The notes beneath the pieces were generated by a model, which worked only from the letters and a program-made list of their open reading frames with translations, searched no databases and was not told the DNA's origin. A stretch of DNA of 62,084 bases, the filler included, from Globobulimina sp. (lineage: Eukaryota): assembly GCA_003354225.1 (NCBI GenBank). It is 19 parts of 19 records of this genome, joined end to end, with 100 filler letters (N's around TTAATTAATTAA, not from the genome) between each part and the next. Parts side by side here need not be neighbours in the genome. Positions count along the whole stretch, not along the records: positions 32,749 to 35,920 come from PIVH01003510.1; 18 more parts are not named here. One strand, 5' to 3'. The translations under genes were made by a program, and so were the position numbers. How positions within the stretch are numbered: position 1 is the first letter of the stretch; the number at the start of each line of letters is the position of its first letter. Below, one piece after another: positions 1-62,084 of this stretch.

Positions 1-21
1 TTTCCGCAAGTCCGGAAAAAA

Positions 22-2259
22 ATGACGGATCGCTCAAAAAGTGTCAAGACTGCGCATCAAAGGAAAATCGAAAAGGAAAAAGAGGAAAAGGCAAAGAAAC
101 TGCAGGACAAACGGGAGATGGAGGAGATTAAAAAAAGGCTACGTGAGGAGGCCAAGAGGATGAAGGAGGAACAAGGTAGGAAGTCCAAGACAAAAAAACC
201 AAGAAAAAAGAAAAAAACTGAATCCGACGAGTTCGATTTAAGTGGCTTAAGCCCGACGCAGCATTATCTGAGTTCCACCATGGTTATAAATGATGCAGTT
301 TTGGAGGAGGAAGCCGAGGAAGAAGAGAAACCGGAGGAAGAGCCGGAGGTAAATGATGTGGAGGAAGAGCGGCCTGAGGAACAGGTAAATATATTTTCAG
401 TTTCAAACTGAAATTTTTAGGCACATTTTTTTTCTGAGAATTTTTTGGGAACATATCTGTTCCCAAAATGTTCTGTGAATTTTCCGGGAACAGATACATT
501 TCACTGAAAATGTTCTGGGAAATTTTCGGGAACGTATCTGAATTTTGCATTAAATTTATATAAATAGGAACAGACTGATGACGCCGTGGAGGAGCCAGAA
601 GAGGTCGAAGTTGCAACTGAAACAGAGCCAGAAGACACAATTGATTTCGTGGACAATGACTATGGATACGCCCAAGTACACGATGCGTATAAACAGTATT
701 ATGTCGATAAAGGTAACACAGCGTGTACCAATCCGACACATTTAATATTGTTTGCAAAGAAAAACGGCGTAGTGGGTGTGTCATTTGCCGGCGCAAACAA
801 ATATTTTAAGGCCCGGCGAAATGACCCAAATGCACTATCGATGGAAGATTACATGGCTGCAATGGAAAAGGGTGGCCGCGACGAGGATGACTTAAGTCAC
901 TTAATGTCACAGCCAACAAACTCCACCTCACCCCATGTTATTTTACCTTTTTTTTTTATATATCTGAAAAAAAAGTGATTTTTTTTTGAGTGTGTCACTT
1001 CAAAGTTTTTTTTTTGAGTGTGGCACTTAAGAAATGGTGTTCACAATTTTTTTACACAGCCACCGTTAATTGCTGAGGAGGAGGATGGTGATGGCAATGT
1101 ATCAGGGCATAAGTCGCCATCTGCGCAGAGTGGGCATAGTGGCCATGATGACGATGAGGCGCCGGTGTTACCCATCACAATCACACAATCAATGACGCAT
1201 AAAAATAAGACACCAGTGATAGAGGCGGACGATGATCGTGATAGTAAACAGGAGGTGGACTATGACTCATTGCCACCAAGCTTTGAACCTAAAAAACGAA
1301 GACGAAGCTTCGGAAAGAAAAAAAAGAAAAAATTAATTGCTGCGGAAATGTTAGGCAAATTGAAGAAAAATACAAATTATACACGGTTTGAAATTCCGCT
1401 GTATATTTTGCCGCTGAATGTAGCCGAAAAGAAAAAAGTCAAAGACGAAAAACGCCTAATTCATAATTTAGGGTATGTGGTCCAGGAATTTTATGAGAAC
1501 ACGAATTCTGTAAATGTTCTGACAAAATATTTCTATTTTGTTCCGAGAACACAATTCTTGACAATTTTCAGACCTTTTTTCTGAAATGAAATATTTTTAT
1601 TTCGATACACAAATATTTGTGTACATAGATTGCAAATGGGTTATAAGGTACAATTAAAGCAAAAAAAGTTGAAAGGTGTTGTCAAATTCATTGGCGGCGT
1701 ACATTTTACGTTTGGTATAGTGATCGGACTGGAAATGATGGGCAATGGCAACGGGAAACATGGCGGTGATATTGATAAAATCAAATATTTTGATTCTAAG
1801 CGAAATGGCGGATTATTTGTACGGGCAATTTGCATTGAAAAAGTGTTGGAAAAAAAGAAATTAAAATCGACGAAAAAAAACAAATCCATGGATCGGATCA
1901 CCGGCGAGAGGTTTAAGGCGATGTTGGCCAAAATGGAGGAGGAGGAGGAGAAGGATGCGGAGATTGATTTGAGTTCGTTGCCAAGAAAAGAAAAAATGCG
2001 GCTCGAACGGCTACATTTGGAGATTGGCGATGCCGTGGAAGTGGATAAGGGACGGAAAGGCATATTGCATTTTTGCGGTGAGGTGCATTGGACCGAGCAG
2101 CTAATTTTTGGCATTGAATTCACGGATAAAACGGTTGGAAGAAACAACGGGAGTTATGGCGATGTGGCGTATTTTCAATGTGCGGAAAAGAGGGGAATGT
2201 TTTTCACGGCGGATAAGATACGAAAGAAATCAGTTTTGCATTCAATATTACAATGGTAA
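22..2259 (+). CDS. Multi-exon protein with acidic/basic low-complexity N-terminus and two C-terminal CAP-Gly domains
   Basis: CAP-Gly motifs GVVKFIG..GLEM..GKHGG..YF..GGLFV and GILHFCG..GIEF..GRNNGS..YFQC..GMFF in 1630-2259. GT-AG introns 385-573 and 1473-1628 keep frame. The donor of the intron ending at 1059 is unresolved. Confidence 0.8.
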
Positions 2260-2832
2260 ATTTTGATGAATTGGTTTTGTACATAATTTAACAAAACAAA
2301 TTGTAATTTTTTGTTTGTCAGATTTAAAATTTAGTTGTTTGTATTTTTGGGCCGTTTTTTTTTGTTGAGACATTGTGTGTTATTTTTTATGTTTTACAAT
2401 TCTTTCTATTAATTCAGAGTACTACGTAACTTTTGTTTTTCTTTTGTCTGTATATTTGTTGATTATTTTACAGTTTTATTGTCATTCATTTTCCTCGTAC
2501 TTTAAATTTGCGTTTTTGAAAAAACGCTATAAATAAATACAATCAGCATGTTCTTTTTGCTCTGTGTTTGCTCGTTTAGCAATAGCAACGTCTTAAATGC
2601 AGTATCATTCACAACCGAAGGAAGGAAAGTCATCAAAACTGATGATTCTGGTGCCAAACATTGGGTGGTATTCAATGGAATTGGTCTTTCGTGCACTGAA
2701 TATTTAATGGAACCAACCATGAGTCCCACCTCATTTTATGGCGGTTGCTTTGGTGGACCAATATCGACAAACGGCCCAATTGAATTGAATAATGAACCAA
2801 AGAATGTGTACAAGATTGAGGTGGTCGAAAGC

Positions 2833-3176
2833 ATGGCAAAGCGAATTCTTCTCTTCCTATTCGTGAACTTCCTGGTGATCAGCGTGATCACCCTGATCTT
2901 TTATCTGATTGGTTTCCAGGGATACGACATCACCGAGACCGGTATCGATTACACCGGCCTGATGATCTTCTGCCTCGTCTGGGGCATGGGCGGCTCCTTC
3001 GTCTCGCTTTCCATCGCCCGCTGGAGCGCAAAGCGCATGATGGGCGTGCAGCTCGTGGAGGGCACGACCTCGGATCCTCGCGTCAATCATCTCATCCAAA
3101 CGGTCGAGCACCTCTCGCGGGCCGCGGGGCTGCCCATGCCCGAGGTGGGGATCTACGACTCGCCCGAGGTGAACGC
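2833..3176 (+). CDS. htpX: Bacterial HtpX zinc protease, N-terminal fragment (chimeric join to eukaryotic DNA)
   Basis: MAKRILLFLFVNFLVI..GMGGSFVSLSIARWSAK..AGLPMPEVGIYDSPEVN is the HtpX N-terminus. SD-like GAGGTGG at 2818-2824 and an abrupt rise in GC. Confidence 0.88.
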
Positions 3177-3276
3177 NNNNNNNNNNNNNNNNNNNNNNNN
3201 NNNNNNNNNNNNNNNNNNNNTTAATTAATTAANNNNNNNNNNNNNNNNNNNNNNNNNNNNNNNNNNNNNNNNNNNN
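3177..3276. other. Artificial contig-joining linker (first of 18)
   Basis: N44-TTAATTAATTAA-N44 (stops in all six frames). It recurs at about 6453, 9729, 13004, 16279, 19554, 22828, 26102, 29376, 32649, 35921, 39193, 42465, 45737, 49007, 52277, 55547 and 58816. Intervening pieces shrink steadily from 3176 to about 3169 nt. Confidence 0.98.
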
Positions 3277-3281
3277 CTGCA

Positions 3282-4229
3282 TTGCTTTGGACTACACACA
3301 ATGCAGAAAATGGTGAAACTGCGAGAGATTTGGGATTGTATCAATATTTGATTACAGATGCAACAGCGAATATGGTTAAATATGATACTGCCGCAACGCA
3401 ATGGACTCAAGTATCGGAAACGATAAATGCTGAAACGATTAATATTGTGTATACACAGAGTGCGGTGGATTCATTTATTGGTATTAATACAAAGGAGTTA
3501 CAGCTGAGATGGGCCAAAGGTAATGATAATGGATTAGAAGTGTCATATCACGGTGTTAATGGCCGATCGTCGGCAACGTTGACATTGGATTTAGTGACCG
3601 GTAAAGCGGTTATTGTGAAGGACGATATATCGTTGCAAATTGCGCATGGCGTAATTATGTGGGTGGCATGGTGTGTGTTGGCATCTGTTGGTGTGATGTC
3701 GAGTGCGTTTCGATTTTTATATCCTAAGGGACCAAAATGGTTTTTTGCGCATCGTGGCGTGCAATGTGCGGTTGTGGTGTTGTGTGTCATTGGCTTTATT
3801 TTGGCGGTTGTTTTTACGCAACAAAAAGGTCATCATCATTTTGACAATGCACATACGATCATTGGTTTAGTGGTGACATTGTTAGGCATATTACAGCCAA
3901 TTAATGCATATTTTCGAAGTCATCCACCAGCGAATGGTTGGTCCGGTGGTATAAAACCAAGAAAAAGAGCAGTTTGGGAATTTATACATAAAGCATGTGG
4001 TTATATTGCATGGATATTGGGCTGTATTGCAGCTATGTTGGGATTGAAATTGATTGGGGAGGATACATTAGCATATGTTCATATGTTTGGATATTGTGGA
4101 GTGTTGTTGGCACTCTATATCGCATTATCAATCATTAAATATATTTATGAAGCACATTACACACAAATTAGTAATAACTCTCAAATGGAACTTGCTGCTC
4201 CAAAAACACTGCAGACAACGAAACCTTAA
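3282..4229 (+). CDS. DOMON/cytochrome b561 ferric-chelate-reductase-like membrane protein (5' partial)
   Basis: b561 histidines in AHGVIMWVAW, WFFAHRGVQ, NAHTIIG and WEFIHKACG, preceded by a DOMON-like tail (RWAKG..SYHG). Confidence 0.85.
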   Translation: MLWTTHNAENGETARDLGLYQYLITDATANMVKYDTAATQWTQVSETINAETINIVYTQSAVDSFIGINTKELQLRWAKGNDNGLEVSYHGVNGRSSATLTLDLVTGKAVIVKDDISLQIAHGVIMWVAWCVLASVGVMSSAFRFLYPKGPKWFFAHRGVQCAVVVLCVIGFILAVVFTQQKGHHHFDNAHTIIGLVVTLLGILQPINAYFRSHPPANGWSGGIKPRKRAVWEFIHKACGYIAWILGCIAAMLGLKLIGEDTLAYVHMFGYCGVLLALYIALSIIKYIYEAHYTQISNNSQMELAAPKTLQTTKP

Positions 4230-4694
4230 TAATTAATAATTAGATTGTAACTTTGTTGCAAATTTCTTGATTGTCACAGCATTTGGGTGAAATATTAATA
4301 TCTTTCCAATTAAATATTTCATCCGTGCTGATTGCTATCCTTATAATAATATTCTCTAATTCGTAAAATTGATTTCTTAGTATTTTGACGGGGAAAGTGC
4401 TTTTATATAATCCAGTTTTTAGCCTAGGAAACTATTTTGTTGAAACTATTTTAGAAACTATATATATATATATAGATTGCCCAGCCTCAGCACTTATGGC
4501 ATGTAATCGAAGTTTTAAGTTATGGGTCGAAAGAAAAAGTTAGTTGGCACGAGTCTAATGGCATATTTGTAAATCGTACAACACACATATAGTCAAACAC
4601 AATATATAACAAAGTAAAAAAGAAATTAAATAGAAAAATAAATAAAGGGAATATATTATTATAGATTGGATGCAATAAACTTCTTAGATATGAA

Positions 4695-5240
4695 TTAATA
4701 TTTAATATTACAATACTTATTGACAAATTGTATTCTTTGATGTTTTAAATGCTCAGGAATGTAATCTAAAGCACGGCGATAACTATTTTGGATTCCCGCC
4801 GTGTTGTAAATACGATCATATTCAATAATAATTCTTACAGTTTTTGGTTCTTTTTCTTTTTGCAGTGACTGTTGTTGTTTTGTTAATAAATTAAAATTGA
4901 TTTTGTTTCTAATAAATTTATTTTTGTATAAATAAAATTGTTTGCAATGCATTGTATCTTTGTCTTTGATAAGTTTTCGTCGATAATAATTGTCGACAAT
5001 GTCATTACGGATTTCATATTTTGTGTGTTTACCTTTTCTGATATCAATCACATCCCATCCACGCTCGATTAATTTGTTTGTTATGAAAGTTTTGTTAATT
5101 ATAAAATTTCGCTTATTTGAGTTTGTAATCACTGTATTTTGATACAATGATGAAGTTAAACTCCGAATAATTCGTTGTTTATCGCAGTTGGATGAAGGCG
5201 TAGTAAACGGGAATGTTGACATAGGTTTAAAATATTGTTT
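4695..5240 (-). mobile_element. Penelope-like retroelement RT C-terminal (thumb) fragment
   Basis: YFKPMSTFPFTTPSSNCDKQRIIRSLTSSL..NFIINKTFITNKLIERGW resembles the PLE thumb pattern YxKPT..S.HP..K..I...L..NGY. A (TA)n run lies downstream at 4459-4474. Confidence 0.5.
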
Positions 5241-5249
5241 AAATCGTTC

Positions 5250-5592
5250 GTCTAAATTTGGAATCGAATATTTTAATACTGCATTCAAACAATATTTGTT
5301 TAGAATTTCTTTGATTTCAACGACAGTTATTGTGGCTATATTTATTCCTCAATATGGTGCATTTATGTCGTTTGTAGGATGTATTGGCAATGCTGCAGTT
5401 ATATTTATGGTACCGTCCGCTTGCTATTTAATGAGATATCATAATGGCTTTGGTATATTATGGTTAAATTATGTTTTGTGCAAAAACTGTAAAATACCAT
5501 CAGATATATTTTCATCTTCATATCTATTGGTTATGTGCAGAGGCGATACTAACAAAAACAGCAAACATGGATGGAAATATATATATATATAA
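5250..5592 (+). CDS. Amino-acid transporter (AAAP/SLC36-38 family) C-terminal fragment
   Basis: LFRISLISTTVIVAIFIPQYGAFMSFVGCIGNAAVIFMVPSACYL matches the last TM helices of the family. Confidence 0.65.
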
Positions 5593-5895
5593 TATAATAT
5601 ATTTGTTTTGTGGTGTTTGTTTCTAGAAGAGGTTAATTTTAAACAGTATATAAGAAAGTTAGTGTCCGAAGTTTCTGCAGAATGGTGCCTTTGTCAAGGT
5701 TTTAAATTTAAAATGTAAAAAGTTTTTGTGTTTGAAGACAAAAGACTAAACACAATAAAGTTCTATCCTGTGCAAAAAATAAAAAACAAACAAAAGGATA
5801 AGATTGGATCAAATAGAGAGAGATGATAAAATACACAATATAAATAAGTGAAAAAGTAACATAAAACTATAAGGGATATAAAGTGCACAATAAAA

Positions 5896-6452
5896 TTATC
5901 GGAACCAATCAGATATTAACAAACACAAAAAATAACGGACTAACACACTTAACAAAAAAAAACACAAATTATAATTTTTATTACATATTTTTTTTTTCAC
6001 TTGCAAGAAATATTTGTGCGCGTTGTTCATTTGCATGGTGCGCGTTGTTCTTTTTTGATCAGGAAGTTGATATAAATATGAATTGATATCATTCTCTGTA
6101 GCTTTACATTTAATAAATTTAACAAATACATCCCGAAACTGTCTCATCTCAATGTATGCAAAGATATTTTCAGCAGAAAATTCATGCAATGCATGACTCA
6201 CAAATAGCTGCAACAATGCCGGTTTCTTGAAAATGGTTTGCATAGAAATAGTTGCTGGATTTGCACGCATTTCTGACAACGAGTCATTGAGTCCGGAAGT
6301 CCCGGAACTGGGACTAGTCGATGCTAAAAATTCTATTTTCTTTTTTATATGTACCTTCCATAAAGGATTTAATGTGATCATTTTAGGAATAACCAATGCA
6401 GACAAAATGGAGACTGATGGTATGGAATAGAGACCAATGAATGTACACGAAA
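5896..6452 (-). CDS. Transmembrane-RGS domain protein (partial)
   Basis: RGS core IFKKPALLQLFVSHALHEFSAENIFAYIEMRQFR follows a hydrophobic segment. The 3' end probably runs into an intron. Confidence 0.7.
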
Positions 6453-6677
6453 NNNNNNNNNNNNNNNNNNNNNNNNNNNNNNNNNNNNNNNNNNNNTTAA
6501 TTAATTAANNNNNNNNNNNNNNNNNNNNNNNNNNNNNNNNNNNNNNNNNNNNAATGAGTGCAAGGATATATGTACTCTGATATTGTATACTTAACATACG
6601 TTCAATCCCATCCTCTTTCTGTTCCTCTCTTTTCTCTGTGCGGACATGTAATTATTATGCAATTATATATGTAAATA

Positions 6678-7217
6678 TCAATAGAACTTACTTTGAAGTG
6701 ATGGCGGCAAACCACCCCTCATTGCCATTGGATTTATATTCAATTTACCAGCCAATGCAGAGACTTTGTTTACATTTTGTGGTTTTGGTTTGGTATCAAT
6801 TATATCTGTCTCCTTATTCTCAATTGCATTCGTATCATTATTATTAACTGTATCAATTGTATCTGGTTCCTTATTATCGATAATATCAATGGTTTCTGTA
6901 TTATCTGCATTTGGTTCATTCGTGGCGATATCAAGTGATTTGGTCACCGGTGTAATGGTTGTATCTGGCTCTGGTTTTGGTGCTGGTGCTGGTTTCGTAT
7001 ATGCAGTTGAATCAATATCTTTCTTTTGTTTTTCATATTTATCTTCCCACAGTGATGTCATTTTTGATTTTGACGACTTTCGTTTCTTTCGAGTTCTTTT
7101 TTTTTTTGGTTTCGCTTTATTATCATCACCATCTTTAAATGCTGTTTCCCAAAACGACGTGTTTAATTTTCCTGGGTTTTTGGTGCCTTTCATTGTGGGA
7201 CTACTACCGGTTGACAT
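6678..7217 (-). CDS. Low-complexity protein with CapZIP/FAM21-like motif (first exon)
   Basis: KVSALAGKLNINPMAMRGGLPP resembles the FAM21/CapZIP L..NL.INP.AL.PG motif. Probable splice donor near 6690. Confidence 0.4.
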   Translation of the reverse strand: MSTGSSPTMKGTKNPGKLNTSFWETAFKDGDDNKAKPKKKRTRKKRKSSKSKMTSLWEDKYEKQKKDIDSTAYTKPAPAPKPEPDTTITPVTKSLDIATNEPNADNTETIDIIDNKEPDTIDTVNNNDTNAIENKETDIIDTKPKPQNVNKVSALAGKLNINPMAMRGGLPPSLQSKFY

Positions 7218-7750
7218 GATGTGGTTTAGAGCTTTTAGTAACGCAGTTTATTTAATGATTTTCTGTGACATAAAAATACCTACGTTTAGTTTTACAAAAA
7301 TACCTACGTTTCTGCAATATTGAAAATAATTGAAACATAAAAAACTAATTATACAAAAGGAATAAATACTGCACACGACAACAGCAATAATTATAACCGA
7401 AAGTTTCCATACTAATCATGAGCTGCTTGTGAATATTTGCTGGAATTGCTACATATAACCATTTTCCGATGTGATTCGAGCATAAATCCATCCACTTCTC
7501 ATCCATCAAATTTCTTTCTTGATCATGAAGAATTCTATCCATTCTTAAATATATTGCATAAATTCATATAAATTAAACAATATTGTATTGCTTTAACAAC
7601 ACAAGCTTGGTTTGATTCGATGCAAATACAATGCAGATATTTAATGGTGCGGTGCCGACTTGTGCGCATTATGTGCGTTCAGCTGTTTTTGACATCCAAC
7701 GTTATATATATTTCAAAAACGTCAGAGTGATAAACAGCGTTATCCAAATC

Positions 7751-9302
7751 ATGGCAGAAGAACTTGATCCAGATATCCACCGTCAATCAGTATCTCGTTC
7801 CATTCAATATTCCGATTACTCCTCAGGCGAAGATATCCAACCATTAACCTCTCAGTCACAACAGCAGACTGAAGATGACGACGACGATTCTTCCTCCTCC
7901 TCATACACCACCATTACCAAACAAATCGATGAAAACAAAGCAAACACTAAAAAACGCACATCTGCCCAGATCCAGTCTAAACTAATCACCATCACAACCA
8001 AGCTCAGCCACACTGACAATGCAGACTCAACACAACCACTCAGAAATCGTGGCCAATCCAACAGCAATGGCACATCTCGCACGGCTAAAAAAGCAAAGTT
8101 AGCAGCCAGATGGCAACGTTTATTGTCAGCAAATTCAAACGAAAGCACCCATAAACTACACACCTCACAAACCGTCAACAAACCTAAGAAAATACGCTGT
8201 GTTCACGACAGTTTGCCATGGAAACACGAGGAAAAGCCATATAAACGAAAGCAGTCTGCCCCGCCGGTCCAGAAAGTGTTATTGTCGCCGGCAAAAACAA
8301 AAAATAAAATCGATTCCTATGTTGGCCTAAGTCCGGTCCAAATATGGTTGAAAAAAAAGGAAGAAAGGGAGCGGAATAAAAATAACCGTACACACTCACC
8401 AAAAAAGCAAGTAATATTACACGAATTGCAGGAGAATAACGGACATATATCCAATATGAAAGTCCGTCAGATCGAAACCCGAAAAATGGACAACGAGGAA
8501 GCGGAAAACTTGCAAAAACAACAAGAGCAACGGCGACGTATTCGGATTGAAACTGAGAAAAAGTTGCAGGAGGAACAAGAAAAGCAGATGGAAACTGAGG
8601 AATTGATACGGATCGAAACTGAAAGAATGGAAGCAATGCGGCTGAAAAAAGCCGAAGAAGAGAGATCGAAACAGATTGAAAATGAACAAGCGGACAAATT
8701 GAAGGCAGCCATAGCCGCTGAACGTAAGGTAGTGCTCCCATTAATTTATGCAATTTAATTATAATATTCAGAAACAAATAACATTTATATATGTTTCTGA
8801 ATATTATGTACATTGTACGATGGCTGAGAATGTTGTAACTTTTCAGACCATGCACGCCGAGGAACAGCGTCGAAGGGCGGAGAGCGAAGAGAATTACCGG
8901 TTGCATGAGATCGAGGAAGAAGAGGAGCGGAGGAAATTGGAATTGAAAGAGAAGCGGCTGCGTAAACAACAGATATTGAATAAAATAAAAAAGGAAAAGA
9001 AAAGGAAAAAGGAAGAGGAGAGGAAACGAATCGAGGAAGCTAAACAAAAAGAAATGAAGGCAAATGCAAGGAATGTTGAGTTTGATAGGGATAAGTTTAT
9101 GGAATTGCTGTATAACCATTTTGTGTATAATGATAGGTGTATAGTGAAGGGAGAATATTTGCTCTTATATTTGGTGCAGAGGTTGGATGTTAAGATGGAT
9201 GGTATGGAGAGTGACAAGGAAGAGGTTTTAAGACAAGTGTTGATAGAATTGTTTGGCGATGAGGTTGTGAGTGAGTGGGGATATTATATTTGTTTGTTGT
9301 AG
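7751..9302 (+). CDS. Hypothetical coiled-coil protein (probably two exons)
   Basis: Long E/K/R-rich ORFs 7631-8758 and 8748-9302 with an AT-rich intron-like gap starting AG/GTAGT at about 8729. Confidence 0.55.
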
Positions 9303-10203
9303 ACTTTAGTTGCATGCAATTGTAGTGAACGGTTTTTTAACTTTTTTTGTCAAGGCATGTGCTTTTTTTGTATTGTTTTTTTTTGAGATGGTTTGTATTT
9401 AAGATGTAAAATTAATTTTGTGGTGTTTGTTTTACCACATTTGTGTAAAAAATAGATACAAATCTGTGTGCAATCTTTATAATGGAAGCTCCAAACTCTC
9501 TTTACGTCATTTTATGCAAGCTAAACAAGAGCACTCTGAATATATGAATTAAATCAAGCAACTGTGGAATCGCAACAATCTGAAAACGAAAGAATGAAAC
9601 AACAACAAGCACAGCAAGCAAAGCCTACTGTATATCACATCATTAGATTCTTCAATTAATTCAATTCACAGCTGTACTCTTATTGACATCTGTCATAATC
9701 TCACATTTATGTATGAAATTATACGCATNNNNNNNNNNNNNNNNNNNNNNNNNNNNNNNNNNNNNNNNNNNNTTAATTAATTAANNNNNNNNNNNNNNNN
9801 NNNNNNNNNNNNNNNNNNNNNNNNNNNNTATCCGACTAACCTCTGGCCTTTTTTTTGTTGATATTACTTTCTACACAAAAATATTTTTGTAAAAACATTC
9901 ATTTAAGCCACGATAAAAAAAACATTTTATAATCAACATCTTTACACTAACAGGAATATCTAGTAGTATATATAGCATCAGGGAGTCGTGTTGAGCATAT
10001 TGGAATGGATGAAAAGGAATATAAAATTTAAAATTATTAAATTTAGCAGAATACACCACGCCATCCATGGGACAAGAATCACTTTTTGGACCGCTTGCAG
10101 CTAAAGCCCTTCGGTAGTAAACTACTAACATACTGTTTTTCACAAAAAACACAGTATTTGTATATTGTTCTACATAGAAACACAGTATTTATGTTTTGTT
10201 TTT

Positions 10204-10315
10204 TGGAATTTCAAGGGATTATTATTGGTAATTATTATTAATGGAATTTCAAGGGATTATTATTGGTAATTATTATTAATGGAATTTCAAGGGATTATTA
10301 TTGGTAATTATTATT
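10204..10315. repeat. Tandem repeat, 38-bp unit x about 3
   Basis: GGAATTTCAAGGGATTATTATTGGTAATTATTATTAAT starting at 10205, 10243 and 10281. Confidence 0.95.
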
Positions 10316-10377
10316 GGTAATTACGTTTATGGTTTATTATTGGTAATGATAAACGGGTCAAACGGCTGAAACAGGTG

Positions 10378-10513
10378 AAACGGGTGAAACTCCCCAGAAC
10401 TATTTGTATGGATCAAACGGGTGAAACTCCCCAGAACTGTTTGTATGGACCAAACGGGTGAAACTCCCCAGAACTATTTGTATGGATCAAACGGGTGAAA
10501 CTCCCCAGAACTA
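10378..10513. repeat. Tandem repeat, 37-bp unit x about 3.6
   Basis: AAACGGGTGAAACTCCCCAGAACTATTTGTATGGATC with period 37 (CGGGTG at 10381, 10418, 10455, 10492). No unique spacers. Confidence 0.95.
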
Positions 10514-11501
10514 CAGAAGCCGCGTCCGTGCAACGTTTGCTTGGTAGAAAATAGCCGTCTCTTATTATTGCGCAACGGTTTGCGTTTGTGGAGGCAATAC
10601 ATTTACAGCGATATTGGACAAAGCAATGATATTATTAAATTAAATGGTAATTACGGTCAAATGAGAGCGTTATTAAATTTGCCACTGTGAGATATTTCTG
10701 TTTTTCGTCTTTGTTCTTTATAGTGTTACTCCGTTGACGCGCTGCTAACTGAACTGTAAAAACAGTAACGTCCTCAAATCAGTCTACAAATACATGTCTG
10801 CAGCCAATCATTCAATTGTGGTATTATTTATATGACAGATATTTATTCCAATCATAATTGATCATTTAAAACAGAATAGAAATCACAAATTATTATTGTT
10901 TATTGCAACAAGAAATGGCTGGGAAATATCATCAGAACAGACCAAACGGCTCGAAAGCATATACAATAATGAGCAGTTAATATTATCTATATTGCATGAT
11001 ACCCATAAAATATTTTTAGATTATAATATGTTATCATCATAACTTAAAATTAATACAAGACGATGACGCATTAAAAGTAGTTAAACATCATCAAAAATAT
11101 GTATTTGATCATTGTTGTTATCATACCGGTGAGTCTAATAAAAACACCACTCGCGTAAGTTGTAATACTGCTGATGAGAATTGTCATGAAATCAGTGATA
11201 AAACTGTCAAACACACATATAAATTCAATTGGGTAGCTCAGCAGTGGATAGAAGCAACAGATTCATGCGGTGTGATACTTCAAAAATGGAAAGTTTAGTT
11301 AGCTTTTTTATGAATTTTAAAATAACAGGAAAACGTGTTTGTTAAAATTTTTAGGACCGAGATATGGCTTGTTTTGCGTCGCAAGAAATGACATTTAATC
11401 AATCATTAAAATATTTACTGAATAAATTAGGCTGTGTATCAGAAAATATTCGCAATACATAGCAATATCTTGCCTTTAAAAATAAATACTGGAAACATAT
11501 T

Positions 11502-12249
11502 ATGTCAACAGAAAATGATTCAGTGTCCAGTGATGATTTAAAAGAAGAAAAAGAAGAAAAAGGTGCTATTCATTCAAAACGAAGAGGACAAAGCAAAATA
11601 AGATTGAACTTGCATCGAGCAAGATCGCGAAGGAGACATAATCATCGATATCGCCGCAAAGTAATTCCAATCCCAAGAAAACACAATGATGAGCTCCAAT
11701 CATCAGATGAAAATGTAGTTGCCTCTGAGTCTGATCATGAAAATAAACAAGATTCACATAATCCAATTGCTGAAATTCAACGCCTTGCAAATAATAATGA
11801 AATATTAGTAAATCAACAAATGCAACAAAATATGTTAAATACTATATCTGAATTCGCCGAAATATATGGCAATAATAGAGCAGAAAGTGACACGGAAGAA
11901 CTTGATACGCTATTTAAAGAATGGAAACCAAAAAATATTAAAAATATACCAACAGTTTAGTCAGTATATACGTATACATTTGTATATTCCTGCTACTCTT
12001 TTTAACGCGCAGAAACCATCAACAAAATATAAATGTGTTGCCACAATGTTCCCTTTGTTACAAAATGAATCAACAAAAAATGAAAAATTAAGAATTTTAC
12101 AATCATTTTGTGTGCCACTATCGCGTTGGAAAAATTGGACCAAGCAAAAAATTCACGAGAAATTGCCTGAATATGAGTTAGAAAAACATGTTAACAAATA
12201 TAAGAAATACAAAAGAACTACATCGTCACATTACTGCTGCCACCAATAG
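11502..12249 (+). CDS. Hypothetical protein(s): two overlapping ORFs, frameshifted or spliced
   Basis: ORFs 11502-11960 and 11866-12249 look coding but carry no recognised domain. Confidence 0.35.
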
Positions 12250-12250
12250 A

Positions 12251-12611
12251 TGTAAATGGTGAGCATTATGGATCGCCATCACGTGGAGGCAAGTAAATTG
12301 AAAAAGAAGATTACGGATCAATCTGTAACCAATCAATGCAAGCAATGCGACGCGATTACGAGCCTATAGGTAACCAATCAATGGCGATTGAAGGAAGATT
12401 TGAATCTCGACCATATTTCCCGTTATCATTGCGTTGGTGGTGTTCCCTATCATTGGGTTCCTCTACTCATAAACATCATAAAAAGCGTGGAAAGAGCAGT
12501 TGGGATAAACAAACACACGTATTTATAATATATATATATTATACTTCACGCAATTATTCATTGTTAATATTTCCATATTCATGGAACCCAAACGTAACAG
12601 ATGACAACTTG

Positions 12612-12652
<41 letters not shown>

Positions 12653-13003
12653 GAATTCAAGAATATACGCATTAGTCTTCACATAGTGTTAGGAGAACTA
12701 TTCTCAATCCGATAACAAGGGTTCACCAGCGAGCTGATTGCAAATTCATCGAGCAAGTCGCACAAAGAATAGTTAGCATCCACATAAGCAAATATACAAT
12801 CGCACAGTCGAAGACATACAATATGTCCACATACGCAAATGCCACAAGCAACAATGGTATTAGCGGCCTAAGGAACTTTAGGCAGAACAAAAACGATAAA
12901 AACGCACCGCCATCACAGAATAATATCTCACGAATAGAAGAGACGCGGATCTATAACAGAAAGAAACCAATGAATGAACATAGAAAATTGGACGCAATAT
13001 TTG
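12251..13003 (+). mobile_element. Candidate LTR retrotransposon 5' end (LTR, PBS-like site, start of ORF1)
   Basis: TGTAAA(12251)...TTCACA(12683) with two AACCAATCAATG boxes, a TA-rich box and (CTAA)n. TAGTGTTAGGAG at 12684 resembles a tRNA-Leu PBS (TGGTGTCAGGAG). ORF MSTYANAT.. starts at 12823. Confidence 0.4.
12612..12651. repeat. (CTAA)n microsatellite
   Basis: About 10 consecutive CTAA units. Confidence 0.95.
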
Positions 13004-13103
13004 NNNNNNNNNNNNNNNNNNNNNNNNNNNNNNNNNNNNNNNNNNNNTTAATTAATTAANNNNNNNNNNNNNNNNNNNNNNNNNNNNNNNNNNNNNNNNN
13101 NNN

Positions 13104-13292
13104 GGTGGTCGAGGAGGTGGATTCCGCGGCGGTTATCGGGAGAGTAGAGGTCGAGGCTATGGCGGCGGTGGTTATGGTCGGGGAGGTGGAGGATTTGGTG
13201 GTGGTAGAGGTCGTGGGTTTGGCGGTGGTGACTCATTTAGATCTGGTTCTGGTGCACCACGGGGCAGAGGGAGAGGCCGCGGATATAACTAA
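13104..13292 (+). CDS. RGG/GAR-rich C-terminus of an RNA-binding protein (5' partial)
   Basis: A frame missing from the ORF track reads GGRGGGFRGGYRESRGRGYGGGGYGRGGGGFGGGRGRGFGGGDSFRSGSGAPRGRGRGRGYN*. Confidence 0.75.
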   Translation, partial: GGRGGGFRGGYRESRGRGYGGGGYGRGGGGFGGGRGRGFGGGDSFRSGSGAPRGRGRGRGYN

Positions 13293-13552
13293 ATGACATA
13301 ACATTGACATTATACATTGTGCACATAATGTTGACGTTTCTTGAGACATTTTTTTTGTTTGTAATTTAAAGTTACTAACTACTGCATAAAACAAAAAAAA
13401 CTTTTTAAGTAAAATTACCACTGCAAAATAATGACATTGAAAACCCGACAAAGCGCATTTTTAGAAATAAAAGAAACACAAAGCATGCAAAAAAAAATGA
13501 ATTAAAACTAAGGAGAAAAAAAGTGATAAAAAAGTAAGTCCTGCTACAGTTC

Positions 13553-14394
13553 TCATAATATGGTGCATTTCATTTTGAATTTCCTTTTTTTAACTTTTTG
13601 TTTGGTTTGCTGTAATTTGCTTTGTTCAAACTGTCGAATTAATTGAACAACTTTATAAAAGCAGTCGACATTATTGATTTTATCCCTCGCAGAGGTCTCA
13701 AAAAACTCACAATTCCATTCCTTTGCTAATTGCATTCCTTCGTGGGTTGGCACTTGCCGCTGGTCCTCCAAATCACACTTATTCCCGGCTAAGACTATTG
13801 GAACATGGTTACCTTCGTCGTCGTCTTTAGTGCGTAAGATTTTGTCCCGTAATATGGCCACTTCGTCAAATGTTTGGTGTGATGTTATGCTATATACCAA
13901 AAGGAAACCTTTCCCCTCTCTCATCCATTGATCTTGCATTGATGAAAATTCCTCTTGACCTTATTATCAATATGTAACCATTGAATATATGTAGCACTCG
14001 CAAATTCGCATATATTTAGTACCTGCAGTGTCTGTCATGATTGGTTGATTATTATTTTTTAAGTTTGGCAAATAAAATGTAGATAATATATAAACCTAAA
14101 ATATCTAAGAGAGCTGGTTGATTGTCAATTTGTACTTGTTTACGATATGAATCTTCAATGGTTGGATCTATATAGTGTCAATTTGTTTGGTTGTATGTAT
14201 TTGAATTATCAATATATGCGTACCATATTCATCTAAGAAATTATCAGTAACCAAACGAATGGTTAATGCTGATTTCTGTGTATTTTTAATACCAATTTTA
14301 GTGGAGTGTTATTACTGTTATTTAAAAACAACATAACTCCAACTCCACCGCCACCTAACACAACGATCTTATATTCTGGAGCGTTTTGATTCAT
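13553..14394 (-). CDS. RAS: Ras-family small GTPase, 198 aa, 5 exons
   Basis: Exons 14394-14338, 14275-14224, 14167-14096, 14031-14023 and 13959-13553 with GT-AG introns of 56-64 nt. They give GGGGVGKS, YDPTIEDSYRK, DTAGQEE, NKCD, ETSA and CAAX CTIL. Confidence 0.95.
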
Positions 14395-14481
14395 ATTGAT
14401 TTTATTCGAAATTGAGCTGAATGTGATTATGACTGTACGTGACTGAAGTAGAGAAAACTTAAATAATTTTCAAACATTTAG

Positions 14482-15396
14482 TCAAACCATTTTGTTATGA
14501 TTATCTTTCGAATTCCATGGATGTGCAAATTGCTTAAAATGTTGTGGATTCTTCCTATAACAAGCAGGTCCCCACCGACACAAAGGTAAAAGATTAAGCA
14601 CAGTTTTTTGTCCCTTTCTTTTCTTTTTTGGTGGCGGTGATACAATCATTGAATTATAGCTACCGCTGCCAAATGCATTTATATCCATCAATGAGTCAAA
14701 TGAATCCTCCAAATCATCATATTCATCCTCATCATTATCATTATTCGACTCGAAACTTCTGTATCTTTTTCGTTGGTTTTTATGTTGATTTATATCATGG
14801 GCTACATCATAATCTTCATCTGAGTCAATATACATTGTGCCATGTCCATTGTCATTGTTTTTATGTTTGATATATGTAACCACATTGTCGTTAATTATAA
14901 AATCCTGCAAACTCCCAACCGATCCGCCGGAGCTATCACTCCATTCATCTTCATCTGTATCAAGAATTGCTTTGTTTTTGTTCCTCCGTTTCTTCTTTTT
15001 CTTTGCTGTTTTCTTTGTTGTTTTAGGTTTTTTGGGCTTTGGTTTGACTTTGACTCGTTTTTGAGTGTTTTTCTTTGTTTTTTGTGAGGCGTCATCTGAC
15101 GATAAGGTATCCAATGCATCAGTGATAATTGAGTTTGGTCTGCGGATTGGTGGTGTGGATGCTTTGTTGTTTGTGTTGGAATTATTGTTATTAATATTGA
15201 CATTGTGATTGCGTTGTTTTAGTGCTTTTGTTCTATTTTCTAAATTTTTGGCAATCTGTGTTGTAATAGTGATGGTTTGATATATTGACTGGTACCGGTT
15301 ACTGGTAAATATAGTGAATGAATGCAGTAAGTTAACTTGGTCTCGATATTTGTTAGCTGCTTGTTTCACAAAATCTGGAAGAACACGACGCGGCAT
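14482..15396 (-). CDS. Disordered nuclear protein with C-terminal PBZ (poly-ADP-ribose-binding) zinc finger
   Basis: LPLCRWGPACYRKNPQHFKQFAHP matches the APLF-type PBZ consensus. Basic NLS-like and acidic tracts upstream. Confidence 0.8.
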   Translation of the reverse strand: MPRRVLPDFVKQAANKYRDQVNLLHSFTIFTSNRYQSIYQTITITTQIAKNLENRTKALKQRNHNVNINNNNSNTNNKASTPPIRRPNSIITDALDTLSSDDASQKTKKNTQKRVKVKPKPKKPKTTKKTAKKKKKRRNKNKAILDTDEDEWSDSSGGSVGSLQDFIINDNVVTYIKHKNNDNGHGTMYIDSDEDYDVAHDINQHKNQRKRYRSFESNNDNDEDEYDDLEDSFDSLMDINAFGSGSYNSMIVSPPPKKKRKGQKTVLNLLPLCRWGPACYRKNPQHFKQFAHPWNSKDNHNKMV

Positions 15397-15550
15397 TATT
15401 AACGAACTGATAGTGTGGGGTTTTTGGTACTAAAAAAAAACTGATATTTAGTTAATAATAAGTGCGAACAATTGAGTGCGAGGATACGAATAATTAAAAA
15501 TTTAAAATAAATTCTAAATTTGCATACAATAATATTTAATATAATAATAT

Positions 15551-16213
15551 TTATACTAAATATTTATTACATAAACTCTTTGAAATCTCTAAACAATTTT
15601 CTTCTTTTTCTTTGTTTTCCTGCATAAATTGTTCACATTTTTGTGATATTGTTTCCATAATTTCTGGCGGTGTCAAATGTATAATCTTAGGGAATAATAA
15701 TTTATCCTCTTTGTAAACATGTTGTTGCAATGATTGACATAAAGCTTTCAATGTATCTAAAAAGCTATGCCTATTCTCCAAATTAATATTATTGCCAATT
15801 ATGGTCATATAAGAATCAATATTTTCATGCTCTCTTTGCAAAAAACGCCACGTTTCTTCATTGATCACATTCACATCGGCGTCGGCTTCATATTTCCGTA
15901 AGGTTTCAACCAAAATATTTTCTTCTTTATAATGATGAATTTCGTCAGAATACACTTTTAAGAAAATAGCGAAATCTTTCCAGTCCTGTTCGATATCACC
16001 GGCTTCACCTTCCGATACACACCGATTGAAGGCATTTAATGTGTTATTTATCACAAAATGTTCTTGTTTCAATACATCAATACATCGAGTTGGATTTTCT
16101 TCGGCCGTACCAATGCCACTAAATCGATGCGATAATGGCATATTGCAATGCATCATTACATTTTTTGCTACAGACGGGAATCTGAACTGTCTTAGCATTG
16201 CTAACATTGACAT
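15551..16213 (-). CDS. Hemerythrin-like (HHE) di-iron protein with putative mitochondrial presequence
   Basis: LKQEHFVI / EIHHYKEENIL / REHENI / QHVYKEDKLLFP. The first ~35 aa are basic and free of acidic residues. Intronless. Confidence 0.82.
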   Translation of the reverse strand: MSMLAMLRQFRFPSVAKNVMMHCNMPLSHRFSGIGTAEENPTRCIDVLKQEHFVINNTLNAFNRCVSEGEAGDIEQDWKDFAIFLKVYSDEIHHYKEENILVETLRKYEADADVNVINEETWRFLQREHENIDSYMTIIGNNINLENRHSFLDTLKALCQSLQQHVYKEDKLLFPKIIHLTPPEIMETISQKCEQFMQENKEKEENCLEISKSLCNKYLV

Positions 16214-16380
16214 TGTCGGAGCTAGTCTATGTTTTTAGCTGTTTTTTACGATATTTTTTTGTTCTTTTTTTTGAAAACNNNNNNNNNNNNNNNNNNNNNN
16301 NNNNNNNNNNNNNNNNNNNNNNTTAATTAATTAANNNNNNNNNNNNNNNNNNNNNNNNNNNNNNNNNNNNNNNNNNNNTT

Positions 16381-17556
16381 GCCAGAGCGGAAGATTCGTC
16401 GTCAGATCCGGAGGCGGTAACACATGATGATGTAATTGAGCATGATGAGGATGACAAGGAAGAGGAGAAAGTGTCGAAGGATGCGGATCAGTCATTCTTT
16501 GAATCCAAGGATGAAACGGTTGAGATTGTATCGGATGAGGAGGATATTGAAAATAAACGAGATATCCCAATCCGAGATATGTTTAAGGATTCAAAATTTG
16601 TAAAAAAGGATAAATTGATTGATTATGAAAATGGTTTCATTGCGCGATTAAAGAAAGTGATTAATTATCGATCAGATTTGATCAGAAATATTGCGAAAGC
16701 GAGGAAATTAAAACAATTAAATTACAATCAAGTCCGTGGAGAATTTAATGCATACAATCATAGAATGTTGCAATTTTTAGTCATTTATCGCGTTTTTTAT
16801 CATTTAGCCCCATCTTCGAAGAAATTTGGGCGTTTATTACATTTAAAGAATGAGAAATTGACAGAAACGGTTGTATCAATTTATGCAAAACAATTCAAAT
16901 TTTTACGAGATAAGAAATTTATTGATGACGAAGGGAAACGAGTGAAAGGATTTAAATCATTGGATATTATCCCAAAAGAAACATACATTTATAAATCAGG
17001 CAAAGTCAAATTAATTAATAAAAAAAGAAAATTAGTTTCTGGCTCTGAATGGGATGAAATGTCGATGATAAATCCGAAGAAAAAACGAAAAATTGATGAT
17101 CGAATATATGATATTGATGAAGATGATTTCATTGAAGATGACAAAGCCCCACAAACACCAAAGAAATCATCGCGGGACAGGAAATTGGATGAAATTATTA
17201 AGAATCAGAATGATTTGGCAATTAATGTTGGGATTTTACGCTCAAAAACTGATCGTTTAACCAAATCCCCCCAAGTTCAATCCGTTGATGATATGTTAAA
17301 TTCGAATAAGAGAGGAATTGAGCGGTGGAGTCACGAATATCACGTCAATAAAACCACCGTTGGATTCGAATTAATTGCGGCTGAGACTCGAAGGAATCAA
17401 CAAAGTTCGACGCATCAACAATTATATCAAAAATTGATGAATAAAAAGAATAAAAATCGCGATATTGTCAGTAATATACAAGGTAAGTGGGTCTGTATCC
17501 ATTTTGATCATGTGAGTCGTGTAAATATTTTGTGTATTTATAATCTTATTGTATGA
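16381..17556 (+). CDS. Acidic/basic ORF upstream of the gag-like ORF (5' partial)
   Basis: Frame is open from the contig start. Strong AG/GTAAGT donor at 17483. Confidence 0.5.
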   Translation, partial: ARAEDSSSDPEAVTHDDVIEHDEDDKEEEKVSKDADQSFFESKDETVEIVSDEEDIENKRDIPIRDMFKDSKFVKKDKLIDYENGFIARLKKVINYRSDLIRNIAKARKLKQLNYNQVRGEFNAYNHRMLQFLVIYRVFYHLAPSSKKFGRLLHLKNEKLTETVVSIYAKQFKFLRDKKFIDDEGKRVKGFKSLDIIPKETYIYKSGKVKLINKKRKLVSGSEWDEMSMINPKKKRKIDDRIYDIDEDDFIEDDKAPQTPKKSSRDRKLDEIIKNQNDLAINVGILRSKTDRLTKSPQVQSVDDMLNSNKRGIERWSHEYHVNKTTVGFELIAAETRRNQQSSTHQQLYQKLMNKKNKNRDIVSNIQGKWVCIHFDHVSRVNILCIYNLIV

Positions 17557-17802
17557 CTTTGGATTTTTACCTGTATAAATTGTTAAATATAAAAGCGTTT
17601 CTGTGGAGAGAGATGTTTTTGTTTACAATTTTGTGATGTTTGTTTGTATATTATTTATGTTTTTGATATAATATGATCGAATTATAGAGAGTGAGTGAAC
17701 GGTATATCCAAAGGTAACCACCTCTAAATAGATCAAATATGCTTTGTACAAATTGTTTTTGATGCACCTTAACAATGTACGCTGTGTAATGACCAGATAA
17801 TT

Positions 17803-18873
17803 ATGGTCCCATTTTCAATGCAAATATCTAAAATATGTGATAAATACTTAGAGGATGACTCGGCAGATAGCGATGCTTCAGATTCAAATAAGAAGAAGAA
17901 GCGATCAAAAGCATCTAAATTGGATAAAAGATTTGCTTCCGAGACTGAATTCCTTTTATGGATTTGGAGGATTAATCCCAAATCATTCACAGATATCATT
18001 TTAGAAATAATTCGGTATGCAAAGGATACTCAAATTTTGACAAAAGTCGATATCAATGCGACAATTAATAGTATATTCAAAGACAAATCAAATATTTATA
18101 AATTCATTACTGAAGTTAACAGACTATTAAATTTATGGTCTATTTATTTAACAACGTATCGGAATGAAGTTATTATTAAATTGCGAGCCGTTTATACAAA
18201 GAAATCAATTCATTGTAAGGCAACGCGTGAATTTGAATGTTATGAGAGAATGATATCAGTCGCTGTCAATGATTGGCAATCTTTTAATGCAATTATTAAA
18301 ACATTGGTCGACGATCCACAACTAAATCAACAGTTATTTTTTATTTTTATAAATAAAGCATTTGATAAATCATACAAACAGAACACTTCAATAATTGTCG
18401 ATATCCAAGATACTCATTTAAGGCAACAATTAAATATTGAAAAAGTGAATGGTTTGCAATGTGATGAATTGTGGATGCAACGTGTTTTTGGTGATTATGA
18501 TCATTTAAAATTCATCAAAACACAAAAGAAAATTGAGAATAATTCAAGCAATATCCGAACATATACAAATATTAAGAATAAGGATGGTACCAATAATCAT
18601 TTGAAACCATCGAGAAGATCTGGCTTAAATGAACGAGAAAGGAAAGAGAGATCCAAACGTTTACGTAGATGGATGGAACAAACACGTCCTAAGATCAAAG
18701 ATCAATATAAATCTGATTTTAATGGTGTTTGTGCAGCACATCACATGAATGAGGAAACATGCTCAGTTAGAAATGCATTACAATGCAGAGCTGGGAATAA
18801 GGACAGAAATCATAAATGTCTTTGTGGTGATACAAACCATACTATCCCACAATGTCATAAAATATTTAATTAA
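17803..18873 (+). CDS. Gag-like protein with C-terminal Cys/His knuckles
   Basis: GVCAAHHMNEETCSVRNALQCRAGNKDRNHKCLCGDTNHTIPQC. Confidence 0.65.
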   Translation: MVPFSMQISKICDKYLEDDSADSDASDSNKKKKRSKASKLDKRFASETEFLLWIWRINPKSFTDIILEIIRYAKDTQILTKVDINATINSIFKDKSNIYKFITEVNRLLNLWSIYLTTYRNEVIIKLRAVYTKKSIHCKATREFECYERMISVAVNDWQSFNAIIKTLVDDPQLNQQLFFIFINKAFDKSYKQNTSIIVDIQDTHLRQQLNIEKVNGLQCDELWMQRVFGDYDHLKFIKTQKKIENNSSNIRTYTNIKNKDGTNNHLKPSRRSGLNERERKERSKRLRRWMEQTRPKIKDQYKSDFNGVCAAHHMNEETCSVRNALQCRAGNKDRNHKCLCGDTNHTIPQCHKIFN

Positions 18874-18938
18874 TTTTTCAAACTTATTTGTAGACTTTAA
18901 TTTTATTTCTGACTTTAATTTAGATTTAGACTGTTTGT

Positions 18939-19379
18939 TTGCTATTATTTGGATCAGAAACGTTTCTTGTTTTGTCCCTATTTGTTCTGAACATATATTC
19001 TATCTATACAGAGACTATTATTCCACGTCTAAATAAGATAGATTCAGAATGTGCTGATCTACTCCAAGAGTTAGTTAAATTATGGGAAAATCCGCCGGAG
19101 ATTAAACAACATTTTAATATTGATTTATTCCGTGACTATTTAAGTGACCATCCAAATGGTGAAATAGAAATAAAATTCATCGAGGATGGATATCCATTAC
19201 ATTTACGAAATCGTGATCCAACAAAACTATGCAAAGCAGTATCAAATATCGTCAGAGACAAACGCGATTTGAAAGAAATATTAACGAGGATAGTAAAGGA
19301 GGCAAAGAAAGCATACATAACACGAACAGATTATCAATTACATTATAATTTGAATGTTTTATGTGTTCCAAAAATTTGA
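18939..19379 (+). CDS. Reverse transcriptase N-terminal fragment (truncated)
   Basis: YR-element RT N-terminal motifs. It breaks off after VPK, just before 11-bp tandem repeats (CCGTGATCATA x3, 19392-19424). Confidence 0.6.
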   Translation: MLLFGSETFLVLSLFVLNIYSIYTETIIPRLNKIDSECADLLQELVKLWENPPEIKQHFNIDLFRDYLSDHPNGEIEIKFIEDGYPLHLRNRDPTKLCKAVSNIVRDKRDLKEILTRIVKEAKKAYITRTDYQLHYNLNVLCVPKI

Positions 19380-19653
19380 TCATATATACCGCCGTGATCA
19401 TACCGTGATCATACCGTGATCATACCTCCAAAAAAAATCATACCGACTTGTACATAGTTGAATATATGACTATAATTTGGTGGAACAGTTCCTCCATACT
19501 TTATAGTCATATTATAGTCATATTATATATGACTCTGCGTCTTATAGGAGTTANNNNNNNNNNNNNNNNNNNNNNNNNNNNNNNNNNNNNNNNNNNNTTA
19601 ATTAATTAANNNNNNNNNNNNNNNNNNNNNNNNNNNNNNNNNNNNNNNNNNNN

Positions 19654-20176
19654 AAGAAAATAAAACTTCGAATAATATATAGAACAATAATGTATAACAC
19701 ATTGCAATGCTAAAACAACAACAAACTAAAGCAAGTGCACAATATGGGATAAGAGACCATGCGAACACCATCTTAGCAATAGCCTCTGACTGGCAATCAT
19801 CACTCATCTGATTCACATACATATTTAATCCAATGGCAGCCCAAATTAATTGAAAGATTGCAACACCAATGGAAGGAACTGCCACACATACCACCTCTAT
19901 ACATGCATCAATCTCACTTGATAAAAATGTAGCGCAGCATACAACTATGGAAAGAGCAACCCATCCAATTATAACATATGCACCGATATTTAAAAATGTT
20001 ACTAAATCAATAGTATAAAATTGATCACATTGCGAGTCATTCTCATTATAACCCGCTACTATGACAAGAGCGGCAATTGCTGGGGCTAATGCACAACAGG
20101 CACATCCTTGCGACCCTGTTTCAATTCCGTTTTTATTTTCATCAAGACGCTGATACGTGGCTTGTCTTGAAAGCAT
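19654..20176 (-). CDS. Hypothetical 4-TM Cys-rich membrane protein (3' partial)
   Basis: Four hydrophobic segments with Cys-containing loops. Confidence 0.6.
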
Positions 20177-20228
20177 GATTCAGCAAACTCTGCGAAAATA
20201 ACTTGCAAAATTCTCTGACTTGAGCAGA

Positions 20229-22209
20229 ATGTCAGACAAAGAACAAACACATCTAAAGCAATACATTCCATACGTATTAAGTGGAGCCAGTTTAGCACTC
20301 TCATGCTACGCTGTCTACCACATCGCCAAATCAAAGCATAACAAACACGCATTGCCTACACCCAGCAAAGTCAAACAGTCCTCTTATAATTACAGCAGCA
20401 AAGAGTCCATTGATGTCGTGACAGCCGACAATGACGACAACTGTGGAACAGCAACATTATCGCGCATAATGCTTCCAGACGATGCAAACTCCAGCGGTAA
20501 TATCCATGGTGGCACTATACTAAAAATGATAAGTCATATCGGATACTTATCCGCCACACGATTCATTAACAGAAACATCAATGCATCGCAGGAATCAAAC
20601 TCCGGCAAGTTCGAGTATCGCGGTGTCTTGGTAAGAATGGAAGAAACCAATTTTAAATTACCAATGTACATCGGAGAAATATGCATTTGTAACGCTAAGG
20701 TAACATTTACATCCAATCAATCATTGGAAGTTCAAGTTAATTGTTTTTTATTTTTTTTTTATTTATTATCCAATTCAATAAATTGCATCATAAAAACAGG
20801 TGCGTGTCATTGCGGAGAATACGATTTCCGGCTTACAAAGAAGCACTAACTCCGCAACAATGTGGTTTGTCGGCGTCAGAATGCCGAAAATTATAAACAC
20901 ACCGCATACGTTCGAGAAACGAGATGTTATTCAAATTCCTGCACTAAACCTCCGATCTAATGATTACAAACTCGGTCAAAAACGCTATGAAAAGCAAAAA
21001 TTGTTTCGCAATAAAGATGCACAGATAAACATATTACACGCAGTAGATTTGAATGAATGGACCGACAGATTACTGTGCAAAGAGTCATTTGATAAACGCA
21101 GAAACGGTGCCACTGTGTTTAAGTTGTCGCGCGTGACATTGCCGTCCGACTGCTTTGCTACGCAATGGACCACCGTCGATGGGGGATATATTATGAAATT
21201 AATGGACAATGTGGCTGGAGGGGTGGCCTGCCAATGGAGCAAAAACCGGGTGGTGACCGTGCATATAAATGCAATCAACTTCCACGCGCCGGTCAACGCA
21301 GGCAATGTATGCCATTGTTATGGCCGATTGGTGTTTACATCCAAGAGATCGATGGAAATTTATGTACTCACATTTGTGCAGACACTCAAAGCTGAAAACG
21401 TTGTCGATGCGAAGGAGAATGGAAATATCTATAAAATGTTAGGACAGCATCGATTGAAATTAGTATGCTCTGCGTTTTTCACATTCGTTGCGTTGGACTC
21501 TGAAAACCAGACAAAAACGACTGATGTGCCATTGTTTACACCGCATTCTGCGTTCGAGAAAATGTGCCATAATGAGGCGGAGTTAGGATATCAACAACGC
21601 AAAAATGCCAAGAAAAGGCATAAAAAAAATAAATATAAACCATCGGTGGTGGTGGGTCCCAGCGGTGTGGGCAAAGGCACATTGTTGACAGCGTTGAAAC
21701 ATAGCTTTCCGAGTAAATTTGCGGTGGCCGTATCGCATACGACACGTAAACCGAGACAGGGCGAGGTTGATGGCGTAGATTATAATTTTGTGAGTATGGA
21801 AGAATTTGAACATGAAATAAAGGAGAATAAGTTTATTGAATATGCCAAAACGTATGGAAATTTGTACGGAACTTCAAAAAAAGCAGTGCAGCATGTTATG
21901 GATAGTAAGAAAATATGTTTATTGGAGATAGATTATGTCGGTGCTAAATTGATCAAACAGTCATGCATTGAGGCGAATTATTTATTTATTACGGTAAATG
22001 GTGAAGGCGAGACTTGTAAAAAAAGGATTGAAGGCAGAGGGACGGAGAATAAACAACAGATTGCAAAGAGAGTACTTACTGCAAAGAATGAGTTTGCATT
22101 TTTTAACAATAATAGAGATTTCTTTGATGCTTTCATATCCAATGATGATTTAACTGAAGCCAGTAAGCAAATCACTGAATTGTTTGGCAAATGGTATGAT
22201 TGGCTTTGA
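20229..22209 (+). CDS. Double-hotdog acyl-CoA thioesterase (ACOT7/YciA-like) fused to guanylate kinase, 638 aa
   Basis: Exons 20229-20735 and 20800-22209 (64-nt GT-AG intron). Hotdog 1 MLPDDANSSGNIHGGTILKMI; hotdog 2 VDGGYIMKLMDNVAG..FTSKRSMEI..FTFVALD; GUK GPSGVGKGT, SHTTRKPRQGEVDGVDYNF, GNLYGTS, LEIDYVGA. N-terminal hydrophobic anchor. Confidence 0.9.
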
Positions 22210-22927
22210 TAGATATGATATGTGGTATTTTGTTTAGCTTAACAGTTGTTTACAGTACTTAGTAAAGACTCAAATGCTTACTTGAGCTTCAAGAATGTCG
22301 TCTTAACTGCTCGTAATATTATACTTCAAATAGCCATATTATAAAAATGGGTTGTTCTACATCAACATTGGACGACGATCCACATCCGCATCATGCATCA
22401 GCAAATACAGAAAATCAGCCAAACAAAGCTCGAAAGGATATAAATGATGCTAAAGATGAAGAAGTAATAACGTATGAAAATAATGAATCCCAAGGCAATA
22501 AATTTATATCCAATGAAGATTTGTAAATAAATTGATTATTATTAAATTATTCCATTTTTTGTTCATATTTATAATTATTATATTGTCATATATATATAAT
22601 AGCAGTTGCTCCGTGCATATAACATCAATAACATCAATCAAAGTATTATTTGTATAATAAATGACGTTATTCACTCTCAATTAATATAAATGAATGACAG
22701 ATTATCATTAGAGCTGACCATTGACTTCGATTTTCTTTTTTTTGTGTCATATTTTAATAATTTCAACATATTTTAATAATGTCATGCATTTATAAAAAAT
22801 GAAAAACAGTATCAAGTAACACATCGGNNNNNNNNNNNNNNNNNNNNNNNNNNNNNNNNNNNNNNNNNNNNTTAATTAATTAANNNNNNNNNNNNNNNNN
22901 NNNNNNNNNNNNNNNNNNNNNNNNNNN

Positions 22928-22989
22928 GTATTTTTTACAACATTTTTAGCGTTTAACATTTCTTAATATTAAGGTTAATTAATCTCGTC
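22928..22989. repeat. ~60-bp dispersed direct repeat (second copy at 25973-26029)
   Basis: GTATTTTTTA(C/A)AACATTTTTAGCGTTTAACATTTCTTAAT...AAGGT..AATCTCGTC near both ends of contig 8. Confidence 0.85.
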
Positions 22990-23149
22990 CTATACTAATA
23001 CTATCCAAATGATATGGCAAATCGGAGTTATTTGTGTTAGCATTTTGTGGTGGATTGGCTCCTTATTCGTGGACCATTTTGAAATCGAATTTAATTCGTG
23101 CAACGCGAGAGTGATCGATTCGGTGTTGTTGTCCGTGAGCAAAGTTACA

Positions 23150-25413
23150 AGATCTCAGACGATTTGAATGAGAATTTGTTCGATGAGCTGATCCATTACA
23201 ACGAGGACAGCTTTCAAGAGCATTTATTGAGCAAATCGTTGGGCGCTGCCATGCATATTATACTCAACAAATGCAATGGCAAACTGCAGCTCACTACGAA
23301 GGAAAAGAATGTGTTGTCGTGGTGTCAGGCCAACAGCGAGTATGGCTGCGGCACGCATTTGAAGCACACCTCTATGATCCATTGGAAGCAGGACGAACAA
23401 TGGAATATGCGCTTTCAGGGCAAGCACAAGTTTATCAATCACGGCTACACTCCGATTGTGTGCTCCTTGCCACTCAAATACGAGCACATTACGCCGCCGA
23501 CAGCGCAGCAAAACGCGCAGTACACTGCACTGGATACAGCCGCTACTTTGTTCGACATCCATTTGAATCGCGCAGTGGTGAAAATAAAGTGGTTTACGAA
23601 GGAGAGGGACGGCATCAACAACAAAGTCTGTGTGTATAGCAAGGATGGCGACGAGTTCATAGGCGATTGCTGTTTGGTGACGGTGCCTCACGGCGTGTTG
23701 AAAAAAGAGGCCATTCAGTTCACGCCGGCTTTGCCAGCGCAGAAACTCAACGCGATCAAAGCAATGGGCTTTGGCAATCTGAACAAAATGGTGTTGAGGT
23801 TTGCTTATAAGTTCTGGAGCGACAATATCTATTTTCATTATGCGCGCGAGATCTACGCCGATGCGGATGCGGACAGTGGCGGCGACAGTGCGCAGTACGA
23901 CTTCTTTGCAGACAATGAGCGCGGGCAAGCTTTTACGTTTTGGAACTTGCACAAAGTGACTGGCGCGCCCATCTTAGTGGCGCTATATTCCGGCAATTCG
24001 AGCTATGACTTTGAGCGCATGCACGACGAGCAAATCAAGGCGGATATCATGAGTGTGTTGGTCAAGATATTTGGCGCCGACAATGTGTGCCAGCCGTTGG
24101 ATTTCGAGCGGACGAGTTGGAGCATGGACGAGTACGCCGGCGGCTGCTATGCGTACTGCGAGAAGGACGGCAATAACTCGTACATTGAGATGAGCAAAGC
24201 CGTGGACGACATCTTGTTTTTTGCGGGCGAGCATTGCTGCAAAGAGACGCCGGACACCGTAGGCGGTGCCTATGTGAGTGGATTGCGCGCCGCGGGCTGT
24301 ATTGAGAAAAGTTGCCGTGATGCCGCGCCGTTTGAGGACACTTTTCCGTTCGTGAAAACTGCAAAGAAGCTGGAAAAGGAGAGAGAGAAAATAAAGTCGA
24401 CGGAGCGGCCGTTTGCGTACCAGATTGATAATGGGGTGCGGCGGCGGACGGACATCGCGCGCATTTATTCTACGTACAGCGTTAAGGAGAACAATCAGTA
24501 TAAGGACGCAGTGCTGAATAAGGACCAAGTGGTGGAGTGCGAGGCCGGTGAGATGGAGAAGGAAAGGAATGCTTTGATGAGCGGGATATTTGAGACTGGC
24601 GTCGTCGAAGAGGAGGAGGACGAGAATAAGGAAGCGATGGATTTGAATATGAATGAGGAGGAGGAGGGGGAGGAAGATGATGATATTAATGTGGTGGATG
24701 AGAGGGGTCATATTCTAAATAATGAGAACAGTAATAATGCGTTGCTGCCATCCATCAAATCGTGTATTGATAAACATGGCGGATTGTCGGATTTGGTGGA
24801 GATTATTGACAGCAATGACGAGAGCGAGAAAAGTCATAATCATAATCATAACCGACACCGTTCGTCGTCGTCGTCGCACAAGAAAGGCAAGAAAAAAAAG
24901 CATCATTCGAATTCATCAAAAAACAAACATAGCAAGAAAATAAAAAGCGTACGAAAGTCCAAACATAGTAAGAGCAGCGGAGGTGGCCATGGCGGCAAAC
25001 ATAAACATAGCAAGTCGTCATCGTCGGCGTCGGCGTCGTCGTCGTCGAAAAGAAAGAAGAAAGACCGAATTGATTTAACTAAAAATAGTTCGAATATTAA
25101 TTCCGATGAGAAAATATCTGGAATGTCGAATGAGGCGAAGAAATTACTGAAAGATGGAAAAGATAAAATTGGTCACTTTGCGCGCAAACATTTGGCCAAA
25201 GCACTTTCTGACATTGAATATGACAAAGAAGATTTCAAAAATATTGCCAAAAAAGTGACAAATAAAGTTTTTGATGACTTCCGTAAGAAATTCAAACATT
25301 CGAAATCGGTCAACAGTCTCAATTATGACTCCTTTATGGCTTCCAAAAGAAAACGCAAAGTCGAAGATTTAATCAAAGCATATGTCAAAAGAGACATTTC
25401 TAACAAAAAATAA
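23150..25413 (+). CDS. LSD1/KDM1-family flavin amine oxidase with C-terminal SRI-like domain (plant LDL3-like; 5' missing)
   Basis: VTVPHGVLK..FTPALP..GFGNLNKMVLRF..FW, FWNLHKVTGAPILVAL and FFAGEH..PDTVGGAYVSGLRAA. C-terminal KEDFKNIAKKVTNKV..KVEDLIKAYVKR is SRI-like. Confidence 0.8.
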
Positions 25414-26201
25414 TTAACTTGTGACAGACTTAAAATTGAATATTAATTAAATTGTATTCAGAAATGAAATAATTAAATTGTATACGTAGCCGATCGAGTG
25501 ATTGTTTTATTTGTTTATTTAGATAAGGAATTTAATCGAGTTGTAATATGAAATTCGTTTTAAATTTGCTTTTTATCATTCATTCTTTATTGTATTTTTT
25601 CCACTAAATTCACTGTATTTTGATTGCTTGCATTTTGATTTGACAAAAAATTGATTTCTTAAAGTTTTGAAGAAGACATAACTCGAAACATGATATTCCA
25701 GCCAAAGTGTTGCGAGCGAAGCGAGCGACACACCTCGAAAGATATGTAATGCCACAAAATTGCTGTGTTATTTTTATTTTTTAAATATATAGAAAATTAA
25801 GTGGAATCGAATTTGGTGAGTGTTCAAATTAAAACTATAGAAAAAATAAATAAATAATAAAATAAAATGTTGAATTTAAATAAATTAGGTTTTTTAGTTT
25901 TTTCAGTCTGTTCAGTTCGGCAGTAGTTTTTCTCATCTTTCTTTAGCATGGCAGGCAACAAAAAAAGAAAAGGTATTTTTTAAAACATTTTTAGCGTTTA
26001 ACATTTCTTAATCTGAAGGTAATCTCGTCGACAGTGATGCACACTGAGTCTGAATTCACCGAATCATTCGGAGCATTCGAAAAACTTCTTAATTCGGCGA
26101 GNNNNNNNNNNNNNNNNNNNNNNNNNNNNNNNNNNNNNNNNNNNNTTAATTAATTAANNNNNNNNNNNNNNNNNNNNNNNNNNNNNNNNNNNNNNNNNNN
26201 N

Positions 26202-26572
26202 ACCCGATCACATTTCCGGCAGAAATGATATCCATTCCCAATGGCAATACGATGGCGAAGCAACCTCCAATGGACAATACTGTCACGTATACCAACACAA
26301 ACAGCTCAGACATATTGCAGCAAGAACATGGTGTTAACGAAATCAGTCAAATCAATGAGATTATTGAATTGCAGCACGCAGAACTGACGGCAGAAGGAAG
26401 TCAAAAGGTTAATAATAGGCAGAGTAAGCATCGTCGAACTGAGGGAGAATCATTTTCAACATTGGATATTAATTATGATCATGAACTGAATTCGCGATCG
26501 AACGATTTACAGTTAGCAGATGATGAATTTATTGTTGATGACAAGTTGACAACATGTAAAATAATGTCTTGA
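26202..26572 (+). CDS. C-terminal low-complexity tail of an unknown protein
   Basis: Open frame from the contig edge; no domain recognised. Confidence 0.4.
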
Positions 26573-26716
26573 TAATTAAACCAAAACTATCCGAATATCG
26601 CTCTTGTGTTCTTGTGCTTTGTTGTAAAAATATCGCTCTTAAGCGGAGTCGTTTGCTATCATGCTCAGAAACGGCAAAATGTTCCTTTCAAAATTAATAT
26701 AAAAACGTTTAAAATC

Positions 26717-27675
26717 ATGTCCCAAGTAGCAAATGCAATAGTTGGTGAATATGAGAATTTTCTTTATGGTGCACCAGAAAAAAATCATTACCATTACGTA
26801 TCAATCATACAGTCGAATAAAGGTGGTTTTATTTGGCAAACTCAGTGTAATGAATGGACATTAACTCCATTACAAGATAAAAAATTGCATTTTGCAGTGG
26901 CCGATAAATGTCCTTATTTTAAACATGGATATAAAATCATGAAATTTAAAACTGATTTCAAAGGAAATATTATTGGAGCATTTGGTCCGTATAATGAATA
27001 TTTTACAAAGGTTGAAAAACATTCATCCATTAAATATAATTTAAAAGGTGTTGAAAAAGCAAATGAATGTAATAATATTGTAAATGATGAAAAAGAAGGA
27101 AGGGATACAAATAAAGACACTGAAGATGATAATCAATATAACAATGACAATATGACTGTATTACAATGGAAAGGTGGTAAATGTGCAAGAAATAAATGTA
27201 TTGGAAGAGTATCAATGGACGATAATTTTGTTAAGTGGTATATTTATTTAATTTTGCGATTTTGCGTACTGTATAAGATTTGTTGCAGGTCGTTTCATTT
27301 GGAATGCAAGTTCATGGCAAAAACTGTGATGATTGGGAATCGATATTACATGTTGGCCATGAAAATATGGAAAGATCGCCAGGCTTTTGGCTCCATCCAA
27401 AATCATATAAATTGCATGTCAGATTAAGTGACACCAATAACAAAAATACTGGTTATGATCCAAATATGGTGTTGGAAAAGGATACATTTTATCAAATCAA
27501 ATTGCAATGTATTAATAACGAAGTGTCATTATTTATCAATGATAAATTGCAGCAATTCAGCGCTGGCATTTATCATGTTACGAGATATAAATGTCCTGTA
27601 TTTGTATCTGATCCATGGTACTCAGCTGCGGATGTTACAATTACCGATCTTAAAATATTTGCTCCCTCTAAATAA
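26717..27675 (+). CDS. Two-exon protein with C-terminal concanavalin-A/LamG-like beta-sandwich domain
   Basis: Intron 27230-27288 joins the frames. Motifs SILHVG..RSPGFWLHP..LHVRLS..LFIND..VFVSDPWYSAADVTITDL. Confidence 0.6.
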
Positions 27676-27938
27676 TTTGATTGCAATTCAATCTTGAATT
27701 TTTCCATGCACTTTTCAGCCACTTCTACATATATGTACAGTTACTACTACTTAAATTAAAAACGTTTCTAGATCGGAGTTATACATAACACATATTTTTT
27801 TAATGCAAAAAAAAGACAAATCTCTGGAAAATAGGTAGAATCTGTTGATACTGTATGACTGATTTATGGCGTTGATTGACGTTTGAGTGTGAGATTGAGA
27901 TAAAATAAAAGATTGAAGTTCTAAACATTTCCAAAACT

Positions 27939-28915
27939 TCACAACTGTGTATTATGCCCTCCTTTCTTTTGTAATTCCCACTTTTCCAAATCCTCATCAC
28001 ATAAATTATCACTTGTCAATCCAACAGAAATAGCCCATTTCATATCATACAATGTATCACCATCTTCATTCTTATACTCTTTGATCACTTCGCCTTTCCA
28101 GTCTGTCTCCTTCATACTCCGTATTTTCTCTGCAAGACGCTTCCTTTTCTTTTTTTCCGCAATATATTTATCCTTAAACTTCAATCTCTCATTCTCTTCA
28201 CACACATCTTCCTTATTACATCTATCAATAATATTATTCAGTTCTGCTTTTAATATCTTTCCACTTTCATTTTCCTCCCAAACCATAGCATCAATCACAC
28301 TCTTTTTCTCAAATATATTCTCCTCAAAATCAGCTGCATTATCAACCACCATATCCTCCATTGCCACATTCTTTATTTGTTCATATTCCTCTTGCATTTT
28401 TTTATATTTTTCAATCTCAAAACTTTGTGCTTGGATGGAATTCCTTGACGTTCTATTCCATTCTACCAACATTTTATTCGATTCTTCCACTTCCTTCAAT
28501 TTCAGTGTCAATCCTTGTTTTCCCTGCAATTTCCCCTTCAATCGGTCAATAATTTTCTCATCGTTTTGTCGCAGCTGTTGGCAAGCCATAATATTGGTTT
28601 TTAATGATTTGTTTTTATTCAACAGTTGCTTTATAAATTGGTTGCCGGCATCCAATGATTTACTCAATGACTGATTTTCAACCTGATACGTTTTTATATT
28701 GTCATTCAACTCATTATTTGTGTTCGTTAATGCATTGTTTTTATCTTTTAACTCAGTTTCAATTTGCTTTGCATTTCGCAACATGCTGTGAGTGTTTTTA
28801 CTGTTATTAATTTTTTCTTGTATCTTATTCATTTTATTTCTGATTAATTGCAACGAGCGGTTATGTTCGATATTTACTTTTTCAATTTCCTTCTCATGGC
28901 CCAACTCAAATGGTT
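27939..28915 (-). CDS. Coiled-coil protein with chromodomain-like C-terminal remnant (5' end replaced by foreign DNA)
   Basis: Heptad-rich ORF ending EVIKEYKNEDGDTLYDMKWA..DNLCDEDLEKWE. Confidence 0.45.
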
Positions 28916-29054
28916 TTTCAGGGCCGCCTACATGTTCGATGTGGGTATCGCTGGAAAGGTAGTTGAGATCGCCATGCCCGCGGAAGCAACTCATTCGTGA
29001 TTGGGATTGCAGGCAATGGAAAAGATCGATCATCGTGACGACGCTTTTCTTTTT

Positions 29055-29190
29055 GAACAATTCCCAGCGGCAGCAAATTGGGAACCAATTCTTCAACCGC
29101 CTTTGGATGCGTCTTGACCAAATGATCCAGTAAATATTGCGTTTCTTGCTTACCCAAAAGATCAGCTGCGTTATTTCTTATTATCTCAGT
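29055..29190 (-). CDS. flhA: Bacterial FlhA cytoplasmic-domain fragment
   Basis: ITEIIRNNAADLLGKQETQYLLDHLVKTHPKAVEELVPNLLPLGIVQK is a conserved FlhA segment. Confidence 0.8.
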
Positions 29191-29886
29191 GATATCAGGA
29201 GTCATAACCCCGGTCGGTGCTTGTAATTGATTTGGCCGCCATCGGCGGTGAGGATGATCCCCTTTTGATTCACGTAAGACAAAACCTGTTCGGCGGTCAT
29301 ATCGTACCAGTCTCCCATTTTTCATCTTCGTTTAAATCGATGTCACCAATCACAACATTAGCAACAACCTTTGACNNNNNNNNNNNNNNNNNNNNNNNNN
29401 NNNNNNNNNNNNNNNNNNNTTAATTAATTAANNNNNNNNNNNNNNNNNNNNNNNNNNNNNNNNNNNNNNNNNNNNTCGTGTATTTTCAGATGAAATGCGT
29501 TGTAAATTTGTTGAGAGCAATTTTTCTGTTGAGTTAATAAAACGAGAATTAATAATTTATAAAACTAAATAATTATTATCGCACTTTTTAATTTAAATTT
29601 TCATCTTAACGGGATTATTGTTTCTCATTTACATTTTATGCACTTTAATTTTTTCATTAAACGTTTATGACCTATTTTTATATTTATTTTATCCGCTTAT
29701 ACTTCTTCATTTTTATTTTCATTTTGCTGTGTTTTTGAGCTGTTTATGTTTGATTATTTTTTGTCTGATTATTTCGTTTCGAAATCCGCAATACAAGCAT
29801 GGAAACGGAGCTTTTCTAAATGCTATAAAAAAATTTCAAAAAATCATTAAAAAATACATTTAAAAACAATATGTATACTTCAAAAA

Positions 29887-32400
29887 TTACTCTTTAAGAG
29901 CATCCATTTGCAAATTATTTTTTGAAGAATTTGATTTTGGGCTAAATAATTTCTTAAATGCTTTAGAAAAAGAATCTCTTTTTTTACTATTATTCCCCGG
30001 ATGATTTAAATATTGCGCAGAATACTCGTCTTTTTTTGATAAATCAACTCTATTCGCATCCGTCGTCATTGCACGAATTACATTTTTATTCAATAAAATA
30101 TACGAATTTAAATCTTTTAATATCTCTTCTTGCAATTCAAGATCAGGAATAATATTAATTGAATCATCCGTTTCTTCCTCTTCTTCCTTCTCTTCTTCCT
30201 TTTCGCCGCTATTTAATTGCTGTGCCAATGCAGTAATATCTTGCGTTGAAAATTGTTTTGAATGTTGAATGTTTTTACTGTATGTTCTCAACTTATATTT
30301 CGAAATATTTTCAGACAAAATCCTATAAAATAACATATATTTATGAAAATTAATATGTTCATCCATAGTTTCAGACAACTTACTTTTATTCCCATCATTT
30401 GTAAATGTCAAATCCTTTAAAATAAGCCCCAAAAATGGGATTCCCGGCGCTTGCATATTTTGAACATACACTCTCAACGATTTATAATTATGATTCGAGC
30501 TACAAATCGGTGCTAACACTTCTTTAAATTTCCTTTTTGTTGATTTATTGACAAATTCCCAGCAAACTGTTAACTTACAAACACTGATCGAGTCCAATGC
30601 AGTCACAACAGCCATGAATGAATACAAATTATTTAATTTTAAAAGCGTTTCTGACACAAATATAAAAAACTCAATCATTTCAATTCTAGATTTTAAATCT
30701 GGCGCAGAAACAATTGACACAATAACATATTGATGACTTTGTTGAAATCTGTCAATAAATAATTTCACTGACAACCATTTTTCCCTTTCTTTCGAGTTTA
30801 ATATTTTAAATAAACACATTCGTGGATAAATATTGAGAAATAATTCCCAATCTAACAACGTTAATTGCTTTGCATATTCTTTTGCATTCTCCTCATTCTT
30901 CATTGCGATGAAGCTTTAAAAATAACATGACAACACATGCAATGTAGTGGGTATATGAATGACTGATAATTGTTTGACAATTATCAGTCAGCCATGGCAT
31001 CAAATATATTATTCATATCCACCAAAAACAGCGTTGTTCTGCTATAGCTACCTCAGTGTGTTACCAATTGCATTGTTCTCAGCCATGGAAACATTGCTTA
31101 TTCGCCGAGATGGAGAGTCTACAGAAACATTGACAGTCAGTCTTGGCGACAATTGTGACTTTTCATCAATGTCATGGTGATATCCATCCTCATCCTCATC
31201 GTACAATAAGTTGTCACCAAATATATTATCACTGAATGCAGAAACACTGTTCGTTGACGACCTGTGATGCATATTGTTATTGCTATTATGTTGCGAATTT
31301 AATCTGTTTTGTGTATATTTTCTACTGTTTTTTATCTGTTTGTTATACAGTTTCGCAGCATTTGCTTGCTTCTTTTTTAATTGTTCAACAATGGGTAAAT
31401 ACCACGTTTGTTGCGTTGCGATAATATTATCCAATTTGAATATGTATGATTGAAGAAACGAGGCATATAACTTATGCACTTGTGACTCATTTTCTTTTTT
31501 ATTTTTTTTACGTTTTTTATTGACAACATTTCCTTCAAACTGGTCTCGCGATTTTTTAATATCATTGATAAATTCAGTCAAAATCTCCATGATTTCACTG
31601 TGCTTTTTGTCATTGCTTTCATCGAAATCCTCAATCCAATAATGTTGAATCCAAAGCAATAATAAATTTAAGCATTTTGTCTGAATCACCATTTTAACCG
31701 CAATTATCCAGTCAGAAAAGTCAAACTTCTGCGTGGGAATATATCCGATATCGATGGTGCCTGAACGCAATCGGTGTAAATTTGGTGTGGCAGGAAAGCC
31801 ATTTAAATCATGCGGTGTTTGCGGAGAGGGCGATGGTGTATTATTTACAGAGGCTGATATTGATTGTGATATTTGTATTCGATGCGAATGAGTATAATCA
31901 GTATGATGTGGTGTTGTAAGTGGTGGAGTTGGCGAGTTTGGGATTGGTAATCTTTTCCGTTTCATTGGACGATTTAAATGAATGTCGGTTCTGTTTGGCC
32001 TGTTTGTATTCTCTCTCATTGTAATATCACATTCACGTTGATATGTTATAAATTTATAACGTTGGAATGTCATAAAAAATCTCTCGCGAATGGCTATTAA
32101 TAACGTGCTGTACAATATATATATATATAAATATAAAATAAAGTATGCGTAGATGTGTTAAAAGAAGGGTTTAACGAACATGCTATCACAATAAAATACG
32201 TGTGTTAAAAGAAGTGTTTCTATGACATTCGGTGATATGTTGTATGTTTCATGCGTTATTAATGCTATATATGTATACAAGTACGTATTTATATATACAT
32301 TTAAAATTGTCAATTACGTTGAGATATGTACCAATGAGTTGAGATATGAAATATGAGACTGTATTGGAATATATGTCTGGTGCTTCTCTGTCTTCTTCAT
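29887..32400 (-). CDS. RasGEF (REM plus CDC25 domain), multi-exon, 5' boundary uncertain
   Basis: AKQLTLLDWELF, NNLYSFMAVVTAL, NYKSLR, PGIPFLGLILKDLTFTNDGN and INFHKY. REM-like CLNLLLLWIQHYWIEDF upstream. Confidence 0.88.
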
Positions 32401-32749
32401 CTCTTTTATATTACATAGTTTTTGTATATATAATTATTTTAAGAGTAATAAACAAATCTAAACTTTCCAGATGGCCTGGTTTGTCTGGAAACACACTTTC
32501 CCATTGTCACAAGTCGTCTGACTAAGCGAGGAGTTTTAAGAGACAAATTTGCATTTCAAACGAAAAAAGCAGAAATATATTTCGTGTTAAATGTTGCATA
32601 TCGAAGTCTATATAATATAACGAGAAAAAAGAAGAAAACAAAACGGCANNNNNNNNNNNNNNNNNNNNNNNNNNNNNNNNNNNNNNNNNNNNTTAATTAA
32701 TTAANNNNNNNNNNNNNNNNNNNNNNNNNNNNNNNNNNNNNNNNNNNNT

Positions 32750-35700
32750 GGCAGAGGCAGAGAAAGAGAAAGAGAAAGAGGCAGAGGCAGAGGACGCGGC
32801 AGAGGTAGAGGTAGAGGAAGGGGGAGAGGAAGAGGAAGAGGTCGAGGCAGAGGTGGTTATCGGTCCAATTATGGAGGATATCAACATTCTAATAAAACAG
32901 TTGTACGATTTCACGACGTAGCTGATGAGTCATTGGATCGCGAAGTTTTATTAATGAACAAGGACCATCCAGGTGCTTTGTATACATTTCATAATCAAAA
33001 ACAGAGTGTGGTTATAATTATATTATTTTTTTAGGTGCGCAACAAATTCGAATCTTAAAGTTTGCCAAATCCCAATGGGAGGCCGTTGAATCATTAACAC
33101 GCGGCGATTTTTATTATCATAATCGAATTGAAAAAAAAAATACAAAAAAAAAACCGATAGAGCTGCGGGATTTATCTGCGATAAAAACAGAATATCGACC
33201 ATATAGAGTAGAATACGCGTCGCGGCCATCGGAATATCCAAAGAATTTACCGACCATTGTACTAAAAACAAATTCATTTCAAGTTCGCGGCAAAATATTA
33301 GAAACCGCTGTGAATCAATTTGAAGTATCATTTAATCCGTCCATCAAATCGGAATTAGTAACATTGCGAGAAAAAGTTGTTTTGGGTTCATCATTAAAAG
33401 TAAGACGAAGGAATTTTGAAATATTACGTGATAAATTTGGAGAATTTCAATTTGATAATCACGCCTTATATTCGATGGGAGCAAAGGAGAAATTCAAGAA
33501 AGTAGTATTTGAAAAGGGAGAGCTATCCAAAGATTACGAAATTACATTTCATTGCATTGGCGACTTTCGTTTGAGTGACCCGACCATTCCAATACAACAA
33601 CAAGAGGCCTTATTAAATATTTTTAACCGCAAAAGATTGCAAAATTCCGGTTTTAGTCGGATTGGAAGAGGATGGTTTAAAAAGGGCAACAACCAAAGCG
33701 ATAAACAGCGGGCTTTGCACAACGATCAAAATAAAAATAATAATAATAATATCAAGAATATTAATTGCAAAATGCAAGAAATCTCGGTGATTTCGTCCAA
33801 TTCGTCGTGTCCCGATGTTAATATCATTCATGGTTTTGAGTGTTCGATGCGAATTTTGCCAAAACATGGTGATCGCCAATTGACTGTCTTCAAATCGGAT
33901 TTATCGCATAAATTGGTAGAGCGCCTAACGTTGCACGACAAGATTTTATTAATGAAACAGCAGTCCTCTCAATCGCACGACGACTATAAATTTAAAATTG
34001 ACAGAGAATGCAAAAAGAGACATTTCTTATTGAGTTATAACAAAAGGAATTTACAAATCTCATCCATTGATTGGAAACAAAACGAATTATCGTCATTTAG
34101 TTTAGGAACTGGCGGCAAAATCTCATATAAAGAATATTTATTTCGTCAGTATGGCATAAAATCGTCAAAGAAAGAGCTGTGTGTAGTGCTGGATAAATCC
34201 GGTGCCGTTTTCTTGCCGCAACACATTCGTTTAACAATCACATCGAAACAATCCGATTTAATCTACGATGAGGTCTTAAATTTTGTCAATCCGCGAACTG
34301 ATGAAAGATTAAACCGCATTGAAAACTTTGTGCAACATATTAATTTGCATAATAACAACAGCGATGTAAACGAATTAAACATTAATATGGATTTTGAGAT
34401 TGAAGAGGAATCGTTGAATACGCCCGCAATTGTCTTAAAAATGCCAAATATTATAATTTACGGCGAGAATGGTCCAATGAAAGCGCAGCCAGTCGACGAT
34501 TTTAAATATTTTCAAACTCGCGGTTTTTTAAAAGATGTTCGCAATCTGCAAAATTGGGGCATTGTGTATGAGCATCCACGCTATGAACACGCATTTGATT
34601 CTTTTTATGCTGCATACGAACAATATATAAAAAAACGACATTTTGATCGATATAACGGACCCATATCACCACCAACCTCGCGACCAATCAATATGATGAA
34701 TATATTAAATGTCACAGGCAACCAAAACCAAAACAAAAATCAAAACGCCAATCATGACTTAAATTATTTGATCCATAATAATATAATTCGCAAAAATGAT
34801 GAATTATTAGTGGTCATATTGCCCGATGGTATGCGAGGCAGTGAAATCAAGGCAAAATTCACCAAATTGATCCAATCCGCAAATTTATGCAATAAAAAGA
34901 TTTTGATTCAATGCATACAAAATCAAACGTGCCGTAAATTGAATGCGTGTCTGGGCACTTTTGAAGATATAATGATCAAATTTGGTAATATCCCCTATGT
35001 GATTGACCCGGTATTGCCAATGCATAATGGCGCCGTGAACATCAATACCGAGTTATGCTGGGTATGGGGCATCGATGTGTCGCATGTTCGTGACAAGCCG
35101 TCTGTTGCTTGTTTGTCAATATCACGCAAACCGTTTGAAGGTTCGTTGCGGTCAATGCACTTCTTATGCCATTTGAACCCATCTCGCAAAGAAATCATCG
35201 CCTTTACCAATATGATAACGTTGGCATACCGTGGCTTGGAACAATGTTATCATGCCACCATCAATGAATATGGACAGCATTTACCAATCTCGATTTTTGT
35301 GTTTCGTGATGGCGTCGCTGATGGGCAAATTGAGGAATTATTTACCAAGGAAGTGGTTGGCATACAACGTGCAATTACTATGTTTCGCAGTAAATATAAA
35401 CTGAAGAAATGGAAACCCAAATTGCAATATATATTATGTAATAAAAATACGATCGATAGGTTCGGATTATTGGATCAGAAAACAGGACTCTGCCGCTCCT
35501 TAAATAAGCCGTGTGTCATATATGACCATGTATTATCTGACAGATTATGGGATTTTATTATATTTCCATATCATTATAAAAAGAATGCGGACCGAACAAA
35601 AGGTGTAAGATATATTGTCTTATTCGACGATTTAAAATTAGCAAAGAAATGTGGTGCTGCATTAGATTTATTTCAATTTATATTTTCTTTAACTTATATG

Positions 35701-35898
35701 TTTGCATTCAGTATCCCATTCCCTTTGGGTGGCACAGCGCAGCCCGCTCCTATTGTTTATGCAAAACATTATGCTGAATCCTTCTCACAATCCATTTTGT
35801 CAAACGATAAACAATTAGAGTCACTCAGAATTAATAAAGATTTATATAACAGACCGCATATTATAACACAAACAATATTTCAACAATATCAAGACTAA
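32750..35898 (+). CDS. Divergent PIWI-clade Argonaute (RG repeats, N, PAZ, MID, PIWI; 5' partial)
   Basis: Exon 32750-32972 (RG repeats), intron 32973-33034, exon 33035-35898 in frame. PAZ LLSYNKRNLQISSIDWKQN..ISYKEYLFRQYGI; PIWI WGIDVSH, RKEII, IFVFRDGVADGQ and PAPIVYAKH. Confidence 0.92.
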
Positions 35899-36020
35899 TA
35901 ATTTTAATTTTGACATTTTGNNNNNNNNNNNNNNNNNNNNNNNNNNNNNNNNNNNNNNNNNNNNTTAATTAATTAANNNNNNNNNNNNNNNNNNNNNNNN
36001 NNNNNNNNNNNNNNNNNNNN

Positions 36021-37232
36021 CTTTCAATTATCTTTGATATCATTTCCAATTTGCCGCCTTGTGCAGATATGTGGCGTTCTTTACATCGTTTCTTCAACAT
36101 TTTCATATTCAATTTCAATAACTCTGATTCCAACAACAACTGATCATTCCCCGTAAGTGCTACATTTTCATCCACTTGGCCTAAGCCACTGTTATCATTC
36201 TCTAATACCAACACATTCCCATTTGCATACTCCTCCTCATTCTGCTTCATTTCGTCTTCAATTCTCCCCCTTTGTTCAATAGTTTTCTTTGACACCGGAT
36301 CCAACACTTTTTCTTTATTACTCCCTTCGTCCTTTTTTTTACTTTTTTTATTATGTTTTAGCTCCTTTAATTTGACTGTTTTTTCATGTGGATCGGCAAA
36401 TAAATTATTTGTACGATGCGCATTACGTTGCTTTAATGTATTGTCGCCCTCCAATTTTTGCTGTCTTTTTTTCTCTTTCAATGCCTGTACATATATAAAA
36501 AAACAGATCAAAACGTTTCTGGAAACACGAAAACGTTTTAACTTTTATAATAGCTCTTTGTTTCTCGATTTTTTCGTAATCAGTGCCCATTCTTTCCGTC
36601 GCTTTAATATTTTTAATGACTTTTTCGTGTGGATTCACAAACATTTTTTCAGTTTGTTTGTGATACGCATTTCTATTTTTTAATTGGTTTTCTTGCTTAT
36701 CTTTTTTTTGCAATGCTCGAATCACAGCTCGCTGCTTCTCAATTTTATCATAATCAGTGGCCTTTCTTTCTTGTGCCTTGATATTTGTGATGACTTTTTC
36801 ATGCGGATGCGACTCGAAAATGTTTCTGGTGTTTTTGGATTTGTCAGAGATTAACATTATAATTTCGATTAATTCTGTTTTTGATAAGGTTTTTAAATAC
36901 GTTTTGGAATATTTTTGTTGTGGTTGATGTGTTTCGTTTAGTAATGATTTCTGAATCATTTCTGTTTTTATTCCATTCATCGCGTCCAATAATGATTTAC
37001 ATTCACTTGAGATATTATTGAATGTTGTGGTCGTTTCAGTAAACTGTTGATGGATTTTAGTGATATCGTTCATTTTCGATTTTAAGGTATGTAAAATTGT
37101 AAATGATTCATTTGAAATTTTATCAAATTTGGCGACTAACGCGCTATTATCAGTTTCCTCAGTTATTGATGTCTCATTTTCAGATTCTTCTGCTTCTTTT
37201 TCGTTTGTTTCTGGTGTTTTACTATCTGACAT
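36021..37232 (-). CDS. Coiled-coil protein with internal (H/N/D)PHEK repeats and a SAP domain (spliced, 3' partial)
   Basis: Three PHEK-containing repeats; LLKLNMKMLKKRCKERHISAQGGKLEMISKII fits a SAP motif. Intron at about 36486-36542. Confidence 0.6.
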
Positions 37233-37293
37233 GTTTTAATTTAATTTATTTTTAGTAACAACTGAAATGACCGCTTGATAACTGTAAACAAAC

Positions 37294-38816
37294 ATGTTCA
37301 ACCGTTTTAGTTATAGGATATCTAATTTTATTAGATCAAACGTTCAAGATTTCAGCCACACTCTACCCACACTATCAACACGCTGCACCCCAAATCATCT
37401 AAATTTTGGGAAAGTTGCTATTGCAGCAACAATATTTGGAACAGCTGCATCATCATCGCACACAAATGAAGAGAAAGAGAAAAACGATGAAATGAACACA
37501 TTAATATTTGGCAGTGGTGAATATGTGACTGGATATTCAGGGAAAGATGCAGTAAAATCTGATAAATCAATGGGTGTGGTGGGCTTAGTATGTTTCGATT
37601 TGCGTCAGCGTGGATTAATTGGTCCGCACATTGCGATTTGCGGCACAAATGGCAATAAGTTTGATGGGATACGAAATCATTGGGATTCTACAATAAAAAA
37701 ATTATTCTATAACACTTTCAAAGATCCAGAAGCACTCAATTTTACCCAATTTCCCAGCCCAGGCATCCGTGACACCAAAGCATATAAAAAAGCATTATTT
37801 GAGTTTAGCAAACCTGGCGATATTTGTATTATATTTACGCCGGATGACACTCATTATGACATTGCGGCGGCTGCCATCGATGCCGGTTTACATGTACTAT
37901 GCACAAAACCTATTGTTAAGAAATTAAAAAAACATTTAGAATTAGTTCGAAAAGCTGCGGAAAAAGGCGTGTTGCTACAGATCGAAGTGCACAAACGATA
38001 CGATCCGATGTATAACGATGCTGTAAACCGAATCAAAAACTTAGGTTTGTATAAATCATTTCTGATTTTGCAAGCAATCAATAATTTATTTGATATTTTT
38101 TAGGCGATTTTAATTATTTTGCCTCATATATGTCGCAACCCAAAATTCAATTAAATACATTCAAATCCTGGGCCGGTATATCGAGCGACATCTCCTATTA
38201 TTTAAATTCGCATCATATCGATTTACATGTTTGGGCCATGCAAGACAAAGCAAAATGTGTTGCTGTCAACGCATTTGCGACAAATAACGTTTCTGCGTCG
38301 AAGATACTGGGCCGTGAATGCGAAGATACCATCACAATTTGTGCATTGTGGGAGAATAATAGCGACGCTTCGGTGGGCCATGCGATGTATACATCGAGTT
38401 GGACAGCGATAAAATCTGATGTTCATTCGCAACAAAGATTCTTTTGTTTGATGGAAAACGGGGAAATCAATATCGATCAAGCACACCGAGGCTATACCAT
38501 TGCCACGGATGGTAAGGGACTGAGTAATGCCAATCCATTGTTTTTTAGAAATGTGGCAGATAATGCAGGCAATTATTGTGCGCAGAATTGTTATGGCTAT
38601 ATAACGTTTGAGAAGTTTGCGCGAGCGGCGAGATTAATTAATAGCGGTGAGAATGTGGCGTCTGATTTCGATTCACGATTACCGACTGGCAATGTGACTG
38701 CTATGGTTACGGCGATATTGGAAGCTGGCCGGATATCTTTGGATAATAATAATAAACAAGTATTGCTTCAATATGACTCGAATGATGATTTAATTGGATT
38801 ACAATTGGATGATTGA
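37294..38816 (+). CDS. Gfo/Idh/MocA oxidoreductase, fungal D-galacturonate reductase (GaaA)-like, with N-terminal extension
   Basis: Exons 37294-38044 and 38104-38816. GSGEYVTGY..SDKSMGVVGLVCFDLRQRG, IFTPDDTHY, HKRYDP and YMSQPKIQLNTFKSWAG.SSDISYYLNSHHID. Confidence 0.85.
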
Positions 38817-38969
38817 TGTAAATCATGATGTACTGTGATGTAAATCATGATCAACTTAATTTAATATTGCTTTTGCCATTATTAACGTCATATTTTATGA
38901 CTTTAAATAAAAAAACTTTAAGCTTAGATAAGCTTATTATAATCATCAAAAACCATCCATTCGTTCGAA

Positions 38970-39192
38970 ATGAGCACATGGATCTACGTCACCAACCTTC
39001 CGTTGTACTACGACGAAATTGCCGTCAAAGACATATTTACTAATATAGGTCCCATCGTGACCGCCAAGGTCAGCCAAGATAAATTACTCATAAAATCGAC
39101 GGCAATCATCCAATTTTCAAATTGCAAACATGCCAAATTAGCAGCCTCCAAAAGAGACAATACCATCATCGACAAAGCAGCCATCAGAGTGT
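38970..39192 (+). CDS. RRM-domain protein (3' partial)
   Basis: IYVTNLP..KDIFTNIGPI..AIIQF..A..A..DNTII. Confidence 0.7.
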
Positions 39193-39292
39193 NNNNNNNN
39201 NNNNNNNNNNNNNNNNNNNNNNNNNNNNNNNNNNNNTTAATTAATTAANNNNNNNNNNNNNNNNNNNNNNNNNNNNNNNNNNNNNNNNNNNN

Positions 39293-42200
39293 TGGATCCG
39301 CAGAAGCGAAAAATGTTAGAACATTGTTATTATGCGATGGAAAGTGCAGGTTATCCCAATGAACGATCGGTCGCTGTAATCACTGGTTGTGCTCCAAACA
39401 AATACAATACTCTGTATGCAAATACCATAGATAGAGAACAGAATCAAATGGAAGCAAATGCATCGAATTATTTGTCAACTCAAATCAGTTATAAACTTGG
39501 ATTGGAAGGTCCTGCAATCGATATAGATACTGCATGTTCCACTGGATTGATAACTGTAATAGAGGCATGTAATCAACTGAGATCATGTCAAATGGCAATA
39601 GCAGGAGCTGTAAGTCTTCCATTACCACAACAACATGGATATTTATATCAATCTGGACTTATATTTGCAAAAGATGGTCATTGTCGGCCATTTGATGCAA
39701 AATCTGATGGAACTCTTCCAGGCGCTGGTGTTTGCGCAATTGTGTTGAAACCTTATGAAACTGCCTTAAGGGATGGTGACAATATTTATGCTGTGATCAA
39801 AGGCACTGGAATAAATAACGATGGCGATGAAAAAGTTAGTTTTACAGCTCCAAGTACTAATGGACAAACTAAATGTATACTTTCTGCTCATGAAAAAGCA
39901 GCAATTGATGTGAATCAATTGGTTTATGTTTAGTGTCATGGCACTGGTACCCCAATTGGTGATCCAATCGAACTTAGTGCCTTGACCAATGCGTTCGATG
40001 CTGCATATAATGTTGAAGATTTGGAAACCCCTATTGTTCTTGGTTCTGTAAAAGCAAACATTGGTCATGCAGACAGAGCTGCAGGCATGGCAGGCCTTAT
40101 TAAAACTGTGATGCTGCTTAATGATAATGTGTTGCCACCTCAGATTAATTTTGATACACCAAATCCCAATCTGCAATCTGGTTGTGAATCAGGGCTGTTT
40201 CAAATACTGAAGACCAGCAGAAAACGCAATTTAAATACTTTACTACCTGCCTGCGCTGGGGTGAGCTCATTTGGTATTGGAGGAACAAATGCACACATAG
40301 TTCTTTCTGGTCATATTTCAAATAGGAATGACAATAATATGGTTCATGCAAAAATGACAACCCAGATCCTGCCATTATCTGCAAAGTCCATCAATTCATG
40401 TATTCAATACACTAAAACACTTGGAAAATTTTTGACCGAGAATGCAGAAATAAGTCTTGCTGATGCAGCATATACCCTTCAACAAAGGCGCAAACATTTC
40501 AATATACGTGCAACCATTGTTTCATGTTCACTCGATGGTGCAGTTGCACAATTACAAGATGATATTCAAATGTATCAGATCAATAATGATGGAGATGTTC
40601 CATTGGTTGTTGTGTGTCCTCCAATCACATGTCTTTATGACAAGATCAATGTAAAACTGTATAACAAATGTGAAACTTTTACTGAAACAATGAATCATTG
40701 CTTTCTTTTGGCTTCTGAAAACTTAGATGTCAACTTAAAGGAATTGATATTAAATGATGATTGGAATGCACCATTAATGAGTTACAACATTCTGAATGAT
40801 GAACTGTATGTGAAAATAGTGATGTTATCAGTCTGTTACAGTATAGGAAAACAGTTACTTCAATGGGGAATAACACCAAATGCCTATATCGGACATGGTA
40901 TTGGTGAATATGTTGTTGCAGCATTGACTGAAGAAATGAGTTTAGCAGATGTTATGAAAACCATTTCTCATTCATCTATCAATGACGCCAAGGTGAATTA
41001 TCAAGATCAACATGATTTGACAAACAGCAAAGTTAATAGTGAACTACAGATCAAAGATAAATTTAAACAAAGCATTCACACTGTTGTGCAAAAAATTGGA
41101 AATCCTGTTTTCATTGAACTTGGAACAAGTGATGCTTTATCATCATTTGTAGATGATTATGCAACAGAGCAAAACTTACAGCTATTTTCATTTAAAACAA
41201 TGTCATCCGATGTGTGCTGCAATACACAGAAAGAGGACATAACTTTGTATGAAACAGTTGGAAAACTTTGGTCTATCGGCTATTCAGTCGATTGGACAAA
41301 ATTAAGTTCATCAAAAAATCTATGCAAATTGCCTAGTTATCAAGTTGAGAAGACCCCTTGTTGGATAGATGATAAGCCGATTGCAGAAAAACTAAATGCA
41401 AGTATCTCAAGAACAGTTGATATTAAAGAAATCGATGAAGAAGAAAGTGCAGAAGATGAAACTGTCTTTACAAAAGTTGATAAAATATTCAAAACGGCGC
41501 TGGGTAATGAACATTTATCAAAATATGACAACTTCTTTGAAGTCGGTGGAAATTCACTCAATGCGTTATGTTTGATTGAAAGTTTGGAGAACTGTTTTCA
41601 TGTCAAAATCGGTCTGGAACAACTTAATATACATAACTCGGTTTATTTGTTGTCAAAATTGATCACAAATTCTGAACAATGTTCAGAAAAGAGTTGTCTT
41701 GTCAACTTGGTACCATTTGATTCAACAAAAGAAACGATATTTTTCATACATCCTGGTGGTGGAACAGTGTTTCTATATCAACCAATGGCAAAACAATTGC
41801 CACAATATTTCAACTACATTGGCATTCAATACCCCGATTTATTAAATGAAGTACCAACAATTAAACTAACTTCTATATCTGATCTTGCTATTCATTACAT
41901 TAAATTAGTCAAAGCAATACAATCGAATGGTCCTTATATATTGATCGGTGCTTCTCTCAGTGGTACAATAGCATATGAAATGGCATATCAATTAGAGAAA
42001 GATGGGGAAGAGGTTCCTTTTATTATAATGATGGATACATGGGCTCAATTGCCAGAGGAATTTCATAATGAACTGAAACTTGAGCAATATTTGATCAAGA
42101 ACATCGATCTGAGTAGACAATTGTTCAATGAACAAAAACTGCCAATAATATCGAAAGAAACAAAGAGTCGAATTTTGGTCTCAGCAATGAGATTGATGAA

Positions 42201-42443
42201 AATACTTCTTAGTTATCAACCAAAGAAAACACAACAAAAAATTTATTTACCCAAGGCAATGGAACTCGATGAAGTATTCAGAGGACAACTCAGCTGTCTT
42301 AAGGGAAATAAGAAGAATTTTGGCAATCTTATACAACAACTTCCGTTACGGTTTTTCCTGTAAATGGTGATCATATAACCATGTTAAAACATGAAAAGAT
42401 TTTGTCATTTTTATTGAAAATATTTAATGAATTATTGGATTAA
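39293..42443 (+). pseudogene. Type I PKS terminal module KS-(degenerate AT)-ACP-TE with in-frame stop and frameshift
   Basis: KS DTACST, CHGTGT and NIGHAD; TAG at 39931 in place of the E of the E.HGTGT motif. AT GHGIGE, ACP FFEVGGNSL, TE HPGGG / GASLSG. The TE GDHITML motif lies in another frame after about 42305. Confidence 0.85.
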
Positions 42444-42571
42444 TTATTAAGATGGTACCATATCNNNNNNNNNNNNNNNNNNNNNNNNNNNNNNNNNNNN
42501 NNNNNNNNTTAATTAATTAANNNNNNNNNNNNNNNNNNNNNNNNNNNNNNNNNNNNNNNNNNNNAAATCAG

Positions 42572-43112
42572 TTAAAAAAATACTATCTCTCCTTTACAAT
42601 ATGTAGCCATATAAACAACCAAATAATATGTTTTTCCCAACTGCATATTCCGAAAAGCAATTCCTTGATCACTCCCATTCACTGAATATTCCATTTCTTG
42701 TTTTTCAAAATCAACTCTCATTTCAATTACATCACCGGCACCCCATTTAATTGCATATTCTTCATCTTTTCCTAAATGGCATTTATTACTATTCCTTCCA
42801 TCATATCCATAATCTATCTCATACAACCCACCATCAACATTCCTGTTTGACTGAATACCAATTAACATCCCACCACTCCTACTTTGCTTGCATGTCAACT
42901 TCCATTTATATTTATTTTTGCTGCCTGCCTCAATTCCTATACTTCCAAATGCTTTGCCATACCAATCACCATCACCTTTGCTTGTCACAGTTTTCCCATT
43001 GTTTGAGATTGTAATCCATTTATTCGCAATTTCGAATGTGTCTACAATATTTTTATAATAACCGCCATAATAATTATAACAAATTTGATTAATGGATATT
43101 GGGATTATTTTC
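42572..43112 (-). pseudogene. SPRY/B30.2-domain gene whose 5' end is cut by the adjacent retroelement
   Basis: IIPISINQICYNYY..YKWKL..IGI..GYDG..GDVIEMRVDF..YSVNGSDQGIAF. Upstream sequence switches to repeat B at 43113. Confidence 0.7.
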
Positions 43113-43537
43113 TGTTTTACTTTGATTTTCGATATGGATAAACAGTGAATCTTTTTTTGATTCACCAACAACTTTTAATTTATTAAATAAACTAAACCCA
43201 TAATAGAAATCACAAATGATTCCCAAAATACATCCCAAAACCAACAACAAAAACACCAAACATAGCTGGGAGGGTGGGACGGCAAAAAGAAAATGTAAAC
43301 TGACACAAACACTAAAGAGTTTTTTCAAACATTCACAAACTACACAAACAACATAACTTTCACACAACAAACATATCTTCAATCTGTGAAACACTCGTTT
43401 TGAAAAGAACGTCATGTTTTACTTTGATTTTCGATATGGATAAACAGTGAATCTTTTTTTGATTCACCAACAACTTATAATTTATTAAATAAACTAAACC
43501 CATAATAGAAATCACAAATGATTCCCAAAATACATCC
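43113..43537 (-). repeat. Split direct repeats: B2 43113-43235, spacer (A2) 43236-43414, B1 43415-43537
   Basis: Two 123-bp copies differing at about one base. Each has a GTGAATC-T6-GATTCAC hairpin. Confidence 0.9.
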
Positions 43538-43624
43538 ATTCCGTAATAAATTCAAAGACAAAACAGAACAGGATCCAAATCGCAAATCATAAAACAAACA
43601 CAAAATCCATAAAACCGCCACAAA

Positions 43625-44917
43625 TTAAAAGGGATCACCTGTCGTCAAACTCCGTTGATAATCGGCAAAGAAAGTCGGAGAGATAGCTGCCTTGGCCGCC
43701 GATAGGCTATGCATCAAATCACATTCCGATTGATCAAAGTCGAGGATGTCCCTATTCATCATCGGACCATACAAATAAATAAACGTGAGCCCAATAAGAT
43801 CATTCTGCGAATGAATCAGATAGCGGTATATCGCCGCCAATAACTTCCAACGTCCAGCATACGCAATGAGACTAGTTGGAACACCACATCGCTGCAACGT
43901 GGTGGCAAAGCCCTTGCGCAGACCATGAAATCGATAGCGAGGACCATCGACAAAGCCTAACTCCGCAATCAAAGAGGTCCATTGTCGTTTAACGGCCGCA
44001 AGATTACAGTTTCTATTCGGCGCTTGGAACAGGCAACGGCGACGGAGAGGATAGTCATAAATCGAGCGCAGATGACGTGTCTGCAAATTATACACATGAT
44101 AGAATATCCATACTGGCTCAAGCGGCCGCTGCGTACGGCCAATCCTCAAAAAGACATCAGTGCCAACCCGAGCTGACTTGGAATGCCTTAATCTAATACG
44201 AATATGATGTAAATTATCCCAAGACTTGGAATAACCATTACTTTTATAGGTCCGCATATGAATATTCTGCGTATCAGCGATGTGCGTCTCGTCCTCCATC
44301 CAATAAAAATCTAAGTCACTGGTATAAATGCCATAACCTTCATACTGTTTACAGGCATTCTCATAGCACTCCGCACCACGAAGCCCCAAAATGCTGATAA
44401 AAAGGATAGACACTGCATACAAATACCAGAAAAGCCGAGATTCATCCTTCCAGATAGCAGGAAACGATAACCACTGCGCACGCAGTTTCTTGTCATCATC
44501 GGACAATATCAGGCCATAATAAACTTTAAAGGTGAGAATATACCGCACGATCTGGACGACAATATTGGAGGTAACAGGCAGTGTATCACTCCCTTTGCCT
44601 GGGTTACGCTTCTTGACATAGCGGATGATAGTGGACAGAGTAGGGTTGGTAGACCACGACTGCTGTATACCACATAATTGTGCCACATAATCCAAGGACC
44701 GCATTTTGTTGCGAATGGTGCCATAAACATTCTGCTTCTCCCGAATAAAGCAGCAGTTGATGATATAAATCTGAATAACTGTGTCCATCAACGGGAAAGA
44801 CCATACCAAAACGTCCGGAATCTTAAGGCGCCGCATTGTACGCCAAAACTCCAGAAAATTGTTTAAGTACGTGTTTTCTGAAGACATTTTAATCCCTCCA
44901 CTCAAAGTCGCCAACAA
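43625..44917 (-). CDS. Tyrosine recombinase (DIRS/Ngaro type)
   Basis: Core-binding domain (SENTY..GTIRNKM..LPVT), then catalytic GLRGAE, HSK, FHGLRKGFAT, AGRWK and IYRYL. Confidence 0.92.
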   Translation of the reverse strand: MLATLSGGIKMSSENTYLNNFLEFWRTMRRLKIPDVLVWSFPLMDTVIQIYIINCCFIREKQNVYGTIRNKMRSLDYVAQLCGIQQSWSTNPTLSTIIRYVKKRNPGKGSDTLPVTSNIVVQIVRYILTFKVYYGLILSDDDKKLRAQWLSFPAIWKDESRLFWYLYAVSILFISILGLRGAECYENACKQYEGYGIYTSDLDFYWMEDETHIADTQNIHMRTYKSNGYSKSWDNLHHIRIRLRHSKSARVGTDVFLRIGRTQRPLEPVWIFYHVYNLQTRHLRSIYDYPLRRRCLFQAPNRNCNLAAVKRQWTSLIAELGFVDGPRYRFHGLRKGFATTLQRCGVPTSLIAYAGRWKLLAAIYRYLIHSQNDLIGLTFIYLYGPMMNRDILDFDQSECDLMHSLSAAKAAISPTFFADYQRSLTTGDPF

Positions 44918-45068
44918 GATATCTCGATATATAGGAGATACATATGCCCATAGAGGGCTATTAAACTTCTTGGCACGAACTGTGTAACCACAAAACGAAA
45001 AACGCTGTCAAAACAAAGAAGTGCACTGCAAACCAAAGCAAACCAGTGGCACACAAGTACTGTGGGGG

Positions 45069-45735
45069 TCACAAAAAACGGAGAAGCTGACAGATAAGCG
45101 ACTCGAATATAATCAGAGGCATTGACTGATGAAAAATAGCTGCATTCAGTGCCTGCTTGATTTTCCATATACGCGACTGGGAGATGGCTATGGTGAATGT
45201 AACAGTATTAATCACAAAGCCAATGATCTCCAAAATCTGCGATGGTCCATGGCGTTTACGTGGCAGCTCCTGCAAACCAATCAATTTCAAATACTCACAG
45301 AAATCATGGAATAACTGTGTACTGTACTCCTTATCCGGAGGGAGAAAAATAATATAGTCATCGATATAGTTATTGAGTATAATTTTAAGGAGCTGCTTGC
45401 TATTCACCTTCAATAGCAACAGATAATCAAAGAATTGCTCCCTTTTCAGCATCAGAAACTCCGACGGCGTAAAGTGCGGCTTAGCATTGTCAGCCGTGAG
45501 AGCAATTAAATCATAGCCATTGCGCACGAAGTCCAAAATAATCGCTTTGGATTGGGTTAAATGGTGCGATGTCAACCACCTCGAAATGACATTACGATTC
45601 CACTGATAAATCAATTTGTGGTCCCACACAAACTCTTCATCCACATATCCCGGCGGTTTCTGCAGATTCTCCACAAATTTGCGGAAGAAATATACCGCAT
45701 TAAATTTCTCAACGGCCTCATCAACTGATTCATCA
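45069..45735 (-). pseudogene. Internally deleted reverse transcriptase
   Basis: Pre-RT motif ILDFVRNGYDL lies only about 45 aa before NYIDDYII..LKLIGL..K..GPSQILEIIGFVINT. Motifs 1-4 and RNase H are absent. Confidence 0.75.
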
Positions 45736-45862
45736 GNNNNNNNNNNNNNNNNNNNNNNNNNNNNNNNNNNNNNNNNNNNNTTAATTAATTAANNNNNNNN
45801 NNNNNNNNNNNNNNNNNNNNNNNNNNNNNNNNNNNNATATGTAATTGAGCAAAGACTTGAAC

Positions 45863-48800
45863 ATGTCGTCGTCTTCAACTATAGAGTCATTAACGTATTG
45901 GGCTTTTTTAAAAGCAAACAATCGTCGCGCTCAAGAATCCGCTGCCATAAACCTTCGCGAATACATCGAAAATCAAAAGCGCGAAATGGTAGCAACAGAC
46001 TTTACCCGGTTTTGCGTTGAATGCTACCAAAAAGTATTTGATTTAATCTCCTCCTCCAAAATCCAAGACCGAATCGGCGGCATCTTATTCATGGATCAAT
46101 TGACTGAAATGCAAAGCGATTCGAGCGAATTAAAGATTGGCAAATTCTGCAATTACTTAAAAATGATCATCAAACAAACCACCTCCACTTCCTCCGCAAT
46201 GCTGATCTCTTCCTATACCTCTTATACCTCGGTGCCATTGTCGTCGCCCAAATATATGTCGCCGTCTTCGCATAACTTCGATAACAACAACAAAGCCAAT
46301 AAATCTCTCGCCTTACTCGAGTTAGCCACGCAAGTCTTGGGCCATTTAACCAAAGCGGCCGGGCCATTGTCCACCGAAATGGTGGAAGATCTCATCAATA
46401 ATTATATCATTGAGCTATTATCCTCCACCAAGCACGAAAATAAACGCTTGGCCGCTGTCTGGATTATCAGGGAGTTGACTTTGAATGTGCCCACTTTGCT
46501 AAATATCCATTTAAATAAAGTGATACACGATTTAAGACCGGCTATATGCGACAGCAAAGTGAATGTGCGTTTGGGTGCCATTGAAGCCTTACGAGAGTGC
46601 TTGAATTTAATTATTCGCAGACCACAGGCGTATCGGCAGCAATTTGAGAAGATTTATAATAAAGCGGTTGCGGACTTAAACCATCAATCTGTTGCTCATT
46701 CTGGCAAACATCATAAGTTATCCTCAGTGCATAATGTCGATATTAACCATATCCATGGCTCGTTGCTCACATTTGGTGAATTATTAAAAGGTATTTTTTT
46801 TGTGTATTTCTTGGAAAAATTGGCACATTTTTTTTGTTTTTAAGGTGGTGAGTATATGTCTGATAAATTTCCATCCATTTGCCATATAACGTTATCATTT
46901 AAGAAACACAAAGACAAATTCATACGTAATGCAGTGATCGAATTATTACCCAAATTGGCATCCTATTCGCCATCGTTGTTCGTATCGTATGGACATTTAA
47001 AAGAAGCTTGTGAGTATTTAATGGAATGTTTAATAAAACCGAATAAGAATGAAAACCAGAAAGATATTTGCTATTATTCGTTGGGTAAATTATCATTGAG
47101 CGTAGAAAGGAAAATAAGACCATATTTAGGTATGATATTCATATCCATGCATGATATATATCGGTATTCTATCCTTGCACTCTATATTCAAACCAAAACA
47201 GGTGATATTGTAAAGCTAATAAAAGAGGGCTTATTAGGGTATCAAGCCAAGGATACCCAAAAAGTGGCGATATTTCACAGTGCGTTGCATTGTTTGAGCA
47301 ACTTAGTCTGCGCAGTGGGCAGTGACTTAAACACGTATTTAAAGCCATTAATTGGTCAGATGTTTGTGTGTGGACTAAGCAATGATTTGGTTGAAACCTT
47401 GAAAAACATCTGTAATAATATCGAAGCGTTACAGCAACCAATTCACGAACAATTAGCACTTGAAATCTGGAATATATTATCCATGTCGTCGGACCAACCG
47501 CTATTCGATTTAATCAACGATATGAACAATAAAACCTACAAATTTGGACACAGAGACAAGTTGGATTACGGTTTGTGACCAGCTGCCATGCTCTGTGCAG
47601 GCCGCATGCTTTACTTTGCACAGTTTTTTTACTTCACTGACAAAATGATAAAATATCTGTAGGTATGACTGGTCGCTATGGCATGGATGCGGACAACATG
47701 ATGGACGATAACGAAGCTGCCAAAATTTCGCAACGTATGCGTTCTATGACCAACAACCGATTGAAACGTGAGTCTGTGCATAAATTACGGCGTGGCAGTC
47801 ATACCCGCGATGATCGAAAAAGCAACAAAGACGACAGCTTAATCCATTTGGCCTTACGTGCCTTGGCCGATTTTGAATTGGATGATGTCTTCCTATTACC
47901 TTTCATCCGCGAGATTGCCAGCATTTATCTCAATTATGACGAGATTATTGTGCGCAAACAAGCTGCTTTGACCTGTTGCAAGTTACTCAGTCGGTTGTTA
48001 TTATCCGTGACGAAGAATAAAAAGAAGCTACGCAACAAAATCCACGTCGAATGGGAATATCGCATGAAATCCATGGTCGTCAGTGATGTGTTGGAACGTT
48101 TGTTATCCGTCGCCATCACCGACCCTTCGCCAGTGATTCGGACTAATTTATTGCGCGAATTCAAGACGGAATTCGACCATTATTTATCCAAAAACGACTC
48201 GTTAGAAACGTTATTCATCGCATTAAACGATGAAAACTTTGATGTACAGCAAGTTGTGCTATGTATTTTAGGTCGATTAGCAAAGCGGAATCCTGGTCAG
48301 GTTATGCCCAATTTGCGGCAGACATTGATTCAGTTATTGACGCAGTTGCAATTCTCGCGCGATGTGCAAATTAAGTGCAATTCTGCAGAGTTATTGGGCA
48401 CTTTTATTGACAGCGTCCAGTCTTTGGTGAAGCCGTATATCCGCTGTGTGTCTCGGGTGTTGTTGCCCAAATTGGATGAAAGTGAGGACATTACGCTGCA
48501 AACCAAATTGTTATCGAGCATTGGTAAGTTATCTCAGATTGCGGGCTTATCCATGAAACCATATTTGAAACAATTGCTGCCGATTATTTTGAAGTTTTTG
48601 TCGGATAAATTTAGTCAAAAACGACGCGAGGTTGCGTTGATTTCGTTGAGTCAGTTGATACAGAATACGTTGTATGTGGTTGAGCCGTACAATGAATATA
48701 AGATGTTGTTGTCGACGATATTGTCATCGTTGGAGAGCACTCAGTCGTGGTCCATTCGGAAAGAAGCGATGCGGACATTGGGCATTATTGGCGCTTTGGA

Positions 48801-49006
48801 TCCATTCCAGCATAAAATGAACGAGCGGGAAATTAATAAATCCAATTCCAATAAAAGTAATTCTTCCTCCAATAGGTGATTTGTAACAACTTTATTTATT
48901 TTATACAGCATATACTTCAACGTCAAACCATGAAAAATAGGTTGTTGCAGCATGCCATTTATGCGCAGAATGATAAGGATGCGTATTATCCGTCCATTGC
49001 GCTGAC
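45863..49006 (+). CDS. TOR: Target of rapamycin kinase, N-terminal HEAT region (multi-exon, 3' partial)
   Basis: RLAAVWIIREL..PTL, IHGSLLTFGELL, VRKQAALTCC, LLSVAITDP, LFIALNDENF, NPGQVMPNLRQTLIQLLTQL and IRKEAMRTLGIIGALDP. Introns at about 46791-46844, 47130-47201, 47571-47662 and 48876-48939. Confidence 0.93.
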
Positions 49007-49403
49007 NNNNNNNNNNNNNNNNNNNNNNNNNNNNNNNNNNNNNNNNNNNNTTAATTAATTAANNNNNNNNNNNNNNNNNNNNNNNNNNNNNNNNNNNNNN
49101 NNNNNNAAAACTATCGCCTAGCTCAAGTCGAGCACTGGATAGATATATCCAGAAGATTCAGGTTCTTCAAAATACTTCAAAATACTAAGAGCTTTCCTGC
49201 TCAATCAATAGTCAATAGTCAATACATGGGTTACATATTCTTGTTATTTAGTATTCTTGACCCCCAAAAAGAAAAAGTTTTCAAGTGTGGTAACTGTGGT
49301 GAGAGCCTTCCAACGTTGTTCCAACGTTTTCATCTCAGTAATCTTGGTGGGCAGACACTGAGACACAAAAGTACGATCTAAAAGTTATTTTATTTTATTA
49401 TTA

Positions 49404-51281
49404 TTACATTATTTGTTTATCCGCTTGCTTTTGAATTTGTGCATTAATATTTGTGTCATTTTCTTGTTTGTTAATATCATCAATGTCAATATCATTGTTA
49501 TTATTATCGTTATCGTTATCATTATCATTATTTGGTTTTGATAGTGATGGAGATTCGGATTTTGACTTTGATCGAGATTTATTTCTTTCGCTATCTCTCC
49601 TTCTCCGACGTACTCTGCCTCTGCCTCTATGCCGATGTCTATGTCGATCTCGATCTCGATGTCTATATTCATGTTGATGTTGATGTTGATGTCTCTGTCT
49701 ATGTCCATGTCCATGTCTCAGTCCATGGCTATGTTGATTGCTATGTCTTGTATTTGATTTCCTTTTTGGTGATGGCGAAGTTGAAGGAGAATGTGATAAA
49801 AATGATTGTAATTTGGTTAACGATGATGATGTGGTATTTACTTTAAATAATATATATCTTTGTTGATTTGTATCAAATCCAATTAAATGTTTCATCTGTT
49901 TCATGTTATATTCATTTGGTAAATTAACACACAATGTTTGCTTATTATTATTATTATTGTTATGGTTATGGTTATGGTTATGGTTGTTATTGATGGTCGT
50001 GGTGGGGATATTATTTTTATTCCTCGCCCTCGACCTTGATCTGGATCTGGATCGACCAGACGACGACGACAATGGTGATGGCGATGAGGAGGAGGAGGAG
50101 GAGGATATTGATGATGAATCAGATGCAGACGATCGAAAATGTAAATTTTTATTTCTTTCATCATATTTTTTATTTAATGGATTATTTTGAATATATCTCG
50201 ATTTATAGTTGTTGCCATTATTTAATGATATCGATCTGTTGTGGTTTTGTATCAATAATCTTTTTTTCCTTTCCCCCGGCAAGGACTTCGAAATCTCGAT
50301 ATGCAAAGTGACACCATCTAATTTTGTATTATTTATATTATAATACGCTTTGTCCGCTGCTTCCACCGACTCATATTGAACAAATCCATAATTTAATTTC
50401 CTCGATGGCACATCTCGAATAATTACACATCGTATTAACTTGCCATATTTCTCAAATACCTTTTTAAACAATGAATCACTCGTTGCTTTATCAATATTTT
50501 TAATATATAATGTTTTTCGTTTTTCTTCGTTGTTTGGCGGTGGCGGTGGCCGTGGCGATGCTGATCGTAATGGTTTTGCGCTGTGACTGTGAGGAGTGCG
50601 ACTGTGTTGTTGTTGTTGTTGTTGTTGTTGTTCTAAGTCAGAAGCAGCGATTTCGACTCTTAATTCATATTCATTCCATATTGCATTCCTTAAACTAATT
50701 AGCGCCGCTTGTGCTTGCCGGTGATTGTCATATTCAACAAAGCCATAATTGTAATTTCGTCTTTTCCTTATTCTACGAATGGGAATGGATGAAATCGCAA
50801 ATAATTTATCACATATTACGGATCGAACTTGGTTATCATTGACAATGTCATTAATGAATGGTGGCAAATTGCCGACATACAATGTGCATTTACCACAACT
50901 GCGAGAAACCCGTATCTTTGTACCACACAGTCGTTCTCCGTGTAAATGTCTTCTTGCCTTTTCTCTGCAATCTAACGACTCATAATCAATAAAACCATAA
51001 CCTCGCGACTCTCCACTCTCTGGATCTAATATTACATTTACTGAGATTAATGAACCCATCTTACAAAATGCGCAAATACGCAAAATTATATAATTAAAAC
51101 GTACAAAATAAACAAATAAATAAATTTTAACTTTTTCAAATAGTTTTTTGAGATCGCGCGCAGTCACTGATGGGGATAAATTAGATACATACAAAGAATA
51201 ACCAGTATCAGTATCAATATCATCGCAATGAGTATCATTTTTCCATAAATCTTCCCATTTCTGATATTGCGAAGGTTTCAT
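49404..51281 (-). CDS. Three-RRM RNA-binding protein with RS/RH-rich tail
   Basis: LYVSNL/RGYGFIDY, LYVGNLP/YGFVEY and LYIKNI/YGFVQY, plus RSRSRS tracts. Probable 72-nt intron at 51060-51131. May extend upstream into a Pro/Thr-rich segment. Confidence 0.85.
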   Translation of the reverse strand: MKPSQYQKWEDLWKNDTHCDDIDTDTGYSLYVSNLSPSVTARDLKKLFEKVKIYLFVYFVRFNYIILRICAFCKMGSLISVNVILDPESGESRGYGFIDYESLDCREKARRHLHGERLCGTKIRVSRSCGKCTLYVGNLPPFINDIVNDNQVRSVICDKLFAISSIPIRRIRKRRNYNYGFVEYDNHRQAQAALISLRNAIWNEYELRVEIAASDLEQQQQQQQQHSRTPHSHSAKPLRSASPRPPPPPNNEEKRKTLYIKNIDKATSDSLFKKVFEKYGKLIRCVIIRDVPSRKLNYGFVQYESVEAADKAYYNINNTKLDGVTLHIEISKSLPGERKKRLLIQNHNRSISLNNGNNYKSRYIQNNPLNKKYDERNKNLHFRSSASDSSSISSSSSSSSPSPLSSSSGRSRSRSRSRARNKNNIPTTTINNNHNHNHNHNNNNNNKQTLCVNLPNEYNMKQMKHLIGFDTNQQRYILFKVNTTSSSLTKLQSFLSHSPSTSPSPKRKSNTRHSNQHSHGLRHGHGHRQRHQHQHQHEYRHRDRDRHRHRHRGRGRVRRRRRDSERNKSRSKSKSESPSLSKPNNDNDNDNDNNNNDIDIDDINKQENDTNINAQIQKQADKQIM

Positions 51282-52376
51282 TTATTGAATTGAATTGAAT
51301 TGAATATTGGTGAGGTATTGTATCAATGTGTAGGCTGTGTAGGTGGTATTATGGTATTTATAATATGGTACTGTGGCATTGTAGATATTGGAGGTGATTT
51401 GTTTGTGGGTATTGTAGTATCATGGTATTGGTACTGCGGTGGTATATGGTTGGTTGAGGAGCAAAATACATCAAAACCTAACTTTTTACAGCGTCTATAT
51501 TTGAAATAGCAGCAATGGCCAATGGTGAGGGTTTAGCGGAGTCAGAGTCGGAGAGTCAAGTCAAGTGAGTTAAGCAGACTGATTTTATTAATTGTTCAAA
51601 TGTCACAAATACATTTTAAGACTTTCTTCTTTTTCCTTTGATCTCTTCTCTTTGTTTATCTGTTTATTGCAAATTTAATTCTTTTTCATTTTGTTTTGTT
51701 TGCTGACAAATATTTTTAGCACAAACCAGGAGGAAATGAGTCCCTTATTTTGGAGGCCTTTTCTGGGTCTTTAATTTTAAGAGTGATCAATGATTTTGGT
51801 GTTCTAATCTTGAATTTCGTGATTTTGTTCTTTTTTGATGTAAATATGATGATTTTTTGTGTTGAATTTTTTCTCGCCAATTTCAAGAATTTACGAATAT
51901 CTCGAATTTGTTTCGGCTGTGTTTTATTTTACATACATTCATTAATTAATTAATTTTATCAATGTAGCAAACCATATTGTTAATAAAGTGTTGCTTTCTA
52001 CGATTTGATTGCAGAGTAGACTTCAAACACCAAAGAAGGATGACTGACCGACTAAATATACGCTTCGCTAAAATAAAATAAAAACACTTTCAACAACATT
52101 CAGTTCGATAAAGTATTCAATTTAAGAACGTTGAACACAGAAGAAAAAGTATGATAGTTATGAGAAACAAAAATCCAAAATTCAATTCAAACACACATAA
52201 ATTCATAAAATTGACGATTTAGATGCAAATTTGTATTGTCCGAATGATCAATCATGAAAAAACAAAGTAAAACCAANNNNNNNNNNNNNNNNNNNNNNNN
52301 NNNNNNNNNNNNNNNNNNNNTTAATTAATTAANNNNNNNNNNNNNNNNNNNNNNNNNNNNNNNNNNNNNNNNNNNN

Positions 52377-52771
52377 ATGAAGAAATTACAAACAATATAA
52401 CCCACTGAGCCGGATATTAACGGCAAACAACAAACTGGAATGAAACTCATTATTAAGATGAAAATATATGAATATCGTGGTCCTATCTTGTCACATAAAT
52501 CACCAATAAATACTCGAGATAAAATGGTAGAGAATGTTAAGACAGATTTGGTGATTGCGACGTCTGTTGATGTTAAATGAATATCTTGTATTACCCACGG
52601 AATGAGGTTTAAATTCCCAAACCATACGAAAAAACAGACAAAAAATGTGATGGTTGTTGCCCAAAATGTTAGAATATGTTCTGATGCGCATTTGTATAAT
52701 GCGAATTCCTTGGATTTCCCATTGGAATCAACTGCAATGTTTTCCCGAGTAATTGTTGTTACTGACGACAT
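52377..52771 (-). CDS. NRT2: High-affinity nitrate/nitrite transporter NRT2 (MFS), N-terminal part
   Basis: HILTFWATTITFFVCFFVWF..LIPWVIQDIHLT..TILSRVFIGDLCDKIGPRY matches NRT2 TM1-3. Confidence 0.82.
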
Positions 52772-52823
52772 GGTTCAAAAAATCGTGTTTTTATATAGAA
52801 TTTAGAGTGAGATCATTATTAAA

Positions 52824-54629
52824 CTATTGGATCTCACATTGTTGTGGAGATCCGTCAGAAAGATAACATTGATCATTATTAAACTGTTGTGTTCCGCCAC
52901 AATTCCATTTCTGCATCACAACATATCGACCATTTGGCTCCGTAAATTTATTATTATTTACAAAAGAATCTTTTACCGCTCTCATTGATATAGCACTATG
53001 AACTGCATTCATATCGGTCCTTTGATCAAATACATTATTAATAATTGTAAAATTCTCATGAACCTGACCAAAAGTAAGCACTTCCTCCGTGTTGGTTGGC
53101 TTTCCATTATTATCAAATTTCGGAATAATTGCTTCGATTGTAATTGTACCATTTTCTTGTGCAACATCAAAATTACAATGACTAAAATAATTATTTTCAA
53201 TTAAAATATTAGCAGATACAGTGGATTCTAACCAATATGCGGCCTCTGCTCTTATTAACATTGCTGGCCCAGTCACATCGATAAAACTCACATTCCGTAT
53301 TGTTACATTACTCACTTTGATCAATGTAGCCCTTGCTCTGTTTGCTCGAAATATGCTATTTTCAATTTACACAGCATCTGGCAATGAAGTAATATTTCGG
53401 ATGGCATATCTCGATCAAATGTTGCTATATTATCTCTTGTTATGCTTTCTAATGTTGCTGTAAAATATGGTTGCAAAGATTTACGATTTCTAAATTGATA
53501 AATATCTCCGATACTTACCATATCCACAATGGACGATCCATTCACTCTGCTTTGTAAATATAATGAATTTGATGATATTTTGCTATCAATTTGAAAGAAA
53601 AAATTATGAACATTTAAACCATCATCACCTTGTCCTTCAAATAAACTCTCATCAATACGTATTATACCTTTTCGTACACAATCAAGCATTAATTATTAAT
53701 TATAAATTAAATATATATCTGATTATCATTATATTTTACCTTTATTCAGTGCAAAATGTGTCGAATCTGAACATAAAGACATCGGTCTATCGCCATATTT
53801 CATAAAGCTTACTCTCTGGAATTGTATATTACCACATTTTGAGGCATAAAAGCCCATTCCTGCAATGGTATAAACAGTCACATTTGTTAAGTGAACATCT
53901 TTTGAATTATAAACTGATATAAAATTATATGAATAAACTTGATGTCGAATTATTAAATGTTGACCATTTGCAATTGACTGGATAGCGCTTGTTTGAATAA
54001 TCATTGTTGATTTGGTAGGATCAGTATTGATTGTCGCAGATTTTACAAATTGATTTGGTGGAGATCCTGTATAAATATCTGGAGAAATTGGATATTTTCC
54101 AACTGCATCATATCCTAAAATTGCACCAACATTTGATAACCATTTATAATCTGCACCATCGTTCAAATATGGATTCGGTTCAATTTGATATTGTGTTTCA
54201 TTGAATTGCAATGTAAATTGCTGTGATGTCACATCAGTATTTGTTACAATTCCATACGTGAATGGTAGTCGATACATATCAATCACAATATTATTCATCG
54301 TGAAATTATTACAATTGGAAATTGAAAAAACTCCGTTTAAACCATGAATAATTATTTTAATTTGATTATATGCTGAACCATAGATTTGAAGGTTATTAAT
54401 GTTATATATTGAAACACCGCTTGCTGAGTTTGAGCCAAATAACCAATTAATGATATTCACCTGCTTCAAATTCAATTGCGCAGCCATCAGCATTGCAATT
54501 AGAAATACATGCTTTGAAATTTGAAAGGCATTTATTGTCAGTGTTACATGATGGTGAAAGGGTACATGTTTGAGATTTGACGGTTAGCATTAATAACCAA
54601 CATATTGCAATGATATAATGTGACATCAC
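52824..54629 (-). pseudogene. Secreted right-handed beta-helix glycosidase (GH110 alpha-galactosidase-like), disrupted
   Basis: Signal peptide, FEAGEYH, DSTHF..GIIRIDESLFEGQGDDGLNVH and NRARATLI..YWLES. Frameshifts near 54448 and 53395 and an in-frame TAA at 53367-53369. Confidence 0.72.
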
Positions 54630-54662
54630 TAAACTAAAGTGGTGAGAAAAAACTTTAACAAC

Positions 54663-54830
54663 ATGACATCCTCATTATCAAAGCACTGCGGTTCATGTTT
54701 CTCACACAATGCAAACAAACTATGCAGTAGATGTAAATCTATTTTGTATTGTTCAACACAATGTCAATCAAATCATTGGTCATCACATAAAAAACAATGT
54801 AACAAATCATCATTAAAGAAACAAAAAGAA
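54663..54830 (+). CDS. MYND zinc finger (N-terminus of a gene)
   Basis: CGSC..KLCSRCKSILYCSTQCQSNHWSSHKKQC. Confidence 0.8.
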
Positions 54831-54859
54831 ACAATGTTTGTGGATGGAATGCAATACAT

Positions 54860-55294
54860 ATGGTCGAATATGACGTTTCTTTCGGAATCACCGAAACAAC
54901 CATAACATATGATAGTTGTGCTGCGACTGAGCATAGTTGCCATAATCAATTTGTTGATGGCATAGTATGGCTATTATTCGGGGTTTTGGCGATTAGTGCA
55001 TTATTTACTTTATTACTGTTATTTTGTTGCGTATTTCCTCTGCGAATATCGCGTTTTAAAGATCACACAACTGTTTCTGGATTGTTATTAGCGCTGAACA
55101 TTTTGTTCCAAGTCGTTGCTGTTATAGTTTGGGTTTCTTACGATTACTGTTCGAATCACCAATTTATTCAAAGTTTTTATGATAAGAATATACAATCTGT
55201 CAGCACTGGGCCCTCAATTGATGTTATGATGGGCAGCATCTTATGTTCTTTGATTTGTGCCTCATTGATTGTGTGTCTGCATATGGAAAAATAG
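54860..55294 (+). CDS. Claudin/amastin-like tetraspan membrane protein fragment
   Basis: Cys-containing loop followed by three TM helices. It is out of frame with the MYND ORF. Confidence 0.45.
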   Translation: MVEYDVSFGITETTITYDSCAATEHSCHNQFVDGIVWLLFGVLAISALFTLLLLFCCVFPLRISRFKDHTTVSGLLLALNILFQVVAVIVWVSYDYCSNHQFIQSFYDKNIQSVSTGPSIDVMMGSILCSLICASLIVCLHMEK

Positions 55295-55648
55295 TACAGT
55301 TTTATCTTTTAATTATATATTTAATAGTTTGATCTTCTCTGTCGGGGGAACATTCAGCCAGGGTCCAAGTCCGAACATCCCGGTGAGAGAAAAGTCTGAA
55401 ACAGTTTTTACGCCACAGAAAATAAATAAACTGCAACACTAAATCCTCAAACAACCATGCTTTCCAAAGTGAATGATTACTATCAATCTACGCAAAATGC
55501 AGTCAATGGGATGACAGCAGAACAAAAAACGAAACTAAAAATAGGTNNNNNNNNNNNNNNNNNNNNNNNNNNNNNNNNNNNNNNNNNNNNTTAATTAATT
55601 AANNNNNNNNNNNNNNNNNNNNNNNNNNNNNNNNNNNNNNNNNNNNGA

Positions 55649-55912
55649 TTGGGAAAATATTATTTTACCGCCCAAACCACGTTGGTTCTTTATGACAAAT
55701 CCGAGATTGATTTTGAATTTGACAAATATTTAAACATTCGGAACCCACCAAAAGGACAAAGAATATATAAAGGATCTGGCAAAGAATGGCAATGCAATAA
55801 ATGTAAGATTGGCGATACAAATGATCCATATTGGACTGAATGGTGGGATGGCAAACAAGTAAATCCATCACAACATGTGCATGATGCATACGCACCACTT
55901 GCTCTTAGATGA
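55649..55912 (+). CDS. C-terminus of unknown protein
   Basis: Open frame from the contig edge with a WQCNKC motif. Confidence 0.4.
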   Translation: MGKYYFTAQTTLVLYDKSEIDFEFDKYLNIRNPPKGQRIYKGSGKEWQCNKCKIGDTNDPYWTEWWDGKQVNPSQHVHDAYAPLALR

Positions 55913-55973
55913 CTAGATTACAGCAACGTTTTTGCCAAATCATTTTCCTAACAGTTTTCTGATATTTGTGATC

Positions 55974-56618
55974 ATGGGTCGACGCAGGAAAAAAAAATCA
56001 AGTGTTCGATGCAAAACTAGCAAAAGAGAAAAGAAGCATAAACAAAAAGAAATGAAATCGCCAGCAGTCAATCAATACCACATTCCATTAAATGAAATAA
56101 TTGATCATCACGGAAAATCATCAACATTTTTAAATAAAAAATTAATGTTAAAACAAAAGGATAGTATATTACAAAAAAAAAGACGAATTGCTTTTAGCCC
56201 TGCTGACAAAATTAAAATTAACCGTTTTTTATTTGGACATTCAGCAAATCACAACGAAAATAAAAACGATAAAACCATTGAGGACATGTTTAGCAACAAA
56301 GAAAAGGAATTGTTAAAGGATGACAATTCAAAATACGATATACTAAAAATATCAAATCTATCATCACGAGTTAACGAGAAAATTATTGCAAAGATTATCA
56401 ATAAACTATTATCACAAAACAGCGCAACAACAAACACCCAACAAATATCTCTGAAATCAATTTCGATTTTATCCACCGGATCTACGCAAATGGCCAAGAT
56501 TAAATTAAAGAAACTATCATCGGATGTTGTTAACACTTTGGCACTGCGTATTATCGAGCTATTGAATGGCAAAAAATTGTTTGGTCAAGTTTTAAAATGT
56601 GAGGCTGTCTCAAAATAG
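55974..56618 (+). CDS. Basic protein with divergent C-terminal RRM
   Basis: ILKISNLSSRVNEK..AKI..IELLNGKKLFGQVLKCE. Confidence 0.55.
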   Translation: MGRRRKKKSSVRCKTSKREKKHKQKEMKSPAVNQYHIPLNEIIDHHGKSSTFLNKKLMLKQKDSILQKKRRIAFSPADKIKINRFLFGHSANHNENKNDKTIEDMFSNKEKELLKDDNSKYDILKISNLSSRVNEKIIAKIINKLLSQNSATTNTQQISLKSISILSTGSTQMAKIKLKKLSSDVVNTLALRIIELLNGKKLFGQVLKCEAVSK

Positions 56619-56687
56619 TTGTTTTTTTAAATTTAAATCCTTGCACTAAGTCTTGCACACTGCACAGCAACAGCTTGCTATCCAAAG

Positions 56688-57647
56688 TCATAATGATTGT
56701 TGAACAATGTACAGTGAATCTTGTATGATATCCAAACCATTTTTAGCATTCATTATATCCTTTACTTTGATATCATTTTTGAGCGAATACGTATAAACAG
56801 ACATTATTGTTTTATATGATATTTGAATAAAATTTGTGTTTAACAGAACCAAACAATTTCGAATCCTGCACATATTCATTCTAATTTGCGGCGTTATGTT
56901 TGTTAAAAACGGCGTAAAATCCTTATATTGTTTGGCAAAATTCATAATTTTACCCATCTCTTCCTTTGTTTTGCTATTCGTAATCCAAATATAACCATTA
57001 TTTCCTAAAATAATATCAATTCCAATGTGATCAGGCAATGAAATAAAGTGCTTATTGGTTCGTTTAATCAAACAGTTATTGACGCAAACAAACATTCCAT
57101 TGATTAATTTGCCATATTTTAGGTTCCGTGTTTGTATATGAACACCGCCGTCATTTTTAAGTGATTGAATCTCAGCCGATATTAAGTCGCCTTCTTTAAA
57201 GAATGACCGCATTTCCAATGCATCCTCTTCTGTCCTTCTCCGGTGCACACCGCCTGGCAAATGAATAGCACTTTAATTAATTTGTTTGTGTGTGGTTTAT
57301 TTGATGAATAGGCATAAAATTATAATATAAATAATGAAAACAAATCACCTCAAAACCAGTGAAGCATGCAATTGTCCGCCAACATCTATACACCATATTT
57401 TATCACCAACTTCACGGACTCTGCCAACAATTACGTCACCGACCTCTGGTATGTATCTGGTTTTGATGGGTTTGACAAATATTAATTTATTGGTTTGTTC
57501 AATAAAGCCAGCAACACAGGCTACCAAATTATCGCCACGTATAACTACTCCGTGACCTTTCATAAATCCTTTTTGTTTTGTTATTATTTCACCGACATTT
57601 ATGAATTTATTTTTAAATGAGTTGGCTTGTCTTCGTTGAAACGCCAT
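56688..57647 (-). CDS. RRP4: Exosome subunit RRP4/EXOSC2, 293 aa
   Basis: Exons 57647-57349 and 57270-56688. FMKGHG, RYIPEVGDVIVGRV, LPGGVHRRRTEEDALEMRSFFKEGDLISAE and IILGNNGYIWI. Confidence 0.95.
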
Positions 57648-57824
57648 GTTCTATTTCTAAAAAAAAACGTAGAATCTAGAAAACAGTCCTCGCATATTAA
57701 GCCAACAGAAATGAACCGAATGGTAGTTGCCATATTGGCAAATCTGCGTTAACGTCAAAGCTGCGTTATCTAACGTCAATTATGATTGTTCTTTGTTAAA
57801 CACAATAAATCAGCACAAATCAAA

Positions 57825-58815
57825 ATGGCGTCGTTATCAGAACTCGAAGAAATGATCAACGACAATGCGCAAGCAATGGATATTGGATGGGTCATATTTT
57901 GTGGGTCGATGGTATTTATCACTCAATTGGGTTTCTTCCAGCTAGAAGCAGGCCATGTGAATGAAATTTGGATTCATTCCATCATCCTCAAGAACTTTGA
58001 AGATGCATTCGCAGGAATATTATTATTCTCTTTGTTTGGTTATGGAATCGTTAAATCCAACTCGCCATCTGGAGTCTGGGGATTTAACTTTGACTATGTT
58101 TGCTTATACAATGTCGACATCGAAGAATATGTGACCATATTTTATCAATCACTGTATGCAATCGCCTCAACCACAATTGTGTCTTCCTGCGTCTTGGAAA
58201 GAATAAAAAACAAACCATACCTATGTGTTATCGTATTTATGACAATGATTCAATTTCCATTGTTATCGCATTGGGTTTGGAATGAAAATGGCTGGTTACA
58301 CAAACTAGGCTATATAGACTTCAGTGGAGCGAGTGTTGTACACATTTCAGGCGGCATTTTGGGCCTTATTCTAATTATATATCTCGGAAATAGACAGTAT
58401 GTGTCTGACTACACAAAATTGTCAAACAATGGTAATAGTCACACATTGACACAATCAGCAATTGGCATATTCTTATTATGGTTTGGATGGTATGGATTCA
58501 ATTGTGGTTCGGCCATGTCAATAACAGCGGATCCATTAATTATTGGGCGCATTGCGATTAATACTTCACTTTGCTCTGCATCTGGTGGTGCGACTGCGGC
58601 GGTTTTAGTTAAAAACAAAGAATTGAGTACAATCGTGAATGGTGTTTTGATTGGTTTGGTCTCAGCGACTGCGGGAAGTCACTTATTAGAACCATGGGCA
58701 GCGGTAATCACCGGAAGTTTGAGTGGTTTTGTTATTGTATATTGGAAACATATGATCCATTCCTTTGGTATTGATGATCCTTTATCAGCCACAGCGGTTC
58801 ATATTGGTGGTGGTA
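57825..58815 (+). CDS. AMT: Ammonium transporter (Amt), 3' partial
   Basis: QLGFFQLEAG, HWVWNENGWL, DFSGASVVHISGG, LWFGWYGFNCGS and IDDPLSATAVHIGGG (both pore histidines present). Confidence 0.95.
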
Positions 58816-59070
58816 NNNNNNNNNNNNNNNNNNNNNNNNNNNNNNNNNNNNNNNNNNNNTTAATTAATTAANNNNNNNNNNNNNNNNNNNNNNNNNNNNN
58901 NNNNNNNNNNNNNNNAGCGTCAATTTCAACGCTAAGAAAAAAAAGTTTACGCTGCCATGATCACATTAACTAAGACCTCACTTGAAAACATTTTCGAATT
59001 TGACTGAGTCAGATCGAGTGATCATGGCACCGTTTTTGAAACTCTGTTTTTTTGTTGGAAATTAATAAAA

Positions 59071-60066
59071 TTACCTTAATTCCATACCATAATAAAACAC
59101 ATAATTAGTATCATTATAATCCAAATTGGTCATAAAATCTGGATTTATTTTATTGCCCCAAATAATCAATGCAGCAAAACCAAACATGACATAATAACAA
59201 AACAAAGACACGCAGCTCCAATACGACACATGTGACATTGTGCGCAATTGATTAGTATCCAGATCCAGTGTATTGTACACAGGCAATACATTAAATTGTA
59301 CGGTCCAACACCATGTAATCGCAGGTAATCCACGGAAAAAAGATTCGAATCCAGAGGGACCCAATTGGATACTCGGTGAGACAGAGTTTATTAAAGATGC
59401 TTTGAATGCATTCACAATGATAATTAATAATATTATAATACATAAAAAAACAAAGCCACCGCTTAATTGTTCCAAAGATTTGATAGTTTTGGATTGGATC
59501 CACGGAAAAATAAATATTAAACCTAAAATCACTGCAAATTCACGAGAAACCCAAAACGAATCACTATCATTAATATGGAACCAGACCGGCAATATATTGG
59601 AGACAAAATCTGCAAATATTTGTATCACATTAATAATAAACGACCAATTACCAAATATTATAAATATTTTAGTTAAAATATTACCTTTTTTACCGCCCAG
59701 GTATTGTTCTGATAGTTGATAACATGAGGCTTTCTTACTGAGATTCGATGATATTACTAAGAATTCAATGGATAAATAAGTAAATAATGCTGAACAAAAT
59801 GTTATCAGTACGAAGCCAAAAATGCCGAGCTGCGATGCTCCAAATATATTTCCAAACATTCCTTTGGTAGAAATAGTAGATTTTATATGAACTATGAATG
59901 TATATATACCTCCACCACCAATTGCTGTCGATATTAAATTTATTGTGGCTCCAAAACCCGAGCCAAATGCTTCCACACGTTGAGATTGTTCAGCATCATC
60001 TTCTTGGCATTTCACCTCTGTTACCTCTAGTTTTGTTGCAGGTTTCGGTGTTGACATTATCTGCAT
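59071..60066 (-). CDS. Amino-acid transporter (AAAP/SLC38-like), spliced, 3' partial
   Basis: GFGATINLISTAIGGG, SCYQLSEQYLG and QFNVLPVYNTL. Probable 48-nt intron at 59862-59909. Confidence 0.8.
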   Translation of the reverse strand: MQIMSTPKPATKLEVTEVKCQEDDAEQSQRVEAFGSGFGATINLISTAIGGGGIYTFIVHIKSTISTKGMFGNIFGASQLGIFGFVLITFCSALFTYLSIEFLVISSNLSKKASCYQLSEQYLGGKKGNILTKIFIIFGNWSFIINVIQIFADFVSNILPVWFHINDSDSFWVSREFAVILGLIFIFPWIQSKTIKSLEQLSGGFVFLCIIILLIIIVNAFKASLINSVSPSIQLGPSGFESFFRGLPAITWCWTVQFNVLPVYNTLDLDTNQLRTMSHVSYWSCVSLFCYYVMFGFAALIIWGNKINPDFMTNLDYNDTNYVFYYGMELR

Positions 60067-60265
60067 AGAGGCAGAGGATTTTGGAGTTTTTTTTTCACAG
60101 AATTATGAGAAATACTAGTACTGTACACTAAAATGTAGCATACTCATTGGCATTTAATGATATAATTATTAATAAAATATGTATAAATATTGTGCTGAAA
60201 ATATTTTTTGGAGTCTCTATAGCGGAATACAAAGATTTTAATCGTTCAACTTCAAAAAGTTCACC

Positions 60266-62008
60266 ATGCTTTCTGCAATTGCTTCACCACACGGATCGAT
60301 TCTTCCACATCTTTTATCATTATGTGGTGCCGTGTTAAATTGGATAACACATTTGTATGTTTGTAGTACTGTTGGTTCATATTATCATTTCATATCGCTT
60401 GTTATAATTTTCTTCATTTATTTGTGTCATTACCATCTACGGATATTTATATTATTAGCAAATTATGTCGTGAATGTGCACATATTTTGTCATTATTATG
60501 ATTCATTAAATAAGTTATCAATTTGTTTATTATTAATATCATCAACGATGTTAATTATTATTGCATTTCTCAAATTATACAGTGGGCGGCGAGTGTTTAT
60601 GGAAACATGTTTTACCACAACAATTATCTTTTATATTATACTCAATTTCTATATTTTTATTTATTACATGGTATCCTACAGAAAGGTGGATAAATATTAT
60701 ACTTTGGATAAGTTATTTTTGTCATTATCTCTTTGGATGATATGCTGTTGGAATGTCAAAGTAAATGACGCCTCAGTCAGTAGCAAAAAATACAACAACT
60801 CGAGTTTAACCATAACCGGTATTATAGGTATTATATTTCAAGCAATTTTTTTACTACGTTTTATTCCATTCATCCTTGAATATAATATTAATGGCAACGA
60901 TATCCCTTTGATCATATTAATTATTTTATGTATCCATATTGGATCTATTTTGATTATATTCTTATCCATCGATTTAAGCAATGAGTTACAAGTAAAATTA
61001 ACTAAAAAAACAATATCATTTGGTTTTAGTTTAATTTTATCGATTTGGATCGAATATTTATTGGTTGTCTTTTATTTTGCAATATATTTCGTGATTGGCT
61101 ATCATACAAATAATATAAATATAAATAGCAGCATTGCTGATATCGATCCATATGTCATTGATTTGGGGGGATATAATTTTATTTTATTAAGCATCCCTGG
61201 CTCCATCCCGTGGACAATGATAATGTTTGCAAACTATCGTCGGGATAACATTTATCATCACATGATATTTACGCAGATTTTTGACAATTATAATAATAAA
61301 ATTCCAGTGCATTCTATACAGAAAATAAGTGATATTATTCCAATTACGATGTCTTATGATTATATTATTGATGCTTTGTTTGCTGTGGTATATTTATTTG
61401 GATATAATCAGAATAATAATAATAATCAACAGAATGATAATAAATTAAATGTATTGAATAAACAATACAAATATTTAAAGATAGAAAATAGAAAAGAAAA
61501 GGTTAAATTTGTCAAGATTTTGATGAAAAAATATATTGAATCACATGCAATTAAAATTAATATGGCATATAATTTGATATTTTATCGTGAAAATATTGCA
61601 TTGTTTTTATCGATTTGTTTTGTAATTTCTAGATTTATCTCATGTATTTTGATACCGATTGTTTGGTTTATTATATTGCAAAGCATTGATAATGAGGTAT
61701 TAAGTTTAAATATTATACAAAATTGGGTTATTTATGTGATATTGGCATTGTATTTTGTGTCGTTTCTACCGTTTAGTTATAATTTATTTTGCGTATTAAA
61801 TTGTGAGTATTATTTCTTTCTAATTTCGCCCATTAAAAAATCAAATGAGATGTTGTTGCTTCAAGACGGGAAATTAAATATAGATTGGAATATTTTACCT
61901 GAATTTATTGAGAGTACAAAAAGGAATAAAACGATTTGGAGTCTTCTAAAAAATAATGACATTGCTTCCATAATTATTCAATATTTACCACTTTCAAAAT
62001 GTAGCTAG
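60266..62008 (+). CDS. Hypothetical polytopic membrane protein
   Basis: 580-aa uninterrupted ORF with more than 10 hydrophobic segments, ending DIASIIIQYL. Confidence 0.65.
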   Translation: MLSAIASPHGSILPHLLSLCGAVLNWITHLYVCSTVGSYYHFISLVIIFFIYLCHYHLRIFILLANYVVNVHIFCHYYDSLNKLSICLLLISSTMLIIIAFLKLYSGRRVFMETCFTTTIIFYIILNFYIFIYYMVSYRKVDKYYTLDKLFLSLSLWMICCWNVKVNDASVSSKKYNNSSLTITGIIGIIFQAIFLLRFIPFILEYNINGNDIPLIILIILCIHIGSILIIFLSIDLSNELQVKLTKKTISFGFSLILSIWIEYLLVVFYFAIYFVIGYHTNNININSSIADIDPYVIDLGGYNFILLSIPGSIPWTMIMFANYRRDNIYHHMIFTQIFDNYNNKIPVHSIQKISDIIPITMSYDYIIDALFAVVYLFGYNQNNNNNQQNDNKLNVLNKQYKYLKIENRKEKVKFVKILMKKYIESHAIKINMAYNLIFYRENIALFLSICFVISRFISCILIPIVWFIILQSIDNEVLSLNIIQNWVIYVILALYFVSFLPFSYNLFCVLNCEYYFFLISPIKKSNEMLLLQDGKLNIDWNILPEFIESTKRNKTIWSLLKNNDIASIIIQYLPLSKCS

Positions 62009-62084
62009 AAAAAAAATGTTTTTTTTTATAATATTTCATAAATATACTATTATATTTTTTTTCAATTATACTTTTTATACAGAA

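Follow-up and report, generated by a model that had tools for sequence, protein, structure and literature searches.

Does a single gene at this foraminiferal locus join an acyl-CoA thioesterase to a guanylate kinase, and if so, what could the joining of these two enzymes be for? Sequence alone offers few hints that two activities cooperate; conserved domain fusions are one of them, and we know of no textbook pathway that joins long-chain acyl-CoA hydrolysis and GMP phosphorylation. The window, i.e. the whole stretch of 62,084 nucleotides that was analyzed, consists of 19 short contigs and 18 spacers, and genuine context for the fusion gene is limited to positions 19654-22827 (3,174 bases). No second copy was found when the orthologue P0003 was compared with the whole window by tblastn.

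Structure of the fusion gene

The initial annotation had described one gene whose product has a hydrophobic helix at its N-terminus, followed by a double hotdog thioesterase and a guanylate kinase with intact motifs, with hotdog 2 and the complete kinase domain within one exon. Both descriptions agree with the gene model, which is as follows.

20229..20735, plus strand: exon 1, 169 codons, with the start codon, the N-terminal helix, a variable spacer and most of hotdog 1
20736..20799, plus strand: intron, 64 nt, GT..AG, 16% G+C
20800..22209, plus strand: exon 2, 469 codons and the stop, a single unbroken ORF with, in order, the end of hotdog 1, interdomain helices, hotdog 2, a basic tail and the guanylate kinase

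The spliced frame is open throughout its 638 codons and gives a product of 638 aa. The ATG at 20229 is the earliest in-frame ATG past the stop that precedes 20202, and the orthologues start alike. The end of exon 1 was set by orthologue sequence and by intron-less contigs; a second donor GT at 20699/20700, which also keeps the frame, was ruled out by the same sequences in favor of the donor at 20736. An ORF scan showed an open frame from 20794 to 22209 (471 aa) with no stop between hotdog 2 and the kinase, and Pfam recognized both domains on the single 3' exon, 4HBT at 1.9e-08 (34.9 bits) and Guanylate_kin at 3.7e-49 (167.3 bits).

The fusion is genuine and transcribed

A fusion seen on a contig as short as 3,174 bases could be an assembly chimera, or two adjacent genes could have been taken as one, and the listed contigs of run X1 leave 21392-21612 without cover. 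Such holes are not evidence, and the same applies to the one at about 20184-20381 in X2. Independent sequence does cross the junction, as one contig from a related strain (X6 record 21) is unbroken from 21211 to 21684, that is from hotdog 2 into the P-loop, and the X2 records 11, 12/13 and 14 tile 20382-22266 with overlaps of 30 bases. The same joint is moreover present in at least eight independent proteins of other organisms and in two fragments, and there is no stop codon between the domains, which together reduce the probability of a chimera or of a merged gene pair to almost nothing. A check for relatives with two separate genes did not overturn the fusion either, as the relatives carry the same joint.

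Positions 20736-20799 are precisely absent from contigs of runs X2, X6 and X8, which come from three independent studies, and are present in an X1 contig. These three runs are termed cDNA-like because their contigs lack the intron, which is the sole ground for the label, and no run is recorded as RNA. Taken together, the fusion gene is a genuine, transcribed foraminiferal gene.

Distribution and conservation of the fusion

PF03061 and PF00625 occur together in 8 of the 120 matches listed from a single-sequence search, and a profile search gave the same count. Four named species are among these eight (Bolivina argentea, Ammonia sp., Nonionella stella and Elphidium margaritaceum), and the same architecture was seen in the transcriptomes of Bolivina, Ammonia, Nonionella and Elphidium as well as in environmental contigs. 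Additional fragments across the thioesterase-kinase joint are P0253 and P0015. In the searches made, no proteins with both domains were found outside this foraminiferal and environmental fusion family, and no Atlas cluster combining 4HBT with Guanylate_kin was found (best scores 0.77, below 0.9). A literature search over titles and abstract openings found no published description of a thioesterase-guanylate kinase fusion, and to that extent the first impression that the architecture is undocumented among characterized proteins holds so far. The domain architecture is new, and it is assembled from two well-known enzymes.

Among seven orthologues the mean pairwise identity is 0.72 for the kinase, 0.68 for hotdog 2, 0.67 for hotdog 1 and 0.20 for the spacer. 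By this measure the three presumed catalytic modules, both hotdogs and the kinase, are constrained to a similar degree.

One further protein, P0233, encoded on a contig of 15,261 bases, has the hydrophobic helix and the double hotdog and shows no kinase within its called 438 aa. Possibly, it is an unfused relative, or the gene call may end at an intron.

The thioesterase half

The features of the thioesterase half are the following.

20445..20892, plus strand: hotdog 1, residues 73-200, split by the intron, matching the N-domain of mouse ACOT7
20487-20489, plus strand: putative catalytic Asn87, within the motif PDDANSSGNIHGG
21097..21519, plus strand: hotdog 2, residues 269-409, its PSDC aligned to the PSDC of the ACOT7 C-domain
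21148-21150, plus strand: putative catalytic Asp286, within the motif LPSDC

A single alignment spans both hotdogs of mouse ACOT7 (4zv3/6vfy) with an E of 6.9e-48, and Foldseek against 4zv3 gave a TM of 0.89 on target at 35% identity. Hotdog 1 matches the ACOT7 N-domain with an E of 3.4e-22; its Pfam match to 4HBT is weak (0.0041, 17.8 bits, below the cut-off of 20.6). By these alignments the thioesterase half is an ACOT7-type (TE6) double hotdog. ACOT7 (BACH; 4zv3, 6vfy, 2v1o, 2q2b) shares with it the tandem hotdogs from end to end, the catalytic Asn and Asp, the H-G-G of hotdog 1 and the basic C-terminal helix and tail, but it lacks a guanylate kinase, and the animal ACOT7s in the alignment do not have this hydrophobic N-terminal helix.

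Asn24 and Asp213 of ACOT7 are described as catalytic in PMC2698920, and their counterparts in the alignment are Asn87 (in PDDAN) and Asp286 (in PSDC). The Asn87 motif is kept in every fusion member covering that site and in ACOT7-like proteins, with a few substitutions in the preceding Asp pair, and both ACOT7-site catalytic residues are retained by every fusion member covering them. With the catalytic residues kept, the thioesterase half looks active.

An H-G-G (or F-G-G) triplet opens the central helix of each hotdog, according to PMC10560148. The triplet is H-G-G in hotdog 1, whereas hotdog 2 of the fusion has D-G-G past a two-residue insertion where ACOT7 has H-G-G, and therefore binding of the substrate or of CoA may differ from ACOT7. 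The residue preceding G-G is also variable among other ACOT7-like proteins. The same deviation near the CoA-proximal triplet would fit a reversed coupling, in which the double hotdog acts as an acyl-CoA/CoA sensor or scaffold for the kinase and the supply of GDP follows lipid status, and so would the finding that no other module is as well conserved as the kinase (0.72). However, the hotdogs are conserved nearly as well as the kinase, and the retention of the catalytic residues described above argues against a mere sensor; we regard reversed coupling as improbable.

The guanylate kinase half

The kinase domain and its P-loop are placed as follows.

21631..22206, plus strand: guanylate kinase domain, residues 447-638, Pfam 3.7e-49
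21655-21681, plus strand: P-loop GPSGVGKGT, which fits G-x-x-G-x-G-K

The domain aligns with yeast guanylate kinase (1gky) over its full length at about 50% identity (E 6.5e-42), and Foldseek against GMP-bound 1gky gave a TM of 0.89 on target with an rmsd of 1.9. The same P-loop motif is found in 37 of 39 aligned guanylate kinase domains, and GKGT is the usual form, occurring in 28 of 30 of the other aligned guanylate kinases. Retained are the P-loop Lys, the Ser/Arg/Arg of SHTTRKPR, the Tyr of YNF, the Glu of FIEY, the Tyr of LYGTS, the Asp of LLEID and the lid arginines, and the lid KKRIEGRGTENKQQIAKRV aligns with the yeast lid (R-x-x-x-R-G-T-E ... K-R). The GMP-binding residues of the yeast enzyme, which we take to be Ser34, Arg38, Arg41, Tyr50, Glu69, Tyr78, Ser80 and Asp100, are identical in the fusion save for Ser80, which is Thr, and these positions are conserved across the fusion family. 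Judged by this alignment, the catalytic set looks intact and the kinase half looks active. Yeast and human guanylate kinases (Guk1 1gky/1ex6; GUK1 6nui, 8pts and entries beginning 9ja) match over the full length and have the P-loop, GMP and lid residues in common with the fusion kinase, but they are separate, soluble enzymes of about 190-200 aa, whereas the fusion kinase makes up the C-terminal third of a 638-aa protein and ends in a conserved W-Y-x-W-L that yeast lacks.

The MAGUK proteins (PSD-95, DLG1, MPP5) resemble the fusion in fold, in sequence and in having the domain placed within a larger membrane-associated protein, and their domains are among the sequence matches (MPP5 5.2e-30, DLG about 1e-15), so the kinase-like domain could be read as a non-catalytic binding module of the same kind. 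MAGUK domains are, however, joined to PDZ/SH3, whereas here the partner is an enzyme and the catalytic set appears intact. The P-loop is complete, true kinases far outscore MAGUKs, and Pfam found neither PDZ nor SH3 in the product. In addition, the Ser of wild-type 1gky is kept; it is Pro in the mutant 4f4j, a change by which the yeast enzyme becomes a binding module, as far as the PDB entry titles tell. A MAGUK-like role is thus highly improbable, and the contrast with MAGUK pseudo-kinases drawn in the initial annotation from the P-loop and GMP-binding motifs is confirmed.

The fusion kinases fall in a clade with 100% SH-aLRT support, which also holds kinases without hotdogs, although those sequences may be incomplete. 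Among them, P0024 has the same hydrophobic helix and no hotdogs, and P0042 and P0044 begin with MGSTCSS, a start inferred from where conservation begins, and likewise lack hotdogs. In P0024 two residues of the GMP site are changed (Glu-to-Ala and Asp-to-Ser), and the final ~90 residues match P0003 exactly; the sequence could be a chimera of the assembly, and the support from it is therefore weaker. At least three more proteins of Bolivina have a guanylate kinase domain (P0012, P0024, P0085), and therefore the fusion contains one of several paralogues. In protists, such domains have often been taken up into larger proteins, as shown by the foraminiferal GK-GK-rhodanese-phosphatase proteins (P0011, P0012, P0075) and by Chlamydomonas FAP42 (7n6g); the partners there are others than here, and the kinases belong to a different clade from that of the fusion.

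The N-terminal segment and the linker

Two further segments bear on where the protein would reside and on how its halves are joined.

20265..20318, plus strand: hydrophobic segment, residues 13-30, a probable signal-anchor with a basic C-terminal flank
21520..21630, plus strand: C-terminal helix and basic tail, residues 410-446, which doubles as linker

Identity among the orthologues is 48% over residues 1-40 versus 20% in the spacer after them, and the hydrophobic segment can be aligned across five full-length relatives, P0233 included. For this segment the highest Kyte-Doolittle mean over 19 residues is 1.27, at residue 15, and a transmembrane helix is usually expected to reach at least 1.6 on this scale. 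The membrane anchor proposed at first is a conserved segment but only a moderately hydrophobic one; from its sequence, membrane anchoring of the fusion protein is likely.

The short basic linker QQRKNAKKRHKKNKYKP was found exactly as first quoted, as was the P-loop, but it turns out to be an ordinary basic C-terminal tail of the ACOT7 type, and its length is not conserved. ACOT7-like proteins finish with a similar basic tail in the alignment, and in the model of the orthologue P0003 residues 413-436 form a confident helix. Linker identity among the orthologues is 0.48, and the divergent member P0040 has about 60 extra low-complexity residues. The single-chain model has a pTM of 0.75, above what is expected for freely jointed domains, and the kinase may accordingly be packed on the thioesterase in a partly fixed manner in the predicted structure. 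A separate complex prediction of the P0003 hotdog pair with the kinase domain, made without controls and without a supplied alignment, scored 0.00 and speaks neither way on docking.

What the fusion may be for

The fusion persists in no fewer than four named foraminiferal genera, and selection acts on both halves; it would therefore serve either a local need of these giant, membrane-rich cells for GDP/GTP at a particular membrane or a regulatory connection of acyl-CoA with guanine nucleotides. We lean towards a membrane-tethered bifunctional enzyme, in which the fusion is mainly for co-localization rather than for fixed allostery. The signal-anchor-like helix with its basic C-terminal flank would place the remaining residues on the cytosolic side of an organelle membrane. 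There the double hotdog, probably a trimer as is ACOT7, would hydrolyze acyl-CoA at one composite site formed by the conserved Asn87 and Asp286. The kinase, appended immediately after the basic C-terminal tail that belongs to the thioesterase itself, would use its intact catalytic set to convert GMP and ATP to GDP and ADP. In effect, an extra guanylate kinase paralogue would be brought to the membrane surface of the thioesterase, on a possibly trimeric scaffold. Fixed regulatory docking is less likely than such co-localization because the linker is an ordinary ACOT7-type tail, because its length varies, as P0040 shows, and because the nearest kinase relatives bear other membrane-targeting N-termini and no thioesterase.

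Alternatively, as the initial annotation suggested, the kinase could be a built-in regulator, where binding of GMP/ATP, or locally made GDP and ADP, would switch acyl-CoA hydrolysis, so that acyl-CoA levels at the membrane would follow the guanine-nucleotide or energy status. The nucleotide-regulated precedents named there are ACOT12 and a bacterial single-hotdog GDP-binding enzyme. These TE6 enzymes (ACOT12 4mob; the bacterial GDP-binding 5szu family) belong to the same hotdog thioesterase superfamily as the fusion, and human ACOT12, which is among the Foldseek matches, was solved with ADP. The Foldseek TM to ACOT12 is 0.81-0.87 on target at an identity of only 16-18%, and the sequence match to the 5szu family is about 6e-14. 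In these enzymes, however, the nucleotide acts in trans, and ACOT12 has a START domain rather than a kinase.

Conservation of the fusion with both halves constrained would also fit a regulator, as would the short linker that in most members separates the last thioesterase helix from the kinase, and the whole-chain pTM of 0.75 allows a defined arrangement. A bacterial Atlas cluster of 59 members, 100% with Cytidylate_kin and 98% with 4HBT, points the same way, although with a score of 0.76 it is a lead only. Fusions of a hotdog with a nucleoside-monophosphate kinase may have arisen more than once, and if this cluster is a true parallel it would indicate an unrecognized general link between the two enzyme classes. 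On the other hand, the thioesterase is of the ACOT7 and not the ACOT12 type, the linker is poorly conserved (0.48) and some 60 residues longer in P0040, and the nearest kinase relatives carry membrane anchors and no thioesterase. The literature searched gave no report of nucleotide regulation of ACOT7, and PMC5584527 held nothing useful on nucleotide regulation. A built-in regulator is therefore unlikely, and we hold it quite unlikely that the protein is an allosteric device proper, in which the large open-to-closed movement that the kinase makes when it binds GMP/ATP, or GDP/ADP as its products, gates acyl-CoA hydrolysis in a trimeric core, or acyl-CoA/CoA gates the production of GDP.

If the allosteric reading is true, it would tie the activation state of lipids to the supply of guanine nucleotides at the surface of an organelle. 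Should the halves prove to be independent, the fusion would be a lineage-specific curiosity and chiefly a marker architecture for foraminifera. The fusion protein is a simple test object for nucleotide control of an ACOT7-type enzyme.

Neighboring genes

The contig holds two further features.

19654..20176, minus strand: 5' part of a divergent neighbor, truncated at the contig end, that encodes a cysteine-rich multi-pass membrane protein
22347..22526, plus strand: small downstream ORF of 59 aa that starts MGCSTS, separate from the fusion protein

The start codon of the divergent neighbor lies 52 bp from the fusion ATG. No Pfam family was found for it, and its Atlas matches are unnamed clusters only; contigs of all four runs cover it. 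The downstream 59-aa ORF likewise has no Pfam family, and here the summed contig depth of X2 exceeds the depth over the fusion gene several-fold.

Gene model and reality of the fusion

The thioesterase-guanylate kinase fusion is real, and it is one gene with one spliced message. An ORF scan found 20794-22209 open in one frame, and Pfam domains 4HBT (1.9e-08) and a full Guanylate_kin (3.7e-49, profile positions 2-179 of 182) both lie inside it, in agreement with the initial annotation, which had placed hotdog 2 and the kinase in a single uninterrupted exon and whose quoted linker and P-loop sequences were found exactly so in the window. ATG 20229 is the first to follow an in-frame stop, and the frame from there encodes a further hotdog domain that stays below the Pfam threshold (17.8 vs 20.6 bits) and matches the N-domain of mouse ACOT7 (E 3.4e-22). 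The orthologue sequence over the exon joint (...NAxVTFTSNxSLEVQVxVIAEN...) places the splice donor at 20736; an in-frame GT at 20700 was ruled out as donor by the same sequence. Contigs from three studies (X2 record 11, X6 record 20, X8 record 26; X numbers denote sequencing runs and records their assembled contigs) match the window as far as 20734 and again from 20800, a single record base separating the two blocks, and exactly 64 bases, 20736-20799, are missing from them. X1 record 5 (20419-21391) retains these bases.

20736-20799, + strand: intron, 64 nt, GT..AG, 16% G+C

Once spliced, the gene reads through 638 codons to its stop. In the X6 and X8 contigs, from related strains (~94% identical), three bases (AAA) are inserted in frame behind 20894, which fits a constrained coding region. 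Reads or transcripts over the junction were named as a check in the initial annotation, and contigs do cross the joint: X6 record 21 extends unbroken from 21211 (hotdog 2 core) to 21684 (beyond the P-loop), and X2, near-identical to the window, tiles 20382-22266 by records 11, 12/13 and 14 with 30-base overlaps.

Spread of the fusion

In a single-sequence search of 5.8 billion protein clusters, with domains read off the 120 matches listed, PF03061 and PF00625 occurred together in at least eight of these proteins (P0003-P0009 and P0040), and a profile search recovered the same eight. Half of them are transcriptome proteins of named foraminifera (Bolivina argentea, Ammonia sp., Nonionella stella and Elphidium margaritaceum), the Bolivina fusion showing 76% identity over exon 2; P0253 and P0015 are additional fragments crossing the joint. 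The initial annotation had raised the prospect of two separate genes in relatives; the same fusion is present in, and conserved across, at least four named foraminiferal genera. Of the 150 proteins listed from an exhaustive search of 1.84 billion representatives, only P0008 and P0233 matched best in the hotdog part, and a Pfam scan of 17 proteins (14 from those 150) found both domains in P0040 alone. The other proteins matched by the profile have either the ACOT7 part alone, these being from animals and protists at 33-41% identity, or the kinase alone. Among the fusion proteins from the single-sequence and profile searches none has an NCBI or UniRef source, and these searches returned no named database record with a 4HBT-Guanylate_kin architecture; nor did the titles and abstract starts of the papers retrieved yield a description of it. 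Both enzyme families are textbook, so what is new is the domain architecture.

The two enzyme halves

A single alignment of mouse ACOT7 (4zv3) spans both hotdogs (E 6.9e-48). The structure model of the full fusion orthologue P0003 (mean pLDDT 86.9, pTM 0.75) aligns with 4zv3 at TM 0.89 on the target and 35% identity, and more poorly with ACOT12. Excerpts of two papers give the catalytic residues of mouse ACOT7 as Asn24 in the N-domain and Asp213 in the C-domain (PMC2698920), and place His30, which heads an H-G-G triplet, six residues past Asn24 (PMC10560148). The aligned counterparts in the window are PDDANSSGNIHGG (Asn87) and LPSDC (Asp286), which shows, at the level of sequence, an ACOT7-type core with the catalytic pair kept. 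Unlike ACOT7, the fusion family has a two-residue insertion in hotdog 2 and D-G-G in place of H-G-G.

ACOT7-like proteins and the fusion family share the same sort of basic C-terminal tail (R-Y-E-x-R-K-x-x-R...). The linker is a normal ACOT7-like tail of this kind, and the kinase was thus added behind an ordinary ACOT7 C-terminus. In the P0003 model the segment preceding the kinase is a confident helix (residues 413-436), and hotdog-less relatives too have the Y-K-P that immediately precedes the first kinase strand. Of the structured parts, the tail is conserved least (mean pairwise identity 0.48), and the linker of P0040, a divergent fusion member, is ~60 residues longer.

The kinase domain aligns full-length with yeast guanylate kinase (E 6.5e-42) and in the P0003 model is closest to the GMP-bound yeast structure 1gky (rmsd 1.9). 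The P-loop lysine, SHTTRKPR, the Tyr of YNF, the Glu of FIEY, LYGTS, LLEID and the lid arginines are all kept, and at the GMP-contact positions of the yeast enzyme the sole change is Ser-to-Thr. The P-loop ends in G-K-G-T, not G-K-S-T, likewise in 37 of the 39 aligned kinase domains. The position that is Pro in 4f4j, a yeast guanylate kinase engineered into a binding module, is Ser here. These comparisons show the kinase to be intact. A MAGUK-like module was rejected, the domain being a kinase by every sequence criterion applied; the yeast alignment and the 4f4j serine bear out the earlier view that P-loop and GMP-site motifs are intact, unlike in MAGUK proteins.

Relatives of the kinase

A quick maximum-likelihood analysis of 52 kinase domains groups nine of ten fusion kinases with three hotdog-less proteins in one clade (100% SH-aLRT). 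The tenth, P0040, groups apart with P0070 and P0073, and may or may not share a single origin with the other nine. Two relatives, P0042 and P0044, are alike only from M-G-S-T-C-S-S onward and probably start at this myristoylation/palmitoylation-like motif. P0024, a Bolivina argentea transcript model, carries the same hydrophobic helix almost directly on the kinase, without hotdogs. This model is suspect: over the final ~90 residues it agrees with P0003 at every position, elsewhere the identity is ~75%, and two residues of the GMP site differ. A paralogue, an isoform and an assembly chimera would all be possible explanations. Bolivina also has P0012 (GK-GK-rhodanese-phosphatase) and P0085, so the fused kinase is one paralogue among several.

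Foraminifera have a further unusual kinase fusion, in which rhodanese and dual-specificity phosphatase domains come after a pair of guanylate kinase domains: P0011 (Ammonia sp.), P0012 (Bolivina argentea) and P0075. An Atlas bacterial cluster (59 members, ~355 aa, commonest phylum Lentisphaerota; similarity score only 0.76) has Cytidylate_kin in 100% and 4HBT in 98%, and as a lead it is a possible independent fusion of hotdog thioesterase and nucleoside-monophosphate kinase.

Constraint, anchoring and possible function

Conservation was taken as mean pairwise identity among seven orthologues.

Mean pairwise identity by segment of the fusion protein
Guanylate kinase: 0.72
Hotdog 2: 0.68
Hotdog 1: 0.67
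Interdomain helices: 0.50
N-terminal 40 residues: 0.48
Basic tail (linker): 0.48
Spacer: 0.20

Residues 13-30 are hydrophobic and conserved, with many small residues and a moderate hydropathy (1.27); the flank on the N-side is near neutral and that on the C-side strongly basic. The positive-inside rule would put the catalytic domains on the cytosolic side. Moderate hydrophobicity with a basic C-flank is typical of signal-anchored mitochondrial outer membrane proteins; the stretch is a candidate N-terminal anchor for that membrane or, equally possible, the ER. The protein would then be tethered with a thioesterase and a guanylate kinase, both predicted to be active, on the cytosolic side, and may form trimers as ACOT7 does.

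The initial annotation proposed a switch in which nucleotides regulate acyl-CoA hydrolysis. By the title of structure entry 4mob (human ACOT12 with ADP) and one further title, related thioesterases do bind nucleotides, and the predicted single-chain pTM of 0.75 gives no argument for free domains; however, the linker varies in length and sister kinases carry alternative anchors, and we consider such a switch unlikely. Because of this variable linker and these other anchors we favour co-localisation: the fusion probably holds a specialised paralogue of the kinase on a thioesterase that serves as a membrane-bound scaffold.

Genomic context

The window holds 36 runs of 44 N, paired around TTAATTAATTAA, which gives 18 spacers and 19 pieces of ~3.2 kb each. 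It is thus 19 contigs joined by N44-TTAATTAATTAA-N44 spacers, and its 62,084 bases are not one locus. The fusion gene lies wholly within piece 19654-22827 (3,174 bases), which alone is its real genomic context; features in different pieces are not genomic neighbours.

19654-20176, - strand: ORF of a divergent gene for a cysteine-rich multi-pass membrane protein, truncated at the contig end
22347-22526, + strand: 59-aa ORF starting M-G-C-S-T-S, just 3' of the fusion gene
23098-25410, + strand: long ORF with a flavin-containing amine oxidoreductase domain (Pfam Amino_oxidase 8.3e-42), on another contig than the fusion gene

The start codons of the divergent gene and the fusion gene are separated by only 52 bp. 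Pfam scans of the membrane-protein gene and of the 59-aa ORF gave no family; the closest Atlas clusters to the former are unnamed (scores 0.92-0.93), two with mostly giant-virus members. The start of the 59-aa ORF appears myristoylation/palmitoylation-like, and X2 contig depth over it is several times that of the fusion gene. The oxidoreductase ORF has a long lysine/serine-rich low-complexity tail.

Follow-up and report, generated by a model that had tools for sequence, protein, structure and literature searches.

A conserved foraminiferal PIWI subfamily with an altered guide-binding pocket, active site and C-terminus and an N-terminal WW-like domain

PIWI-clade Argonautes bind piRNAs of 24-31 nt with 2'-O-methyl 3' ends, and the (G/A)R(G/A) repeats found at the N-terminus of PIWI proteins are symmetric dimethyl-arginine sites bound by Tudor proteins. 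A DEDH tetrad is typical of slicing members and is unnecessary for membership in the clade; in animals, slicer-independent nuclear PIWIs act as guide-loaded scaffolds. To our knowledge, a Tyr/Lys anchor for the 5'-phosphate, a free C-terminus that is buried and an active site of the DEDH or DEDD type are near-universal in eukaryotic Argonautes, and the small-RNA biology of Foraminifera is essentially unexplored. Foraminifera form a major marine group whose genomes are very large and rich in repeats and whose nuclear cycles are unusual. In Allogromia, according to the accessible part of a preprint, PIWI is up-regulated in nuclear breakdown (bioRxiv 10.64898/2026.10.21.760831). The accessible portions of the literature on Foraminifera and Piwi hold one passing mention only, those on Rhizaria and Piwi or Argonaute only a Plasmodiophora paper on AGO-clade proteins, and those on Reticulomyxa and Argonaute nothing on proteins such as the one presented here; nor was a description of foraminiferal PIWI residues found in the accessible parts of the literature searched, PMC13547706 included. 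Outside eukaryotes, the accessible sections of a survey of prokaryotic long-A Argonautes (Ryazansky et al. 2018; PMC6299218) indicate that non-YK MID motifs (HK, RK, KR, YY, MID-OH) and DEDK tetrads are tolerated, and that the MpAgo group binds 5'-OH guides.

The window, i.e. the whole stretch of Globobulimina sp. DNA that was analysed (62,084 nt), is composed of 19 short, unrelated contigs linked by N44-TTAATTAATTAA-N44. The contig at 32749-35920 (ca. 3.2 kb) is filled by a PIWI-type gene located at 32750-35898 on the plus strand and made of two exons:

32750-32972 (+): exon 1, partial, its 5' end lost at the contig start and its 3' end reading ...VVRFHDVADESLDREVLLMNKDHP followed by position 1 of a Gly codon
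32973-33034 (+): intron of 62 nt, GT..AG, phase 1
33035-35898 (+): exon 2 with its TAA stop, encoding P0001 (residues 1-953, first codon at 33037)

Translated in frame, exon 1 reads GRGRERERER(GR)12GG... and displays 79% identity to residues 40-72 of the homologue P0117, while the splice junction is read through as KDHPGAQQIR in the homologues P0003 and P0117. Exon 2 is a single open frame of 953 codons closing with TAA TAA; a frame of this length in DNA of ca. 34% GC, together with the domain and protein matches, lies far beyond what chance would produce. As no GT occurs in the final 60 nt of the contig, a hidden 3' intron leading to a longer, P0003-like tail was ruled out. The preliminary description had placed the gene in a genome rich in retroelements, a statement that finds no support in the window: of its 40 ORFs of at least 200 aa (the gene itself among the 40), the 20 longest apart from the gene gave no reverse-transcriptase match. 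One of the 20 displayed a sub-threshold tyrosine-recombinase match. The intron, the WW-like domain and the composition of the window from unrelated contigs had escaped the preliminary description.

From the N- to the C-terminus, the protein is organized as RG repeats, a WW-like domain and N-PAZ-MID-PIWI, of which the following were delineated:

32750-32857 (+): RG repeats at the N-terminus, with 14 RG dipeptides counted by hand over 36 residues; 5' end lost at the contig start
33067-33162 (+): WW-like domain, P0001 residues 11-42, with W14, G23, Y26 and P40 kept and the second Trp replaced by Lys
33958-34218 (+): PAZ domain, residues 308-394 (Pfam PAZ, 4.4e-9), also matching PIWI PAZ domains in the PDB
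34879-35790 (+): Piwi domain, residues 615-918 by Pfam (4.6e-18)

The whole protein is predicted to adopt the normal bilobed Argonaute fold (AlphaFold2 model, pLDDT 92.4, pTM 0.91). A Foldseek search with this model retrieved hAgo2 (5.9e-44) and Siwi (1.7e-43), the top TM-scores being those of PIWIs with a maximum of 0.75 (EfPiwi), and PIWI proteins are the best solved-structure relatives. Pfam domains, model confidence and Foldseek matches together support both the N-PAZ-MID-PIWI order and an Argonaute fold; among the 30 family members of alignment A1, Pfam detects Piwi in all 30 and PAZ in 20.

The N-terminal RG repeats that had been noticed earlier are present in the translation and agree, at the sequence level, with the (G/A)R(G/A) motif of the PIWI clade. 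Two homologues, P0117 and P0083, start with a Met followed by RG/RGG-rich stretches, and in the family architecture a short conserved helix motif lies between the RG/RGG-rich tail and the WW-like domain. Sequencing reads break off at the RG repeat. WW domains are modules of ca. 35 residues with three strands, two Trp spaced by 20-22 residues and a Pro. The Pfam WW model scores 15 bits on the window copy (E 0.026), under its cut-off of 26.9; it matches the equivalent place in P0007, P0006 and P0011 (best 1.1e-4) and reaches an E of at most 0.1 in just three of the 30 A1 family members, Pfam alone thus making no WW call. A profile built from 10 family N-termini retrieved exclusively WW domains among the 60 PDB matches listed, with TCERG1 at 1e-10, PRPF40A at 2e-10 and Pin1 at 7e-4. 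Both WW Trp residues are present in P0011 and P0044, and the model places beta strands at residues 14-18, 25-29 and 34-36 with pLDDT >93. A motif search found the WW-like motif in none of nine canonical-looking foraminiferal PIWI paralogues, and no description of a WW-PIWI fusion was found in the accessible parts of the literature on WW, Piwi and Argonaute domain architecture.

The initial proposal of a PIWI-clade Argonaute that is highly divergent and specific to one lineage is borne out by profile matches, by the tree and by named relatives that are exclusively foraminiferan (Reticulomyxa, Nonionella or Elphidium). The family profile matches PIWIL1 at 5.7e-65 versus ca. 5e-37 for AGO2. In a tree rooted on eight AGO proteins and obtained by a quick search with SH-aLRT support only, the 30 rows of the family make up a single clade (support 100) nested in a PIWI side of 51 rows (support 100) and adjoining four foraminiferal PIWI-like proteins (support 88). 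Alignment and phylogeny, which had been proposed as a check, place the family inside the PIWI side and uphold its substitutions, showing that it arose within the PIWI clade, beside ordinary-looking foraminiferal PIWIs. The AGO-clade placement implied by the name "Argonaute-2b" of one Reticulomyxa member (P0005) is unsupported by the tree.

The catalytic columns were compared in a MAFFT alignment of 52 full-length proteins, in which the three acidic residues occupy canonical columns exactly where they had been reported (D680, 35074; E719, 35191; D758, 35308):

35074-35076 (+): catalytic D680 (GIDVSH), by alignment column
35191-35193 (+): glutamate finger E719 (SRKEII), by alignment column
35308-35310 (+): catalytic D758 (FRDGVADGQ), by alignment column
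35764-35769 (+): K910, in the fourth tetrad column, and the conserved H911, by alignment; helix position 7, corresponding to D836 of the sister protein P0100

The YAKH reading of the fourth site (35758-35769) also stands, with K910 (35764) in the His column and H911 (35767) next to it in the absence of any indel; the register is PAP...YA-K-H-YA in the family versus PAP..YA-H-K-LA in canonical proteins. The protein hence carries D-E-D followed by Lys and not a DEDH tetrad. A K-H pair occupies the fourth site in 37 of 76 non-canonical proteins. Among the 51 family proteins that cover all four catalytic columns, 23 have K-H (17 DEDK, 3 DDDK and 3 with a broken D-E-D), and the 28 others retain an intact D-E-D in five cases only (4 DEDD and 1 DEDG). 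This association, counted on raw proteins with shared ancestry included, suggests from sequence comparison that K910 travels with an intact D-E-D and that the active site is live or at least constrained. The Lys may have replaced an ancestral Asp, and the chances that targets are still cut by a D680-E719-D758-K910 site would be about evenly balanced. No eukaryotic DEDK Argonaute is known to us to have been tested biochemically, and the accessible literature on DEDK and Argonaute yielded nothing relevant to one.

It is possible, if somewhat doubtful, that K910 abolishes metal binding and that the protein is a slicer-dead PIWI, which when loaded with a guide would serve only as a binder or scaffold and draw in effectors via its RG and WW modules. 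Lys here stands in the column of a metal-ligating Asp or His and cannot ligate Mg2+ in the same manner as these, so that slicing may be lost; besides the presence of these extra protein-binding modules, other branches of the family have clearly lost D680, E719 or D758 (27 of 51 proteins), so scaffold roles exist in the family. Such a role is harder to reconcile with the retention of the three other catalytic residues in 20 of 23 K-H proteins versus 5 of 28 others, which is unexpected for a dead site, and with the inclusion of K among the allowed fourth catalytic residues in the accessible part of the prokaryotic survey (PMC6299218).

The 5'-end pocket and the C-terminus of the protein comprise the following elements:

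34831-34875 (+): first MID helix, residues 599-613 (DSSP of the model), with G601, S602, K605 (Tyr column), T609 (Lys column) and K610
34909-34980 (+): remaining 5'-end pocket, with Q625 (34909), D644 (34966, the canonical PIWI Gln column) and K648 (34978)
35851-35868 (+): RPHIIT, a conserved strand that aligns in register with ..LYFL of canonical C-termini; the model has a strand at 940-942
35866-35895 (+): tail TQTIFQQYQD (T944-D953), 10 residues past the canonical terminus, with sequence and length unconserved in the family

In place of the canonical Tyr-x3-Lys, Gln, Gln, Lys pocket, the window protein has K605/T609 in the best-supported register together with D644, and has kept Q625 and K648. 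Of the 76 proteins covering this column, 47 have S602 together with K605 and 27 have Tyr. In the 47 family proteins, Q is found at the 625 column in 44 and K at the 648 column in 46, while the 644 column is occupied by D in 23 and N in 12, versus Q in 24 of 27 canonical proteins. The alignment of KAKFT to the Y..IK anchor, initially made by eye, was upheld by MAFFT and by profile comparison with the sister group. Across methods the MID helix aligned in five different ways, none of which yields a Tyr. K605 was assigned to the Tyr register because of the sister-group comparison and of matching helix positions: Y551 and K555 of P0100 are at helix positions 7 and 11, K605 is likewise at position 7, the helix begins three residues past a conserved Pro in both models, and the Tyr column is preceded by [DS]-E-[ILV] in both the family and the sister group. 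Four other registers rank under this one: Tyr at F608 (HMMER against PIWIL1), Lys at K605 with the Tyr in an insert (HMMER against EfPiwi), Tyr at T609 (hhalign against distant canonical PIWIs, low confidence) and Tyr at A606 (hand alignment to P0099). In these alternatives the Tyr column is filled by F, G, A or T.

The C-terminal extension of ca. 10 residues was likewise confirmed, the canonical last residue aligning to I943 with T944-D953 lying beyond. The canonical end is overrun, by 1 to 234 residues, in 30/30 family proteins and in none of 21 canonical or sister proteins. In the window protein the chain thus does not end at the C-terminal strand with a free carboxylate reaching the 5' pocket, a loss that holds regardless of the MID register; model pLDDT in the tail drops down to 40 at residues 951-953.

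The pocket could alternatively be conventional and bind 5'-monophosphate guides, the apparent remodelling being an alignment artefact in which K605 is the canonical Lys (GSEIK = YSAVK) or F608 the stacking aromatic. The two HMMER pairings, of K605 with the canonical Lys of EfPiwi and of F608 with the Tyr of PIWIL1, and the retention of Q625 and K648 speak in its favour; it is nonetheless unlikely, since MAFFT on 52 sequences and the sister-group profile both give K605 for Tyr and T609 for Lys, Y551 and K605 share their helix position, no register restores a Tyr and the lost free C-terminus is unaffected by the MID alignment. With a rebuilt pocket, a small RNA guide would still be loaded via a more basic 5'-end site, in which K605/T609/K610/Q625/D644/K648 would replace Y/K/K/Q/Q/K and from which the free C-terminal carboxylate would be missing. 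That guide 5' ends are atypical or slicing altered, as the preliminary description had suggested, is so far a conjecture.

The preliminary description had allowed for private decay of this copy, which fails as an account: relatives down to 26% identity carry identical substitutions. The intron is skipped in contigs of sequencing runs X1 (depth 116), X6 and X7 and retained in contig 9 of X2; none of the runs listed for the sampled words of the gene is an RNA run. Contigs of X1-X5, from two studies, contain 87-94% of these words, those of X1 and X2 span the gene over its full length, each main piece showing 0-2 differences, the RG repeat at the start excepted, and homologues are collinear with the protein over 99% of its length. 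Among 40 listed differences to close variants (a further 83 exist), 35 are synonymous and 33 fall at third codon positions. The unusual guide-binding pocket, active site and tail overrun are conserved family traits and not decay, and the odd residues are shown to be fixed family characters under purifying selection. A decaying or private-mutant pseudogene copy of a normal PIWI, for which only the unusual residues themselves could be invoked, is extremely improbable in view of the 953-codon frame, the intron skipped in contigs of three runs, the synonymous differences, the dozens of relatives with identical residues and the very confident model. A chimeric assembly or contamination by a foreign organism, which the joining of short, unrelated contigs in the window and the break of the contig within the RG repeat might evoke, is just as hard to credit given the coverage from two studies and the collinearity of homologues.

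Taken as a whole, the best explanation, which we regard as probable, is that of an intact, spliced, transcribed and functional gene from a foraminiferan like Reticulomyxa, encoding a member of a divergent PIWI subfamily that would still load guides via a rebuilt pocket. RG repeats and WW-like domain would tether the protein to partners, which could be Tudor-type methyl-arginine readers for the former and, as for the WW domains of Prp40 and TCERG1, proline-rich or phospho-Ser-Pro ligands for the latter; such tethering would suit a nuclear or co-transcriptional genome-surveillance role. A much bolder proposal, to be viewed as speculative and rather improbable, is that of a foraminiferal PIWI lineage differing from all studied eukaryotic Argonautes, which would use a basic pocket devoid of Tyr and of the free C-terminal carboxylate to load guides with other than simple monophosphate 5' ends (e.g. 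triphosphate or hydroxyl), cut by a Lys-assisted D-E-D-K site, hold on to the transcription or splicing machinery through a Prp40/TCERG1-type WW domain, and police transposons or direct the large-scale reorganisation of nuclear DNA in the life cycle of Foraminifera. One conserved protein family alters all three near-universal Argonaute features together and adds a WW-like domain. Provided that guide loading and target cutting persist in its members, the chemistry known for eukaryotic RNA silencing would be widened, and the family would offer natural test cases for the purpose of each "invariant" residue.

Prokaryotic long-A Argonautes belong to an unrelated lineage and offer an analogy of mechanism only, the K/T pocket combination being unmentioned in the accessible part of their survey (PMC6299218). 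The pattern W...G..YY.N..T....P is common to the family module and to the WW domains of Prp40/PRPF40A, TCERG1 (CA150) and Pin1; unlike in these, the module is here fused to a PIWI protein, with Lys for the second Trp in the window copy. Animal PIWIs (MIWI/PIWIL1, MILI/Hili, Siwi, Drosophila Piwi and sponge EfPiwi) are the best sequence matches and have in common with the window protein the N-PAZ-MID-PIWI fold (Foldseek E ca. 1e-43 to 1e-39), the N-terminal RG repeats, the D/E/D and, in the pocket, the Gln and the final Lys. Structural-alignment identity to them is, however, just 15-18%, and the window protein differs by Lys for His at the fourth catalytic residue, by K605/T609 in the pocket and by D644 in the PIWI Gln column; animal PIWIs also stop exactly at ..L(Y/F)(Y/F)L, whereas the window protein has 10 more residues and a WW-like domain. 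The closest named protein, the Reticulomyxa filosa "Argonaute-2b" (54% identity over 68% of the query), shares the motifs GSEVKARFTK, YAKHYAE and NRPHVVT but has another tail, and its database entry lacks the N-terminal third. Finally, the canonical-looking foraminiferal PIWIs (P0090, P0099 of Elphidium, P0100 and P0135, as well as P0151 and P0116 of Nonionella) form the nearest tree branch in the same host group and match the family in the register of the helices at pocket and active site, yet they display Y..(V/L)K, the pocket Gln, an end in ..(H/Y)(F/Y)L and a fourth Asp (YADK, DEDD).

The gene located at 32750-35898 is an expressed, constrained and well-folded PIWI of a family that has been encountered in Foraminifera alone to date. 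It occupies one contig of the window (32749-35920) and is organised as follows, residues being numbered from 33037 in exon 2.

32750-32972, + strand: exon 1, truncated in 5' by the contig start within a simple (GGCAGA)n repeat
32973-33034, + strand: intron of 62 nt, GT..AG, phase 1
33035-35898, + strand: exon 2, one open frame of 953 codons ending with TAA TAA
33067-33162, + strand: WW-like domain, exon 2 residues 11-42, situated after the RG tail and before the Argonaute N domain

Exon 1 translates as GRGRERERER(GR)12GG YRSNYGGYQHSNKTVVRFHDVADESLDREVLLMNKDHP. The intron is real: position 32970 is joined exactly to 33033 in contigs of three public sequencing runs, X1 (depth 116), X6 and X7, while X2, a fourth run, has a contig that retains the intron (32954-34461, with zero differences to the window). 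Most naturally, the runs sampled spliced RNA as well as genomic DNA, X6 and X7 being tentatively classed as RNA. In the homologues P0003 and P0117, the motif NKDHPGAQQIR runs uninterrupted over the exon junction, and P0117 further indicates that the missing upstream part comprises a Met and ca. 40 RG/RGG-rich residues. The spliced contig of X1 (record 1) carries 272 extra letters 5' of 32857 and reaches ca. 165 nt past the start of the window contig, so that public data do contain the 5' end that the window lacks. At the other end, a hidden 3' intron is unlikely since GT is absent from the last 60 nt before the contig end. Close variants in X6 and X7 show 40 listed differences from the window, apart from 83 others; 35 of those listed are synonymous and five are conservative replacements, with 33 falling at third codon positions. 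Purifying selection acts on this gene.

The 62-kb window is not a single locus but 19 contigs of ca. 3.17 kb each, in descending length and joined by 18 linkers (N44-TTAATTAATTAA-N44). Adjacency is thus meaningless and neighbouring genes are uninformative about the PIWI gene. The window has 40 ORFs of at least 200 aa, including the PIWI gene, and the 20 longest others gave no reverse transcriptase match, which does not bear out the genome rich in retroelements evoked in the preliminary description. They encode ordinary eukaryotic proteins such as an amine oxidase, RRM, guanylate kinase, mTOR HEAT repeats, RasGEF, ammonium transporter and cytochrome b561, as well as a type I polyketide or fatty-acid synthase fragment lying on its own contig (39934-42360, + strand; ketosynthase end, linker, carrier-protein domain and thioesterase). 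The sole mobile-element hint among the 20 is a 460-aa ORF (43628-45007, - strand) matching a tyrosine recombinase below threshold (Phage_integrase, 23.7 bits for a cut-off of 27.1), which may correspond to a Crypton- or DIRS-like element.

Pfam detected Piwi (4.6e-18) and PAZ (4.4e-9) domains in the window protein. Its closest solved proteins by sequence belong to the PIWI clade (PIWIL1 at 1.2e-11), and a profile of 30 relatives matched PIWIL1 at 5.7e-65 versus ca. 5e-37 for AGO2. The AlphaFold2 model, built with 102 aligned sequences, has a pLDDT of 92.4 and a pTM of 0.91; its Foldseek matches include full-length hAgo2 (5.9e-44), Siwi (1.7e-43), MILI/Hili and EfPiwi, the top target-normalised TM-scores (0.72-0.75) all being to PIWIs. 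Judging from sequence, the full architecture would comprise an RG/RGG tail, a conserved (R/V)(F/W)HD.A..L motif and a WW domain, then N-PAZ-MID-PIWI. The WW-like domain had been overlooked previously. Pfam WW matches, all below cut-off (best 1.1e-4), occur at the same place in four of five proteins tested, and a profile of 10 family N-termini retrieved only WW domains among the 60 PDB matches listed, including TCERG1 (1e-10), PRPF40A (2e-10), Prp40 and Pin1 (7e-4). The W...W..P signature is complete in the homologues P0011 and P0044, and its second Trp is replaced by Lys in the window copy. A loose motif search found it in 11 of 30 family proteins, many of which are N-terminally incomplete, in none of nine sister-type proteins and in none of 14 canonical PIWIs; no WW-PIWI fusion was found among the papers listed by a literature search.

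A scan of 1.84 billion representative proteins returned 374 relatives at E <=0.001, 50 of them at <=1e-30. The column of the canonical MID Tyr is covered in 76 of 154 aligned proteins: Tyr occupies it in 27, which are without exception canonical or sister proteins, and S602 occurs together with K605 in 47. These 47 also display G601 (42), Q625 (44) and K648 (46), with column 609 being T in 35 and S in 7, and column 610 R in 21 and K in 20. Among 76 non-canonical proteins, the fourth catalytic site reads K-H in 37, D-H in 8 and various other residues in the rest. Decay private to this gene is ruled out, the substitutions and the C-terminal extension recurring across relatives.

The by-eye alignment of KAKFT with the Y..IK anchor is probably correct. 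A MAFFT alignment (52 full-length proteins) and an hhalign comparison between the family and its sister group both place K605 over Tyr, T609 over Lys and K610 over the next residue, with a [DS]-E-[ILV] prefix common to both groups. In the predicted structures of the window protein and of P0100, an ordinary-looking foraminiferal PIWI, strand beta-1 ends at a conserved Pro and the helix begins three residues on, its positions 7 and 11 being Y551/K555 in P0100 and K605/T609 in the window protein. Other registers were obtained by HMMER, with F608 in the Tyr column versus PIWIL1 and K605 paired with the canonical Lys versus EfPiwi, and by hhalign with distant canonical PIWIs (Tyr over T609, low confidence); none of the registers supplies a Tyr at the pocket position. 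Q625 and K648 are retained, and the PIWI-specific Gln column is occupied by D644.

The catalytic residues reported before align with the canonical D, E and D at exactly the positions given, namely D680 (35074, GIDVSH), E719 (35191, SRKEII) and D758 (35308, FRDGVADGQ). The shift at the fourth site was likewise recovered: K910 lies over His with H911 next (YA-K-H-YA over YA-H-K-LA), because the flanks PAP..YA and A....Q match with zero indels. In both predicted structures the conserved Pro immediately precedes the helix, whose seventh residue is K910 in the window protein and D836 in P0100. MAFFT and hhalign set the canonical last residue at I943, so TQTIFQQYQD is a true 10-residue extension. 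All 30 full-length family members extend 1 to 234 residues beyond the canonical end, whereas each of the 21 canonical or sister proteins complete to that point terminates precisely on it; the tail sequence is unconserved and the preceding (N/S)RP(H/Q)(I/V/L).. strand is conserved. The longest tail, the C-terminal 233 residues of P0010, is of low complexity (Pro/Gly/Gln/His-rich) and ends in RGRGRGY, and that of P0112 is Arg/Ser-rich, so that Arg-rich modules are possible at either end of family proteins.

All four catalytic columns are covered in 51 family proteins. Of the 23 with K-H, 17 are D-E-D-K, three D-D-D-K and three have a broken triad, while D-E-D is kept in only five of the 28 others (fourth residue Asp in four, Gly in one). 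Lys at the fourth site thus travels with an intact triad, in counts uncorrected for shared ancestry, which would be unexpected had Lys killed the enzyme; slicing competence is about an even bet. Two sub-branches (P0085/P0092/P0091/P0104 and P0077/P0086/P0102) have lost D680 and/or D758 (e.g. GIKILR, FRGG) and retain S602, K605, Q625 and K648; these paralogues probably bind guides still but do not slice.

In a tree of 59 proteins rooted with eight AGO proteins (quick search, PMSF model, SH-aLRT support), the family, with its 30 members, is recovered as a single clade (support 100) with a long stem of 0.99 changes per site, nested within the PIWI side (support 100) and adjoining four PIWI-like proteins (support 88). 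These and their neighbours are foraminiferal (P0099 cluster, Elphidium; P0151 and P0116, Nonionella), and all named family members are foraminiferan: Reticulomyxa filosa "Argonaute-2b" (54% identity), Nonionella stella (P0044, P0112) and Elphidium margaritaceum (P0085 cluster). The features described earlier are confirmed, and the proposal of a lineage-specific, divergent PIWI is supported. The simplest history is a duplication in the foraminiferal lineage followed by a burst of change and then conservation. The fourth residue would have passed from Asp, possibly via the Glu present in some members, to Lys. We infer the order of all these events, the PIWI side lacking a resolved root.

In the proposed mechanism, the small RNA 5' end would be held in a pocket from which both the stacking Tyr and the free carboxylate are gone. 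The pocket would have gained K605, T609 and K610, whose side chains are basic or carry a hydroxyl, and at 644 a residue that is acidic or an amide; it could still fit a 5' monophosphate or else a different 5' end. Targets might be cut by the D-E-D-K site, and the RG tail and WW domain would dock partner proteins. A nuclear, genome-surveillance role would fit the up-regulation of PIWI, in general rather than of this protein, described in a preprint for nuclear breakdown ("Zerfall") in the foraminiferan Allogromia (bioRxiv 10.64898/2026.10.21.760831).

A conserved eukaryotic PIWI family in which the guide 5' anchor, C-terminus and fourth catalytic residue have all changed, and to which a WW domain has been added, would come as a surprise to specialists of Argonautes and lends itself to direct testing. 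Among prokaryotic Argonautes, a survey gives a DEDX tetrad where X is D, H or K, and many pocket variants (HK, RK, KR, YY and MID-OH, the latter binding 5'-OH guides; PMC6299218). Foraminiferal sister PIWIs look ordinary: they keep Y..(V/L)K and the pocket Gln, and terminate canonically in ..(H/Y)(F/Y)L. Two further relatives carry Asn (P0135, YANK) or Ser (P0116, YASR) at the fourth catalytic site, where the sister proteins P0090, P0099, P0100 and P0151 have Asp and not His (YADK, DEDD).
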